IMG/VR virus record: IMGVR_UViG_3300021962_000129
Location: 1-56,495 of that record
DNA from: a virus
Lineage: Duplodnaviria; Caudoviricetes
Length of the DNA stretch: 56,495 nucleotides
Direction: 5' to 3' (one strand)
Shown here: piece after piece, positions 1 to 56,495 of the stretch
How the letters are laid out: the number at the start of each line of letters is the position of its first letter
Numbering within the stretch: position 1 is the stretch's first letter
Position numbers and translations under genes: made by a program
The notes under the pieces: model-generated
The model's input: the letters and a program-made list of their open reading frames with translations, nothing else
Databases searched by the model: none
What the model was told of the DNA's origin: nothing

Positions 1-30
1 ATTCTTAATGAAGATCTTTCTGAGTTTCAT
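1..30 (-). CDS. 5' fragment of an SbcC/Rad50-like ATPase (T4 gp46-like), runs off the window edge
   Basis: ATG at 30 gives MKLRKIFIKN, a typical SMC/Rad50 N-terminus; overlaps the end of the Mre11-like gene. Not in the ORF track. Confidence 0.65.
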   Translation of the reverse strand, partial: MKLRKIFIKN

Positions 31-1042
31 TCTTTAGTAGCTCTAAGCCCTTTCTTAAATCGGCTTCTGGAATACTAGTCTTCTGCTCACTGATGTACTT
101 ATCAATAATATCGTCAGTAAGCTCAGTCAATGTTTCTGGAGTATAATAGCTCGATTGATTTACTTTATCATCTAAGAAAGGAAGATATTTCATATCAACA
201 AACTTTACTTTGTATTCTTCTAGAAGTTTCTTTCTCAGATCTAGTGTATCAAATCCATCTAACTTAGACAACAATACTCTAAGTATTGTAAAATACTTGG
301 TATCATTGATAAAGTCTTTGTTTGCTTCCAAAGCCTCTAAAGGAAACGTTAGATACCTTGGGCCAAAGTTAATAGGTTTTAGTTCAATCTTCCTATTGTG
401 ATCGATGATTGCATACTGATGTGAGTAATCTACTTCTTGAAAACAAGTTGAGTAAGGTGTACCGAGAACAATTATATTACCCTTCTTGTCTGGCTTGTGA
501 ATGTGACCTAAGATAGTAGTGCAATCAAAATCCTCTGGGCTTATCTTAAAGTCTTCTTCTCCAGCAGTGTTTAAACATCCCTCAAATCCAAAATGACCAA
601 AAATAATTGTATTACTATTAATCATATTCATTTTTCTGAATTGATTAATTGTAGATAAAATTAATAATTCTTCTTCGTAATGAGGAATAAACAAATAGTT
701 TAATCCTGTTACAAATTTATTAGAATCTACAACAGTTACTCTACCTCTATCGAAAATACTTAAAGCGGTAATGCAAGTATCACCCTTTGTAGCTGAATCA
801 TGATTACCTCTTAATAAATAAATAGAAGTTATACTTGGTAACAAAGATATATTATCAAGAAGCTTATTAAGTTCAATAAGTGTTGCTGGGTCGGGCTTCC
901 TAAATTGAAAAATGTCACCTAGAAAAACCACGAAGGAAGGCTTTTCTAGGTGAACTATATCTTCAATACACTTACGTTGAGCTTCTAGGTAACCTTTGTA
1001 TTTATCTTCTAAATGTAGGTCACCTATTACTAGTGTCTTCAT
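5..1042 (-). CDS. Mre11/SbcD-like metallophosphoesterase nuclease (T4 gp47-like)
   Basis: Motifs GDLHL, GDIF, RGNHD, FGH, LGHIH and GTP in the expected order; followed by an SbcC-like start. Confidence 0.9.
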   Translation of the reverse strand: MKTLVIGDLHLEDKYKGYLEAQRKCIEDIVHLEKPSFVVFLGDIFQFRKPDPATLIELNKLLDNISLLPSITSIYLLRGNHDSATKGDTCITALSIFDRGRVTVVDSNKFVTGLNYLFIPHYEEELLILSTINQFRKMNMINSNTIIFGHFGFEGCLNTAGEEDFKISPEDFDCTTILGHIHKPDKKGNIIVLGTPYSTCFQEVDYSHQYAIIDHNRKIELKPINFGPRYLTFPLEALEANKDFINDTKYFTILRVLLSKLDGFDTLDLRKKLLEEYKVKFVDMKYLPFLDDKVNQSSYYTPETLTELTDDIIDKYISEQKTSIPEADLRKGLELLKNETQKDLH

Positions 1043-1410
1043 GAATGTGTCTCTAACACATGTGTAAGCTTAACGGTAATTACATCCATCTCTGAATCAA
1101 TAGCTCCCACATAAGGAGTATTATTTCCTACTGCTGTTCTAAGTTGATGATCATTCTTCATGATATCAACCCACTTGATGATGCAAAACTCAGTCCCTGC
1201 TCTCCTAGAAAACTTATCCTTAGGATGGCAAGTAGAGGATACTACAATGCCCGTGTCTGTATCGAAAAGGACAGTGTGCCCACCATAGTCGGTGAATTTG
1301 TTTCCGTTCCTATTCCGAAAATGCCGGAGTTTGATGAGCCGTTGTGTGATTGGTTGATCACCCATCGTATTGAACTTAACGAGAATCGAGCCCGCTTTAT
1401 AGTTTTTCAT
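1039..1410 (-). CDS. Hypothetical phage protein
   Basis: 123 aa; overlaps both neighbours in the operon; contains CHPKDKFSRRAG, resembling a small conserved phage motif. Confidence 0.6.
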   Translation of the reverse strand: MKNYKAGSILVKFNTMGDQPITQRLIKLRHFRNRNGNKFTDYGGHTVLFDTDTGIVVSSTCHPKDKFSRRAGTEFCIIKWVDIMKNDHQLRTAVGNNTPYVGAIDSEMDVITVKLTHVLETHS

Positions 1411-2158
1411 AATTAATTCCTATCTGTTGAAGATCTTCCTGCATCAAATTATAGATGCCCTCTGCATACTTGCGAATCTCAAATTGAGCATCCCGTGTCA
1501 ATCTTTGATTCAAGAAATGTATAACAGATTGTAGCGAACAAGTCCAGTATGCTTCAGAGTAAATATTCTGAGGTAGTATCATTCTAGCAATCTCTTTAGC
1601 TACACCAGTCTTAATAAGTCCCTCATAGATTGAATAGGCTTTATCAACGGCATGAGCCATCTGATTTAAATTATATTCAACTGGACCAATGTAGAACTTT
1701 TCCTCTGAAGTTTGTTTGTTTCCATGAGGAGGGTTGCCTCTAAGTTTAGTAGGAAAATAGAACTCTGGCTTTAGTTCTACATACCTACCGGATATCTCAT
1801 TCCAAGAGCAACCCTTATCGTCATCGTAAAAATGGTCGATAATATCTAAGCTAACGTCCTGACCGTTAACTTCAAAGGTCTTCCATACAGACCCTACCTG
1901 ATACTTCATCCACTGACGAAATACAAATAAGGGAGCTTTAATGTGAAATGTATAAAACGAGTGCCTAAAAGGACTTGTATGACCGTTTTCCCACAAGAAA
2001 GTTGTCAGTCTCTTATCTTTTTCGTCAAACTGATCCCTAGACTTATTATATGATATACGAGCAGAATTAACTACCTTAAGTGGTGTGTTATTCTGCATCT
2101 TATCAACTAAAGATACAAACCCTATATTATCCTCAAATGTAAATACTTTTTTATTCAT
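1397..2158 (-). CDS. thyX: Flavin-dependent thymidylate synthase (variant motif)
   Basis: VVNSARISY, GHTSPF, APLFVFRQW, WNEISGRY, AKEIARMILP and AQFEIRKYA are all ThyX-typical; the RHR signature is replaced by KYQ. Confidence 0.92.
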   Translation of the reverse strand: MNKKVFTFEDNIGFVSLVDKMQNNTPLKVVNSARISYNKSRDQFDEKDKRLTTFLWENGHTSPFRHSFYTFHIKAPLFVFRQWMKYQVGSVWKTFEVNGQDVSLDIIDHFYDDDKGCSWNEISGRYVELKPEFYFPTKLRGNPPHGNKQTSEEKFYIGPVEYNLNQMAHAVDKAYSIYEGLIKTGVAKEIARMILPQNIYSEAYWTCSLQSVIHFLNQRLTRDAQFEIRKYAEGIYNLMQEDLQQIGINYEKL

Positions 2159-2162
2159 ATAA

Positions 2163-2170
2163 CCTACATA
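2163..2170 (+). promoter_or_regulatory. Putative late promoter CCTACATA
   Basis: Matches the TA-N-ATA motif found before other late genes; ends 8 nt before the ATG at 2179. Confidence 0.5.
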
Positions 2171-2178
2171 TATTTGGT

Positions 2179-2502
2179 ATGATTAATGTTAAGTTTCTAA
2201 AAGAATGTTTCAGGCAATGCCTATTTCAACATTTAGACGAGGTTAGTCTGGCTGTTGGTAGGGGAGAAAAATTACCTGCCAGCAAAGGTGCTGGATTAAC
2301 AGCCAAAGGTCGTGCTAAATATAATAGAGCACACGGATCTAATTTAAAAGCTCCTGTTACGGGTAAAGTTAAAAAAGGTAGTAAAGCAGCTAAAAGACGT
2401 AAATCTTTTTGCGCTAGAATGCGTGGAGTTGTAAAGAAGTCCAAAAATGCCGAAAGAGCACGCGCCTCGCTTAGACGTTGGAAGTGTGGTGGAGTTAAGT
2501 AG
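2179..2502 (+). CDS. Small highly basic protein, probable capsid-internal or DNA-binding protein (DUF6321-like)
   Basis: GLTAKGRAKYNR...GSNLKAPV...RRKSFCARM...LRRWKC pattern recalled from myophage proteins; very Lys/Arg-rich. Confidence 0.65.
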   Translation: MINVKFLKECFRQCLFQHLDEVSLAVGRGEKLPASKGAGLTAKGRAKYNRAHGSNLKAPVTGKVKKGSKAAKRRKSFCARMRGVVKKSKNAERARASLRRWKCGGVK

Positions 2503-3577
2503 ACTCAAATTCTACCTCCTCTCCCACCCCAAACGAAGGTCCTACAAGAACTTCAATTTCCAGTGGGACACTAAAGCTAAATCCAAATTTCTCACGAATG
2601 TAAGGGTACTCAGTCATTTCATGATGCAAGACTTTAAGAACTTTCTTAGTCTCGTCTTTTGGACAGATAATTTCTACAGAGTCGTGGACTGTAGCAACGA
2701 TCTTAGCCTTGAAACCATTCTCCTTAAATCGTTTATTCAATCCAAGGATGCAGCTAAGAATTGTATCACTGGCTGCGGATTGAACAGTAAAATTTAGTCC
2801 CTGTCTAAGTGCTTGCTTTTGGACTGACTCAACGCGAGCATTAATGTTAGGAAGGTTCCTACGCCTACCGAAGATAGTGTAAGCATAACCTCTTTGCCTA
2901 ATATGCTCGAAAACGTGTTCCATGTAGCTTGGAACACCCGGAAAAGCTGCCATCCATCCATTGATAATCTCCGCTGCTCTCTTCTGAGGAATTCCCCTCT
3001 TACGAGCAAGGGTATAGTCTGACCCACCGTATACCACCAAGAAGGAAACTTCTTTTGCAATCTGCCTCTCCTCCTTAGTGATCTTGTCCATAGGCTTTCC
3101 AAATGTTACAGATGCAGAGTAAGTATGCAAATCCATACCTTCTTTAAAAGCCCGAGCCATGTTTCTTTCTCTGGCTAGGTGAGCCAAGATACGGAGTTCC
3201 ATGCTTTTCATGTCAGCGGTAATAAAATCCCAACCTTCAGGAGCTACTACATAACTTCTAATATTTACTGCACCACCTTCTCGGGGTAGAGTATGGAAGG
3301 AAACTCCCATCGTCTCATCAGCAGAGTACCCTGCATTAGACAGTCGGCCTGTGGCTGTACCATCAAGACGATAATCTACATAAATCTTATTATGTTTATT
3401 ATACTTGATAGCTGTATCCACACTTTTGATGTAAGTGTTGTATAACTTCTCTTCGGATCTAAGCTCTAAAAATTGAGTAATGAAATCCTGAATTTTAATA
3501 AGCTCTGCATCGGACTTCTGAGCTAGCACACTGGCACTGATGAGCTTATTTTGTTCTTCTTGCGTTCTTTTTCCCAT
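2495..3577 (-). CDS. polA: Family A DNA polymerase, palm/fingers part (third of three pieces)
   Basis: TATGRLS, motif A DMKSMELRILAHL, DLHT, motif B RQIAKEVSFLVVYG, GRRR, NFTVQSAASD, motif C VHDS. Confidence 0.93.
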   Translation of the reverse strand: MGKRTQEEQNKLISASVLAQKSDAELIKIQDFITQFLELRSEEKLYNTYIKSVDTAIKYNKHNKIYVDYRLDGTATGRLSNAGYSADETMGVSFHTLPREGGAVNIRSYVVAPEGWDFITADMKSMELRILAHLARERNMARAFKEGMDLHTYSASVTFGKPMDKITKEERQIAKEVSFLVVYGGSDYTLARKRGIPQKRAAEIINGWMAAFPGVPSYMEHVFEHIRQRGYAYTIFGRRRNLPNINARVESVQKQALRQGLNFTVQSAASDTILSCILGLNKRFKENGFKAKIVATVHDSVEIICPKDETKKVLKVLHHEMTEYPYIREKFGFSFSVPLEIEVLVGPSFGVGEEVEFEST

Positions 3578-4094
3578 TAGATTCCCTACGAGCTATTTCA
3601 TCCTTGATCTGAGTTAATAATAGATCCAATGCCTCAAAAGAGGTAGATGGTTGTCCTTTATCAGTAAAGATTGGTGGATACAAGTGAAAACCATAATTTT
3701 CAGTATCTTCAATCCAATCTTTCTCACTTTTGATTAGTGAATAGAATACTCTAATTAGATCTTGAGTAGATCCCATGTTCATATCTTTCTTTACTTCCGA
3801 GAAAGAATACAAAGCATCTTCGGTATCTATAATTTTATCTTTGAGTTGCTTTCCTAGGACCTTTAGCTGATCTTCAGAAATAATAAGTCCATCAAGCTCG
3901 ACCTCGGTAAAAAAAGTGATGGCTGGAGCCATCAAACTTTCATACACCTTAATCATTTCTAACTGACTTAGCTTATCATTAAGTACTTCATAAGATTTAT
4001 AGGTAAAGTAGCTATCCAGAGCGTTACCTTTAGCCATTTCAGCTAAAGGCATATCACCCCATACAATCGATTTTGGATTAGTTACTGTTAACAT
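3546..4094 (-). CDS. Family A DNA polymerase, ExoIII plus thumb part (second piece)
   Basis: ExoIII-like NALDSYFT, EVELDGL, NMGSTQDL (N..S..QL-like), TDKGQPSTSFEAL thumb motif. Confidence 0.85.
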   Translation of the reverse strand: MLTVTNPKSIVWGDMPLAEMAKGNALDSYFTYKSYEVLNDKLSQLEMIKVYESLMAPAITFFTEVELDGLIISEDQLKVLGKQLKDKIIDTEDALYSFSEVKKDMNMGSTQDLIRVFYSLIKSEKDWIEDTENYGFHLYPPIFTDKGQPSTSFEALDLLLTQIKDEIARRESNGKKNARRTK

Positions 4095-5125
4095 TAGGAT
4101 GCAAGCTCATGAGGGAAATAATAGTTGACGAGATCCTTGAGAGACTTAGGAAGGTTCTCATCCACAAGATGCTGCATAATCTTAGTATCCCATACATTGA
4201 TCATTTCTCCAACGCCAGCACGCTTAAAGAACTTTAAGTCGAATTTTGCATTGTGTAGGATCTTTCTGACGGGCGATGCAAAGACCTTACTCATGAAAGA
4301 AACTATCTCTGCCCTATCAACATCATTAAAGGGTGTTTCCTTATGATGGAATGGGATCACATAATTTTGATACTTTCCATTAGACTTAAAAGTTAATGCA
4401 ATCGTGAGAAGCTTGTCCGTAAGAAAGTTCAAACCCGTAGTCTCAGTATCAATAGCTATGAAACCTGAATCTAATGGAAAGGGTATGGATTTCAGCTTAC
4501 TAATAGAGTCCACAAGAGTATAACTGAAACCAGAAGTATTAACTTTCTTAAGTACGAATTCATTGACGGCATTCTCGATATCGGTTTGAAATAGGTAGCG
4601 GTTCTTTGGTTCGACGAGGACTTGGTATGGGTGGTAGATGGGGATAAGAGTGTATTCATGTCCTAATTCCGTTTTTAAGGGCATAGAACGCCCTCTCTTC
4701 TGCTCAATTCCAGTCTTCTTGGTTAGCATCACAAGGGGCAAATTACCACACCCAAAAACGATTCTGGGCTTTACTTTGTCTATGGTAGCTTCAAGATGCT
4801 TACGACAGATATCTTTATCCTGCTTAGACATATCATCAATCTTGACCCTAGGGCACTTAACTGCAGCGGTAAACTGAACTTTATCCAATATCTTACCAAA
4901 GCCACAGGACCCAAACACATCTAAAATAAGATCGATATCATCGTCTGTAAAGGGGGCCACGCCTCCATCGGATTGCATCTTAAAGGAGTCTGAGACCATT
5001 AAAATCTCAGACTCATGAAGTTCATTATAATCCATAATGGAATGCATTGGAAGGTTCTTTCCAAGAATGGAGCAACCTTTGCAACCATCATAAGTTATTT
5101 CGTACAAGTCTTTTAGAGAGTTCAT
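4094..5125 (-). CDS. Uracil-DNA glycosylase family 4-like domain fused to 3'-5' exonuclease ExoI/ExoII (first polymerase piece)
   Basis: CKGC, AVKC, CRKHL and YHP give a 4Fe-4S UDG-like pattern; followed by IDTETTG, HNAKFD, DTKIM and SLKDL exonuclease motifs. Confidence 0.87.
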   Translation of the reverse strand: MNSLKDLYEITYDGCKGCSILGKNLPMHSIMDYNELHESEILMVSDSFKMQSDGGVAPFTDDDIDLILDVFGSCGFGKILDKVQFTAAVKCPRVKIDDMSKQDKDICRKHLEATIDKVKPRIVFGCGNLPLVMLTKKTGIEQKRGRSMPLKTELGHEYTLIPIYHPYQVLVEPKNRYLFQTDIENAVNEFVLKKVNTSGFSYTLVDSISKLKSIPFPLDSGFIAIDTETTGLNFLTDKLLTIALTFKSNGKYQNYVIPFHHKETPFNDVDRAEIVSFMSKVFASPVRKILHNAKFDLKFFKRAGVGEMINVWDTKIMQHLVDENLPKSLKDLVNYYFPHELAS

Positions 5126-5139
5126 CTATAATTAATGTA

Positions 5140-5487
5140 ATGCCTAATTACATTGATAATAAGAAATTTGAGAAGCTAATTAAAGAGCACTGTAAAGGTC
5201 GGCGCAAGAACGAGGCAGAACTATTCCACCTGTTCGACCTTCTTATTTCCAATATCATAGACTCTTTTCACTTCAAAGTCGATAAGGAAGATGCAAAACA
5301 AGAGTGTTTTGTTCTAGTACTAAAAACGCTTAAGAACTTTAAGCCTTCTCAAGGCAGCGCATTTAATTATTTTACGACAATAATCGTTAATAATCTCAAA
5401 CTAATTTTTACTAAACGTAAAAAATATTCTGAGAAAATTAACGATTACTTTGAGATTAAGTACGGTCAGAGTCCTAGTTCTCTGTAG
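5140..5487 (+). CDS. Minimal late-transcription sigma factor (T4 gp55-like)
   Basis: MPNYIDNKKF start, EDAKQE and NFKP...SAFNYFTTII resemble gp55/sigma region 2; start at 5140 preferred over 5047, which overlaps the polymerase. Confidence 0.75.
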   Translation: MPNYIDNKKFEKLIKEHCKGRRKNEAELFHLFDLLISNIIDSFHFKVDKEDAKQECFVLVLKTLKNFKPSQGSAFNYFTTIIVNNLKLIFTKRKKYSEKINDYFEIKYGQSPSSL

Positions 5488-5816
5488 ATATCACCGTTAT
5501 TTAGATGAACTTGAACATTGTTATCTTTAACAGTTACTAAAGTTGGGACTCTTGTAAGTTTAGACTTTATGTCCAATGCTTCTCTCATCATTTGAGTCCC
5601 ATCAGGAGTATCCCAAGTGCTTACAACAAAAACATCTCTTGTTGCAACTGGATCTTTATCTGACATAGACTCTAAAGTCTTCAACAAATTTTTACAAACT
5701 TCATCCCAATCTGAAACAATTAAAAAAGTAGACTTAATTTCTTTAGTGGCTAGATTGTCTAAAACCCTCTCTAAAGAATCGTGGTTTCTAAGATAACGAA
5801 TGTTAAAATTGATCAT
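5466..5816 (-). CDS. Thioredoxin-fold-like protein lacking CxxC
   Basis: SDWDEVC at the WCxxC position and a later RVPTLV cis-Pro-like motif. Confidence 0.5.
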   Translation of the reverse strand: MINFNIRYLRNHDSLERVLDNLATKEIKSTFLIVSDWDEVCKNLLKTLESMSDKDPVATRDVFVVSTWDTPDGTQMMREALDIKSKLTRVPTLVTVKDNNVQVHLNNGDIYRELGL

Positions 5817-5820
5817 TATT

Positions 5821-6282
5821 TCACTGAACTACTGGTGGCTGATCTGAATTTGGCTTCTTTTCGCCTTCTTCAGTTGAGTCTTTAACCTCAACAATACCAT
5901 TATCCAAAAGATCTTGATCTGTAGGCATCTCTGGTACAATTATTGAGTCTGTGGCATCTTGAGTTGAGTTTCCGTAAAGCTCCTTCTCAAGTTTTTCAAT
6001 GTCCACACCTTGTTCAAGGAGTTGCTTCCTAACATTCTCATCCTTAAGAGATTGCTTCGCCATCTCTGCTAGTTGATTGTTAAGGGCACCAACTCCGTTG
6101 AAGAATACTTGCTTATAGAAAGTATCCTCATCAACTTGAGGTGGCTTAATTTGACTTGTCCAATTTTTTAAAGCTTGTGCTTCGTCTTCAGAAAATTTAA
6201 TTGTTACTTTCATACGTCCTCTAGTTCTATATTCAATTTTGGCTTTAGCCTTATTACTATTTAGATAAAGCTTTTTACCCAT
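5821..6282 (-). CDS. Hypothetical protein
   Basis: 153 aa, basic N-terminus, acidic low-complexity C-terminus; first gene of a leftward unit. Confidence 0.65.
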   Translation of the reverse strand: MGKKLYLNSNKAKAKIEYRTRGRMKVTIKFSEDEAQALKNWTSQIKPPQVDEDTFYKQVFFNGVGALNNQLAEMAKQSLKDENVRKQLLEQGVDIEKLEKELYGNSTQDATDSIIVPEMPTDQDLLDNGIVEVKDSTEEGEKKPNSDQPPVVQ

Positions 6283-6288
6283 GATTCT

Positions 6289-6297
6289 CTATGATAG
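6289..6297. promoter_or_regulatory. Palindromic CTATGATAG, putative bidirectional -10 element
   Basis: Lies between divergent starts at 6282(-) and 6314(+); the same pattern occurs at 54176-54184. Confidence 0.45.
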
Positions 6298-6313
6298 TAA
6301 AAGTGGTGAAATT

Positions 6314-6832
6314 ATGGAAGACAATTTTGATTTTTCGAGCTTAAAAAAGAAGAAACGTAAGAACAGTCGTACAAAAGGTAATGCGTTTGAAAGAAAAGTT
6401 TGCGCTTTGCTGAACGAAAGATTTGAAACTACAGATTTTAACAGGTCTCCGGGTTCGGGCGCGTTTGCTAATACACATAGGCTACCAGATCACTTAAAAG
6501 TTTACGGGGATCTTATCGTCCCTCAGGGGTTTCAATATATTATTGAATGTAAGAAAGGATATAATAAAGTAGGGTTAGGAAGCTTATTTAATACTAAATC
6601 AGAGTTCTATGATTTTATCAACCAAGCCAAGAGAGATGCAAGCAAAATCTCAAAAAAATGGATGGTTATTTTTCAACAAGACAGAAAAGATACACTTGCA
6701 ATATTTGAAGATTTATATTTAAAACATACAGCTAAAGATGTTACTTATTTAAATTTTAACAATAGCAGTTTGTTAGTTATGAGGCTGGAAGATCTGTTAA
6801 AAATTACTACTAGAGATTTTTGGTTTAGCTAA
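6314..6832 (+). CDS. Holliday junction resolvase (Hjc-like PD-(D/E)XK)
   Basis: SRTKGNAFER, RSPGSG, GDL, IECK and QA motifs; start 6314 follows GGTG (alternative start 6281). Confidence 0.82.
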   Translation: MEDNFDFSSLKKKKRKNSRTKGNAFERKVCALLNERFETTDFNRSPGSGAFANTHRLPDHLKVYGDLIVPQGFQYIIECKKGYNKVGLGSLFNTKSEFYDFINQAKRDASKISKKWMVIFQQDRKDTLAIFEDLYLKHTAKDVTYLNFNNSSLLVMRLEDLLKITTRDFWFS

Positions 6833-9515
6833 CTTCAGATCCTTGTTTTCTCAAATCAGTTCTACTGACTAATCCTCGATCCATACCTTGTTTGTTAACT
6901 CTAGCTTCATGAGATCCTCCAGAATTAGTTTTACCTGTAAATTTACTAACCTTACTTATAGAAGGTCCAGTTTTAGTAGGATCAACTGAAGAGCCCTCTA
7001 GCCTATATCCATTATCCGTTAAATGCATAGTAAAATTATTTGATAATACATCTGAGATAAATGAACCAGTGACTCTATTATGCCCATAACAAGAATTAGT
7101 TGCTTTTGAATAATCTTGTGCTAGTATTGGAATATCATACTGATGTGCTCCTGCAAATAATTGCATTTCACAAGCAAATGCTAATCTTTGTTTTTTAGCC
7201 TCTTCTGAATTACCTTGCATCATTTTTTTTCTTTTTGCATTCATACAAATGTTTAATGCTTTCATAATTTGTTCTTTAGCTAAAGTTTGTGATGCAGGAT
7301 CTCCTTTTTTGAGTAAATCTTGAGCACCACCAACTAATTCTACGACAGATTGAGCCAGCTTTGTATCTAAAGAAGTTACATCAGAACTTTCTAATTCTAC
7401 CTCTAATCCTTTTGTTGATTGAGATAACATATCACCTATTTTTTCCATTGTATCATGTGTAACTTCTTTACCACCAAGAGTAACGGTATCAGCTTCAATA
7501 GGTGTAGTGGAAATAACACTCAGTGGCGCAGTCCATTTTCTAGCTTCTTTAAAACCTTCTTCAATTTGACGATCAGTTAAACTTACACCAGCTTCCTTAG
7601 CTCTTTCTTTAATTGTTCTATATGTTGTTTGTTTATGTTCCCTTACTTCTTCTTCAGTTAATTCACCCATGTTTCCTGCGTAATTTTCATTGAACTGCCT
7701 AATATATTTATCTATATTTCCTCCAGCCATAACATCAACTTGTTGATTAATATTTTGTCCGGTTGCTGTACTTATTTTAAATTCTCCTCTTTCAGAAGTT
7801 GTAACTTTTAGTGATGGTTTTAAATATCTAACTGTACTAATTCCTCTATCTTTACACACATCTTTAAGCAACAGATATTCAGGATCGTTTTCACCATTTT
7901 CAAAAGTAGATATTAGCTCTGGATCATCTAGGTCAGAAGTTTTATATTGTGATCCTGTAGCCTCTTTAGCTTTTTCAGCACTAGCCTCATCAAAATAGAA
8001 AAGAAGAACGTCAGTCTTTCTTGCAGAGCCTCTTTTCTTTCCAACTAAAGAACTCCAAGAAGCTGAAGCTACTGCTGGTTGTTGTTGAATCATTAGTGTA
8101 GCAGTTGCTCCAATCTTTTTTACCTTATCATAAATTAATTCTATTGCTTGTTCATGATCAACACTGTTTAAATCTATGCCATCTTTTTTAATTACTTCAT
8201 ATATTTCATTTCTGAATTGTTCGATAGTATCTACAGCATCAGAATTTCCTATTACGTCTTTATTAAATCCAAATTGAGATAATTTATCACACGCTTTTGC
8301 TAGCTGATAAGCGTGTAATGCATAGATTTTTTTAGCTTCCTCTGCTTTAGCATTTAAAACTCCACATAGTTTTGGATTAGTTGTTTTGCACTCGTCAGCT
8401 ACTTTTTGCAGATTCAGTGCATGAATTCTTGCATTTGTCATTTTCTCTATAGTGTTACCTAATGCAGCACTAAAAGCTTGAGAAGTTCCTTTGTCTGATT
8501 TAAAATCGCTTATCAACCCATTTGTATCTTTTTTTGCTTTCTCTAATAATAATTTTGCAATTATTTCTGCAGAGCCTCTATTACCTAAAGATATTTTAAA
8601 AGAGCCATCTTCAGAAGTTAATGTTAATTTCTTTCCATCACCTGAACCAATCCAACTAATTCTATTTTGAATAAAATTGATATCTTGAGCATCTAATTTT
8701 TCTTTTCCTAGCATGTCAAACATTTTATTAAAAATATCTTTGACATTGAGTTGAACTTCTTCTGGTGTTAATTCAGAACTGTCTATATTACCTTCACTAT
8801 CTAATTTCAAAACTGCTGATTCATAGATTCTGTCGCCTATTGATCCTTGGGACTCACCAAACAAACGTCTTTGAAGTTCGGCTGCGAATTTGTTTGGATC
8901 ACATTTATTTGAATCTATTGGTAAAAGAGGTTTTATTTTACCTCTAGGTGCTTTTTTTGCTCTTTCTGGCGTACACCCAGTCGCTTTCATTACCTCTTGT
9001 AAAAGATTTCTTGCTGATTCACCTAAATCTTCATTTAAAAATGTTGGGACTTGTTCAAATAAAGTAGGAGCCATTCCTATCAATGTGGTCATAGATTTCA
9101 TTTGATCTACAAACTTCTCAACGGTTCCTATTACTTTTTTAAATATTTTCCCAGTAGTTCCGCCTTTTGATTTTTTTTGTTCCGGTTCTTGTTTTGATAA
9201 TAATTGAATTAATCTATTTTGAAAATCCGGGGTTTGTTGATTGTAAGTATTTATACCGTCTTGAAAAGCTGTTAAACCTTCTTCTGTCGTATATATTTTT
9301 ATTTTATTTCCATTCTTAGCAAGATATGGATTAGTTGTACCTGCGTCTTTTCCAACATTTCCTTTAGCATGTTGCAAGGCATTTTGTAATTCTTGCTGTG
9401 CCGCTTGATCTTGTTGAACGGCTTCTTCAGCTTCACTAATAAGAAGATGATTACCTAAAACTTTTCTGTTATAAAGTTTTTCAAAAGATGTTAAAATGTC
9501 TAGGTAATAACTCAT
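6825..9515 (-). CDS. Large hypothetical protein, possible internal virion protein
   Basis: 896-aa ORF with its own -10-like box; N-terminal LISE|AEE resembles a prohead protease site; KTD...SLK motif. Confidence 0.6.
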   Translation of the reverse strand: MSYYLDILTSFEKLYNRKVLGNHLLISEAEEAVQQDQAAQQELQNALQHAKGNVGKDAGTTNPYLAKNGNKIKIYTTEEGLTAFQDGINTYNQQTPDFQNRLIQLLSKQEPEQKKSKGGTTGKIFKKVIGTVEKFVDQMKSMTTLIGMAPTLFEQVPTFLNEDLGESARNLLQEVMKATGCTPERAKKAPRGKIKPLLPIDSNKCDPNKFAAELQRRLFGESQGSIGDRIYESAVLKLDSEGNIDSSELTPEEVQLNVKDIFNKMFDMLGKEKLDAQDINFIQNRISWIGSGDGKKLTLTSEDGSFKISLGNRGSAEIIAKLLLEKAKKDTNGLISDFKSDKGTSQAFSAALGNTIEKMTNARIHALNLQKVADECKTTNPKLCGVLNAKAEEAKKIYALHAYQLAKACDKLSQFGFNKDVIGNSDAVDTIEQFRNEIYEVIKKDGIDLNSVDHEQAIELIYDKVKKIGATATLMIQQQPAVASASWSSLVGKKRGSARKTDVLLFYFDEASAEKAKEATGSQYKTSDLDDPELISTFENGENDPEYLLLKDVCKDRGISTVRYLKPSLKVTTSERGEFKISTATGQNINQQVDVMAGGNIDKYIRQFNENYAGNMGELTEEEVREHKQTTYRTIKERAKEAGVSLTDRQIEEGFKEARKWTAPLSVISTTPIEADTVTLGGKEVTHDTMEKIGDMLSQSTKGLEVELESSDVTSLDTKLAQSVVELVGGAQDLLKKGDPASQTLAKEQIMKALNICMNAKRKKMMQGNSEEAKKQRLAFACEMQLFAGAHQYDIPILAQDYSKATNSCYGHNRVTGSFISDVLSNNFTMHLTDNGYRLEGSSVDPTKTGPSISKVSKFTGKTNSGGSHEARVNKQGMDRGLVSRTDLRKQGSEVS

Positions 9516-9531
9516 AACTTATTATAGAAAT

Positions 9532-9567
9532 AAAAAAGGAGCCTATCTAAAAATAGATAGGCTCCTT
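9532..9567 (-). terminator. Rho-independent terminator after the tail tube gene
   Basis: Perfect 14-bp stem aaggagcctatcta/tagataggctcctt, 4-nt loop, followed by a T run on the minus strand. Confidence 0.9.
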
Positions 9568-9588
9568 AGAACGTTAATTTTAGTTAAA

Positions 9589-10224
9589 TCAGTTAGGGAA
9601 GAAACCTGTGGTTAGGTTAGCTCCCTCGTTTCTAATTCCACTTTGGAACATATCAATGAAGTCATACCTAAAGGTACACTCAATTGTATGGAAGTCATTA
9701 GTTCCATAATTATGCTCTCCAATGTTAACCTCTATAGGGAACACACCTATGAAATCTACATATGAATAAGGTGTTAATGTTCCATCATATTGAATCAATC
9801 TTACTTTTTCTGCTTTAAAACTCTTGCTAGCTGCAGCACCATTAGTGATTGGAGCAGAGTAACCAGTTAAAGGATCGTAAGCACAGGCTCTAAACCAAGC
9901 AAACAAGTTTGAACCAGTCTTGCTGGCGAATAAGTTATCGAAGGTAATCTTCAACTCATTCATATTGCTCTTGCCGGGATAGAAGTACCTGTCATTTAAT
10001 CTATGAACTTCGATTGGCTCTATTTTAGGGCCAGTAGCTGCAACTTGTTTGGCAGCTACGCTCATTTGTCTGATACTAAGTCCTTCTGCACCTTGTGGGA
10101 AGGTAAATTGAACTTCAAATTGATAAGCTCTTACTGAATCTAGCCCAGTAGAAAGTTTAGGTAATCTTGTTTGATTATTTGCTAACGCATTTCTTTCTGA
10201 AGCTAACCTATTAGATATTGCCAT
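9589..10224 (-). CDS. Tail tube protein (T4 gp19-like)
   Basis: YYPGK-like YFYPGK, ITFD, FAW and terminal F(R)YD; directly downstream of the sheath gene. Confidence 0.88.
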   Translation of the reverse strand: MAISNRLASERNALANNQTRLPKLSTGLDSVRAYQFEVQFTFPQGAEGLSIRQMSVAAKQVAATGPKIEPIEVHRLNDRYFYPGKSNMNELKITFDNLFASKTGSNLFAWFRACAYDPLTGYSAPITNGAAASKSFKAEKVRLIQYDGTLTPYSYVDFIGVFPIEVNIGEHNYGTNDFHTIECTFRYDFIDMFQSGIRNEGANLTTGFFPN

Positions 10225-10230
10225 ATTTTA

Positions 10231-12375
10231 TTATGCTCCTATGCTTGAGGTATTGTTAGTTAAATTAACCTCAAAGATTATATACTCAGCAGCCTCAACT
10301 GGCCTTAAGATAATCTTACACCACATCTCTCTTCTTGATACTCTTAATGGAGTATTTACGGTAGCATCGCAAATAACTCTTGATTCAGCGATACCTCTAC
10401 GAGAAGCGATGTCTCTTAGAATGTCCTCAACATTAGTTCTTACAGCCTCCCAAGTTACTGGATCATTAGGCTCGAAAATGTAAGCTCTGGTTGATTGCAG
10501 TAAGAGTTTTCTTAAGTAAATCATCAGTCTTCTAACACCAATTCTATCGGTGGCAGAAGGAAGTCTCTTTGCTGTCTTTTGTCCGAAGATTGTTATACCT
10601 TCTGGGAAGAACTTAACCATAGGGTTAATATTATTCTCATAAAGAGCATCCTTATCTCCTTGGCTTAAAATTTCCTCAGTATCAAGAGGCTTTGTTAATC
10701 TACCTCTTGTAAATCCTGCAGGAGCGAACCAAGGTTCAGCGGTGGAGTCTGTGAAAGCCATAGCTCGTACTCCATAAATTGCAGGATCTAACCAAATATC
10801 TCTTTGTGTATAAGTGCTGAAAATTTGAACGTGAGGCCAGTACACAGCAACGTATGAGCTATTTATTGCTGCTTTTCTATCTCCAAAAGTTCCTTTACCA
10901 TTCATCCAATCTACAGCTTTTTGAGCAGTAGATATTCCGTAAGGAGGAGAACATGCGGCAATAAAGTTTTGACTAGTCTCAGCTAAAGTAATTAATTCGT
11001 TTTGAACTGCTGCTTGATGAAATCCGGGAATTATAGCCATAGAGATATTTAAATTATCGTCATCTAAAGCGTACATTCCTGATTTAGTTGCTTTATCACC
11101 AATTATTGTTGCAATCACGCTACCCGAAGTATCAGTATCTTCAGCGATACCATTAATTCCTCCTGAAAGTGGATAAGTACCGGGAAGTAGTTTTACAAAC
11201 CTAGCATCTATAGCGGAAGCTTTCCATGAAGAAGGAGCATAACCAGCATTTTCAACATATATCCCAGAAGGAACAATGTTGAAAAGGTCGCTTATTGGTT
11301 GTGCTACTGACTCCAAAGAAACTATGGTTGTAGCAGATACAGCGGAACCTTCAAAAGATCCTTTAATAAAATCAGAATTTAAAGGAGTATCATTTTCTGA
11401 TTCTTTAATAACTTCGGTTATGAAAGTATTATCTCCATAGAATCCTACTCGGAACGATTCATTGACATAACCTTTATCGTTAACGTAGATATTAAAATAA
11501 GGACCAACAATATTATCCACTTCTACGCTTAGTCCAGTAACTTCCCCAGTCCTTAAAGACCTTCCCAAATTATAACCTAATCCACCATAAAGAGATTGAA
11601 TTAAATAACTAACTCCTTTTTGTAAAGTTAAACCATAACCACTAACAGCACTAGCAGAAGAAAGATTAGCTATAGTGAAAGGACCCGACCCACCCGTCCC
11701 AGACTGAAATGCTACTGAAGATAATAAGAAACATGTTACTGCTTTAGTGGTATCAAGATCACCTCCGCCCGTTAAAGCACTGGCTGATGATAATTCTAAA
11801 AGATATTCAGGACCAGCAACGGTTGCAAAAATATGAAGAGTATTGTCACCGGGATCTCTTGCAACTCCTACAAGATCAGCTTTAGCAGTACCATCGCCAA
11901 AAGCAGTTTGCATGGCTTCAAAAGAAGTGGCATATCCATTTCCGCTTGGTATTGAAAAAATCTTATCTAAAAGAACTGTGCCAGATTTAGATAATTTTGC
12001 CTTAATATACAAAGGTTCTGAACCAGAAGTAGAACCGAAGTAATTTGAATATGTTGAGCTAAAGGTTACATAAGGACATACACCTAAAGGAATTAAAGAA
12101 GAAGCTTCTACAGATCCACTTGCCGCTCTTACAAAATAAATTCTGTTTGTAACTTCAAGTATTTCTAGTGCGGCTAATAAACCTTGTCCTTGTAAATTCT
12201 CATTTGGTTCTCCAAATGTATTTACAAGTTGTTCTGGTGTTGTGATTAAAATAGCCTTATTTTCTGGCCCTTTATCAGCAAAACCAACTATACCAACGAT
12301 TGAAGAATCAACTGTTGCTGGATAAGCTGTTGCGTCAACTTCACGATAAGCAATGCCGGGACTTTTTAATACCAT
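10231..12375 (-). CDS. Tail sheath protein (T4 gp18-like)
   Basis: SPG..REVD N-terminus, PWFAPAGFTRG, INP, GQKT, RIGVRRL and FEPND. Confidence 0.96.
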   Translation of the reverse strand: MVLKSPGIAYREVDATAYPATVDSSIVGIVGFADKGPENKAILITTPEQLVNTFGEPNENLQGQGLLAALEILEVTNRIYFVRAASGSVEASSLIPLGVCPYVTFSSTYSNYFGSTSGSEPLYIKAKLSKSGTVLLDKIFSIPSGNGYATSFEAMQTAFGDGTAKADLVGVARDPGDNTLHIFATVAGPEYLLELSSASALTGGGDLDTTKAVTCFLLSSVAFQSGTGGSGPFTIANLSSASAVSGYGLTLQKGVSYLIQSLYGGLGYNLGRSLRTGEVTGLSVEVDNIVGPYFNIYVNDKGYVNESFRVGFYGDNTFITEVIKESENDTPLNSDFIKGSFEGSAVSATTIVSLESVAQPISDLFNIVPSGIYVENAGYAPSSWKASAIDARFVKLLPGTYPLSGGINGIAEDTDTSGSVIATIIGDKATKSGMYALDDDNLNISMAIIPGFHQAAVQNELITLAETSQNFIAACSPPYGISTAQKAVDWMNGKGTFGDRKAAINSSYVAVYWPHVQIFSTYTQRDIWLDPAIYGVRAMAFTDSTAEPWFAPAGFTRGRLTKPLDTEEILSQGDKDALYENNINPMVKFFPEGITIFGQKTAKRLPSATDRIGVRRLMIYLRKLLLQSTRAYIFEPNDPVTWEAVRTNVEDILRDIASRRGIAESRVICDATVNTPLRVSRREMWCKIILRPVEAAEYIIFEVNLTNNTSSIGA

Positions 12376-12384
12376 TTAATCACC

Positions 12385-12561
12385 TTATGCGTTAATAATT
12401 CTTATGAGTTTTCTTTTACCTAAAACTACAAGTTGTTCGGTAATTGCTGTATCCTCAACGACCAGCTTTTCTTTTGGTTTGAGCCACACAGCAGTCTGAC
12501 CTTCATTAGTTTTTAAGTATATCTCGAAACCCTGATTGGTTTCGTTTTTAATGATCTTCAT
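12385..12561 (-). CDS. Small hypothetical protein (58 aa), not in the ORF track
   Basis: AGGAG 6 nt before ATG; MKIIKNETNQGFEIYLKT...RKLIRIINA; its stop abuts the sheath RBS. Confidence 0.75.
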   Translation of the reverse strand: MKIIKNETNQGFEIYLKTNEGQTAVWLKPKEKLVVEDTAITEQLVVLGKRKLIRIINA

Positions 12562-12571
12562 AAGAAACTCC

Positions 12572-12585
12572 TATGTATATCTATA
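12572..12585 (-). promoter_or_regulatory. Two overlapping putative late promoters (TATAGATA, TATACATA)
   Basis: TA-N-ATA motif immediately upstream of the small ORF-sheath-tube unit. Confidence 0.55.
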
Positions 12586-12625
12586 TAAGTTAACTTAATT
12601 TTTTACTAAAAATATCCCTATTTTA

Positions 12626-13480
12626 TTAATTAGTTAACCATGTCATAGACTGTAATTCCTCTGGAGTTACATACTCTTCATGGCTATGTGAATGTGAGTG
12701 ATCGGGAACGTTTGTACCGGGAGTTGTTGGTTGAGCTTCTGCTTCTGTTATTGAGGTCAAAGCTGACTCAAGCTGTGCTACAGTTTGAGGTGTTAATTTT
12801 CCTGATTCAAACTCAAATTCAAAGTTAAGTTTTTCTATTTTTCCCGTAGAAGTGTATAGGAATTTTGGAGCGGGCATATAAGTTTCTAATGTTAGATTTA
12901 TAGACTTTTGCAGGACTCTATCTTCTTTGTCAGAAACTTTTACTTCAGAATCATCTTCTTCAGATTCAATAAAAACTTTAAGAATTAAATTACTATTAAC
13001 AGAAATGTTTAAATCTGGATTAAACATTGAAAATAGTATTTCTCTTAATTGATCTAAATCGTTCTTATAAAAAGACCATAAATTTAAGCTATATGAAATA
13101 GTTACAGGTCTAGGAGGTAAACTTACTATTCTGATTGCCCTTTGTAGTTTGGGGTGCCAATATTTCTCATCTATTAATAAAGGAGTGTATCTTTGTTTTT
13201 TATCAAATATAGCCGTTGAGTTTTCTGATATTGTTATGACAGGCAAAACTACATTAGCTTCATTAAATATAATACCTATTGCTCTTTCTGGATTTGCATG
13301 ATAGCATTTAACTCTTGTTGAATTGTTGTTGCCGTCCATGTAATTTATATTAGAAAATTTATTTATTAAATACCTTAAAGTATTTTTATACAAATAATGT
13401 ATATGCTTACTAGGATCAGAATCAATCTTTTTAAAGATTTCATCTACTATATCATGCCTAGCTCTAAGGGGTGTTCTCAT
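12626..13480 (-). CDS. Tail terminator / sheath stabiliser (T4 gp15-like)
   Basis: LPVITI, PRPVTISYSL and DQLREILFSMFNP pattern; follows the gp14-like gene. Confidence 0.75.
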   Translation of the reverse strand: MRTPLRARHDIVDEIFKKIDSDPSKHIHYLYKNTLRYLINKFSNINYMDGNNNSTRVKCYHANPERAIGIIFNEANVVLPVITISENSTAIFDKKQRYTPLLIDEKYWHPKLQRAIRIVSLPPRPVTISYSLNLWSFYKNDLDQLREILFSMFNPDLNISVNSNLILKVFIESEEDDSEVKVSDKEDRVLQKSINLTLETYMPAPKFLYTSTGKIEKLNFEFEFESGKLTPQTVAQLESALTSITEAEAQPTTPGTNVPDHSHSHSHEEYVTPEELQSMTWLTN

Positions 13481-14046
13481 AAGTCTATTTGATCTCCTAG
13501 TTGATTAGGTCTATTAAATGTTTTTTCATTATGAATAGATTCTGTATCTCTGAGAAGATTGCAGTAAGCTAATAAATGATAAACTCCGTATGATTCAAAA
13601 GAGTCTTCTGATACTTGATATATTTTATATTTTATATCTTGAAATAATGGAGCAATAATATCTCCTACTATTAAAGATCTTCCTAATTTTCTTTCTATAT
13701 AAAGTTTATTAAAAGTAAATATTTGATCGTTTTCTAAACTTATTCCAAATTGATTTAAGTTTTGTTCTATTGCTTTTGGTTCATAGTGAGCAAAGACAGT
13801 TATTGGTTCTTTAGATATAGCTTTAGATCTTGATTCCATATAAACATCATCGTACTCTTGAGAAGGGTAGTATTTGTAAATGTTTACTTTAGAACCAGAA
13901 ATCCTTATGGTTTCGTCATCTATTAAATTAAAAAGATCACGATCAGGATTTGAGTCATCAAAAAAATTAAGTATACTATCGTTAGCATCTACCTCAATTA
14001 TTGGTAGTTTTGTGGGAGGTTTTTTTACGACGTATTTTTCTTTCAT
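13477..14046 (-). CDS. Neck / head completion protein (T4 gp14-like)
   Basis: DETIRISGS, DDVYME, QFGI and GDII motifs; synteny. Confidence 0.75.
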   Translation of the reverse strand: MKEKYVVKKPPTKLPIIEVDANDSILNFFDDSNPDRDLFNLIDDETIRISGSKVNIYKYYPSQEYDDVYMESRSKAISKEPITVFAHYEPKAIEQNLNQFGISLENDQIFTFNKLYIERKLGRSLIVGDIIAPLFQDIKYKIYQVSEDSFESYGVYHLLAYCNLLRDTESIHNEKTFNRPNQLGDQIDL

Positions 14047-14909
14047 TAATATACTGAGAAGAGTGGTGGCTCTTCAATCTCCATTAATAACTCTTTCATA
14101 AGAGTTTCTTTTTCTTTAGCTGACTCTTGAAGTAAATCTTTACCATCCAAAGCAGCCCCCTTTCCGGGACCCGGAATAGATTGATACTTACCTCTTACTC
14201 TCCCTAAAACAGATTTAGCACAAGCTAAAGCGTACCTTTGTACCCAGTTCCTAAACGCTGGAAGTATGGTATTTGAATCCAGTGCCCTATATTCTAATAT
14301 GACTGGACTTGGAGTTACTGGAGGTTCTGGATATAATTGTAGATACTTTCCATTTACGATGTCGTAAGATCCATCTCTTGATAGGACTTTGCGAATCATT
14401 TCCATGTACTGCTGAACTAATAGATAATCACCAACATTCATATTTTGAAAAAATCTATTGTTTTGCCAGAATCCTAAAAAGAAATCAAATTCTAACGAGC
14501 CTTTACTAAATTGAAAAGCTAGTAAATCTTTTTGATAAATTACATAATTTAAATTATTAGCTACGAATGCTGGAAGTTCATATAAGCTAATTCCAGCAGA
14601 TGCGTCAAAAACTGCATATTGTAAAGCCCAACTTGGAGCGTGATAATCTAATTTAGTAACTGCCTCATCTATACAAGTTTTTATTTGAAATGGAGTTAAC
14701 TCAACTCTTACAACCGGATGCCCCAGTTGAGCCATTACATAATCTTTTATGGTTTGATCAAACTTGTTAAATTCGACGTTGTCGATTATTAAATTTTTAT
14801 TTAATGCATCAACATCAATATCAGAGGATTCTGTGTACAAAGTAAGATTATTACCTTTGTACTTACCATAAGATGAACCATACGCAGTAATCGTTGGTTT
14901 AGCTATCAT
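14046..14909 (-). CDS. Neck protein (T4 gp13-like)
   Basis: LGHPVVRVELT..QI..CIDEA, WVQRYALA..K..LG..RGKY and LDG motifs. Confidence 0.88.
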   Translation of the reverse strand: MIAKPTITAYGSSYGKYKGNNLTLYTESSDIDVDALNKNLIIDNVEFNKFDQTIKDYVMAQLGHPVVRVELTPFQIKTCIDEAVTKLDYHAPSWALQYAVFDASAGISLYELPAFVANNLNYVIYQKDLLAFQFSKGSLEFDFFLGFWQNNRFFQNMNVGDYLLVQQYMEMIRKVLSRDGSYDIVNGKYLQLYPEPPVTPSPVILEYRALDSNTILPAFRNWVQRYALACAKSVLGRVRGKYQSIPGPGKGAALDGKDLLQESAKEKETLMKELLMEIEEPPLFSVY

Positions 14910-15117
14910 TTAAATAATCTCCCGACTTTGTTGTTTTAATTTGTTTTTTTATTTCTTTCTTTTCAACGACTGGATTTGGATATTCAGTAACATCAACTAA
15001 AAAGTTATTGTATATAACCGAAGTCGAGGAGATTATTTCATTTGGTTTAACACAAAATATTTTATTATTTATGTTAATTGCTACTTTAAGATTAGATATA
15101 TTTTTGTATTTAAACAT
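14899..15117 (-). CDS. Small hypothetical protein
   Basis: 72 aa with GAGGAG RBS, preceded by a late-promoter motif. Confidence 0.65.
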   Translation of the reverse strand: MFKYKNISNLKVAININNKIFCVKPNEIISSTSVIYNNFLVDVTEYPNPVVEKKEIKKQIKTTKSGDYLNDS

Positions 15118-15131
15118 AACTCCTCTATTCT

Positions 15132-15139
15132 TATGTAGG
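15132..15139 (-). promoter_or_regulatory. Putative late promoter CCTACATA
   Basis: Just downstream of the capsid terminator and upstream of the neck genes. Confidence 0.55.
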
Positions 15140-15150
15140 GTCTATAAAAT

Positions 15151-15178
15151 AAAAAAGCGGGGCTTAAAGCCCCGCTTT
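15151..15178 (-). terminator. Rho-independent terminator after the major capsid gene
   Basis: Stem aaagcggggctt/aagccccgcttt followed by a T run on the minus strand. Confidence 0.9.
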
Positions 15179-15198
15179 ATAAGATAATCTTATTCAGA

Positions 15199-16839
15199 TC
15201 ATCTGGCTAGTGTGTTAGTGAGACCTAAGGTGCTAACGCGAGCAATAGAAGGTGTCATGTAGTTCTTACCTGCACCTACGAGTCTTATAACTCTGTAGAA
15301 TCTATTGGCTGGGGCGATTGCGGCCTTAGCATAACGGGTCATGATACCCTTTCTTGGTTGGAAGGTCTCAGGATCAGTTATGGTTTGGATTGGCATGAGT
15401 GGGATGTATGGGCAGTATACGAAGCCAGCATCCATTGGATTGGTTCCGTTATAACCGACGATGATCTCGTCTTCTGGGAAGAGAGGATCGACGATTAAGG
15501 TGTACTTGCCAGCAAACTTGCCACGGTACTCAATTCTGTTACCCATGTTGGTTGGGCCGTCCTTCTCAGGAAGACCACCCTCAAGCTTGGCGGCTGACTC
15601 TAGGAGTGAAGCGACCAGTGGTGAGGTGATCAGTACTGTACCGGGACCACGCATTGTGGTACGGTAAATGTCCTGTGAAGCATGGTTAATTAAAGCAAGC
15701 AGGTTGCTGTAAATGTGACCAACATGTTGAGGAGCAAAATTTATTCCAGTGAATCCGTAGATTGGATTAGTTAAATCCATTACGAATACGTTTGAACGAG
15801 CGGTATCGTTTGTTGGAATTTTATTTGTTCCAGTTGCTCCAAAATCCATATCGTATTGGAAGCTTGATGGGATAAATCCGTGAGTCTCATTTGGTGATTT
15901 ACCATAAGTCTCACCGAAATTATTAGCTCCATTATTATCCAATCTCTTTGGAGTCCATCCAAATCTATTAGTGGCATCATCTTGAGCAAATCCGTAAGCT
16001 ATTCCACGGATGTCTTCGATTAACTCACGATCAATTTCGAGAGCAATTTCCTTGCTGAGGAGATCAGTTAGCTCGCGCTCTAGATCAAGATTGTGGTAAG
16101 CCTTGAGATCTTGTGAAGCCTCAATGGTCCACAGGGCTCTCATCTTACGAGTCTTGGCTACTACAGCTTGATTCTCGATGTGGAAGCTAATTTCAGGAAT
16201 AGCTGAGTTAGCTAATCTCTCACCTGCTGACACGAACCAAGCCTCAACAGTATTCTCATCTGGGAAAGCAGCAATCTTACCACCGTAAGTTGAGCTGGGT
16301 GAACCTCTAGTTGAGCTTAGAACGTTTGAAAGATCAAAGGTTCCAGCACCACTATAGTTTGCGGGAATTAATCCACCGTTTCCGGTAGCATTCATATCAT
16401 TCCAAGGACCAGCAGTTCCGGGTGCGGAAACTGAACCAATACCTTCGGCTGTTAAGCCACGGTAAGTTAGATTATACTTTGAATAAACGTTTTGTTGCTT
16501 ATAAGTATTATCATTAGCTTTTCCTGCACGGCTGTTACCAATGTAGAAGATCTGGCTGACAGGTCCTTCCATTGGTTGGGTTGAACCAATCATGTTGAAG
16601 ATCAGTTCTGGGAATACTCTACGAACGATTGGGAAGGCAAACTTTTGGAAGGTGCCTAACTTGCCAACAGTTGTAGCTCCGGGAGTAAGCTGCTCCTCGG
16701 TCAGTTTGCTAGCCTCGGTCAGAACGGCCTTGGCTTGATTCTCTAAAAGTTGAGCGGTTACTTCAGCCATGTAGTCGGTCTTGATACCGTCTAGGGCTTT
16801 CTCCCACTTCTTAACGACATTACTATCAATTTTTTTCAT
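15199..16839 (-). CDS. Major capsid protein (T4 gp23-like)
   Basis: LLENQ, PIVRRVFP, QPMEGP, AKTRKMRALWTIEASQDL, EIDRE, YCPYIPL, TFQPRKGIMTRY; AGGAG supports start at 16839. Confidence 0.97.
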   Translation of the reverse strand: MKKIDSNVVKKWEKALDGIKTDYMAEVTAQLLENQAKAVLTEASKLTEEQLTPGATTVGKLGTFQKFAFPIVRRVFPELIFNMIGSTQPMEGPVSQIFYIGNSRAGKANDNTYKQQNVYSKYNLTYRGLTAEGIGSVSAPGTAGPWNDMNATGNGGLIPANYSGAGTFDLSNVLSSTRGSPSSTYGGKIAAFPDENTVEAWFVSAGERLANSAIPEISFHIENQAVVAKTRKMRALWTIEASQDLKAYHNLDLERELTDLLSKEIALEIDRELIEDIRGIAYGFAQDDATNRFGWTPKRLDNNGANNFGETYGKSPNETHGFIPSSFQYDMDFGATGTNKIPTNDTARSNVFVMDLTNPIYGFTGINFAPQHVGHIYSNLLALINHASQDIYRTTMRGPGTVLITSPLVASLLESAAKLEGGLPEKDGPTNMGNRIEYRGKFAGKYTLIVDPLFPEDEIIVGYNGTNPMDAGFVYCPYIPLMPIQTITDPETFQPRKGIMTRYAKAAIAPANRFYRVIRLVGAGKNYMTPSIARVSTLGLTNTLAR

Positions 16840-16858
16840 TTTGTATAAACTCCTGAAT

Positions 16859-17494
16859 TCACTTTTGCATAAGTGCAATGGTCTCCTCATTTAAGAAAGG
16901 GTTGAGGACACCAGAACCCTTGCGTGAAGACTCAGTTAAAGTCTCTCTCTTTTTGAAATTTTCTTCAGAGACTACGACTGCGTCTCCACTGACTTGCATT
17001 TTAGCCTTCTCTTTTCCTTCTCTGATGCTAACTTGCAAATCAGAAACTCTTGATTCAAGAAGACCGATTTTGTCCTTTTGAATCTTGATAACGTTTTTAA
17101 ATTTGTTATTTTCAGTTAGAACATTTTGAAGTTCTTCTGTAATAACGTTTAGATTCTTTTCGAGGTTTGTTTGTTCTAAAGCCATCATGTTGACAGCATT
17201 CACCTCATCCTCTGGTCCAACTTCGATAGCCATTATGGCTTTTAAGTGCTCATACATGGCAGCGTTGCGAACGGTATCGTTCTCCATCTCTAATTCTTTT
17301 AGAGCGTGCTCTTTTAGTTTTTCTATTTGACCACGAATAAATGAAGTGGTTTTTAAAGTTAAATCGGCCTTAACCTTCTCAACCTCTTCGGTAATTTTCT
17401 CACTAACAAGATTAGCAATCTCGATAGCTACTGATTCATCCAGATTTTCTGGCAGTAACTTTGCTATCTCTTCCATTTTATTTGTTTTTGCCAT
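16859..17494 (-). CDS. Prohead core scaffold protein (T4 gp22-like)
   Basis: Glu-rich coiled-coil between protease and capsid genes; AAGGA supports start at 17494. Confidence 0.75.
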   Translation of the reverse strand: MAKTNKMEEIAKLLPENLDESVAIEIANLVSEKITEEVEKVKADLTLKTTSFIRGQIEKLKEHALKELEMENDTVRNAAMYEHLKAIMAIEVGPEDEVNAVNMMALEQTNLEKNLNVITEELQNVLTENNKFKNVIKIQKDKIGLLESRVSDLQVSIREGKEKAKMQVSGDAVVVSEENFKKRETLTESSRKGSGVLNPFLNEETIALMQK

Positions 17495-17504
17495 AACTAA
17501 TTCC

Positions 17505-18830
17505 TTATTTCTTTCCGCCTTTTTTCTTAGCGGCTTTTCCATAACCACAGGATTTCATCTCTTGGATAAATTTTCCTGCAAATTTTTCGTACATGTTGCT
17601 GGAGTTTTCAGGCTTAGGGGGCTTAGGAGGATTAGGACCAGTTTTAACTCCTCTTCTATTCCTATGTTGTAATAATCTAAGTCCAGCAACGTCACTATAT
17701 ATTCTAGCCCTTGTTATTGGATCTCCACCATCAAATTGCCCAGCAAGCCTATCCGTTCTTGCTACTGCTCTTGCGCCGGGTTTCCTTCCTTTTACACCAT
17801 AATTCTTTTGATCTTCAGCACTCCAAGGCTCCCCTTCAGGAAGTTCTTTGTCTGCCTTTGTTTCTGAAACAGGCTTAGGCTGCTTAACTCCTCTCCGACT
17901 CAGATGCCAATGCCGTCTCTGGCTGCGAACTAGGGGATCCAAGAACGCGGCTTCCGCTTGGGGATCCTTTGTCGGATCACTCAACTCCTTAACCTTCCTG
18001 TCAATTCTTGCTTCCCCTCTTTCGCCGGGCTTTCTTCTTGGATCATTAAGCAATGGTCCATCTTCAATATCTCCTTCAGGAAGTTCTTTATCTGCCTTTG
18101 TTTCTAAAACACTAGCTTCATCTTTTCTTTTTTTACGCTTAAGACGGCAGCTACCTTTTGCATAGGGCTCTACACCGGGAGTTGGCTCATAGCCCTGCCA
18201 GCAACGCTTCTCATCAACACGAAGCTCATCAAGTTTATTATCAATCTTAGCTTCTAATATTGATAAGAAAACGTTACGACCAACAACCTTCTTTATTGTA
18301 TTCTCTACAATTTTAGCTTGATGATTTTTGCTTTCAGCTAATGAAGGGAATGCGCCTCTGGTAGATGGGTCTGCGACAATATCGAATGTTAATAGTTTGA
18401 AATCTTCGTTAACAATCTTGTGCCCTTTACCCTCACTTAAAGTTCCCATACCACGGCTTGAAACTCCAATACGAATGCCATCTTTAATTAATGACTCAAC
18501 AACCTTTCCGGCTGGAGTTGAAAGAATTTCAGCTTCTCCATATACTTCATTGCCTTCAAACCATAATTTTGTTATGATATGAGAAGCATTGGATAACTTT
18601 ACCATGTCATAAGTAGGATGATCTAGTTCACCAACACAACGACGTTCTTGAACAGCTTCAATAAGATTATTGATTGCGTTTTCTAATACTTTTTTAGGAT
18701 ATATACGACCATTACTATTAGCTTCGTCGGCTCTTTGAAAAATGCCACGAACCTTCATGCATTTCCCAGAACCCGTATTCTCACTAATAACTTGTAATTT
18801 GTCTAATAATCTTACGTCTTGTAGTAGCAT
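17505..18830 (-). CDS. Prohead protease (T4 gp21-like) with long C-terminal extension
   Basis: GIFQRAD..NSNGRIYP, GELDHP, SH, GVSSRGMG, DIVADPS in the first ~165 aa; ~275 extra residues follow. Confidence 0.93.
   Translation of the reverse strand: MLLQDVRLLDKLQVISENTGSGKCMKVRGIFQRADEANSNGRIYPKKVLENAINNLIEAVQERRCVGELDHPTYDMVKLSNASHIITKLWFEGNEVYGEAEILSTPAGKVVESLIKDGIRIGVSSRGMGTLSEGKGHKIVNEDFKLLTFDIVADPSTRGAFPSLAESKNHQAKIVENTIKKVVGRNVFLSILEAKIDNKLDELRVDEKRCWQGYEPTPGVEPYAKGSCRLKRKKRKDEASVLETKADKELPEGDIEDGPLLNDPRRKPGERGEARIDRKVKELSDPTKDPQAEAAFLDPLVRSQRRHWHLSRRGVKQPKPVSETKADKELPEGEPWSAEDQKNYGVKGRKPGARAVARTDRLAGQFDGGDPITRARIYSDVAGLRLLQHRNRRGVKTGPNPPKPPKPENSSNMYEKFAGKFIQEMKSCGYGKAAKKKGGKK
17833..18111. 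repeat. Direct repeat of ~39 nt with exact 240-nt spacing (encodes ETKADKELPEG)
   Basis: 17833-17871 and 18073-18111 differ at two positions. Confidence 0.9.
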
Positions 18831-18832
18831 AA

Positions 18833-19252
18833 TTAATCTCCACCTTTATCTTTAGGTTTTGAGTACTTTTTATAGTACTTCTTTAAATTAGCAGACGTAG
18901 ATTTACCGTGACGAACCATGGTTCTTGCGGCATATTTTTTTACGTCTCTAAATGAGGAAGGGATTGATCCGGGAGTAAAACCTTTGGCTACTCTACCACC
19001 ACACTCTTGCTCATCATCCTTGCCCCATTTTCTTTTGGTAATTACATAAAGTCTATCTGCCCCTTTTGTGGAAAAGATTTGACCTACATAACCAGTGCAT
19101 AGAGCATCTTTAATACTGTTGTATATTTTAATTTTAGACTTGGTAGCTGTGGTATGAGGTTTTCCTTTTGAGGATAACATCTTTCCTCTACCAGAAGATG
19201 AACCCTTACCTTTTTCTGTTTTTGATTCTAAAATTAGGTTTAGAAGATCCAT
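18833..19252 (-). CDS. Basic hypothetical protein in the head operon
   Basis: Lys-rich; LILE|S near the N-terminus; start 19252 after AGGA (alternative 19279). Confidence 0.65.
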   Translation of the reverse strand: MDLLNLILESKTEKGKGSSSGRGKMLSSKGKPHTTATKSKIKIYNSIKDALCTGYVGQIFSTKGADRLYVITKRKWGKDDEQECGGRVAKGFTPGSIPSSFRDVKKYAARTMVRHGKSTSANLKKYYKKYSKPKDKGGD

Positions 19253-19652
19253 TTGTTTTTCCTGATAGGTTTGTTCCATTCATTCCAGTAGTATTCATTT
19301 CACTAAGAACTTGTTTAGCTTCAGATAATAATGAAGATAATCTATTAATAAGATCACTTATTTTTTCTTCAGCAACAGGTTGTTTTTTAGTTTCTTTAAC
19401 TGGTTGCGGTTTCTGCTTTTTTGGGATAGCAGGAACTCCCATTGATCCCTCAAGTATGTGTTGGATGTAATCATCGGTTACATCTGTATCTGATACGTCA
19501 GGGACAAAGTCGGAAACCATGGGATCTTTTTTAGATTCTCTAATTGGTGCTCCACCATCAACTGAAGGTGGTACAGAATCTTTTTTAGGGTCCATGTTAG
19601 ACAGGACACCCATGGCGATATCTATAACTGAAATACTAGGGTATTTGGACAT
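19206..19652 (-). CDS. Hypothetical head-core protein
   Basis: 148 aa, GAGG RBS, several I/L-x-E motifs, located in the head operon. Confidence 0.6.
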   Translation of the reverse strand: MSKYPSISVIDIAMGVLSNMDPKKDSVPPSVDGGAPIRESKKDPMVSDFVPDVSDTDVTDDYIQHILEGSMGVPAIPKKQKPQPVKETKKQPVAEEKISDLINRLSSLLSEAKQVLSEMNTTGMNGTNLSGKTNGSSKPNFRIKNRKR

Positions 19653-19665
19653 AGTTACCCTATCC

Positions 19666-20256
19666 TCACTTCTTCTTGTTTTTCTTGACGATCATTGGTT
19701 TCTTTGAAGCCTCTTGAACTTGCTCCATCTCATCGAGCATTTCTAAGAGAACATCAAAGTGTTCATTCATGTTTTGCATGACTATTGAGTCATCTTCAAC
19801 AACTGACTCACAGAGGGGGCAGTTATGAGTATCGTTAGATTCGATTACTATCTCATTGCCGTCAAAATCATCGCTTTCGCTAATGGCTTGAACTTGGTGG
19901 AGAAGATTTACAAGTGAGTTGAAGTGAGTATCAATGTTCTCAAATATAACATCATCATTCTCTAACTCAGACTCGCAAAGGGGGCAAGCATCATAACCAT
20001 ACTCTACTCCCTCTTCTTTCTTCTCATCGTCCTCATCATCTTGCATTTCATCATCATCAACCTCGCTTGCGTTTATAGCTTTTCCACTTTTGGTTGTTAC
20101 TATTCCGGGACCCCTTCCAGCATTTCTAGAGTCTTCATCTTCCTGTTGGGCTTCTGATTCTTCAGTAAGCTTAACTTTAATGTTAGCTTGAGTCCAATTA
20201 GCCTCAGTAAGAACAGTATTGATAAAATTATCTGTCTCGTCAAATCTTTTTGCCAT
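19666..20256 (-). CDS. Acidic prohead-core-like protein with two CPLCES repeats
   Basis: First gene after TATAAATA; two C-x2-C...H repeats; Asp/Glu-rich. Confidence 0.7.
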   Translation of the reverse strand: MAKRFDETDNFINTVLTEANWTQANIKVKLTEESEAQQEDEDSRNAGRGPGIVTTKSGKAINASEVDDDEMQDDEDDEKKEEGVEYGYDACPLCESELENDDVIFENIDTHFNSLVNLLHQVQAISESDDFDGNEIVIESNDTHNCPLCESVVEDDSIVMQNMNEHFDVLLEMLDEMEQVQEASKKPMIVKKNKKK

Positions 20257-20290
20257 ATGTCACCAATTAATTAAACTATGTCCTATAAAC

Positions 20291-20298
20291 TATTTATA
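20291..20298 (-). promoter_or_regulatory. T4-type late promoter TATAAATA
   Basis: Exact T4 late consensus in the intergenic gap upstream of the head operon. Confidence 0.75.
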
Positions 20299-20349
20299 AC
20301 TGAATCGAAAAAATATTAATAAAATTCCAGTAAATATTTAAATTATTTA

Positions 20350-20697
20350 TTAAGGTATCGGAGGTCCTACAAACACAAAAGGTGGTATAAGAGATGTAGG
20401 TGTTATGGGTTTTAATATTAATTTAGGGTTGCAGCTAGAAATATCAGCACTTGTTGCTATAGGTTTACCATTAACAAACACTCTTGTAGGTCTTGCAAAG
20501 ACAGATTGAGTAATAATAGGAGCCGGGTGTACAAGATCTGGGGGAGCAACGTGCCCAGTGAGTATATTACCTTGATGAAAAGCTAATTTAAAGTTAATAA
20601 ATAATTTTGTGTTTGTATTACTTATAGGTAATACTGTCATTTGCGGTGGAACTCCGTCAGTTAAAAAGAAGTCTCCTGTTTTAAGTGCTATACCCAT
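20350..20697 (-). CDS. PAAR-like spike tip protein (T4 gp5.4-like)
   Basis: GH...HP, RVFVNGKPIA..AD.SSC and terminal VFVG. Confidence 0.7.
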   Translation of the reverse strand: MGIALKTGDFFLTDGVPPQMTVLPISNTNTKLFINFKLAFHQGNILTGHVAPPDLVHPAPIITQSVFARPTRVFVNGKPIATSADISSCNPKLILKPITPTSLIPPFVFVGPPIP

Positions 20698-23600
20698 TAT
20701 ATTCTATCCTCTGGTAATACTACTTGTGCTCTTACTGTAACCCCTAGATCATTAGCGTCCTCCACAGGATCGCCCAAACCAGTTACAATACCTTTATCTT
20801 TTATTACATCTTTAACATTAATATTGTACTTTTGTTTTATTATATCAGATAATAAATCTAAATTTCCATTATTAAAATAATCTCCAACTTCGTTGTAGTT
20901 TAAACGTGAGAATACATCAAACCATTTTAATTCATCTGGTTGATATACCTGAACGACCGGGTCTAAAACTTCTCTAACAATTTTAGACATTATGGATCTT
21001 CTACCACTTATCTCGCTTGGTGCAGATTCTAAGTACTCATTTTTATAGTAATAAGTTCTACCATAAGATGTTGGATTGTATTGATAAAACAACTTATCTG
21101 TATACCCATAGAAGTCTTCATTAGGGTTTGAAGTTTGAGATAGAGCTACTTCATCGACAGCGGTATCTAATTTCTTAACATCATTTATCTTTATTGTTTG
21201 TGTGCAATAGATGGATCTTTCAACTATTTCATCTTTGTAATTATTTATGTCTGACATAATATCAAATGGATTATGCCTAGAACCACAACCGGGAACTAGA
21301 ATTATTGCAAATGGTAAATTTCTAGTTAAGATGAAATCATTTATATGATTACCTTCTAAGTAAAAATCAAAGTTTCTAAATGTTATATCGTTTTGATTTA
21401 ATGTAAATGAGCTAGTATCATATGCATAACTTACAAATGGATCTCTAAAATCTAAATTTAATTTAGTTACATTAAATCCGTAATTAATTAAATGATTATT
21501 TATTTTTTCTTCGTTAGTTAATCTTCTGTAAGTGGCTCGTAAGTTGTTTACTAAAGACTCATCTTCATTTAAAATTTTAATAGAAGATAAATCTAAATAA
21601 AAGTACATTGGTTCTGTTTCTCTCATTGTGTATGAGGTTAAGAACTCATTGTTTGAACTTGTCGAAGATACAACTAATAATGAATAGGGATCTTGATTAA
21701 GAGTCTTTAATGCTGCGACTCTAACACTGTCTGGAGTAAAGGTAGCTACACTGTTCTTAGAATCTAAAGGTACATCTAATTCATTTCCTAGAATGTCTGC
21801 TACTTCAATAAAATAATTATCTCCGACACCTATGTCTGCATAGGTGTCAGTAGCGTCGATGGTTGTTATACTAATCCCAGCATCCTCTAAAGGTATTGAT
21901 ATTGTCGATGCATCAATTGTGGTTGCTGCTACATTAACGCCAATATCTGTATTTAATCTTTTTTGTCTTATTATTTTAAGCTTATCGATCTCTTGATAAT
22001 AACCTTCATCGGTTGGAGCGGCACCATTTATAACTAATGTAAGTGCCGCTCTTTCTGAAATTGTAGAATCATTTGGTGCAATTATTTCTAATAATTCATC
22101 AGAGTTTTGAAAAGATGCAATTTCACTATAGAATCCGGGATCAAACTCATCTAGTCTTCCAGACCTTAGCATCTGTAAAAGAGCGGTTAAAAATAAATCA
22201 GGTTGTATTAAGTTATTGTCAACTCCATGAATTGATTGTATGGAATTTAAAAATTCTTTATTTAAACTTATAGCTAATTTATCTAAAGTTAAATCAAAAT
22301 AATAAGACTCCTTCCAGTTTACAGAGTACCCAGTCTCATTTTTCAAAAGAAAGTACCTAACTTCTTCTGCTACTGTTTTATTAAATATGTCTAATCTAAG
22401 ATCATTTTCTACTAACTTTGTTTTTGGGTTTGGAGTCTTTTGAAAGAAATTATAAACATTATCATAAACTTGTTTGTAGTTTATATTAACTTTGCTTTGA
22501 TCTCTGTCATCAACATAAAGAATATTTTTAGAGTTATTAAAGTCTATAGTTTTAACAAATCTTGTTTTACCACCAATAACTTTAACATCGTTCCACCTAG
22601 GGTTAGTTCCTAATTCTGGACTAGGTGCATCCCTAAAAGCTACCGTCCCTTGTGGAGATTGAGAATACTCTTCATAATTTGCTTGAGTAATATAAGTAGG
22701 CTTTTGATTGAATATGGTTGATCTAGGAGGGATTTCTACGGGGTTTGTTGAATTAGACCTAACTGACTGTAGACATGTTTCTAGAGTCCTGAATTGGCAC
22801 GGAGACGGGTTTAAACACTCCACGCAGGAATCTCCGTCTCTATTGTAACCATACCTAGCCTCAGTAATTTTTCTAGGTATCGTTCTTACTCTAACATCTA
22901 TTGGTTGAGTGCCTGCGCTATTAACTGTAATTACTCCGGGGATAGTCGTGGATATGCCCGTAGGTATGCCAGTAGAACCTACTCCCCCACCTTCATTGGT
23001 TCTTGGGTTCTCAGTCACCACAGCTAAAGGTTCAGTTATAATTACAGATGGAGTAATTGGAGGACAAGTTATATCTGTACAAGTTTGCCTACATAGCTGC
23101 CCGGTCAATCCCGGTGTGCAATTAGGATCTTCAGTTGTACACTTAGTGCAGTAACCAGTTCTTCTTTGATTTACTTGATCTGGGCACCTCTCAAAATCAA
23201 AAGTGCATTTATATCCACAAGAAATTTGATTACACTCTCCGTCACAATTAGCCGTTAAATATCTACAAGCGTTCGGGTTAGTTGCAATTTCTTGTTGCGT
23301 GCAAGGGACACAACGTTTTTGCATGTAAGTTAGTGGAAACTCTTCACCCGGCTCTATTGGACAAGTTTGTGGAAATGTTTCACATTTCCATCTAAAAACA
23401 GGATCAGGTATTGTAGGATCTTTTCTTAAAAGACAGTCTGTAGATACACATCTAGGAGCACATTGAGCAAAACTTTTGTATGTTCCTGCTGGCCTATTAA
23501 TTTGAGGAGCTTGTTCAATACAGGATCTTATGGTTTTTGTTTCTGTTAATAAAACAAATCCCGACGCTCTAGATGGTTCTTCGCATTGTTCTATTGTTTC

Positions 23601-23975
23601 TACACACCTTATAACTGATAGCCAACATGGATACCTATCAAAAGCATTTGTTCTACATTCCTCTTCTGTAGCATAAGTTTCAACAGACCTAGGTAACGTA
23701 CCAACCTGAGATAATCGAATACAAAATCTAGTAGATTCTTCCTCACACCCCTGTCTACCGGGAGATAGTGCTCCAGCGCAGACACAGACAAATGGATCAT
23801 CTTGTGGCCTGAAGGGCCTAGGATTACCACAATTTCCGTTAGGGCAATAAGGTATTAGAGGTAAACTAGGATCAGGTATGTTAGTGCCACCATACTGATA
23901 TGACGTTGGAAATAACCCACCGCAATTTGAAAAGACTCTTGGCCTTGGTAAATTTGGTGGATCTGGATCAGGCAT
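20697..23975 (-). CDS. Large virion protein with Cys-rich repeat N-terminus
   Basis: About 35 Cys in the first ~405 aa, a Pro/Thr/Gly linker and a ~680-aa Cys-poor C-terminal part. Confidence 0.7.
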   Translation of the reverse strand: MPDPDPPNLPRPRVFSNCGGLFPTSYQYGGTNIPDPSLPLIPYCPNGNCGNPRPFRPQDDPFVCVCAGALSPGRQGCEEESTRFCIRLSQVGTLPRSVETYATEEECRTNAFDRYPCWLSVIRCVETIEQCEEPSRASGFVLLTETKTIRSCIEQAPQINRPAGTYKSFAQCAPRCVSTDCLLRKDPTIPDPVFRWKCETFPQTCPIEPGEEFPLTYMQKRCVPCTQQEIATNPNACRYLTANCDGECNQISCGYKCTFDFERCPDQVNQRRTGYCTKCTTEDPNCTPGLTGQLCRQTCTDITCPPITPSVIITEPLAVVTENPRTNEGGGVGSTGIPTGISTTIPGVITVNSAGTQPIDVRVRTIPRKITEARYGYNRDGDSCVECLNPSPCQFRTLETCLQSVRSNSTNPVEIPPRSTIFNQKPTYITQANYEEYSQSPQGTVAFRDAPSPELGTNPRWNDVKVIGGKTRFVKTIDFNNSKNILYVDDRDQSKVNINYKQVYDNVYNFFQKTPNPKTKLVENDLRLDIFNKTVAEEVRYFLLKNETGYSVNWKESYYFDLTLDKLAISLNKEFLNSIQSIHGVDNNLIQPDLFLTALLQMLRSGRLDEFDPGFYSEIASFQNSDELLEIIAPNDSTISERAALTLVINGAAPTDEGYYQEIDKLKIIRQKRLNTDIGVNVAATTIDASTISIPLEDAGISITTIDATDTYADIGVGDNYFIEVADILGNELDVPLDSKNSVATFTPDSVRVAALKTLNQDPYSLLVVSSTSSNNEFLTSYTMRETEPMYFYLDLSSIKILNEDESLVNNLRATYRRLTNEEKINNHLINYGFNVTKLNLDFRDPFVSYAYDTSSFTLNQNDITFRNFDFYLEGNHINDFILTRNLPFAIILVPGCGSRHNPFDIMSDINNYKDEIVERSIYCTQTIKINDVKKLDTAVDEVALSQTSNPNEDFYGYTDKLFYQYNPTSYGRTYYYKNEYLESAPSEISGRRSIMSKIVREVLDPVVQVYQPDELKWFDVFSRLNYNEVGDYFNNGNLDLLSDIIKQKYNINVKDVIKDKGIVTGLGDPVEDANDLGVTVRAQVVLPEDRI

Positions 23976-23988
23976 ACTTGGTTACCTG

Positions 23989-26655
23989 TTATTCTTCAGG
24001 AGGTCTATTTCTAGTTACAATTCTAGGTCTATCGGTTCTTCCTGTTGATGGATAATTTTCATGATCTAACATACCGGGAACTTTATGAATTCCATTGAAG
24101 AATTGAGAAGAACCATTACCGTAATTATATGGATGTCCGATAACTGTATATTCTATTGATGGATATATTACAGGTATAGGTCCTCCACCTATAGGAAAAA
24201 TTGGAGATCCACTTGGAGTCCACTGTAATGCATGACTAAATGCCGCAAAATTTAACATGGAGATGGGCATTTCTGCTCTTGGGTTTTGATAAATTCCACC
24301 ACCCCCCGTATTAAAGGCAACGTCACCATAAGGTATTGCTGAACCTGAAACAGGGGGAATAGGTAATGGTTGCGATAAAACTACTATTATCGTAAAATCT
24401 ATAAAATATTTTGTTGTTTGAGTTGAACCTTCAGTAAAAATAATTGGCCCTCGTTTTGGTCCTTTTGAAACAAATATTGAAGACTCAGGTTGAGATTCTA
24501 CATTTTTAAAACTAAAACAATTCCAAAATTTTGGAATTACTGTTATGTCTTCGACCCAAGGGGTATCTGTAATATCTAAAGTTATTGTTTTTGTTAACCA
24601 ATTTAAATTAACACCAAAATGATTTATTGATCTTTTTGAAGTATTTATAGGTGCTGATATAAATCTACCAAAAGTATCATTATTTGTAAGAAAACGATTA
24701 GCATTATAAACACTATTGGGAATTTGACTTTGAGTAAATTGATATGTGATACCAGCTCTCTCATTACCCAAAGCATATCTACTATTTAGAGCAACATTTA
24801 TTCTATCCATAACACCATATCCAATAGATGGATAGCTATTGCCAGTTCCAGTGACCGCTGCGAATACCCAATTAGCTAAATCCCAATCAGGTAGATTAAC
24901 GAATTCGTAAGAAGGTGGAAGATTGTGAAGCTCTTTAAATTTTGCTATAACTTCTTCTTTGTTAGATGGAGCTATAGGGTTATCATATTTTTCTTTTATT
25001 GCTGCACATAAAGCACCTTCAGGTCCATAATAATTACCACCTCTAACTATTCCGCGAGTAAGAATCCTACCCATACCGGAATCAATTGTCGAATTGGCAG
25101 CGTTTAATTGATTTATCCTTGCATCTAATTCACTAGCTTTTGAATTTATAAGATTATAAGCTCTGTTTGATTCATATTTAACATAACCTTCTGTTGCAAC
25201 AGGATTAGCTAATGATATATTTGGTAACGCAGCAGCTATACCCGCACGCTCTCCGTAAGTAAGTTCTGTTGTTCTAAAGAATGGTCTAATATCAATTATG
25301 TCTTCAGATTCAATTATTTGATTTAGGTTTTCGTTTAATTTATTATTTTTTACTACAATATAAGCGATTGGGAGAATTGATTGTCCAACTAAAGCGTAAT
25401 GATTATTAGGTAACCATTCTGCTAAAAGTGGAGAGATATTCATTAGATCATCTGGAGAAGGAAAAGATCCTCTTACATCAATCGAATCAAATCCTAAATC
25501 AGTATTGTTTTGATCTGCAACATTAGCTAGAATACTATCTTGATAGGTTGGATAAAAGAATTTACTATTTGCAGTTCTTCCAGTTTGATAATTCAAAACT
25601 AATCCTGCGCCTTTTACTATTCCTAGTTCTGCTTTATAAATTTTTCTAGGAGTAAATGAATTCCAACTTGTAGTTAAATGAGCAGCAGAAGTATCTATGG
25701 GCTTTGAATAGATAAACAACAAATCTAGTCTGTGAGTCGCAGATGCTGCAGGGCTTCCAAAGTCTGATGAGTCAACAACTAAACCATCTTCATCTATATA
25801 AGAAAAATCATCTGAATTAAATGGCTCAATGTTTATTGAAAGATTTTCTGGTACATCTACCACAGCAGTCCTAGCTACGCCTCTCCATTTTTTAATAAAC
25901 TGAGTATCTAGCTCATAAAGAGAAGCAAATCCTTTTCCGGTACTTCCATCAGGAGTCGTAGAGTTAAATTGATTTATTCTTAAATAAGGGCCACTTACGC
26001 CTTCACTACCTTGTTGAGCGTTTCTTGGAGACCCTGTCCATAAAAATGTAGGATATGTAAAATCTGGATTAATACCAGCGATGTTAAAAAATGATAAATT
26101 TGGATTTATTGATCCGCTAGTAGCTACTCCAATTGAATTTAAATTGAATAAAGCAAAAGATCCAAAACTTCTTTCTGCTAAACCGTTTAATCCTAATGCT
26201 TCAGAATTAATATAGGATTTAAATCTATTTAATGTGGGCAGCATCAAAGCATTATCAATTGTTCCTACATCCCATTCGTTAAATTCACCAAAAGATAATC
26301 CTGCTGATCTACCAATAACTTGTAAAGGTGTTAGATTATAAGCATCATTAATTCTAGCTATAAAGTTTCCGGGTTTTACAGAGACTATATTAGAATTAAC
26401 TCCTGATACAAACGGTTGAAGTTCTGTAAAAGTACTTCTAGATCCCCCTTGAACTTGTTGTTGAGGTTGCTCTAATTCTACATCAACTGTGGTATTTTCA
26501 AATGCCTCTTTTAACCATAAAATATTTTCTTCTAATTGTTTTATAGGAATATTATCGACCTCATAGTAATAAGGATCGTTTGCTTTATACTTACGAACAG
26601 GATCCGTAAACTTATAAAAGTTAGAAGAACTTAAATTTAAATTAATAGTAACCAT
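23989..26655 (-). CDS. Putative tail fibre / baseplate-attached protein
   Basis: N-terminal DNIPIKQLEENILWLKE anchor-like motif, IIDIRPF motif and a short coiled coil. Confidence 0.6.
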   Translation of the reverse strand: MVTINLNLSSSNFYKFTDPVRKYKANDPYYYEVDNIPIKQLEENILWLKEAFENTTVDVELEQPQQQVQGGSRSTFTELQPFVSGVNSNIVSVKPGNFIARINDAYNLTPLQVIGRSAGLSFGEFNEWDVGTIDNALMLPTLNRFKSYINSEALGLNGLAERSFGSFALFNLNSIGVATSGSINPNLSFFNIAGINPDFTYPTFLWTGSPRNAQQGSEGVSGPYLRINQFNSTTPDGSTGKGFASLYELDTQFIKKWRGVARTAVVDVPENLSINIEPFNSDDFSYIDEDGLVVDSSDFGSPAASATHRLDLLFIYSKPIDTSAAHLTTSWNSFTPRKIYKAELGIVKGAGLVLNYQTGRTANSKFFYPTYQDSILANVADQNNTDLGFDSIDVRGSFPSPDDLMNISPLLAEWLPNNHYALVGQSILPIAYIVVKNNKLNENLNQIIESEDIIDIRPFFRTTELTYGERAGIAAALPNISLANPVATEGYVKYESNRAYNLINSKASELDARINQLNAANSTIDSGMGRILTRGIVRGGNYYGPEGALCAAIKEKYDNPIAPSNKEEVIAKFKELHNLPPSYEFVNLPDWDLANWVFAAVTGTGNSYPSIGYGVMDRINVALNSRYALGNERAGITYQFTQSQIPNSVYNANRFLTNNDTFGRFISAPINTSKRSINHFGVNLNWLTKTITLDITDTPWVEDITVIPKFWNCFSFKNVESQPESSIFVSKGPKRGPIIFTEGSTQTTKYFIDFTIIVVLSQPLPIPPVSGSAIPYGDVAFNTGGGGIYQNPRAEMPISMLNFAAFSHALQWTPSGSPIFPIGGGPIPVIYPSIEYTVIGHPYNYGNGSSQFFNGIHKVPGMLDHENYPSTGRTDRPRIVTRNRPPEE

Positions 26656-26656
26656 C

Positions 26657-29600
26657 TTATAAATACCTATTTAAATCAAAAACATTTATTGAAGCTAACC
26701 CTGCACTAATATTTCTATTTTGAGTAACTCCCGCACCTTCTCCAAAGAATCCCGGCCAAGGTGAAGTTGTCCTATTATGTGAAGCTATTGACACAAGCCT
26801 TGCTAATCCAGATTTACCAGTAGAACAATGTTTAGCATTTGCAAAAATGTTAGCAGCAGATTCATCTAATGTAACTCTTATGAAATTAGGAGAATGAATC
26901 ATTGCTGATCCATAATAGAATCCCGATAAACTTTTTGTTGAAGTGTTTATCAAACTTTTATGGAAAGAACTAGCCGAACTAACCGCTGATGCTGAAAATG
27001 GCGGTTGGTATCCTTGAGCGTAAATTTGAAACAGCCAATCTACATCATAATAACTAGCTGTTGTTCCGGTTACTACTCCACTTACCAAATTTAAGTACTG
27101 ACTTGCAGGGTTTACCGAGAAGTAAAGTCTGAAGGGACCTTTATTTTGATAGGATGAAGTAAACAAGTAGGATTGTATTTGCCCAGAAGGGCCAGAACCA
27201 AAGTAATCTAAAATGGATAAACTACTTGTATCAGGCGTAGTTGTTGGAGCACCAGATAACCTAGTTCCAGAAAGTAACCACTCATTGGTAAGTGCAGATA
27301 ACCAAACTGCAGGTGGTCCATTGTAAGATACATCTTCAGGAAACATACTACTTACAGAACAGTAAGCTGCATTTAATTGAGAGTTGTCAGCTATATTCCA
27401 TATAAATAATTTTGTGCAATTACTGGCTCCGATATTAGAATTAAATATTAAAGCAGATGGATTCCACCATCCACAAGGGAAATTAACTCCACGAACATTT
27501 ACAACACTATTATTGTGAGCTTTAACACACATACCACCTTGAGTTATGTTAGTGTATTGCTCTGCGCCAGTGACTGAAACTCTATCAAATAAATAACTAC
27601 TAGCCGTGAAGTTTTCAGCCGAATCAAAATTTATACTTGTTACGGCATAATTAGAATAATTTCCATCAATAGCAAATGGATTTGGGTAAAATTGAAGGAA
27701 CCCACCTTGTGTAAATGGTCCAAGATAAGGTTGAACTCCACTTAAATCTAAATCATTGTTTACTAAATAATTTGCACCATTTGCGCTATTAGGCCACTCT
27801 GTTAAATAATTTCCTAAATTAGTTAAATTAATTATTGAGTTTTTATCAGCGACAAGACAAGCTCTAGTTGAATGTAGTTCAACCATAGTGTGATTTGAAT
27901 TTGAACTTAATTCAAATTCTGCAATTTCAAATTTATTGTTATCATTTCTATGTGGAGTTATATTTAATACAGAGTTATTTTCTACTAAAGAATCTATAGA
28001 AAACTGAGCTATTACACTAGGTCCTTGAATATTTAACTCAGAATTATTGTCTGCTTGTAATCCAACTGATACACGTTGTTTATCTTTATTTGTGGGACCT
28101 ACAATTCTGGTTGCATACTGATTGCTACCCTTAAAAGTTATTACAGAGTTGTTTTTAGCGAAAGCGGCGAGACCTTCTTTTAGCTCAAAATAAAATCCGC
28201 TATTTTTAACAAAATCATTAGTTCTTCTTATAAATGGATGCACCAATAAACATTTTGAAGAATTAAAAGATTGTATAGAAGGTAAGGATATTCCAGTATT
28301 GTTCCCTGTTTTACTTATACCATGAGAATTTTCTAAAGTATGTTTTCCAATTTTTATTGGCATGTTATTAACAATTTCGCATTCATAAGAAGATTTATCT
28401 AAATCTAAATGAATACCATTACCAGATAAATAAAATTGTATTGGATTATTTACTTTTATGAAATTTTTATTATAAACAAATTTTGAATTATTTAAATCTA
28501 TTCCGACTTTTTGATTATTTCTTATCAAATGTCTGTCAGTTTTTATCAAAGAGTTATTAGCTAATAATCCAGTATCATTGCCTTCTAAAGTTAACCTACC
28601 GTCCCAATCTAATACAGAATTATTCATTTTAATTCCAGCAAACATATTCATGTCTGAAATTAATTGAGTTGGTGTATTTTGAACGGAGTTACCATGGAAT
28701 CCTATGACTCCACCTCTTAATTTAGAATTTTCCAAAACTATACCGTTTGCGTTTCTGGAAAAATTAATAGGATAATTTAAACCATAAGCTAAATTATTAG
28801 GACTATTAATTACTGCGCTATAGTTAGAATCTGCTAATGCTAATGAGTACTCAAATGCACTTGTTGAACTAAAATAAATATCGGAATTGACAGCAAATAA
28901 ACCAGCACCTAAATCATCCTCGTAAGTACTAGAAAGATTTGTAACTGTTCTAGGTGAATTGTAATTTCTATAAGCTGCAACACCTCTTGTTAATATTACA
29001 TTAGAGTTATTAAAATAGAAACCAGCTTTTCTGTTTCTGACACTTATACAATTTTCTAAATAAACATTCTCAGAATTATTTACCGTAATTCCATATGAAT
29101 TATTTACAAACGGCCCTCTACCATCTACAAAGAAATTTCTAATGTAAATTGGACCGTCACAATTAGTAATATTTATTTTAGAAACTCTATTACCCATGAA
29201 AAGACCTACAAATGGGTAAAAAGAGGGAGAAAGTATATTCTGAGATAATCCAAGTTTAAATTGTAATCTTGAATTATCAACTTCGTTATATGAACTTATA
29301 TCATAAGTAAATATATTTTCTGTCGAAGTAGCTTCGGCTGTTGATTCATAAAATGCTAATTCAAAAACATCATCACCATAACCTACTGCTGCTGTACTAC
29401 TGATTGCATATGTTGGAGGGTTATACCCACCATCAGAAGCTAGCATAGCTAAACCGTTTAATTGTAAACCTAAAGATGATAAATCGTTATAACTTGTGAA
29501 TATTTTTTGATTTAAAAATTCAGACTTTGTATCAAAGAAATGTTTTCGTCCACCTAATAGAGGAGTTCCTGATAAGTAACCTAATAAATCATAATTTGAC

Positions 29601-30103
29601 CCGGCAGCTAAAATAGAAACTTTTGTTTGAGTTGCAATGGTTCCGCCTGATTGCATTTGTGACGGTTCATTTTTTGCAAAAACCTTATTTACAATTTCTA
29701 ATGAACCCTTATAATGTCCATTTTTATTACATTTAATATTATTTAAATTAATTTCACCAAGGTCACCTTTGTTGCAAACTTCAATAATTACTGGATAATT
29801 TAGGACCTCTGGTAACGCTGCTATCGCTGCACTAACAGTTTCATAAATGTAAGGATTACAGGCGTATAATGACGGACTGGCTCCAGCAGATACGACCATG
29901 GCTATTCCGGGAATACTTGATGTAGGGTGCCCTAGTTTTTCCCAAAGATAATAAGTCCTTTCTTCTAAATCGTACAATGGCAAATTATCTTGTTCCCAAT
30001 TATAAAATGAACTTGTATCAAACTTTGTAACTTTATCAGTCCAACAATTGAAAAGTTTTACTGATCCACTAGCAGTGTAAAAATCGTTTTGAAGAAATAC
30101 CAT
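26657..30103 (-). CDS. Putative tailspike with right-handed parallel beta-helix
   Basis: TVSAAIAALP start motif and repeated G-I/F-x-x-x-N-S rungs; shares the N-terminal anchor with the neighbouring gene. Confidence 0.7.
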   Translation of the reverse strand: MVFLQNDFYTASGSVKLFNCWTDKVTKFDTSSFYNWEQDNLPLYDLEERTYYLWEKLGHPTSSIPGIAMVVSAGASPSLYACNPYIYETVSAAIAALPEVLNYPVIIEVCNKGDLGEINLNNIKCNKNGHYKGSLEIVNKVFAKNEPSQMQSGGTIATQTKVSILAAGSNYDLLGYLSGTPLLGGRKHFFDTKSEFLNQKIFTSYNDLSSLGLQLNGLAMLASDGGYNPPTYAISSTAAVGYGDDVFELAFYESTAEATSTENIFTYDISSYNEVDNSRLQFKLGLSQNILSPSFYPFVGLFMGNRVSKINITNCDGPIYIRNFFVDGRGPFVNNSYGITVNNSENVYLENCISVRNRKAGFYFNNSNVILTRGVAAYRNYNSPRTVTNLSSTYEDDLGAGLFAVNSDIYFSSTSAFEYSLALADSNYSAVINSPNNLAYGLNYPINFSRNANGIVLENSKLRGGVIGFHGNSVQNTPTQLISDMNMFAGIKMNNSVLDWDGRLTLEGNDTGLLANNSLIKTDRHLIRNNQKVGIDLNNSKFVYNKNFIKVNNPIQFYLSGNGIHLDLDKSSYECEIVNNMPIKIGKHTLENSHGISKTGNNTGISLPSIQSFNSSKCLLVHPFIRRTNDFVKNSGFYFELKEGLAAFAKNNSVITFKGSNQYATRIVGPTNKDKQRVSVGLQADNNSELNIQGPSVIAQFSIDSLVENNSVLNITPHRNDNNKFEIAEFELSSNSNHTMVELHSTRACLVADKNSIINLTNLGNYLTEWPNSANGANYLVNNDLDLSGVQPYLGPFTQGGFLQFYPNPFAIDGNYSNYAVTSINFDSAENFTASSYLFDRVSVTGAEQYTNITQGGMCVKAHNNSVVNVRGVNFPCGWWNPSALIFNSNIGASNCTKLFIWNIADNSQLNAAYCSVSSMFPEDVSYNGPPAVWLSALTNEWLLSGTRLSGAPTTTPDTSSLSILDYFGSGPSGQIQSYLFTSSYQNKGPFRLYFSVNPASQYLNLVSGVVTGTTASYYDVDWLFQIYAQGYQPPFSASAVSSASSFHKSLINTSTKSLSGFYYGSAMIHSPNFIRVTLDESAANIFANAKHCSTGKSGLARLVSIASHNRTTSPWPGFFGEGAGVTQNRNISAGLASINVFDLNRYL

Positions 30104-30112
30104 GGGTTACCT

Positions 30113-30712
30113 TTAAAAATTAATTGTCCATCTAAAAACTAAAGCAAAGTCAGAGCTTTTTCTAATTGAAGAAAAATACTTATAAGCAACTAAAATAGGA
30201 GCGGGTATTGGATTTAATCCTAGAGGATTTCTCATAAACAATCCAATCTCATTAACGTAAGTGTTATCGTTTCTTAAGTTATTACAAGACTCCTTATCAA
30301 CAACTAAAGTATACCTAACTGAATTATCATCTATTCTGGTAATATTATGTGCGGGTATCGCAGCATACCATGTAGGTGTACCTACAAAAGAACCTTTAAA
30401 TTGATGTGCCGATAGGACAAATAACTCACCATCAGTTCCTACATATTCTTCTAAGCTAGATAATGCTCCAGACAGTGAGTTGGTTGAGCTAACCTCTAAG
30501 GCAGATCCACCAGATACACCTATTTGAAATCTATCTATTTGATAATCAAGTATAGTAGTTGATCCAGATAATCCAAACAAGCAGGCTAAACCAACACCCA
30601 TGCCTGATACAATGGTGTTATGATCATCATAAACAAGCTCTTCATGACCATCGTCGTAAAGCTTATGAACTGTTACATGACCATTAATATTTAAGTAATC
30701 AAAAATATTCAT
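30113..30712 (-). CDS. Baseplate / fibre-attachment protein
   Basis: HNTIV.G, IG..G, NEIGLF and F..IRK......FRWTINF, a pattern common in myophage baseplate proteins. Confidence 0.65.
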   Translation of the reverse strand: MNIFDYLNINGHVTVHKLYDDGHEELVYDDHNTIVSGMGVGLACLFGLSGSTTILDYQIDRFQIGVSGGSALEVSSTNSLSGALSSLEEYVGTDGELFVLSAHQFKGSFVGTPTWYAAIPAHNITRIDDNSVRYTLVVDKESCNNLRNDNTYVNEIGLFMRNPLGLNPIPAPILVAYKYFSSIRKSSDFALVFRWTINF

Positions 30713-31678
30713 TTATAAAAACCTTATTGTCCATTGATATGCGATGTAAGGGGCAGCCAACCCTTCTAGTAATACTTTAAAAGCCGATGCTCCGAAGGCA
30801 TCGTTTAAATACAAAAGATCTCTTGAAAAAGTCTTTTTAGCAAATAAACGATATTTTCTAATATTATTTAGTGGATTAAATGCAAAAGGTGGTTTATGAC
30901 CTTCTTTTAACATTTGTTTTATGTCTAGACACCATAACCCAAAATGATATACTCCACCATATAATAATAGAGTTGCGGCATCATGAGCAGACAATTGCCA
31001 AACTAAATCAATGTTTCCCGTGGAACTAAATGTAGGAGATAGATTTATGAGCACTCCACTAGTAAATTCTAGTGTCGCTGTCTTAGCTCTTCCCTGATTT
31101 CCATTAAGGGGCGCAAATGTTAAAAATCCAGAAGAATCCATTATTCCGTATTTATTATAAGCACCTGATAAAGTTCCAGAATAAAGGATGTTCCCTAAAC
31201 TTCCAGAAACATGATCTGCTGATAAAACATAATAATTAATCCCACCTGAAGGAGCGAAACACCCTAAAGTTTGATAAACTGAAGAATATGAAGACAGCAG
31301 GACATGATTAGCACAATGTCCTACATCCAACCCAGAAAATAAAGAGCTAAAAACAGTTCTACAATTATTTTGTTCTAATCTAGTATTTAAAGGATCGGGA
31401 TATTCTGGTAAAATATTATATCTTAGTATTGCACTCCCTATGGCTGACGAATGATAAGAAGACACAGACTCATAACTTCTTACGATGATAGCTGAATAAT
31501 TAGAATCATATACTGCATGAGCATGTTTATTAAATCCACTTACGTCCTTACCATAAGATATTGCTTGAAAGCTAAAATTAGATGTATCTAAAATAGCTGA
31601 GGCAGAAGGTATCTTCGATAAGCTCGGAGATAACGTCAGCATATCAACAATTACTTGTCCAGCGGTATCTACTATCAT
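30713..31678 (-). CDS. Baseplate protein, probable paralog of 30113-30712
   Basis: MIVD.AG start, HFGLW, LFAKKTF and QWTIRF end. Confidence 0.55.
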   Translation of the reverse strand: MIVDTAGQVIVDMLTLSPSLSKIPSASAILDTSNFSFQAISYGKDVSGFNKHAHAVYDSNYSAIIVRSYESVSSYHSSAIGSAILRYNILPEYPDPLNTRLEQNNCRTVFSSLFSGLDVGHCANHVLLSSYSSVYQTLGCFAPSGGINYYVLSADHVSGSLGNILYSGTLSGAYNKYGIMDSSGFLTFAPLNGNQGRAKTATLEFTSGVLINLSPTFSSTGNIDLVWQLSAHDAATLLLYGGVYHFGLWCLDIKQMLKEGHKPPFAFNPLNNIRKYRLFAKKTFSRDLLYLNDAFGASAFKVLLEGLAAPYIAYQWTIRFL

Positions 31679-31679
31679 T

Positions 31680-34600
31680 TTAATTATTCATGTAAATTGA
31701 TGTAATAAGTTGGGTTTCCGCACTATATTTAGCATTACTTAACCAATTTGGATCTAATCTATAATTTAATCTACTACCACCACTTACTTCAAGTGCTTCT
31801 TGAGTTACCGAGGCTACTCTACTAGCTTTCCCAAACTTAGACATGCTTCCAGTAATCTCTCTAAAGTATTTAAATATATGATAGATATGTTCTCTAGTAA
31901 GATCTACTCTATATTCCTTACAATATAAATCTCCCACTGGAAGATAATTTATTGAAGAAACTAATACTTTACTCCACTTATTTAAAGTTAAGTCTACAAG
32001 ATTAATTTTATCTAAGTAGAACGACCTATCTTGATTTGGATAAGGGAATATATCAATTATGTAATTTTGATTTTCCCTATGTACTTCACTATTTGTATCG
32101 AAATAATGTTTAGGAACAAATATAGGTCTGTTGTTAGTATTAAAAGTTAATTCACATAAAGTAAAGTCAGAAGCATTTAAATTATATAAATTTGAATACT
32201 CAATACACCCGTCAAATTGAGATGATAAAGTATACTCTCTGGGAGTTAACTCTATTTTATGAGCAAAGTCTTGTTTAACTGTATCAAAATTAATCGATGA
32301 GATTGGCGTATAAGTCCAAACTTTGTCTTTGCCGTAAATCCAAGTCCATCCGTTTTCATTAGCTGTGTGAATAAATATTCCAACAGAACCGTTTCCAAAT
32401 TTCTTAAAATCATCAGAAGCAAACAAACACAAGAAGTCTAGTTTGAATTCATGATTTGGTAAAAGAAGATTTGTAGAGATTGGGTGTCCATCTGACTGAA
32501 GATGATTGTAAGACTTTACATCAAATCTTAATCTTGGTAATCCAGACCTAGCTCTTGAAGTAATTTCAATAATGTTATTATTAATTACAAACGAATAATC
32601 TCTATCACCATAAGTTTTATAAGGTTGCTTACCTAAATTATATATTGTAAATTTATTTTCAGTATTAGATCCTAATGTATGAATTAAATCTATACCTTGT
32701 AATATACCTGAGTTAGCTATTTCAGTGGATCCAAATTTAAACGTAGATGTTTCTAATACTCTAGATCCATTTGTCCCTCCTGCCGATGGGAAGAACGGCT
32801 CACCAGCGTAAATGGAACTTACTGAAGATATAGAACTTACAACTAAGTTTGGATGAGCGGTAACGATACTTCCAAATTTTGTAAAATCAGAATTAACTAG
32901 AATTGATCCGAAAGTATGACCAAAAATATTTGGCCCGTTTAAAAATAAATTATTTTTTAATAATGAATGTCTTTTGAAAGTTCTGCAATAAACATTATAA
33001 AGTTTATGTAATTCTTTTCCAAATTTAAAATTCTTGTAGTCTGAATAATTACTTGGGAATCCAGTATCTTGTTCAGTTAAACTATTAGCTATTGATTGAA
33101 TTACATTCTTCCAAGGTAATTCATTAATATAAGAATTTAAATTTTGTTCAACTATAGCTGAAGCTAGAACATTCTTAGAGGTTTCGCCAATATAAAACAT
33201 CACTTGCATGATGTTATCTAATTGACCTCTATCAACTGCATAACCGTAAGAATTTTGTTCTAACCTATTCTCCGCTAATTTAGATTCAAAAAATAAATCT
33301 GCTATATCAGAACCCATAACAAGGTTTGATGATCCATCATAGTGAACTAAATTATCATATATGTTTAAATTGGGAGTTGGGTCGTATAAATATAAATTAC
33401 TGTTTTGATTTTGTAAAGAACTTAAATAATATCTAATAGTAGGTATGTAGTATTCCCAAGCAAAGGCTGGGGAATTTGCACTATACCTTGTATCAGGTAA
33501 AGACATTATCCAAATTGGTTGCTCCCTATAAATATTTAAATAATTAGATTTAACATAAGATTCTAAATTACTTTTTATATTTTGTATAGAGTTAACATAA
33601 CGAATAGTAAATTCTTCATATGTTTCGTCTAAAAATTTAGATGCAGCAAAATTAGTTCCTAAAAAGCTTACTGCTCCTCTATAAACTAATCTATTACCAT
33701 AAAGATTTTTTAGATAATTTACAGCACTAGTAATCCAATCTTTGTATATTGTTAAACATTCTCCAGTGTTTGCAACATCCCAATCATTAATAGTATTATC
33801 ATTTCCTAATATAGGAGATAGCCCTGCTACTAGGTTTGTATCTGAGTCGGGCGCAGATAGTCCAAAAGAATTAGGTAAAGAGAAATAAACTATGTAAGAG
33901 TTTCTATCATATTTTTTATAAAGCTCATAACCAAAAGTCCAATGTGGTCCTATTGCAGAAGCTATACCTGTTACTTGTAATATACCCGAGTTCTTACCCG
34001 GTTGTAGTAACTGAAAATTTGATGAACTAGGTATAAATAAATAAGTACCACTAACGTTATTTTTTATTTCTGTATACAAGGTGTCCATAGCGGACAAAGT
34101 ATTCTCTACTCCACCAGCCAAACTATCTCCAAACCAAAAATAAATGTCTATAGGATCTATTACTGAGGCTGGACCTCTACATGGAAAAGTATTACTTACA
34201 GCTAAACCAGAGTAAATAGAACTAGAATTTAATCCTTCACAGCCGTTATAAATCGGTGGAATCCTATCGTAATCTGGAATATTTACATACTGTTGAGAGG
34301 AAGGTATTAAACCTAGTGGTAAAAACCCTAATGAAGATAATGAATTTTCTCTTACATAACTCTCAAAAGTTGTAGGCATGTTAAATCCGGTTCTGCTGTA
34401 GTAACCGAAATTAGACATGGTTGATTTAAAGTTTCTTCTTCTAAAACTTTTTCTAGGAGCAGCAATTAAACCTGATAACATTAGTGAATCCACTACGCTA
34501 TCAACTGAAGTTCTGCTAGCTACATTGAAGGGTAATGATCTGCCTCTCTTGTAAAAATTCAAATCATGACCAGAGACTTCTGTGTTCCCAAAACAAAAAT

Positions 34601-36578
34601 TATCTGAATTGTTTAGTTCTGGATGTTCCTTAATATCCACCCAGTATAAATTTAAAGCATCATCTCTCGATACAAAATTATCAATAGATGACGTTCTAAT
34701 CATTAATTGATTTATTGCATGAATGGGTGTAAAGTCATCTAAGAGTTTTCCTAGAGTCCTCATTCCTTCTCTAGTGTTAAAAGTAAACTCTGTGTCTTTA
34801 AAATCAAACTCATCAATATCAAAAAGAAGTTTGAAGTGAGAAGATTTACCATTCCATAAAGACAAATACTCTGTCTTTTTATTTGAAATATCTAATATTA
34901 AAGAGTCCCAATTAGGTGGATACTGAACACCAGAAGTAAATATTAACCAACTATAACCTAATGAGACATCGTCATTTGATTTAATTGAATTAATTAATAT
35001 ATAATTTCCAACTTGATTTGCAAAAGTTCTTGGAACTCCGAAACAAATTAATTGATCAATTATAAAATCAACAATATTTGACGACAATTTTTGGTATATG
35101 TAAAATTGATATTCTTCAAAAGGTGGTACTAAGAAATCTCTCCCTCTATATTTGAATAATCTTTCTGAATTTATTGAGGCTTGTGTTCCGTTATACCAAA
35201 ACTTTAAATCAAACGTTTCTGCTATTCTTAAAATTATTTCATCAACAGCACAACGAACGGACTCGTCTAAACTAGAAGCTATATAAGTAACATTAAATTC
35301 TCTAGCTTTAGATTCTGTCCAAGTATCGAAATCTTTAAATAAACTTGATTCAGTTGCTAAAGAATAATAAATTAAATGAGGCACATAAGATTCCCACATT
35401 TCAACTATTGAAGTTGAAACATCTAAAGAATCTTTTGTGAATAAAGAATTTAAAACAAATTGAAGAGACTTTTTTGTTCCCGCTGCTTTATAAACAGATA
35501 CTGCATTTAATAGTTGAATTCTCCATTTCAAAGGATCTGAACCAAACAAAGACCATCCTAAAAGATCAGCCAAATAAGGGAGATACTCATCAGGACAATT
35601 TAAAGGATCATTTAATGTTTCTAATAATTGAACTGAATTTGAATAATCTGCGAATGCGTAGGATATCCCTTTAAGATACCTGTGAAAGGGTCCTTGAGGT
35701 TCTCTTCCATCTTGATAAGTTCCTAACGTTTGAAACTCTTCAAAAGATTCTTTAACTTTAGTATCAGATCTATCAGAATAATCTGGGGAATATACTATAT
35801 CTACAAGAGTTTTTAACTTATCTAATTGTTGTAATCCACTGGTGTAGGTTGTGTCTGGTAAATTTAAATCTGGTAAATAATCTGTTGGTATAAACCCTAA
35901 AGGAAACCAAGTAGTTCTGTTTATAGAAAAGTTTCTAAATACATACTCAGTCAAACATTTAATTGCATCATTTAAAACAAACTTCTTATTAAACCAAAAT
36001 CTTTCAGTCAGAACATCAGCCAAAATTGTATAACCGTGATAACTAGCTCCAGAAACATTTAGTAAATAAATCCAAGATAAATTTGTTAAAAGATATTCAT
36101 GTAATGAACTAGAATTAACTCCTATAAAATTAGCTGTTGGGTTATTTAATCTTATTGAAGGTAATAATGTTGAAGATAAATAGTCTTTAAATTGAGAACT
36201 TGTGTCAAAATCTGAAAAAGTTTTTCCAACTCTATATAAAATTTTTCTTTCAAATTCTAAATTATCATAATCAGTTAGTTTGTTTTCTGATATAAAAAAC
36301 TTACTTAAACCATCAATAGAACTTATAGAAGACAACAAATTGTTTGATGATACTGGAGTTACTCCATTTATTCCACTTAGTATTACATCAGAATAATGGT
36401 TAGCTATATTAATGTGGGTATTTATTAATTCATCAACAATATTTAACTGTGTACCACTTGCGGCTAAATCTTCGTCAATATAAAATTTAGGAGTTATAAT
36501 CTCAGTAGCTTTAACATAATTTCTTTTGTAGAAATTTTTTGGAGCATCTACCGTTATTTTTCTGAATTTACTACTCAT
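31680..36578 (-). CDS. Large baseplate wedge protein (P2 gpI / T4 gp7-like domain) with internal SGNH-like domain
   Basis: DPLNCPDEYLPYLADLLGW...YKAAGTKKSL; internal FGDSLAGG...GP...LGTN...VHY. Confidence 0.75.
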   Translation of the reverse strand: MSSKFRKITVDAPKNFYKRNYVKATEIITPKFYIDEDLAASGTQLNIVDELINTHINIANHYSDVILSGINGVTPVSSNNLLSSISSIDGLSKFFISENKLTDYDNLEFERKILYRVGKTFSDFDTSSQFKDYLSSTLLPSIRLNNPTANFIGVNSSSLHEYLLTNLSWIYLLNVSGASYHGYTILADVLTERFWFNKKFVLNDAIKCLTEYVFRNFSINRTTWFPLGFIPTDYLPDLNLPDTTYTSGLQQLDKLKTLVDIVYSPDYSDRSDTKVKESFEEFQTLGTYQDGREPQGPFHRYLKGISYAFADYSNSVQLLETLNDPLNCPDEYLPYLADLLGWSLFGSDPLKWRIQLLNAVSVYKAAGTKKSLQFVLNSLFTKDSLDVSTSIVEMWESYVPHLIYYSLATESSLFKDFDTWTESKAREFNVTYIASSLDESVRCAVDEIILRIAETFDLKFWYNGTQASINSERLFKYRGRDFLVPPFEEYQFYIYQKLSSNIVDFIIDQLICFGVPRTFANQVGNYILINSIKSNDDVSLGYSWLIFTSGVQYPPNWDSLILDISNKKTEYLSLWNGKSSHFKLLFDIDEFDFKDTEFTFNTREGMRTLGKLLDDFTPIHAINQLMIRTSSIDNFVSRDDALNLYWVDIKEHPELNNSDNFCFGNTEVSGHDLNFYKRGRSLPFNVASRTSVDSVVDSLMLSGLIAAPRKSFRRRNFKSTMSNFGYYSRTGFNMPTTFESYVRENSLSSLGFLPLGLIPSSQQYVNIPDYDRIPPIYNGCEGLNSSSIYSGLAVSNTFPCRGPASVIDPIDIYFWFGDSLAGGVENTLSAMDTLYTEIKNNVSGTYLFIPSSSNFQLLQPGKNSGILQVTGIASAIGPHWTFGYELYKKYDRNSYIVYFSLPNSFGLSAPDSDTNLVAGLSPILGNDNTINDWDVANTGECLTIYKDWITSAVNYLKNLYGNRLVYRGAVSFLGTNFAASKFLDETYEEFTIRYVNSIQNIKSNLESYVKSNYLNIYREQPIWIMSLPDTRYSANSPAFAWEYYIPTIRYYLSSLQNQNSNLYLYDPTPNLNIYDNLVHYDGSSNLVMGSDIADLFFESKLAENRLEQNSYGYAVDRGQLDNIMQVMFYIGETSKNVLASAIVEQNLNSYINELPWKNVIQSIANSLTEQDTGFPSNYSDYKNFKFGKELHKLYNVYCRTFKRHSLLKNNLFLNGPNIFGHTFGSILVNSDFTKFGSIVTAHPNLVVSSISSVSSIYAGEPFFPSAGGTNGSRVLETSTFKFGSTEIANSGILQGIDLIHTLGSNTENKFTIYNLGKQPYKTYGDRDYSFVINNNIIEITSRARSGLPRLRFDVKSYNHLQSDGHPISTNLLLPNHEFKLDFLCLFASDDFKKFGNGSVGIFIHTANENGWTWIYGKDKVWTYTPISSINFDTVKQDFAHKIELTPREYTLSSQFDGCIEYSNLYNLNASDFTLCELTFNTNNRPIFVPKHYFDTNSEVHRENQNYIIDIFPYPNQDRSFYLDKINLVDLTLNKWSKVLVSSINYLPVGDLYCKEYRVDLTREHIYHIFKYFREITGSMSKFGKASRVASVTQEALEVSGGSRLNYRLDPNWLSNAKYSAETQLITSIYMNN

Positions 36579-38188
36579 AGTTCAAATGCCATTATAATTG
36601 ATAAATTATTTAATTGAATAACTTCATTAAATTGTAATCTAATTGTTTGAGGTAAATTGTCTAAAGTAGCATACCTAACTTCAGGAACTTGATCAAAAAT
36701 TTCTCTTGTAATTTCTTGAGAAGAAAAGGTTCTACCAAATTCAATATTATCTACATTAAAAAAATTAACTATAACGTTTTGTACTGCTAATTTAATTTCT
36801 GATTCACGTTGTCTATAAATAGCATCACATTTAATTGTAAATATTGGATCGATTGTCCTAACTAACCCATCAACAGCCACGACTTCATCAGTCAACATCT
36901 TTTTAGGTTCTATCGCTGTTAATAATTGTCTTTTAAATTCTGGTGTTGCTCTTTTAAATTGAGTGGCACTGGCTTTTTCTAAAACATAAAGATCAATAAT
37001 ATTAGCGGAAGAGAAAGCTTTTCTAACAGTAACTGTTCCTTTTCCTACTGTACCAAGACTACTTTTGAAAGTATTTACAAAAGATCTGTAATCGTCTAAA
37101 GTAACTAATCGATCTTGTGATTTATATAAAAGAGGTGCGTACCGTTTAGCGTTTTCAATAGTTTGAGCCGGAGAACCTCCTGCTGCTAGCGATATATTCT
37201 CTACTGTTCCGGTGTCAGACCCTAAGTTAGAATTAGAAGAGTTATAGAATTCTACCGTTATGGGAGCATTTATTGTGCTCTTACCTACGTTACCTCTTGT
37301 TCCTCCTCCTGTTCTATAATAAACAACATAATTATCTCCAATATTTGGAGACTTTCCTAAAAGATTATCGCCAAAAAATATTTGACCTGTAAAGGATTCA
37401 TCAGTTGCTAACTGAAAAACCTTATCATTTGGTCCTGATGCATAAAAAATGTTTTCAACTTGAATATAATTTCCTGTTGTTTCTGCTGCTCCTTCAATTA
37501 ATACTTGAACACTACCTTCAATAATCGGTGATTGATTTAATTGAATTGTTTTTATAGCATCAGTCTCTGTAAAAATACCTTCTTGTTTTACATAATTACC
37601 TTCTAAAAACATCAAATTTGTTAATATTGAACTAGTAGTAGCTTCTGATTTAAAAATTTCTAAGTCATCTGATGGATCATCAAAAATAACTTTTCCATCT
37701 GGTGAAGTTTTATATAAAGTAAAAGATAATTGAGACGAATCTTCTGGAGATGTAACTGTAACAACTCTTTGTGATGACGATATTCTTACATAATCTGAAG
37801 AGTTAGACCATTTAGCATTTTGAAAAGTTATACGAGCATTCGCAGCCGACGCTGTAGGTCCTCTTAATCTAATACCTATTAATGATAACAATTTTCTAAC
37901 ACTTGATCTAGTTCTTGCCGTTGCTAAATAATTTTCATTAGCTAGATAATCTGCCTTGTAAGATAGCATATGTCCCATAGCAGCAGTTAATTCTAAGAAC
38001 ATTACGCCCATGTCCGATGCAACAAAAAAATTATAATCTAAAGGATAAGCAGCTCTAATATAATTAACTAAGTTATTTCGCAAAGATAAAAAATCTGTTG
38101 CTGCAAAGTCTAACAAAGATTCTTTTTTAGAATCGTCTAATCTAACTTTTTTCAAAAAGTCGGATGTAATTGCTCCTTGGAATGCCAT
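36575..38188 (-). CDS. Baseplate wedge protein (T4 gp6 / baseplate J-like)
   Basis: DFLSLRNNL, ENYLATARTRSSV, FGD..LGK.P, YRTGGG..GN, QDRLVTLDDY. Confidence 0.9.
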   Translation of the reverse strand: MAFQGAITSDFLKKVRLDDSKKESLLDFAATDFLSLRNNLVNYIRAAYPLDYNFFVASDMGVMFLELTAAMGHMLSYKADYLANENYLATARTRSSVRKLLSLIGIRLRGPTASAANARITFQNAKWSNSSDYVRISSSQRVVTVTSPEDSSQLSFTLYKTSPDGKVIFDDPSDDLEIFKSEATTSSILTNLMFLEGNYVKQEGIFTETDAIKTIQLNQSPIIEGSVQVLIEGAAETTGNYIQVENIFYASGPNDKVFQLATDESFTGQIFFGDNLLGKSPNIGDNYVVYYRTGGGTRGNVGKSTINAPITVEFYNSSNSNLGSDTGTVENISLAAGGSPAQTIENAKRYAPLLYKSQDRLVTLDDYRSFVNTFKSSLGTVGKGTVTVRKAFSSANIIDLYVLEKASATQFKRATPEFKRQLLTAIEPKKMLTDEVVAVDGLVRTIDPIFTIKCDAIYRQRESEIKLAVQNVIVNFFNVDNIEFGRTFSSQEITREIFDQVPEVRYATLDNLPQTIRLQFNEVIQLNNLSIIMAFEL

Positions 38189-38189
38189 A

Positions 38190-38651
38190 TTAAACCTCTA
38201 TGTTAACTTCAAATAAAGAATTTTCTTCTTCTTTAATTTTACAAAATAATTTTATTGTTAAGTTTGCAACAAATCCAGCATCTGACAAACTTTGTGTATA
38301 TAATTTTAAATCTTTTATTTCTACATAAGGAGCATAATCTTTAATTACTTTTACTATATAAATTTTTAAATCTTCTATTAATAAATCTGTTAAAGGTTGA
38401 AATAAATATCTCTTTATGTCTAACCCATAATTAGGTAGCATAAATCTTTCACCGGGTGATGTTTTTAAAAGTTGAGTAATGTTTCTTTTTATTATTTTTG
38501 GTCCACTAATTAAAGAAATATATCCCGTCGAAGGATTTTCGTGCATAGGATAAGTTAAACCATAAAGATTAAATAGCTTAGATTTGGATCTAAGATTGGC
38601 CTCTTTTGTGTTTTCAAAACCTATTACAGTTGTATCTAAATTAACAGCCAT
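38190..38651 (-). CDS. Baseplate wedge / sheath initiator (T4 gp25-like)
   Basis: LLKTSPGERFMLPNYG...YLFQP motif. Confidence 0.9.
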   Translation of the reverse strand: MAVNLDTTVIGFENTKEANLRSKSKLFNLYGLTYPMHENPSTGYISLISGPKIIKRNITQLLKTSPGERFMLPNYGLDIKRYLFQPLTDLLIEDLKIYIVKVIKDYAPYVEIKDLKLYTQSLSDAGFVANLTIKLFCKIKEEENSLFEVNIEV

Positions 38652-38652
38652 G

Positions 38653-41268
38653 TTATATTTCTATATTCTTAAAGAAGCTTTTTTGAGCTTCATAGTTATT
38701 TAGAACTTCATCAGAAGTTAAATATTTATTATAAAATTTAAAACTTCCTAAGTAACCATTTAAACCAGACTTCTGTCCTCCATATTGTCCTCCTAAGAAG
38801 TTCCCATTTGGGAATGCATCAGTGTAACCCCCACCTATAACCCAAGGAGTATACTTTACAGGCTCAATTCCATAACAGTATTCAGGAGCATTAGAAAGAG
38901 ATATAGCGGCATATTGGAGGCTATTAGCTTGAATCCAAGAAGGAACTTTCGGCATTTGTCTTTGTGATACTGGAAACACTAAGTTGATAGCAGAAGCCCC
39001 AATTAAAGATCCGTCTAAATAAACACTTAATAAATTTTCTATGGGGTTTAAAGTTATAGCTACATGACAAAAGCTACTTGTGATAGCACTAAATGATAAG
39101 TTATTATTTTCAGACAAAGGTTCATTTATTAACTTTTTAAAACAAAATGGTTCAAAAGTTGCAAAACAATTTCCTTCTTCTGCTACATCAGATTTATTTA
39201 TAAATCCTATTGTTGAAGCATCTAGTGATTGAGTTGGAGCTATAAAAAAACTAGTAGAGCTTGTGTAATTTAAATTATCGTTAGATTCTGCTGGCAATCC
39301 TTTTGTTATTCTTACATCTCTAGTAAACCCAATCAACAATCCTCTAACAACATCTGACCCAAAATTAGGAACTATCCTGTTTAGGTCTGGTTGAGCAGAC
39401 ACCCCTTCTTGTAGTCCAAAATTTTCATTAGCTAAAATTATTTGATATTGTTGTTGTACGCCTCCTGTGCTACTTGGAATAATACTAGAGGCATGTATCC
39501 AAAAGTCTATGGTTGCTCCTTGTTTTGAATACATCAAATCATTTAATTGTTTAGCCTCATTTAAAACAACACTATTATTCAATCCAATAATATCACCAGT
39601 CGAATTTAATTTAACAATACCATTTAAATATGGAATACCTAAACCTTTATTAAATACTGATTCAATACTTGACGAAATTAGTTTACCATTTAATAAGTTG
39701 TTATTTGTTACACAGTTGTCTAGTAAAAATTCTTGTGAGCTAGGAAGTTCAACATTTGTTTCTAAAAAATTGTAAACAGCTAATAATCTGTCTGTAACTA
39801 TTTTTGTTGATGCTGGAAGTATTGTAGCATCTGTTCCTGAATAAGAACTTGTACTTTGTAAAATGTTAGCTTCTCCAATTATGGATAGTGCTAAGTGATC
39901 TAATTCAGTTATTATATTATCTTTAGGTGGATTTACATATGTCGCAGATATAGGTAAAATTATTCCATCAACATCATCAAAATCTAAAGTTAGATTTTTT
40001 TGTTTTTCTATATCAAATAAAATGTTTCTATTTGATAAGTAAGAGAAATCATTTAATGGAATTTTTCCGGGAGAATATTTTGTTGAACCAAAAGTTATAG
40101 CTAACTCAATTTGTTTTTTTCTTTTATTTATTTTTTGTTGAAACGCTGCATTTTCAGATAATAATGATTGTCTTAAATTAAATATATCGGCTTCGCTAGA
40201 ATTAGAATCATTTTCTAAATCTACAATGTGTGAGGATAAATCATAAATTCTTTTATTCCTTTGAGCTATTAATTGTTCTAAATAATTATCTTGATCATAA
40301 TAAGGTCTAATTAAAGATGAATCATTTATTTTGTTTATGTCAAGAACATTGTTTACATACTCTTTAACTTCTTTACTTGATATTCCCTTACCTCGACCTC
40401 CAAGATTTGGGTCTTGTTCAAAATTCCAGAATATGTTATTCTGTAATTCATTTTTTCTTCTTGTTATTTCTGTGAATATTGGAGATAATCCGTTAGATTG
40501 GGAATCATAATAAATACCATCAACAGATAATATAAATTGACCTTTTTTAGTTTTGGGTGGTCCAAAAGACAATCTGAAGATTTCTTTTGGTTGTTCTACT
40601 ATTTGAGAAGGTTGTGCAAATAATGGTAATAAACCACTAGTATCTACAGTAGAATCAAATTTTGGCTCTAAGTTTGGGTTACGTCTTCTTCTAGCTAATT
40701 CAGAATCTATTCTATTAATTAAATCATCTGCTCTATTAATAAAAGCATTTGTATCATTTAAATAACTTAACTCACTTTCTAATCTATCCTTAACATATTG
40801 ATTTTGTGGACCCATAGCTCCAGCAGTCTGACCTTTTAAATTCTTTCCATATGATTCAATACAGGATTTAGCTTCTTGTATTTCATTATAAAGGTTTTGA
40901 TAATCTGCATATAAGGATGCTCCATAAGCTGTTAAAGCTTGAATGTACCCTTGAACTTGAGCTATCAATGAGAATAATTCTATGCCAAATAGTGAAAACT
41001 TTGAAAGAAATGCTAACCTACCATTCTCATCAATAATATCTTGAAGACCAAAAGTGTCTCTAATCCAAGCTATAAAAGCTTGGATATCTGCCTCCGCAGC
41101 CATTCTACCTTGTAGAACCTGCATTCTTATTAATGCTAATACAGGTGAGGGTAATAAAGACAATGCTTTAGCTCCTAAGTTTAACATACATGGAGGTACT
41201 CCCCCTTGTTGAGCTAAATTACCTAAAGGATCATCATCCTGCAAAAAAGATTCTACATTAAAGCCCAT
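38653..41268 (-). CDS. Virion protein with N-terminal helical region and C-terminal LamG/concanavalin-like domain
   Basis: TIDFWI, HVAIT, VYLDG, IGG, G.LGSFKFYNKYLT.DEV..NY. Confidence 0.7.
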   Translation of the reverse strand: MGFNVESFLQDDDPLGNLAQQGGVPPCMLNLGAKALSLLPSPVLALIRMQVLQGRMAAEADIQAFIAWIRDTFGLQDIIDENGRLAFLSKFSLFGIELFSLIAQVQGYIQALTAYGASLYADYQNLYNEIQEAKSCIESYGKNLKGQTAGAMGPQNQYVKDRLESELSYLNDTNAFINRADDLINRIDSELARRRRNPNLEPKFDSTVDTSGLLPLFAQPSQIVEQPKEIFRLSFGPPKTKKGQFILSVDGIYYDSQSNGLSPIFTEITRRKNELQNNIFWNFEQDPNLGGRGKGISSKEVKEYVNNVLDINKINDSSLIRPYYDQDNYLEQLIAQRNKRIYDLSSHIVDLENDSNSSEADIFNLRQSLLSENAAFQQKINKRKKQIELAITFGSTKYSPGKIPLNDFSYLSNRNILFDIEKQKNLTLDFDDVDGIILPISATYVNPPKDNIITELDHLALSIIGEANILQSTSSYSGTDATILPASTKIVTDRLLAVYNFLETNVELPSSQEFLLDNCVTNNNLLNGKLISSSIESVFNKGLGIPYLNGIVKLNSTGDIIGLNNSVVLNEAKQLNDLMYSKQGATIDFWIHASSIIPSSTGGVQQQYQIILANENFGLQEGVSAQPDLNRIVPNFGSDVVRGLLIGFTRDVRITKGLPAESNDNLNYTSSTSFFIAPTQSLDASTIGFINKSDVAEEGNCFATFEPFCFKKLINEPLSENNNLSFSAITSSFCHVAITLNPIENLLSVYLDGSLIGASAINLVFPVSQRQMPKVPSWIQANSLQYAAISLSNAPEYCYGIEPVKYTPWVIGGGYTDAFPNGNFLGGQYGGQKSGLNGYLGSFKFYNKYLTSDEVLNNYEAQKSFFKNIEI

Positions 41269-41275
41269 AATCTAT

Positions 41276-41283
41276 TATTTATA
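41276..41283 (-). promoter_or_regulatory. T4-type late promoter TATAAATA
   Basis: Exact consensus in a 22-nt gap, 7 nt before the ATG at 41268. Confidence 0.7.
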
Positions 41284-41290
41284 TATCGTA

Positions 41291-42535
41291 TTAAAAGAAT
41301 TTTGTACCTAATGGATACTCATTAGGAGTTACATTAACTGGAATATCAATTAAACTTCTAGCGGTTGCTGCGGCAGCAATAGCAGGGGTACTTAAATTAG
41401 AGTTTAAGAAAACTCCCGTTGTACCATCTACGTTTACATTAGTTCCATTTACATTAATTTGACCAGTAGATTGCAAGTTAATTGCGACTGGCGCAGTCAT
41501 GGTTATTGTTCTGTCTGCAATAAGGGATAAATCCCCACCTCTAATTTTAATTCTTCCACCTACACTTGGAGGTATTGTATGAGTTCCTCCAGCGTCGATT
41601 AGTATTTCTCCATTAGTTTTAACTTCAATTTTAGGACCGCCAACACCCGCTATTGCTGCTCCGGGAGCAGTAGGCAAAGTATTTAATCTTATAGTGACAC
41701 CAGTTCTTGAAACAACGACCGATGAATTTGCTGTTTCTAAAAATATTTTTCCTCCTTGTTGAAGACCTTCTAAAGGAACATAAACTGGGGCTTTGGCTAT
41801 TAAATTAATATTTTTAAATTTTGTAAATAAATTAACATTACCCGATCTGGGTCCAAATATACTTCCCATGGAAAAGAAACCACTTGATCTGTTTTCAATA
41901 ACTATGTCTTTACCATCATTAATCATTAGATCTATTCCGCCACGATCACTAACAAAATTTTGATTTAAAAAAGTTCTAGCTTCTAATGATCTTTTTGGTG
42001 GAGTTGGAATACCTATAGAAGACTCTGGTAACCCAGTTATTTTTAAATAATCTCCATGACCGTTTTCTAATCTAACACAATCTACTTCAGGAGATGAGTC
42101 TAATCTTAAAGCCTTTTTTCCACTATTTAAAACAGTTTTACTTATAATTCTATCTTTTGCTTTTTTAGTATCAATCTGTAATCCATCTTTTTGATCATTC
42201 TTAAACGTCATAGACCCCGGAGCACCATCTTGATACAACTGAGTTGAGTTGATTATTGGATCTTCTCTAGTATTATTATTTTGATCTTTTGTATTTGCTA
42301 CTGGGTTTGCTATTACAGTTGATAAATAGTAAGCTAATCTAGTTGATTGATTATAGTGAATTAATATTTCTGACCCTTCAGCGGGCGGAGAAAATATACC
42401 ACCTTTCCAGTTAGCATAATAAGGTGTTGTGTAAATAACATCTAAAGAATTTAATAATAATTCTTTGCATTGAACTTTTACTTTACCCGATCTAGTAAAA
42501 TCAAAATTAGACAAAACTTTTGCAGTATAAATCAT
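41291..42535 (-). CDS. Central spike protein (gp5 / VgrG-like OB fold plus beta-helix)
   Basis: AKV...D..RSGKVKV, GIFSPPAEGSEILI OB-fold motif; beta-rich C-terminal repeats. Confidence 0.72.
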   Translation of the reverse strand: MIYTAKVLSNFDFTRSGKVKVQCKELLLNSLDVIYTTPYYANWKGGIFSPPAEGSEILIHYNQSTRLAYYLSTVIANPVANTKDQNNNTREDPIINSTQLYQDGAPGSMTFKNDQKDGLQIDTKKAKDRIISKTVLNSGKKALRLDSSPEVDCVRLENGHGDYLKITGLPESSIGIPTPPKRSLEARTFLNQNFVSDRGGIDLMINDGKDIVIENRSSGFFSMGSIFGPRSGNVNLFTKFKNINLIAKAPVYVPLEGLQQGGKIFLETANSSVVVSRTGVTIRLNTLPTAPGAAIAGVGGPKIEVKTNGEILIDAGGTHTIPPSVGGRIKIRGGDLSLIADRTITMTAPVAINLQSTGQINVNGTNVNVDGTTGVFLNSNLSTPAIAAAATARSLIDIPVNVTPNEYPLGTKFF

Positions 42536-45500
42536 TAGACACTTCCAAAGTTTATATTTTTTCTTAGAGTAAATTCTGAATAGCTTTGAGGACCTTGAAA
42601 TTGTTTAAATTGCATTACATGTTTAAATCCAATTATTTGATAAAATCCAGACAATACGGAAGGTCTAGTAACCGAATCTGGTAATGATGAATTAACTATT
42701 CCAAAATATTTTGACCCTAAGTTCATATAATTTTTATAGAGCAAAACATATACTGGAGTATTAAGTGTATACAAATTACTTAATTGGAAATATGGAGGAG
42801 TTTTTACAGTTAATGTGTAAATCTTATTGAAAAGATGATTATTAATATGAAATTTTCTTAGTGCTTTTGAATAAACACTGCTTGTTTGTGTCATGTAAGT
42901 TTTTACAAACTCTATAACTCCTTTCTCATCTCTACCATAAAGATAATTTTGTAACAAATCATTAATTATATTTCCCACAAAAACTTCTTGTTGTTGTTGA
43001 GCCGACTGTTGCAGTGTTTGAGCTAAGTCTTGTTCTCTTCGCGTTTCTTCATCAGTCTTATTAGATTTTTGTTTCAAAGATAAAAGTTCACTATACTGAT
43101 TTTTTTGTTCAGAAGTTCCAATTATATTTAAAGAATCAACTGTTCCATAATTTGGGTTATTAATCTTTATTGCATCACTTATTTTATTTTTTACTGATTC
43201 TAGTATATTAGAATCATAAGTTGTCATAAATCTTTTTATTTCTGTTTTTGCATCATCTAAAACTTTTTGATCACCTATAAGATCAATTATTGCAGGAAGT
43301 GTAGCTGATACTAGACTATCGTCTATTAAAACATTAGCAGTTTCTCTTATGTATGAATTATAAGAAACAAAACTATTAGTAGTGTCGGCTATTAAATTCC
43401 AAGTTATTATATTGGTGGAATTTCCTTCAGTGGGTTTATAGATAAATACTGGGAATGACCTTGTAGAACTAATGTTTAATTCTTTTGGTAATGTAGACTC
43501 TTTTGTCACTGCTTGATATAGAGCATCTCCATTAGTGGTCGGATTTGGAAAAATTATCCCCCAAAATTTACTAGGTCTTTCTAATTCAGAGAAGGGTAGC
43601 ATAATTCCGCTGTAATCAAATCCATGAATAACTTTATCAAGATATAAATAATTATTATAATCAGACCCTGTATTATAATTTTCAATGTCTATATCAGATA
43701 TTGGATAATCTTTTAATTTTCTATTATCAACAAACCCCTCCACTGGAGCATATAAATTATTTAATATCCAATCTTCATAAATAACTATTGCTGGCATAGT
43801 GGTATTACTTATTAAGGGTGTTTTTGTTTTTGATTTTGTCTTAAAATCGTAATCTATGTATTTACAAGTTTTGTTTAGTATTTCTAATCTTGAAAGATCA
43901 AACTCTTCTGAGAATCTAAAAATAAAATTATTACCAGCAACAGATCCAACTTTTATAGAAAAATTATTTAAAAATTCATTGAAGTCTATCATGTTAGGAG
44001 CTTTAACTGCTCCAGATTTATTAGGCTCGTTTGAATCAATAAAAAAACTAACTTTATATTTAGTTAAACTTGTAGGATCAACCCCCGCTTGAGCGGCAGT
44101 GAATTGACTAGCAGAGGTTAATTGATTAGCAGCACGAAAGTTTTCTAGTAAATTAAAACTTGGATCAGTAGACACTGCCCTTAATGCTTTTTCATATTTT
44201 ATTAAATATATTTCGTTTAATATTCCAATTAAAATTTTCTTTCTTTCTTGTAAAGTAATATCTCTTCTACTTCCAAGAACATACTTTGTGAACCCACCTC
44301 TCGATATGGTGTTTGTAGATTTAGTTAAAGTAATTAATTTTTCAATTAATCCTTCTCCGGGAACATCATATACTGTATAGCCTCCAATATATTGCTCTGA
44401 TAAATTTAATAAATTATTATTTAATAAGTATTCTTGATCTTGTTTATTAAAAGAAGCATCAAAGTCCGAATTAAATAATCTACCTTGTTGTTCTAATAAA
44501 TTTATATTTATAAGTCTAGTAGCGTTAAACCAATCATACTGGGTACTTGCTGATTCTATATTTGAAATAATATTGTCTAAAGCTTTTCTTAACTTAGAAA
44601 GAGATTGTACATCTGCTGCAGATAATTTATTTGTAGCCTCATAAATATTTTTTATTATATAATTTTCAACAAAAGTAAACCCTATCTGATTTAAAAATTG
44701 TTTTAATTCTACATAATCATTTAGTAAATCCGCATTAAATTTAAAATCAAAACTATTAGTAAGAGCATCTATTGCACTTTTAACTAAACTTCTACTTAAA
44801 GAATTTTTAAACTTTGTATAAATCTTTCCAAAATCTGGTAATAAAAGAATTATTTCTTTTCCATCACAAGCCTGTTTAAATAAGTCTCTTATTGTTTTTT
44901 TAATTGATGCATCTAAAGCTACGGGATCTTTACTAAGATCTTCAAAATTCCAATCTACCTCTATTTCAAATTTTCTAGTTTCGACATCTTTAAAAATACT
45001 TTCTGCTACATACAAGGATTTTTGTTTTGTAATGTCAGCTAAATGAGAAGATATATTTGGATGACCTGTTGTAATGAATTCTAAAAGAAGAACTCTATTA
45101 CCAAAATAATTTGAAGGAGCTTCATCTACAGTAGCTTTTAAATATTGAGAAGCTATCGCTGGTAAAAAAGTTTCATCTTTATTTATAAATACAAAGTAAA
45201 ATGTTCTCGTTAATAAAGCTTGATTTGAGTTTAAGCCATTTAATTGAGGTGTCCCAGCCAACCTAGATCGTCCCAACTCTAATCTTTGTTCATCATTTAA
45301 TTGAGCAACATAATCATTTAAGTTTCTAGAAAATCTTTGAATATCTAATAAGTTATTTAAAAATAATATTTCTAAATCACCTGTAAAATCTACTAAAGAC
45401 ATTTTAAACTTAAAATTATTTTCGGTGGCTGCATCACCGTAACCTAATGAAAATTCAGCAGAAATTAATCTAGAAAAACTATCGTTATCATAAGGATCAA

Positions 45501-45675
45501 CAAGCAAAGAATTTTTTTGTTCTTTAGTTAATGTAGAGTAAAGATTTTTAGCCATACCAACTCTATTGGTTCTCCCACTTAAATAATTTTTTGAAAAATT
45601 ATCTATACCAGACGTTGAAAAAATTTTTGCAACGTCAGGATCAGAAGTAACTAAAATTTTACAATAAGCTTGCAT
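42535..45675 (-). CDS. Putative baseplate hub protein (gp27-like, expanded)
   Basis: C-terminal LSGFYQIIGFKHVM...SEFTLRK; sits between the gp53-like and gp5-like genes. Confidence 0.6.
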   Translation of the reverse strand: MQAYCKILVTSDPDVAKIFSTSGIDNFSKNYLSGRTNRVGMAKNLYSTLTKEQKNSLLVDPYDNDSFSRLISAEFSLGYGDAATENNFKFKMSLVDFTGDLEILFLNNLLDIQRFSRNLNDYVAQLNDEQRLELGRSRLAGTPQLNGLNSNQALLTRTFYFVFINKDETFLPAIASQYLKATVDEAPSNYFGNRVLLLEFITTGHPNISSHLADITKQKSLYVAESIFKDVETRKFEIEVDWNFEDLSKDPVALDASIKKTIRDLFKQACDGKEIILLLPDFGKIYTKFKNSLSRSLVKSAIDALTNSFDFKFNADLLNDYVELKQFLNQIGFTFVENYIIKNIYEATNKLSAADVQSLSKLRKALDNIISNIESASTQYDWFNATRLININLLEQQGRLFNSDFDASFNKQDQEYLLNNNLLNLSEQYIGGYTVYDVPGEGLIEKLITLTKSTNTISRGGFTKYVLGSRRDITLQERKKILIGILNEIYLIKYEKALRAVSTDPSFNLLENFRAANQLTSASQFTAAQAGVDPTSLTKYKVSFFIDSNEPNKSGAVKAPNMIDFNEFLNNFSIKVGSVAGNNFIFRFSEEFDLSRLEILNKTCKYIDYDFKTKSKTKTPLISNTTMPAIVIYEDWILNNLYAPVEGFVDNRKLKDYPISDIDIENYNTGSDYNNYLYLDKVIHGFDYSGIMLPFSELERPSKFWGIIFPNPTTNGDALYQAVTKESTLPKELNISSTRSFPVFIYKPTEGNSTNIITWNLIADTTNSFVSYNSYIRETANVLIDDSLVSATLPAIIDLIGDQKVLDDAKTEIKRFMTTYDSNILESVKNKISDAIKINNPNYGTVDSLNIIGTSEQKNQYSELLSLKQKSNKTDEETRREQDLAQTLQQSAQQQQEVFVGNIINDLLQNYLYGRDEKGVIEFVKTYMTQTSSVYSKALRKFHINNHLFNKIYTLTVKTPPYFQLSNLYTLNTPVYVLLYKNYMNLGSKYFGIVNSSLPDSVTRPSVLSGFYQIIGFKHVMQFKQFQGPQSYSEFTLRKNINFGSV

Positions 45676-45681
45676 TATTAG

Positions 45682-45972
45682 TTATATTATAGGTATTAAT
45701 ATTCTATCACCTACATTAAGTTGATTAAAAGTATCTGAAATATTATTGAAATAACAAATTAACCAGTCTAAACTAGGAGTATTGTAAAATAAATTTGAAA
45801 TTAAATCTGCTCTATGTTCGTATCCCGCTGGGATATATCCAACTTTATAATTCCTTTTGTCTAAATTTGATAAAAAACCTTCAAATTGATCTGAGTTTAA
45901 AGAAGTAACTAACTTTTTGTTTTTATGAGTTACTGTTGAGTATCCCATAGTATAATGATTTTTGTATATCAT
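45682..45972 (-). CDS. LysM-like baseplate protein (gp53-like)
   Basis: RADLISNLFY....WLI..FNNI.D....L.VGDRILIP. Confidence 0.8.
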   Translation of the reverse strand: MIYKNHYTMGYSTVTHKNKKLVTSLNSDQFEGFLSNLDKRNYKVGYIPAGYEHRADLISNLFYNTPSLDWLICYFNNISDTFNQLNVGDRILIPII

Positions 45973-47471
45973 TAATTACCTCCCCTACTGACGTTAATAA
46001 CTGAATTTGGATTTGGGATTGCTTGTTGACCGGGACTAGCTTGTTGAGGAGGAGCACCTTGAATGGTACCTGCAGTTTCTTGATCTTGACCTTCATAAGC
46101 ATTAGACCATGATTCGGGTTGAGCGTGAAGATTTAAAGTTATTTCAAAAACATTAGCCATATGTGTAGGAACATCATAAGTAGTATTGTTAAATTCTTTA
46201 ATTTCATACCCTATTAATACTGAAGGAATATTATGAAATGCAGGACCATGTTTTAAATAAATAAATCTTCTCCCTGCTAAGGGTTGTTTAAAAGCCTCTT
46301 TAGAATTAGAATTACTTGAAAAATTAGAATTACCAAAAACATTAAATGATTTTATGGTGTTTATCCAAAATGTTATTAATTTTTGAGCTAAATAATAGTT
46401 ATTAGTTTCTGGGTTTTGAAAAGATTGAGAGTATAGGCCCGCAATGTTATTACTATTATCTGCATCGTTTATGTCATACAAATCTCTCATTAAATTTTTT
46501 CTTAAACCTTTATTTAAATTCTCATTTCTAGGATTATCTAATAAATATTGGGAATTTAAATTTAATCCGTCTTTAAATTTATCATTCGTAGCCTGAGTAT
46601 CTCTATCAAAAAATGCTCGCGCTGCTTTATCATAATTCTCTTTTGATTTAATTGTGAAATCTTCTTTCGATGATATTTTTGATTTATTTAACATTTCCGC
46701 TATATGAAAAGCGTTTAATTTAAAATTTATTGTAATATTAGCAAGATCAGTATGTGAAAAAGCAAATAAAGGATCAGATGAGCCTAAAACTGGGACTATT
46801 GAATACTGTGACCCTCTCTTTTCTTGAATTATAGGGTTTTCAAAGAATGGTAATAAAATTTTACCTTCAGATGTAACAAACATTATGTAAGAATTAAAAT
46901 TAGTTAATAACTCTAATTTTTTTATTGTAGAAATATTAGAAACTCTGTATTGATTATCCGAATTTTGAACAGGGTCTTGTAAAATAGGTGGCCTAGATCC
47001 TCCAATAAAATCTTGATTACCAATTGGATTAAGTCCAGTAAAGCCTGTAAATATATTTAAAGTAGTATTAGTGGTATCTCTAAGTATTTTGTATACAGGT
47101 TGCCTGAGATCACTTTTAGATATTGATTGGTCCTCTTTTTTTACTTTTGCTTCTAATTGTTGTGTATCTATTTGATTTGTTTTTAATTGAGGTGGATCTA
47201 TAAAATTGTAAGGACTAAAAGTAACTGCTTTATCATTGACACCAACTCCAACAGCAACAGTAGCTTCTTTAAGAGGTTCATATTTACTTCCTGAAGAGAA
47301 AAAACCTCTCCCTTGTTGTTGTATAATTAATGGCTTATCAATATTTCCATTAGTGTTTTCAAATTTTTGTTCTACAAGTTTTCCTGAGTTTCCTTGTATA
47401 GCACCGACAGAAGATTGAACTCTTCTACCGTCTAAACCCAACACATCTGCTTTTGATCCTTGATTAACCAT
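45972..47471 (-). CDS. Putative tail tube initiator (gp48/gp54-like)
   Basis: Position after the tape measure; LPFFENP..QE...Y....VLG.S.P pattern. Confidence 0.5.
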   Translation of the reverse strand: MVNQGSKADVLGLDGRRVQSSVGAIQGNSGKLVEQKFENTNGNIDKPLIIQQQGRGFFSSGSKYEPLKEATVAVGVGVNDKAVTFSPYNFIDPPQLKTNQIDTQQLEAKVKKEDQSISKSDLRQPVYKILRDTTNTTLNIFTGFTGLNPIGNQDFIGGSRPPILQDPVQNSDNQYRVSNISTIKKLELLTNFNSYIMFVTSEGKILLPFFENPIIQEKRGSQYSIVPVLGSSDPLFAFSHTDLANITINFKLNAFHIAEMLNKSKISSKEDFTIKSKENYDKAARAFFDRDTQATNDKFKDGLNLNSQYLLDNPRNENLNKGLRKNLMRDLYDINDADNSNNIAGLYSQSFQNPETNNYYLAQKLITFWINTIKSFNVFGNSNFSSNSNSKEAFKQPLAGRRFIYLKHGPAFHNIPSVLIGYEIKEFNNTTYDVPTHMANVFEITLNLHAQPESWSNAYEGQDQETAGTIQGAPPQQASPGQQAIPNPNSVINVSRGGN

Positions 47472-49468
47472 TATGGAACCCTTCCAGATTTATCTACTCT
47501 TCTAATTACATTTTCCACTTGACCTCTTACTAACTCCCCCAGCCTGTCAGCACTAACTGAATTACCTTTTTTAATCTCTGATAAAATATCTAAGAATACT
47601 TCATCTTGAGTAACTCTAGATTGTAAAGCTCTAGCTATACCCCCATAAAAAGAATCTCTTATAGATACTTCTCTATCTCGTTGTTGAGACATCTGACTTT
47701 GATTAAAATTATTTAATGTTTGTAAATTTGAAGTATTTTGCTGAATGGCTTGAGTTTGTTTTTTAGTTTCGTCTTCTTTTTTAGATCCAAAAAAATCTAA
47801 GGCTTCAATAATCGACATTATTATTCCAACAGCCATTCCAATAGGTCCTAATAAACCCAAAATTCTTGATCCAAAAAGGACAACTCCTTTTCCCATACCT
47901 CCACTAAACATTCCTGCTATGGCTGGCCCTATGCCCTTGATTTTATCTGAGGCTAGCTCCATTAAACCTTTTTGTGAAGATAATAAAGATTTATTAAATA
48001 TTCCTAAAGAAATATTAACTTGAGCTAGTTGAGTAATCATACCCACAAGTGTTGTTCCAGCTTTTAATAAAACTCCAACCCATATAATTAATTCACCTTT
48101 ACCATCTAATATAGATTTAGTAAAGCTTACTATATTTGTCAATAATGGAATAAATTGTTGTTTTAATTCTAATATGACAGCATTAAAAGATGTATTTATT
48201 TCTATTTCTCTAGCAGCCAATTTTTGCTGCTCATTCATTGTTCCGTTGAACACCTGAACTAATTGACTAGCTTGTAGTAAGGCTGGTCCAAACATTCCAA
48301 ATAGTTGAGAGCCTATAACTGTTTCTGGTAACCCTGCTCCTCCGGCTTGAGCACCTAAACTCTGAGAAAAAGATCCTAACCTCTCTACAATTTCTTTAAA
48401 AGATGATTTAAATTGTTCAGGATTAGACGCTCTTTCTAATTCACTTATTAATGCTGCTAAACTAGGGTCAACCGCTGCTACTTTAGCAAACGTTTCAGGA
48501 GTTGTTAAACTATTAATAAGTCCTGTAATTTGATCTTGCCCTATTTTAAACTCAGAAGCTAGTCCTGCTAAATTAGATGTAAATTGAGGTCCGAATCCTA
48601 GGGCACCCATAACATCTAAATTCTTTAAACCACCTATTACTTTTATAAGGTCTTCTGTTTTTACGTTGTAACTTTCTGCGTTGTTTTGTAATGCTAAAGC
48701 CATTTGATTCATTTGATTTGTATTGGCTTGCATTGTAACTGAAAATTTTATAAAATCATTTGTAAGAACACTAGTTTTCTGACCAGTCAAATCCATCTTT
48801 GCAGCAACTTGTAATAAACCTTTAAAGTTGCCTCGTAATCCTTGATTCATTAAATCAGCAGCATTTGCAAAATTTTGAAATTTATCTCCAATTAATCCGT
48901 CTAATTCTGCTGCAAAAGTCGATTCAAATTTAGGAATACTAGTTCCCATTCCTAATAATTTTTGTTGTAAGTTTTCAAATTGTTGTGGGATACTAAGTAT
49001 CGAAGTATTTAATTGTCCCATCAAATTTTTATGTATTTGAAGTATGTCTATCGCTGGTCCAAGAGAAATAGGTAGAAGACTAAATAAATGAGCGGCATCA
49101 TAAACGTTTTCAGCAACTTGAGTAATAGCATCACTAAACATTCTTAGGTTAGAGAGCTTATAAAAGTTTGTTTCGTCTTGATTTGATCCACCACCACCAC
49201 CTCCACCACCACCTCCACCACCACCTTGATTTATATTATTGGTAGCATTTTGAAAAGCATCTACAATACTCTTTGAAGCTGACACTAAAGGTGATAAAAC
49301 CTTACCACCTACTACTTTCTTAAAAGCGTCCGAGGTTCTAGTTATGGCATCTACAAATTTTGTAGATTCAACGTCTAAAGACGCGGCAGCAGTTTGAAAC
49401 GACTTTGATAATTGACCTAAAGAGTTGTAAAGGTCTGCTAATTGTTTATTTTTGTTAGGAGTCGCCAT
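47471..49468 (-). CDS. Putative tape measure protein
   Basis: 665 aa, helical Ala/Leu/Gln-rich, hydrophobic segments with LLGPIGMAVGII; first gene of the baseplate operon. Confidence 0.7.
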   Translation of the reverse strand: MATPNKNKQLADLYNSLGQLSKSFQTAAASLDVESTKFVDAITRTSDAFKKVVGGKVLSPLVSASKSIVDAFQNATNNINQGGGGGGGGGGGGGSNQDETNFYKLSNLRMFSDAITQVAENVYDAAHLFSLLPISLGPAIDILQIHKNLMGQLNTSILSIPQQFENLQQKLLGMGTSIPKFESTFAAELDGLIGDKFQNFANAADLMNQGLRGNFKGLLQVAAKMDLTGQKTSVLTNDFIKFSVTMQANTNQMNQMALALQNNAESYNVKTEDLIKVIGGLKNLDVMGALGFGPQFTSNLAGLASEFKIGQDQITGLINSLTTPETFAKVAAVDPSLAALISELERASNPEQFKSSFKEIVERLGSFSQSLGAQAGGAGLPETVIGSQLFGMFGPALLQASQLVQVFNGTMNEQQKLAAREIEINTSFNAVILELKQQFIPLLTNIVSFTKSILDGKGELIIWVGVLLKAGTTLVGMITQLAQVNISLGIFNKSLLSSQKGLMELASDKIKGIGPAIAGMFSGGMGKGVVLFGSRILGLLGPIGMAVGIIMSIIEALDFFGSKKEDETKKQTQAIQQNTSNLQTLNNFNQSQMSQQRDREVSIRDSFYGGIARALQSRVTQDEVFLDILSEIKKGNSVSADRLGELVRGQVENVIRRVDKSGRVP
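49187..49225 (-). repeat. GGT/GGA repeat encoding Gly13
   Basis: (cca)n with interspersed cct on the plus strand. Confidence 0.9.
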
Positions 49469-49482
49469 AAATACTCACTTAT

Positions 49483-49490
49483 TATCTAGG
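49483..49490 (-). promoter_or_regulatory. Putative late promoter CCTAGATA
   Basis: TA-N-ATA motif in the 22-nt gap before the tape measure gene. Confidence 0.55.
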
Positions 49491-50174
49491 TTAAGTCTTG
49501 ATGTTTTGTATCTTTAAAGTAGATAAGTAGCTTACCCTATTGGCATTAAATGATCTAAAATTATCATAGCTTACATAAGAACGTAATCTTGGATCGGTTA
49601 CAGCATTTGTAAATGTAAATCCAGTAGATTCTCCTTTATTAGAAGTTTCAATAGAATTAATAGTTTTTAATAAGCTATAAACTTCTTCCATACTTTGCTT
49701 GCTTATATCTATAACCTTTAAGTAGATTTCGTTATTTTTTGCTTTAAACCAAGTCCTATCTGGACCTTCAGAGCCTCCAACTACAAATCCGGTTCTATTG
49801 CTTATTGATCCATTTTCGTCGATATACTGGAAAATAATAACAGACCCAGACTTTAAAGTTAATATACGTTCAAATTTTTCTTTTATGTATTGATTAACTT
49901 TTTCAGTTTCAGTTGCTTGTCTTGTAATTGCTCTTAGTTGATTATCCTCTGGAACCCTTTGGTTGTCTCTTTTTAATCGAGCTTCAACTGCATTAGATAT
50001 TGCTCCAGAATACTTTAAAAATTTTATTTTATTAATACTAGTTAGAATGGTAACATGCAAAGCTCTGACTATAGAATCAAAAGCTTTTACGAGTATTTTC
50101 TTAGCTTCAGTAGTAACGTACCCTCCAGCCTCAACTGTTGGTAGTAAGTCTCTAACTTTAAACGTTTTTCTCAT
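49491..50174 (-). CDS. Hypothetical protein with WYL-like C-terminal pattern
   Basis: IIFQYIDENGSISNR...WF...FRSFNANRV. Confidence 0.5.
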   Translation of the reverse strand: MRKTFKVRDLLPTVEAGGYVTTEAKKILVKAFDSIVRALHVTILTSINKIKFLKYSGAISNAVEARLKRDNQRVPEDNQLRAITRQATETEKVNQYIKEKFERILTLKSGSVIIFQYIDENGSISNRTGFVVGGSEGPDRTWFKAKNNEIYLKVIDISKQSMEEVYSLLKTINSIETSNKGESTGFTFTNAVTDPRLRSYVSYDNFRSFNANRVSYLSTLKIQNIKT

Positions 50175-50267
50175 TTTTTATAAAATTTTTTATTTTTGTG
50201 AGACGATTTTAACTTTTAAATCTATATTAAATAACCCTTTCAATTGTATATAGAAACTTGAGCTTAT

Positions 50268-50561
50268 ATGACTAACATAGATGAATACTTAATAGAGACT
50301 TTAGACTTAATAAACTACACATTAAGTGATAGATTTATAGAGAGATGGAGATATAGATTTAGTGAAAGATTCTTAAAGTTATTCCAGACAAAGTTATTGG
50401 AATCAATAAAGAATCAAAAGCCACTTAAGATACAAACATTGTATAATTATCTAAGTACAAAATGTGGCTACTCGAAAGATCAAGTACTTAACTTCTTTGA
50501 AGCATTAGAGCTTAGAGAGATGTACTCACCTTTAGTTATTGGTAAACTTACTGCTTCTTAG
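50268..50561 (+). CDS. Small hypothetical protein
   Basis: 97 aa, helical; fills the gap between flanking minus-strand genes. Confidence 0.6.
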   Translation: MTNIDEYLIETLDLINYTLSDRFIERWRYRFSERFLKLFQTKLLESIKNQKPLKIQTLYNYLSTKCGYSKDQVLNFFEALELREMYSPLVIGKLTAS

Positions 50562-51339
50562 ACTCATCCAGCTTCTTCTTTAGCTCAGTTTGCTCTTCTA
50601 TTTTCTTAGCTACTTCTTGTTGTGAGCAAAATGCTGGGCACATAGGCTGATACTCACACCAATCGCAGAATGTGTTTCTGCTAGGGTTAAACTCGTCAGC
50701 CTTCTTTTTGCGAATTTTCCAAGCACGGTCAATAGCTTCTTTCTTCCACTTATTGATGCTGCTTTGTGGAAATTGAATGTCTACTAAATTACCTGACATT
50801 GGGTAGTAGTGAGCGCAATAAATATCCTTCAGGTCTTTTTTGAATATTTGACTTGCCGCGAAAGCGTAACCTTTTAATTGATTGTCGTTAAATAATTGAA
50901 CTCTAGACTTTTCAGACTTAGAAGTCTTGTAATCAATAATTAAAATCCCACCGTCTTTCCCTTGAACTATTCTGTCAATAAATCCGGTGTACTTAATATC
51001 TTCTGCTAACTCAAGGGTAAATTCGTACTCAGTTGCTATCGTCTCACCCAGCTTTATGTTAAAGCGTAAAAAGTTCTCTAGACAAGTTCCTACCTTGTCG
51101 TTATAATGAAATGGAACTTTGTAAGATTCCTTCAGTTTCTCTGCGAGTTTTTCAAGATCTTTGATATCATTTAGTTGGTGCCCATCTTCAAAAATTTTAT
51201 GTATGTAAGAACCAAAGTTCAACGAGTCCTCATTCTTGGAAGGAAATCCGGGGAACTTCCTAATATATTTATACTCGTACTTCTTCAAACATTGGTCTAT
51301 AACGTCACTTTTAGTATTGCTTAAGGTTGATAAGAACAT
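50548..51339 (-). CDS. PD-(D/E)XK exonuclease, RecB/AddB/Cas4-like, with Fe-S ligands
   Basis: N-terminal Cys, GSYIH, GFIDRI, IIDYKT, QLKGY and CDWCEYQPMC. Confidence 0.9.
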   Translation of the reverse strand: MFLSTLSNTKSDVIDQCLKKYEYKYIRKFPGFPSKNEDSLNFGSYIHKIFEDGHQLNDIKDLEKLAEKLKESYKVPFHYNDKVGTCLENFLRFNIKLGETIATEYEFTLELAEDIKYTGFIDRIVQGKDGGILIIDYKTSKSEKSRVQLFNDNQLKGYAFAASQIFKKDLKDIYCAHYYPMSGNLVDIQFPQSSINKWKKEAIDRAWKIRKKKADEFNPSRNTFCDWCEYQPMCPAFCSQQEVAKKIEEQTELKKKLDESKKQ

Positions 51340-52354
51340 GATTTCGCCTAGTATTATTAGAGAGTACTTGCTACAGAAGTTTACAACTAATTATAGAATT
51401 TCTAGCGATAACTCAGAACTTATCGTTCCAAGCATCTTTAGAGAGCATGATCCAAAACGTCACATGTCTATTAACATGGACACCGGACTTTGGAGATGCT
51501 TTAAGACTGGTAATAAAGGAAACTTTATTAGTCTATACTCTCAGATGGAGAGTATACCCTATAAAAAGGTTTATGAAAAGTTCCTTATTGAATCTTTTTT
51601 ACATAACGAACAAGAGGAACTTAATTCCAGCGGAATCTCTTTAAAACCTACTTGTATTTCTAAACAGGATGAGGATTACCATACCTTTATCCCTTTAGAA
51701 CTTGATCAGGTGCCCGAGGATGCCTCTATTTCGCTTGCTTGGGTATACCTGTATGACAGAGGGGTATGGGACTTTGAAGGGGCTGAAAGGACGTTCTACG
51801 TCGCTACAGAGGGCTTCTTTAAGGATAGGGTAATAATTCCTTATAATCTACCTAATAACATAAAGTTTTTTCAAGGTAGGGCTTTGCTTTATGATATACA
51901 GCCAAAGTACCTTAACTCCAGAAACATGAAAATGCGGAGTGTACTTTATCCATTTAAGTATGATTCAACAGAACCTCTTTATGTTTGCGAAGGAGCTTTA
52001 GACGCAATTACTCTTCAAAACTGCGGTCTTAATGCCACAACAACGATGTCTTGTCATGTATCTAAAGAACAAATGAGTCAACTTAAACAATATCAAGGAC
52101 CTATTGTTGTATGTTATGATAATGACCGTGCTGGGTTAAATGGAATTTACGAGTTTAATTATGCTCGAAAGTGGGAGCGTATCTCAAATCTTTATGTATC
52201 AGTTCCACCAATAGGGTGCAAAGACTGGAATGAGTTTTACTTATCTAAAACAAACCGTAAACCTAAATTACTACAAGAGGCAATAAGGTCTAATACGGTA
52301 GATTGTGAAAAGTTTGAGATTACTCTACAGTTAAGTGCATTAAAGGAGATATAA
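51338..52354 (+). CDS. DNA primase (DnaG / T4 gp61-like)
   Basis: RVIIP, FQGR, PKYLN, CEGALDA, YDNDRAG and KDWNE TOPRIM motifs; start at ATG 51338. Confidence 0.9.
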   Translation: MISPSIIREYLLQKFTTNYRISSDNSELIVPSIFREHDPKRHMSINMDTGLWRCFKTGNKGNFISLYSQMESIPYKKVYEKFLIESFLHNEQEELNSSGISLKPTCISKQDEDYHTFIPLELDQVPEDASISLAWVYLYDRGVWDFEGAERTFYVATEGFFKDRVIIPYNLPNNIKFFQGRALLYDIQPKYLNSRNMKMRSVLYPFKYDSTEPLYVCEGALDAITLQNCGLNATTTMSCHVSKEQMSQLKQYQGPIVVCYDNDRAGLNGIYEFNYARKWERISNLYVSVPPIGCKDWNEFYLSKTNRKPKLLQEAIRSNTVDCEKFEITLQLSALKEI

Positions 52355-53258
52355 TTCTTTCATTAAAAATATTGTATTTTGCTTGAATTGAATACATTCC
52401 TTTTATGCTTCCAAAATTACCTAACAGTGCTTGAGGATGAATTTTTAACAAGTCCGTATCCCAAGTAAAAGTTATGGTGTCCCCGGCAGTTATATCTGTA
52501 AATCCTGAAGTATCTGCGAATGATGAAACAGTCACCCTTGCTGGTAAGTTTGCTTCATCGTTCAATTTCATAATTTCTATTGATGCAGACTTAATTACAG
52601 AATCTTTTATAGTGTTTCTAATTTCTTCAGAGATATTCGCGTTTTCAATTGTTAGTTCATTGGCTATTTTTATATCAACCTTTGAACCCAAAACTATTGA
52701 ATTGTTTAGAAGCCTAGATCTGCTTCTGAACATTATTGGTTCAGTTATTGTGTAGAAATTACCTCTAGTTAGTTTAAAGTAATTAAAGATAGTTTCTAAT
52801 TCAGAGCCTGCTACCATCTTAACAGTCCAAACATCAACATAATCTCCTACTGTTGATGCTGAATTTTTTATAACTGCATTATTAGAATTTAGATTTAAGA
52901 TACCTGATTGGTTATTTACGCCGTCGAGGACAACTGCATATTGCCCAACTCCAAGTTTGTAAATACCACTTGCACCCGTTGAGTAATTAACTTCATTAAA
53001 AGCAGTGTTTGAGGTGTCGGCTGATGAGTTGGCAAAATTCATCAAAACTAATGAAGATACTGAAGATGCAATTAATTCATCTGAATTAAGTATCGAACTA
53101 GGAGCAAAGGTGCTATCCTCTTTAAATATGGTTACAGCACTTATTTGATAAGGATCAAAATACTCTCCATCTTGCATGAAAAATACACGAAGGCCCACCT
53201 TTGATAAAATGGGTGGGTTACTGTGTCTGTCATTTACTAAGGTTCCGTCTATAAGCAT
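52320..53258 (-). CDS. Hypothetical, probably structural protein
   Basis: 312 aa, beta-rich, Ser/Asn-rich like the baseplate genes. Confidence 0.6.
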   Translation of the reverse strand: MLIDGTLVNDRHSNPPILSKVGLRVFFMQDGEYFDPYQISAVTIFKEDSTFAPSSILNSDELIASSVSSLVLMNFANSSADTSNTAFNEVNYSTGASGIYKLGVGQYAVVLDGVNNQSGILNLNSNNAVIKNSASTVGDYVDVWTVKMVAGSELETIFNYFKLTRGNFYTITEPIMFRSRSRLLNNSIVLGSKVDIKIANELTIENANISEEIRNTIKDSVIKSASIEIMKLNDEANLPARVTVSSFADTSGFTDITAGDTITFTWDTDLLKIHPQALLGNFGSIKGMYSIQAKYNIFNERIISPLMHLTVE

Positions 53259-53430
53259 CTTCTTGATCCTTTAACTCTTTCATGTAAAATTTAAGAAATA
53301 AGGCTCGTTCTTGTTTAGACATTTTCTTAACATCAGAATATGAAAAACGAGTCTTACTAACTAATATGTAGGCTTGATAAAGTAAGTTTTCAATATTTAC
53401 TTCATCAATTAACTCACTGAAAAAAAATTT
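53230..53430 (-). CDS. gp51-like frame, probably reached by -1 frameshift from the gp26-like gene
   Basis: Open frame FSELIDEVNIENLLYQAYILVSKTRFSYSDVKKMSKQERALFLKFY...; no ATG/GTG/TTG in its first half; begins at AAATTTTTTTT. Confidence 0.7.
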   Translation of the reverse strand, partial: KFFFSELIDEVNIENLLYQAYILVSKTRFSYSDVKKMSKQERALFLKFYMKELKDQEDAYRRNLSK

Positions 53431-54158
53431 GGAGTTATTGGAATCGACACCTCCGTCTCTTTAAAGCATTTAGGGCATTCAAATAGAACTCTAGGATCTA
53501 AACCTAAATCTGGTCGATTTAATTCTTTAATTAGAATTTTAACATCCTTTAAAGGTAATTTTTTAATAAATTGATTAATTACCAGTAAGTCCGAAATGTT
53601 TTCAACAGACTCTACGAAACGATATAAGTTTTGATTTGCAGTGTCAGGATTTAATAAATAAGGTTCATCTTTAACTCTAGGGAATCTAACTTTAATTTTT
53701 CTTTTAGTTACTGGTAAAAGTATTTCTCTGGGGTCGTTTATTTCAGGAGGTAACCTGTTAACAATTAAGTCAGTTAAAGACATTTTTACATTTGATTCTT
53801 TTGAGCATTTAGGACATTCAACGATAAACTCATACTCATCACCGTATGAAATTTGTCTAAGTCTCATAAGAATATAAACTTTATCGAACAAAAGTAACTC
53901 TGATACATTTATACCTTTTAAGCAATCTGCTAATAAAGTATTAATTGGATCAATATCCTTCTTTAAATTAGAAACGACGTTTTTCTCATTTTCAAACGTC
54001 ATAGGCTTTAACATTATCTGAGTTACACCATTGTAAAATCTATTCTCAGAAGGTAACTCAATAATTGTTTCAGTTTCTGCTGGGATATTCTCAAGCAGCT
54101 TGTCTATTACTGATTGACGCTCATCGTCCATACTTTGTGCAATCTTTTTATCTATCAT
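53409..54158 (-). CDS. Baseplate hub assembly chaperone (T4 gp26-like)
   Basis: LPS, KPMT..NEK, LRQISYG, two CPKC, RFPRVKD and terminal NFF; start 54158 preferred. Confidence 0.82.
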   Translation of the reverse strand: MIDKKIAQSMDDERQSVIDKLLENIPAETETIIELPSENRFYNGVTQIMLKPMTFENEKNVVSNLKKDIDPINTLLADCLKGINVSELLLFDKVYILMRLRQISYGDEYEFIVECPKCSKESNVKMSLTDLIVNRLPPEINDPREILLPVTKRKIKVRFPRVKDEPYLLNPDTANQNLYRFVESVENISDLLVINQFIKKLPLKDVKILIKELNRPDLGLDPRVLFECPKCFKETEVSIPITPNFFSVS

Positions 54159-54175
54159 AATTCTACCCTTAATAC

Positions 54176-54184
54176 CTATTATAG
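54176..54184. promoter_or_regulatory. Palindromic CTATTATAG, putative bidirectional -10 element
   Basis: Reads TATAAT on minus and TATTAT on plus, in the 31-nt gap between divergent genes. Confidence 0.55.
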
Positions 54185-54189
54185 TAGGT

Positions 54190-55545
54190 ATGAGGATTTT
54201 AGTAGGCAATCTTATCTCTAGGATAGAAACCGATAACCCGGGTCTACTTAAGGCTTTAGTTAACCTATTCGCTTTCCCTGTTCCCGGTCATGAGTACGTT
54301 CAGGCTTTTAAGCAAAGGCATTGGGATGGTAAGAAGTACTTTATTAATAAAGCTGGTAACTTTAGAACCGGGTTATTAGAACGGGTACTAGATGAGCTTA
54401 AAAGAATAAAATGTACCCCGGAGATAGTTTACGACTTTACTTACACCCCCGGCACGCAAGATCCTACAATTAAAGACTTTGATTTTTATGATTATCAAAA
54501 GAGGGTAATTGATACCGCATTAGAGAAGAGACGCTGCTTAGTTAACTCACCTACCGGGTCAGGTAAGACCCTTATCATGGCTGGCCTGTTAAAGGCACTA
54601 GCACCCAGAAAGACCCTAATCTTGTTTGATGAGAAGGGCATCCTTAATCAAACTTATAAGTTCCTGACGAAGAATTGTAAGTTTACTAATGTAGGAGCTA
54701 ACTCTGGTGACGGACTTGTTAAAGGCCAGATAATGCTCAGTACTTATCAGAGCCTAGAGAAGATCTTTGATGATTACCGTGATTCTGAAGTACTGATGGT
54801 TGACGAGGTTCATAAGTTCTGTAAGGGAGAAGTAACTACAGCAGCCATTAACTCCTTCCCAGCAGCCGTATATCGCTACGGGTTCACCGCAACTCTGCCA
54901 GACAAGCCCATCTATCTGTACGAGCTTGAGGGGGCATTTGGCGGCATTCAGACCACTAGAACGACACAGGAGTTGATTGAGGATCAGAAGCTGTCTAAGC
55001 CGATTATACAGATCCTAAACTATGCTCCTTCCGGTGATTTCAGTGACCTGTCCTACCAAGAACTCTACGATGAACACATTATTCAGTCGGAAGAACGCAA
55101 TAATATGATTGTTAGCATCGTTAGCTTGGCTCAAATGAGGTCTACACAAGGTAGAATCATTATTTTAGTCAAGAACTTAGAGCATTTGAACAACTTAAAG
55201 CGTCTTTTACCTGATGCATTCACGATTGAAGGCGTAAATGACACCGGAGAACGCTACGAAGCCATTAAAAAGTTCCTAAAGTCTAAAAAAACCTCAATAT
55301 TGATCGGCACAAGCGTGCTTCAGACTGGTATTAACATTGAAGAGATCACTCATGTCATCAATGCCAGAGGTTTAAAGGACAAAATACCCACGATTCAAGG
55401 TCTTGGTAGAGGTCTAAGGCGTGCTGATGGCAAGAATCATGTGTATTACTATGATTTCTTCGACCATGTTCCTTACCTAGATGACCATTCCAAGGCTAGA
55501 ATCAAACATTACAAAGACGAAGGGCACGAAATAAAAAGATTATGA
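54190..55545 (+). CDS. uvsW: Superfamily 2 helicase (T4 UvsW-like)
   Basis: WDGK, YDYQ, SPTGSGKT, DEVH, GFTAT, TGIN and QGLGRGLR. Confidence 0.9.
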   Translation: MRILVGNLISRIETDNPGLLKALVNLFAFPVPGHEYVQAFKQRHWDGKKYFINKAGNFRTGLLERVLDELKRIKCTPEIVYDFTYTPGTQDPTIKDFDFYDYQKRVIDTALEKRRCLVNSPTGSGKTLIMAGLLKALAPRKTLILFDEKGILNQTYKFLTKNCKFTNVGANSGDGLVKGQIMLSTYQSLEKIFDDYRDSEVLMVDEVHKFCKGEVTTAAINSFPAAVYRYGFTATLPDKPIYLYELEGAFGGIQTTRTTQELIEDQKLSKPIIQILNYAPSGDFSDLSYQELYDEHIIQSEERNNMIVSIVSLAQMRSTQGRIIILVKNLEHLNNLKRLLPDAFTIEGVNDTGERYEAIKKFLKSKKTSILIGTSVLQTGINIEEITHVINARGLKDKIPTIQGLGRGLRRADGKNHVYYYDFFDHVPYLDDHSKARIKHYKDEGHEIKRL

Positions 55546-55769
55546 TCAAAGCAGAACAATTAGTGGACTCACTTTACAAGTTAACTGACACTCAGAAGAA
55601 CACAATGGAGCAACAGATTGAGTTGCTCAAGCAAATTGTTGTTAAGAATACTATCGACGAGGCCAATCTCAAGTTACTTATAAGCATTATTGGCGAGCTT
55701 AACCTGATTAAAGATGTAATGTTCTGGCGATTTGTCGCGTCTCTCAAGCGTGGTGACAAGAGAGATTAG
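55542..55769 (+). CDS. Small hypothetical protein
   Basis: 75 aa; ATGA overlap with the helicase stop. Confidence 0.65.
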   Translation: MIKAEQLVDSLYKLTDTQKNTMEQQIELLKQIVVKNTIDEANLKLLISIIGELNLIKDVMFWRFVASLKRGDKRD

Positions 55770-56374
55770 GTAATCAGGTAGTATTTGGTAGTTGCGGCAG
55801 GGGGATCGTAATTTATATTAAGATCGATGGTGTCAATAAAATTACTAAGATTTGAATTTGTACCACCACTTGTAGTAAATAAAAATTCTAATTTTACAGT
55901 AAATGTAGTCGTAGAAGATTGATAACTTCCTCCTACTGATTGCTGACCTCCCGATCCTGTTCCATAAAACGTATCATAGAAGTAAGTGCTATTATCAATA
56001 ACAGGTAATGAGTAGTTCCCTAGCAAAGTAGCTACTAAATTAGCTCCATCATAAAGGTAAACGTTTAAAATTGCTCCAGCTAAATCTACGTCGCCTCCGG
56101 GATTAGTACCATCTGTTGCAATATCTATATTACCTAATTCAATACTTGTTACTGTAGACCCAGCAGGAACTCCCCAAGTTTCCCAAGACTCTTCTGGGCT
56201 GATTGAAATAATTACGGAAAAGTCTTCTGCCACAGCAGTATTAGTGTAAAGATTCTTTAAAGCAGCGTTATTACCATCCCAAGAAACTGTATCAGTTCCT
56301 CCACCAGTGTTACTCTCTAAAGAAAAATTCTGGGTGTCAGTATCAAACGTCCAAGATTTAAATACGGATGCCAT
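55766..56374 (-). CDS. Hypothetical acidic beta-rich protein, probably virion-associated
   Basis: 202 aa, Thr/Ser/Gly/Asp-rich. Confidence 0.6.
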   Translation of the reverse strand: MASVFKSWTFDTDTQNFSLESNTGGGTDTVSWDGNNAALKNLYTNTAVAEDFSVIISISPEESWETWGVPAGSTVTSIELGNIDIATDGTNPGGDVDLAGAILNVYLYDGANLVATLLGNYSLPVIDNSTYFYDTFYGTGSGGQQSVGGSYQSSTTTFTVKLEFLFTTSGGTNSNLSNFIDTIDLNINYDPPAATTKYYLIT

Positions 56375-56375
56375 A

Positions 56376-56495
56376 TCAGCTTGTCTTTACCATGTGAATT
56401 GTCAGGTGATACTCATCAACAGTTCCAGCTTTAGCTGTGGTTCGTAACCAAACATAATCTCCTGCTGCTATCGTCGCAGAGTTGAAAGTAGTTAC
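56376..56495 (-). CDS. 3' end of a gene entering from beyond the window
   Basis: Open frame VTTFNSATIAAGDYVWLRTT...VKTS ending TGA, 1 nt before the next ATG. Confidence 0.6.
   Translation of the reverse strand, partial: VTTFNSATIAAGDYVWLRTTAKAGTVDEYHLTIHMVKTS

What the first reader, a model, noticed from the sequence alone, without database searches (positions are those of the whole stretch)
2495..5125. Family A DNA polymerase split into three genes, with the proofreading site divided between two of them
Seen: three consecutive ORFs carry in order UDG-like + ExoI (DTETTG) + ExoII (HNAKFD); ExoIII-like (NALD) + thumb; then palm/fingers. Junction 1 is a TAATG stop/start overlap at 4092-4096; junction 2 is a 32-nt overlap with AGGGA before the ATG at 3577. 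No intervening DNA, so no intron or intein. Known: PolA enzymes are normally one chain, and T4 itself uses a family B polymerase. Inference: a heterotrimeric PolA whose exonuclease site assembles in trans. A +1 slip at GGG AAA AAG in junction 2 cannot be excluded.
Basis: partly seen in the sequence, partly recalled or inferred. Interest (0 to 1): 0.85.

Follow-up and report, generated by a model that had tools for sequence, protein, structure and literature searches.

The report
Three-gene family A DNA polymerase
An uncultured aquatic T4-like phage encodes its only detectable DNA polymerase as three separate adjacent genes, with the proofreading site shared between two of them, and hundreds of related phages do the same.

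Summary
Three minus-strand ORFs together cover one UDG-fused family A polymerase: p1 (5125..4094, 343 aa), p2 (4094..3546, 182 aa) and p3 (3577..2495, 360 aa).

- **Not an assembly error.** Contigs from 4 of 4 independent runs cross both junctions without indels.
- **Not specific to this phage.** In 74 of 74 related IMG/VR loci that hold all three pieces, the pieces lie in separate ORFs. Junction frames vary, and 27 loci carry 0.27-2.3 kb of other genes between p1 and p2.
- **Not decaying.** All three genes are under strong purifying selection, with median dN/dS 0.04-0.06.
- **No close single-chain relative.** The best protein over 630 aa is 36% identical.
- **No rival polymerase.** Three complete relatives have no PolB, no Pol III alpha and no second PolA.

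The p1/p2 break lies between ExoII and ExoIII. p2 supplies the ExoIII aspartate, but the usual tyrosine is an invariant glycine. The p2/p3 break lies in a thumb loop.

Two-gene PolA splits are already published; I found no three-gene one. Physical assembly into a heterotrimer is inferred, not shown. Verdict: a new variant of a known kind.

The parts
5126..5134 (-). Promoter-like TAATTATAG motif directly abutting the p1 start codon. It suggests a leaderless start for the three-gene operon.
   Evidence: Read directly. A TAT(A/C/T)ATAG-type motif lies 0-6 nt before the p1 start in nearly all distinct relatives printed. The same motif precedes p2 in loci where other genes separate p1 from p2. Only 1 of 51 distinct p1 upstream contexts has a Shine-Dalgarno-like tetramer. 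Promoter function is inferred, not shown.
4094..5125 (-). p1, 343 aa. It holds a family-4-UDG-like domain (about residues 10-185) plus the N-terminal two thirds of the 3'-5' exonuclease domain, with ExoI (D226, E228) and ExoII (D296).
   Evidence: Pfam UDG and DNA_pol_A_exo1. A profile of 27 homologs hits the family 4 UDG structure 4zbx at E 6.6e-15, and Klenow chain 7-127 with profile positions 199-322. D226, E228, D296 and four cysteines (C15, C18, C91, C107) are invariant in 27 of 27 sequences. The UDG motif GE(A/G)PG is replaced by SDSxK (alignment).
4433..4450 (-). ExoI motif DTETTG (p1 residues 226-231).
4238..4255 (-). ExoII motif HNAKFD (p1 residues 291-296).
4092..4096 (-). Junction 1: TAATG, where the p1 stop overlaps the p2 start. 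It corresponds to about Pol I residues 472-475, between ExoII and ExoIII.
   Evidence: The same one-base stop/start overlap occurs in 41 of 74 relatives, and 27 of 74 have 274-2287 nt inserted here instead. The position is mapped.
3546..4094 (-). p2, 182 aa. This bridging piece holds the ExoIII helix (G23-N24-A-L-D27), the exo-pol linker and the first half of the thumb.
   Evidence: A profile of 27 homologs aligns to Klenow chain 158-294 at E 2.1e-12, placing G23 opposite Y and D27 opposite D of YAAED. In a search of 1.84 billion representatives it gave 138 hits, and 79 of these are full-length stand-alone proteins of 150-200 aa.
4014..4028 (-). ExoIII-equivalent motif GNALD (p2 residues 23-27). 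The aspartate is kept and the tyrosine is replaced by glycine.
   Evidence: G23, N24 and D27 are invariant in 27 of 27 sequences. G-N stands at D-4/D-3 in 69 of 79 full-length stand-alone p2 representatives. The single-chain relatives P0252 and P0254 have Y at that position.
3546..3577 (-). Junction 2: a 32-nt overlap of the p2 end and the p3 start, with p3 in the +1 frame. An AGGGA Shine-Dalgarno-like site lies at 3587..3583.
   Evidence: A Shine-Dalgarno-like tetramer lies upstream of p3 in 48 of 55 distinct contexts, against 18.5% of background windows. In the natural fused relative P0204 the equivalent point lies in a coil (residues 169-182) between two helices. That coil has the lowest confidence in a model of mean pLDDT 90.8.
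2495..3577 (-). p3, 360 aa. It holds the second half of the thumb, the palm and the fingers, with motifs A (D122, E127), B (R171, K175, F179, Y183) and C (H298, D299, S300).
   Evidence: Pfam DNA_pol_A at 253.9 bits. It aligns to Bst and Taq large fragments at E 1.5e-47. The motif residues are invariant in 24 of 24 sequences.
2463..2477 (-). Weak terminator-like hairpin 18 nt after the p3 stop. It may mark the operon end.
   Evidence: The number of such sites (2) is no higher than in shuffled sequence (mean 1.7), so this is only a consensus match.

Best explanation
The three genes are a naturally fissioned UDG-fused family A DNA polymerase. It is most likely the phage's replicative polymerase.

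**Expression (inferred).**
- The genes are probably transcribed together from a promoter-like motif that abuts the p1 start.
- p2 probably starts by termination-reinitiation at TAATG.
- p3 probably starts from its own Shine-Dalgarno site inside the end of p2.

**Assembly (inferred).** The three chains would then join non-covalently into one enzyme.
- p1 gives the UDG-like domain and the ExoI and ExoII carboxylates.
- p2 is a staple that completes the exonuclease fold with the ExoIII aspartate and also forms the first half of the thumb.
- p3 gives the rest of the thumb, the palm and the fingers.

**Shown here.**
- The gene structure and its accuracy.
- Its conservation.
- Purifying selection on all three genes.
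- The mapping of the breaks onto PolA.
- The absence of other polymerases from complete relatives.

**Inferred only.** Co-transcription, translational coupling, physical assembly and catalytic activity.

**History.** The break inside the exonuclease domain seems the older one. Relatives exist that have p1 separate but p2 and p3 fused.
For: **Real sequence.** Contigs from 4 of 4 independent runs (4 studies) cover both junctions with no indel.
- One 2113-nt contig with 0 differences spans 2731-4843.
- Diverged strains with 21 and 66 substitutions over 693 nt still have 0 gaps.

**Conserved split.**
- The best 120 homologs of p3 within 198-630 aa are all 353-376 aa long, at 50-100% identity.
- 357 IMG/VR stretches encode a relative. 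80 loci were kept, and 74 of these hold all three pieces.
- All 74 have the pieces in separate ORFs.

**Independent genes, not a frameshift.**
- The p2-to-p3 frame offset is +1 in 66 loci, -1 in 7 and 0 in 1 (L024, which has a 585-nt insert there).
- 27 of 74 loci have 274-2287 nt between p1 and p2.
- These inserts often hold opposite-strand ORFs. L018 has an HNH endonuclease, and L024 has a 2OG-Fe(II) oxygenase and a DUF6445 protein.
- p3 has a Shine-Dalgarno-like site in 48 of 55 distinct contexts, against 18.5% of background windows.

**Function kept.**
- Median dN/dS is 0.062 for p1 (24 pairs), 0.059 for p2 (62 pairs) and 0.037 for p3 (34 pairs). The pairs are not independent.
- The catalytic residues are invariant.

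**Complementary pieces.**
- p1 covers Klenow chain 7-127.
- p2 covers Klenow chain 158-294.
- p3 starts at about chain 270-304.
- The fused natural relative P0204 folds as a PolA, with TM 0.70 to the Bst large fragment over 513 columns.

**Only polymerase.** PolB, Pol III alpha and a second PolA were absent from 5 of 5 relatives searched. Three of these are 99-100% complete genomes of 111-131 kb.

**No close unsplit form.** The best protein of 631-2000 aa is 36% identical at 184 bits, against 400-650 bits for the split forms.

**An intermediate exists.** L087 has p1 (332 aa), a 92-aa ORF and then a fused p2+p3 of 563 aa, in the same gene neighbourhood.
Against: - No direct evidence of binding or activity was obtained.
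- The ExoIII tyrosine is missing: G-N-x-x-D replaces Y-x3-D. Proofreading may therefore be altered or weak.
- Motif C reads HDS, not HDE.
- The window is only about 49% of a genome by CheckV, so another polymerase in the unseen half of this particular phage is excluded only by analogy with complete relatives.
- An A-run that would allow a +1 slip lies in junction 2 here and in L001.
- One relative (L057) has an early stop in p3.
- The tree needs two changes for the three-gene state, because the fused P0204 nests inside the three-gene clade on a long branch. The history is therefore not a simple single fission.
Confidence: 0.85

Rival explanations
1. A programmed +1 ribosomal slip on GGG AAA AAG in junction 2 makes a fused p2-p3 chain, either as the working form or as an additional form. 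The enzyme would then have two subunits, not three.
For: tRNA-Lys on AAA can re-pair one base downstream on the five-A run, and that puts the ribosome in the p3 frame. The closest relative L001 also has a five-A run in its 17-nt overlap.
Against: - In 55 of 74 relatives the overlap is only 8 nt and has no homopolymer run.
- 7 of 74 relatives need the opposite shift, and L024 has 585 nt with another gene between p2 and p3.
- In several loci a stop in the p3 frame lies directly before the p3 start (for example L012 and L014).
- The p3 N-terminus is conserved from its start codon onward.
- p3 has its own Shine-Dalgarno-like site in 48 of 55 distinct contexts.
Confidence: 0.07
2. The pieces do not reassemble. 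On this view p3 works as an exonuclease-free polymerase, while p1 and p2 have drifted to other or no roles.
For: The ExoIII tyrosine is lost, the UDG catalytic motif is lost, and no binding data exist.
Against: - p3 alone lacks the first half of the thumb, and p1 alone lacks the ExoIII helix.
- All three genes stay adjacent or near-adjacent in the same order in 74 of 74 loci.
- The four carboxylates are invariant.
- dN/dS is equally low for all three genes.
Confidence: 0.05
3. The splits are assembly or sequencing errors, or the gene is a decaying pseudogene.
For: Frameshifted PolA annotations do occur. One example is Rhizobium phage L338C, annotated as two overlapping CDS where its relatives match in one piece.
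Against: - There are no indels in contigs from 4 of 4 independent runs.
- The layout is conserved in 74 of 74 loci.
- dN/dS is 0.04-0.06.
- No other polymerase is present in complete relatives.
Confidence: 0.01
4. The chains are joined after translation by protein trans-splicing (split inteins), or at the RNA level by an intron.
For: A distant single-chain relative, P0249, carries an intein with an HNH domain inside its polymerase domain. An HNH endonuclease gene sits at junction 1 in L018.
Against: - No intein or Hint domain is found in p1, p2 or p3.
- Nothing is left unaccounted for. p1 ends and p2 begins in sequence that aligns with PolA.
- There is no intervening DNA in the window.
- Where DNA is inserted in relatives, it often carries opposite-strand ORFs.
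Confidence: 0.02

Closest known systems
S-SBP1-like split PolA of T7-like cyanophages (Czernecki et al. 2023, PMC10201439; I read passages found by term search)
   Same: A family A polymerase fissioned at the gene level into adjacent overlapping genes. The authors argue for fission rather than frameshifting, and for preserved association of the pieces.
   Different: That enzyme has two genes, with the break between the exonuclease and polymerase domains and no UDG domain, and it belongs to the T7-like cluster. Here there are three genes. One break lies inside the exonuclease domain (between ExoII and ExoIII) and one lies inside the thumb. The host is a T4-like myovirus.
Single-chain UDG-PolA enzymes: the N4-like cluster 17 and SPO1-type (described in PMC10201439); also the metagenomic relatives P0252, P0254 and P0268 found here
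   Same: The domain order is family-4-UDG-like, then 3'-5' exonuclease, then polymerase. As reported for N4-like enzymes, the UDG catalytic motif is degenerate.
   Different: Those are one chain of about 780-890 aa and keep Y-x3-D at ExoIII. Their polymerase region is only 21-29% identical to p3. I made no direct comparison with N4 itself.
Two-gene form in the related uncultured phage locus L087 (protein P0204)
   Same: It has the same gene neighbourhood (RusA-like, sigma-like, p1 and ThyX genes), the same junction 1 and the same G-N-x-x-D motif. It is 43% identical to p3.
   Different: p2 and p3 are one 563-aa chain. In the tree it sits inside the three-gene clade on a long branch, so it may be a secondary re-fusion.
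Other split phage polymerases: the two-gene polymerase of OM43 phages MEP401/402 (PMC10580990), the split polymerase of an uncultured cyanophage lineage (bioRxiv 10.1101/325100), P-SSP7 and magrovirus PolB (mentioned in PMC5434244), and a chimallivirus split polymerase (PMC13648687, search listing and start of abstract only)
   Same: Replicative polymerases encoded in more than one gene occur repeatedly in phages.
   Different: In the passages I read, all are two-part and none is reported to divide the exonuclease active site. I did not test sequence relatedness to this clade. No record in the phage collection exceeded about 33% identity to p3.

Membership tests
Family A DNA polymerase (Pfam PF00476) | Whole-protein score above the curated cut-off for the polymerase domain | tested here: met
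   p3 scores 253.9 bits against a cut-off of 34.3, covering profile positions 71-379 of 381. The missing first 70 positions lie in p2.
Family A DNA polymerase (Pfam PF00476) | Motif A aspartate, motif B R-x3-K-x3-F/Y-x3-Y-G, and motif C H-D | tested here: met
   D122 and E127; R171, K175, F179, Y183 and G184; H298 and D299. All are invariant in 24 of 24 sequences and align to Bst motifs. The residue after H-D is Ser, not Glu.
DEDDy 3'-5' exonuclease domain of PolA (Pfam PF01612) | The four carboxylates of ExoI (D-x-E), ExoII (D) and ExoIII (D) | tested here: met
   D226, E228 and D296 are in p1. D27 is in p2 and aligns to the Asp of Klenow YAAED. The carboxylates sit on two chains.
DEDDy 3'-5' exonuclease domain of PolA (Pfam PF01612) | The tyrosine four residues before the ExoIII aspartate (Y-x3-D) | tested here: not met
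   The position is Gly23, invariant in 27 of 27 sequences. G-N is found there in 69 of 79 full-length stand-alone p2 representatives. The single-chain relatives P0252 and P0254 have Tyr.
Family 4 uracil-DNA glycosylase (Pfam PF03167) | Four cysteines that bind the Fe-S cluster | tested here: met
   C15, C18, C91 and C107 are invariant in 27 of 27 sequences. They align with the cysteines of 4zbx (alignment).
Family 4 uracil-DNA glycosylase (Pfam PF03167) | Catalytic motif A, G-E-(A/G)-P-G (the motif itself is recalled from memory) | tested here: not met
   The aligned segment reads S-D-S-x-K where 4zbx has GEAPGE. The His-Pro of motif B is kept (H165, P166).
S-SBP1-like two-gene split PolA (PMC10201439) | A single break at the exonuclease/polymerase domain boundary, in a T7-like PolA | tested here: not met
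   There are two breaks here. One is at about Pol I residues 472-475, inside the exonuclease domain. The other is in the thumb, after the PSTS-E-L-L helix.
Programmed ribosomal frameshift gene pair | A slippery site and frame relation conserved among relatives | tested here: not met
   The frame offset is +1 in 66, -1 in 7 and 0 in 1 of 74 loci. The common 8-nt overlap has no homopolymer run.
Split intein / protein trans-splicing | Intein N and C halves at the ends of the pieces | tested here: not met
   No Hint or intein family is found in p1, p2 or p3 at E up to 0.01. The ends of the pieces align with PolA sequence.

The most novel reading that the evidence does not exclude
This would be an obligate three-subunit family A replicase in which the small middle subunit p2 is an exchangeable staple. 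p2 carries the last exonuclease carboxylate and half of the thumb. On this reading, the loss of the ExoIII tyrosine (G-N-x-x-D), which accompanies the split in every split form examined, marks a rewired proofreading site that exists only in the assembled complex. Proofreading and processivity could then be tuned by subunit stoichiometry or timing. The junctions also act as landing sites for homing endonucleases and other inserted genes, and insertion of this kind may have driven the fissions.
Probability: 0.3. Interest if true: 0.75.

Novelty: new variant of a known kind. Interest (0 to 1): 0.6.

Why it matters
- **Tolerance of the PolA fold.** Split polymerases show which parts of the PolA fold tolerate chain breaks. 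A natural, widely conserved enzyme cut inside the exonuclease domain and inside the thumb would give two permissive sites chosen by nature. It would also give a system where the proofreading site forms only on assembly, which bears on polymerase engineering and on the coupling between exonuclease and polymerase domains.
- **Surveys of aquatic viruses.** polA is a common marker for virioplankton. At least 357 IMG/VR stretches carry this form, in which the polymerase gene is only about 360 codons long and lacks the exonuclease part. Length filters or domain filters could drop these viruses or misclassify them.
- **Polymerase replacement.** This is a phage with T4-like capsid and tail genes that replicates with a PolA instead of the T4-type PolB.

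Tried and rejected
- **The search for related loci with p3 alone.** It found no relative. The 24-sequence alignment A1 then found 357.
- **The search for related loci with P0239.** It found no locus. A separate p1 upstream of the basal two-gene forms P0238, P0239 and P0250 is therefore unverified. Only L087 (P0204) was checked.
- **DNA-level search of the phage collection.** It matched only about 100 nt of the neighbouring DUF6321 gene in Pelagibacter and Methylophilales phages, and nothing in the polymerase genes.
- **Protein searches of the phage collection.**
  - p3 gave at most about 33% identity.
  - p1 gave at most 29%.
  - p2 gave no match.
  - No cultured relative is therefore available.
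- **Complex prediction on p1 + p2 + p3 with alignments, p2 as partner.** The tool gave no verdict. The score was 0.88. Controls with p2 replaced scored 0.00 and 0.00. The control with p3 replaced scored 0.84, so the tool judged the score not specific. I use this neither for nor against binding.
- **The look-up of sequencing runs.** No RNA holder was listed, so I have no transcript evidence.
- **Promoter and terminator consensus scan of 2300-5400.** It found 4 promoter-like and 2 terminator-like sites, no more than in shuffles. It is uninformative.
- **The search of earlier findings by sequence with p2.** Nothing was found.
- **Literature searches.**
  - They found only two-part PolA splits, and no description of a three-gene PolA or of this clade.
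  - Term searches found no occurrence of my terms in PMC6302109. The occurrences in PMC11348598 and PMC4360716 did not concern a split polymerase.
Those of PMC10201439 and PMC11348598 could list further split PolAs that I could not see.
- **Idea considered but not established.** The C-terminus of p2 and the N-terminus of p3 both align to the same thumb helix of unsplit enzymes. This hints at a short duplication at the break, but the segments are too short for a test.
- **Simple history of one fission after another.** The tree needs two changes for the three-gene state. Several rows sit on long branches, and the root is only a midpoint. I claim only that the junction 1 split is the more widespread one.


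Full report
**What is in the window**

Three minus-strand ORFs follow each other: p1 (5125..4094, 343 aa), p2 (4094..3546, 182 aa) and p3 (3577..2495, 360 aa).
- p1 stops and p2 starts in TAATG (4096..4092).
- p3 starts 32 nt before p2 ends, in the +1 frame, with AGGGA eight bases upstream.
- Pfam finds a UDG domain and DNA_pol_A_exo1 in p1, nothing in p2, and DNA_pol_A from profile position 71 to 379 of 381 in p3.
- The three map in order onto one PHROG polymerase profile, at 543-785, 795-933 and 931-1239.

**What the phage is**

- The window is an IMG/VR virus record judged about 49% complete.
- It carries tail sheath, tail tube, head-tail adaptor and major head genes.
- Its major head protein is about 32-34% identical to those of T4-like cyanophages.
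- So it is a distant T4-like myovirus that uses a PolA.
- No record in the phage collection is close. p3 reaches about 33% identity at best, p1 reaches 29% at best, and p2 has no match.

**Is the sequence right?**

The stretch is held by 19 runs at half or more of its sampled words. The 20 holders listed come from 12 studies. I laid contigs from four runs of four different studies, leaving out the three possible source samples.
- No insertion or deletion was listed anywhere in 2400-5300.
- One 2113-nt contig identical to the window spans both junctions.
- Diverged strains, with 21 and 66 substitutions over 693 nt, cross junction 2 without gaps.

**Is the split conserved?**

- The best 120 homologs of p3 among proteins of 198-630 aa are all 353-376 aa long, at 50-100% identity.
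- An alignment of 24 of them starts at the same methionine and keeps motifs A, B and C invariant.
- With that alignment, 357 IMG/VR stretches encoded a relative, and 80 loci were kept.
- 74 of the 80 hold matches to all three pieces. The other six are cut by contig ends.
- In all 74 the pieces lie in separate open frames.

Junction 1 across the 74 loci:

| Arrangement | Loci |
|---|---|
| Same one-base stop/start overlap as the window | 41 |
| 17-nt overlap | 3 |
| Gap of 1-42 nt | 3 |
| 274-2287 nt of inserted DNA | 27 |

Junction 2 across the 74 loci:

| Arrangement | Loci |
|---|---|
| 8-nt overlap | 55 |
| 4-nt overlap | 7 |
| 11-41 nt overlap | 11 |
| 585-nt insert (L024) | 1 |

- The p2-to-p3 frame offset is +1 in 66 loci, -1 in 7 and 0 in 1.
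- The inserts often carry ORFs on the opposite strand.
- Named inserts are an HNH endonuclease in L018, and a 2OG-Fe(II) oxygenase and a DUF6445 protein in L024.
- One locus, L057, has an early stop in p3.

**Separate translation**

- A Shine-Dalgarno-like tetramer lies upstream of p3 in 48 of 55 distinct contexts and of p2 in 21 of 54.
- It lies upstream of p1 in only 1 of 51, against 18.5% of 4440 background windows.
- p1 is instead preceded, within 0-6 nt, by a TAT(A/C/T)ATAG-type motif. In the window this is TAATTATAG at 5126-5134.
- The same motif precedes p2 wherever other genes separate it from p1.
- I read this as a promoter giving leaderless messages. That is inference.

**Selection and alternatives**

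- Median dN/dS over pairs with dS of 0.05-1.5 is 0.062 for p1, 0.059 for p2 and 0.037 for p3. The pairs share ancestry.
- In five relatives, three of them 99-100% complete at 111-131 kb, there is one PolA match and one p2 match each. None has PolB or Pol III alpha.
- Among proteins of 631-2000 aa the best match to p3 is 36% identical at 184 bits, and these are bacterial Pol I.
- An exhaustive search with p2 over 1.84 billion representatives gave 138 hits.
  - 79 of these are full-length stand-alone proteins of 150-200 aa that start like p2.
  - A few are 515-563-aa proteins that start at p2 residue 1 and continue into a polymerase domain.
  - Distant single-chain UDG-exonuclease-polymerase proteins of 774-891 aa score only E 1e-6 to 1e-4.

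**Where the breaks fall**

Pol I residue numbers in this section are recalled (Klenow chain number plus 323).
- A profile of p1 matches Klenow chain 7-127 with its positions 199-322 of 344, so p1 ends near Pol I residue 472.
- A profile of p2 matches Klenow chain 158-294 at E 2.1e-12.
  - Gly23 lies opposite the Tyr of YAAED (Y497 by the numbering above).
  - Asp27 lies opposite its Asp (D501 by the same numbering).
- The exonuclease carboxylates are thus split three to one between p1 and p2.
- The tyrosine is not kept.
  - G23, N24 and D27 are invariant in 27 of 27 sequences.
  - G-N stands there in 69 of 79 full-length stand-alone p2 representatives.
  - The fused two-gene forms also have G-N.
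  - The single-chain relatives P0252 and P0254 have Tyr.
- p2 then runs through the linker and the first thumb helices. p3 picks up before the conserved L-x-Y-R-x-x-x-K-L-x-x-T-Y segment.
- I modelled the natural fused relative P0204 (mean pLDDT 90.8, pTM 0.88).
  - The point equivalent to junction 2 lies in a coil (residues 169-182) between two helices. That coil has the lowest confidence in the model.
  - The model matches the Bst large fragment at TM 0.70 over 513 columns.

**The UDG-like domain**

The p1 profile hits family 4 UDG structures (4zbx, E 6.6e-15), and all four cluster cysteines are invariant. The catalytic GE(A/G)PG segment reads SDSxK.

**History**

- L087 shows an intermediate layout in the same gene neighbourhood: p1 (332 aa), a 92-aa ORF, a fused p2+p3 (563 aa) and then ThyX.
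- I built a tree of the polymerase region with 37 rows: 24 three-gene, 5 presumed two-gene and 8 single-chain. It has a midpoint root and many long branches.
- The tree puts the split forms together (support 95/81), with P0238, P0250 and P0239 basal to a clade of 25 rows (94/94).
- The fused P0204 sits inside that clade (98/93) on a long branch. The three-gene state therefore needs two changes.
- This means either two fissions at junction 2 or a re-fusion in P0204. P0278 groups with the single-chain forms and is unresolved.
- I conclude only that the junction 1 break is the more widespread, and probably older, one.

**What is known**

- Czernecki et al. 2023 (PMC10201439, passages read) describe S-SBP1-like T7-like PolAs split into exonuclease and polymerase genes 'for the first time'. 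They describe UDG-PolAs only as single chains.
- Two-part splits are also reported in:
  - OM43 phages (PMC10580990);
  - an uncultured cyanophage lineage (bioRxiv 10.1101/325100);
  - P-SSP7, mentioned in PMC5434244.
- Five literature searches found no three-gene PolA and no split inside the exonuclease site. Supplements were closed.

**Verdict**

This is a real, conserved gene structure, best read as a three-subunit UDG-PolA with the exonuclease site formed across two chains. Assembly and activity are inferred. It is a new variant of a known kind of system.

Noticed in passing
window 5126-5134; relatives such as L020, L026, L038 and L069 just before their p2 start: A TAT(A/C/T)ATAG-type motif lies 0-6 nt before start codons that lack a Shine-Dalgarno site. 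It precedes p1 everywhere, and precedes p2 where other genes separate it from p1. It looks like a phage promoter giving leaderless messages.
   Followed up: partly
window 2678-2686 (p3 H298-D299-S300): Motif C reads H-D-S instead of H-D-E, invariantly in 24 of 24 relatives. The same is true of the fused forms P0204 and P0239 and the single-chain P0252, so the change is not tied to the split.
   Followed up: partly
L018:4844-5458; L024:4274-4828 and 5360-5983; L020:5008-5520 (minus strand); L038:3243-5208: The polymerase junctions act as insertion sites in relatives. Inserts include an HNH endonuclease, a 2OG-Fe(II) oxygenase, a DUF6445 protein, and recurrent opposite-strand ORFs of 142-330 aa with no Pfam match. 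Several of those ORFs have Gly/Ala-rich hydrophobic stretches.
   Followed up: partly
L057, about 6001-6030: The p3 homolog in this locus has an in-frame stop nine codons after its start. It is the only one of 74 loci with a disrupted piece, and could be a sequencing error or a dead copy.
   Followed up: no
L088 (NC_023502.1, Rhizobium phage vB_RleS_L338C) 2848-3738 and 3678-5675: Its PolA is annotated as two CDS overlapping by 61 nt, while related Rhizobium phages match in one piece. This could be a frameshift error or another independent split.
   Followed up: no
protein P0249 (1129 aa, metagenomic): This is a single-chain UDG-exonuclease-polymerase relative with an intein carrying an HNH domain inside the polymerase domain.
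   Followed up: no
window 2179-2502 (+): A DUF6321 gene converges on p3, and its end overlaps the p3 stop by 8 nt. About 100 nt of it are 75-84% identical to genes of Pelagibacter and Methylophilales phages. It was the only DNA-level match of the region to cultured phages.
   Followed up: no
window 3549-3620 (p2 C-terminus) and 3500-3577 (p3 N-terminus): Both ends align to the same thumb helix (S-T-S/D-x-E-x-L-E-x-L) of unsplit PolAs, and the fused P0204 has both in tandem. A short duplication may have preceded the break. The segments are too short to test.
   Followed up: partly
window 9589-16890 and relatives G001-G003: The phage combines T4-like head and contractile tail genes with a PolA. 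Complete relatives of 111-131 kb have no PolB. This looks like a case of polymerase replacement in a T4-like lineage.
   Followed up: partly
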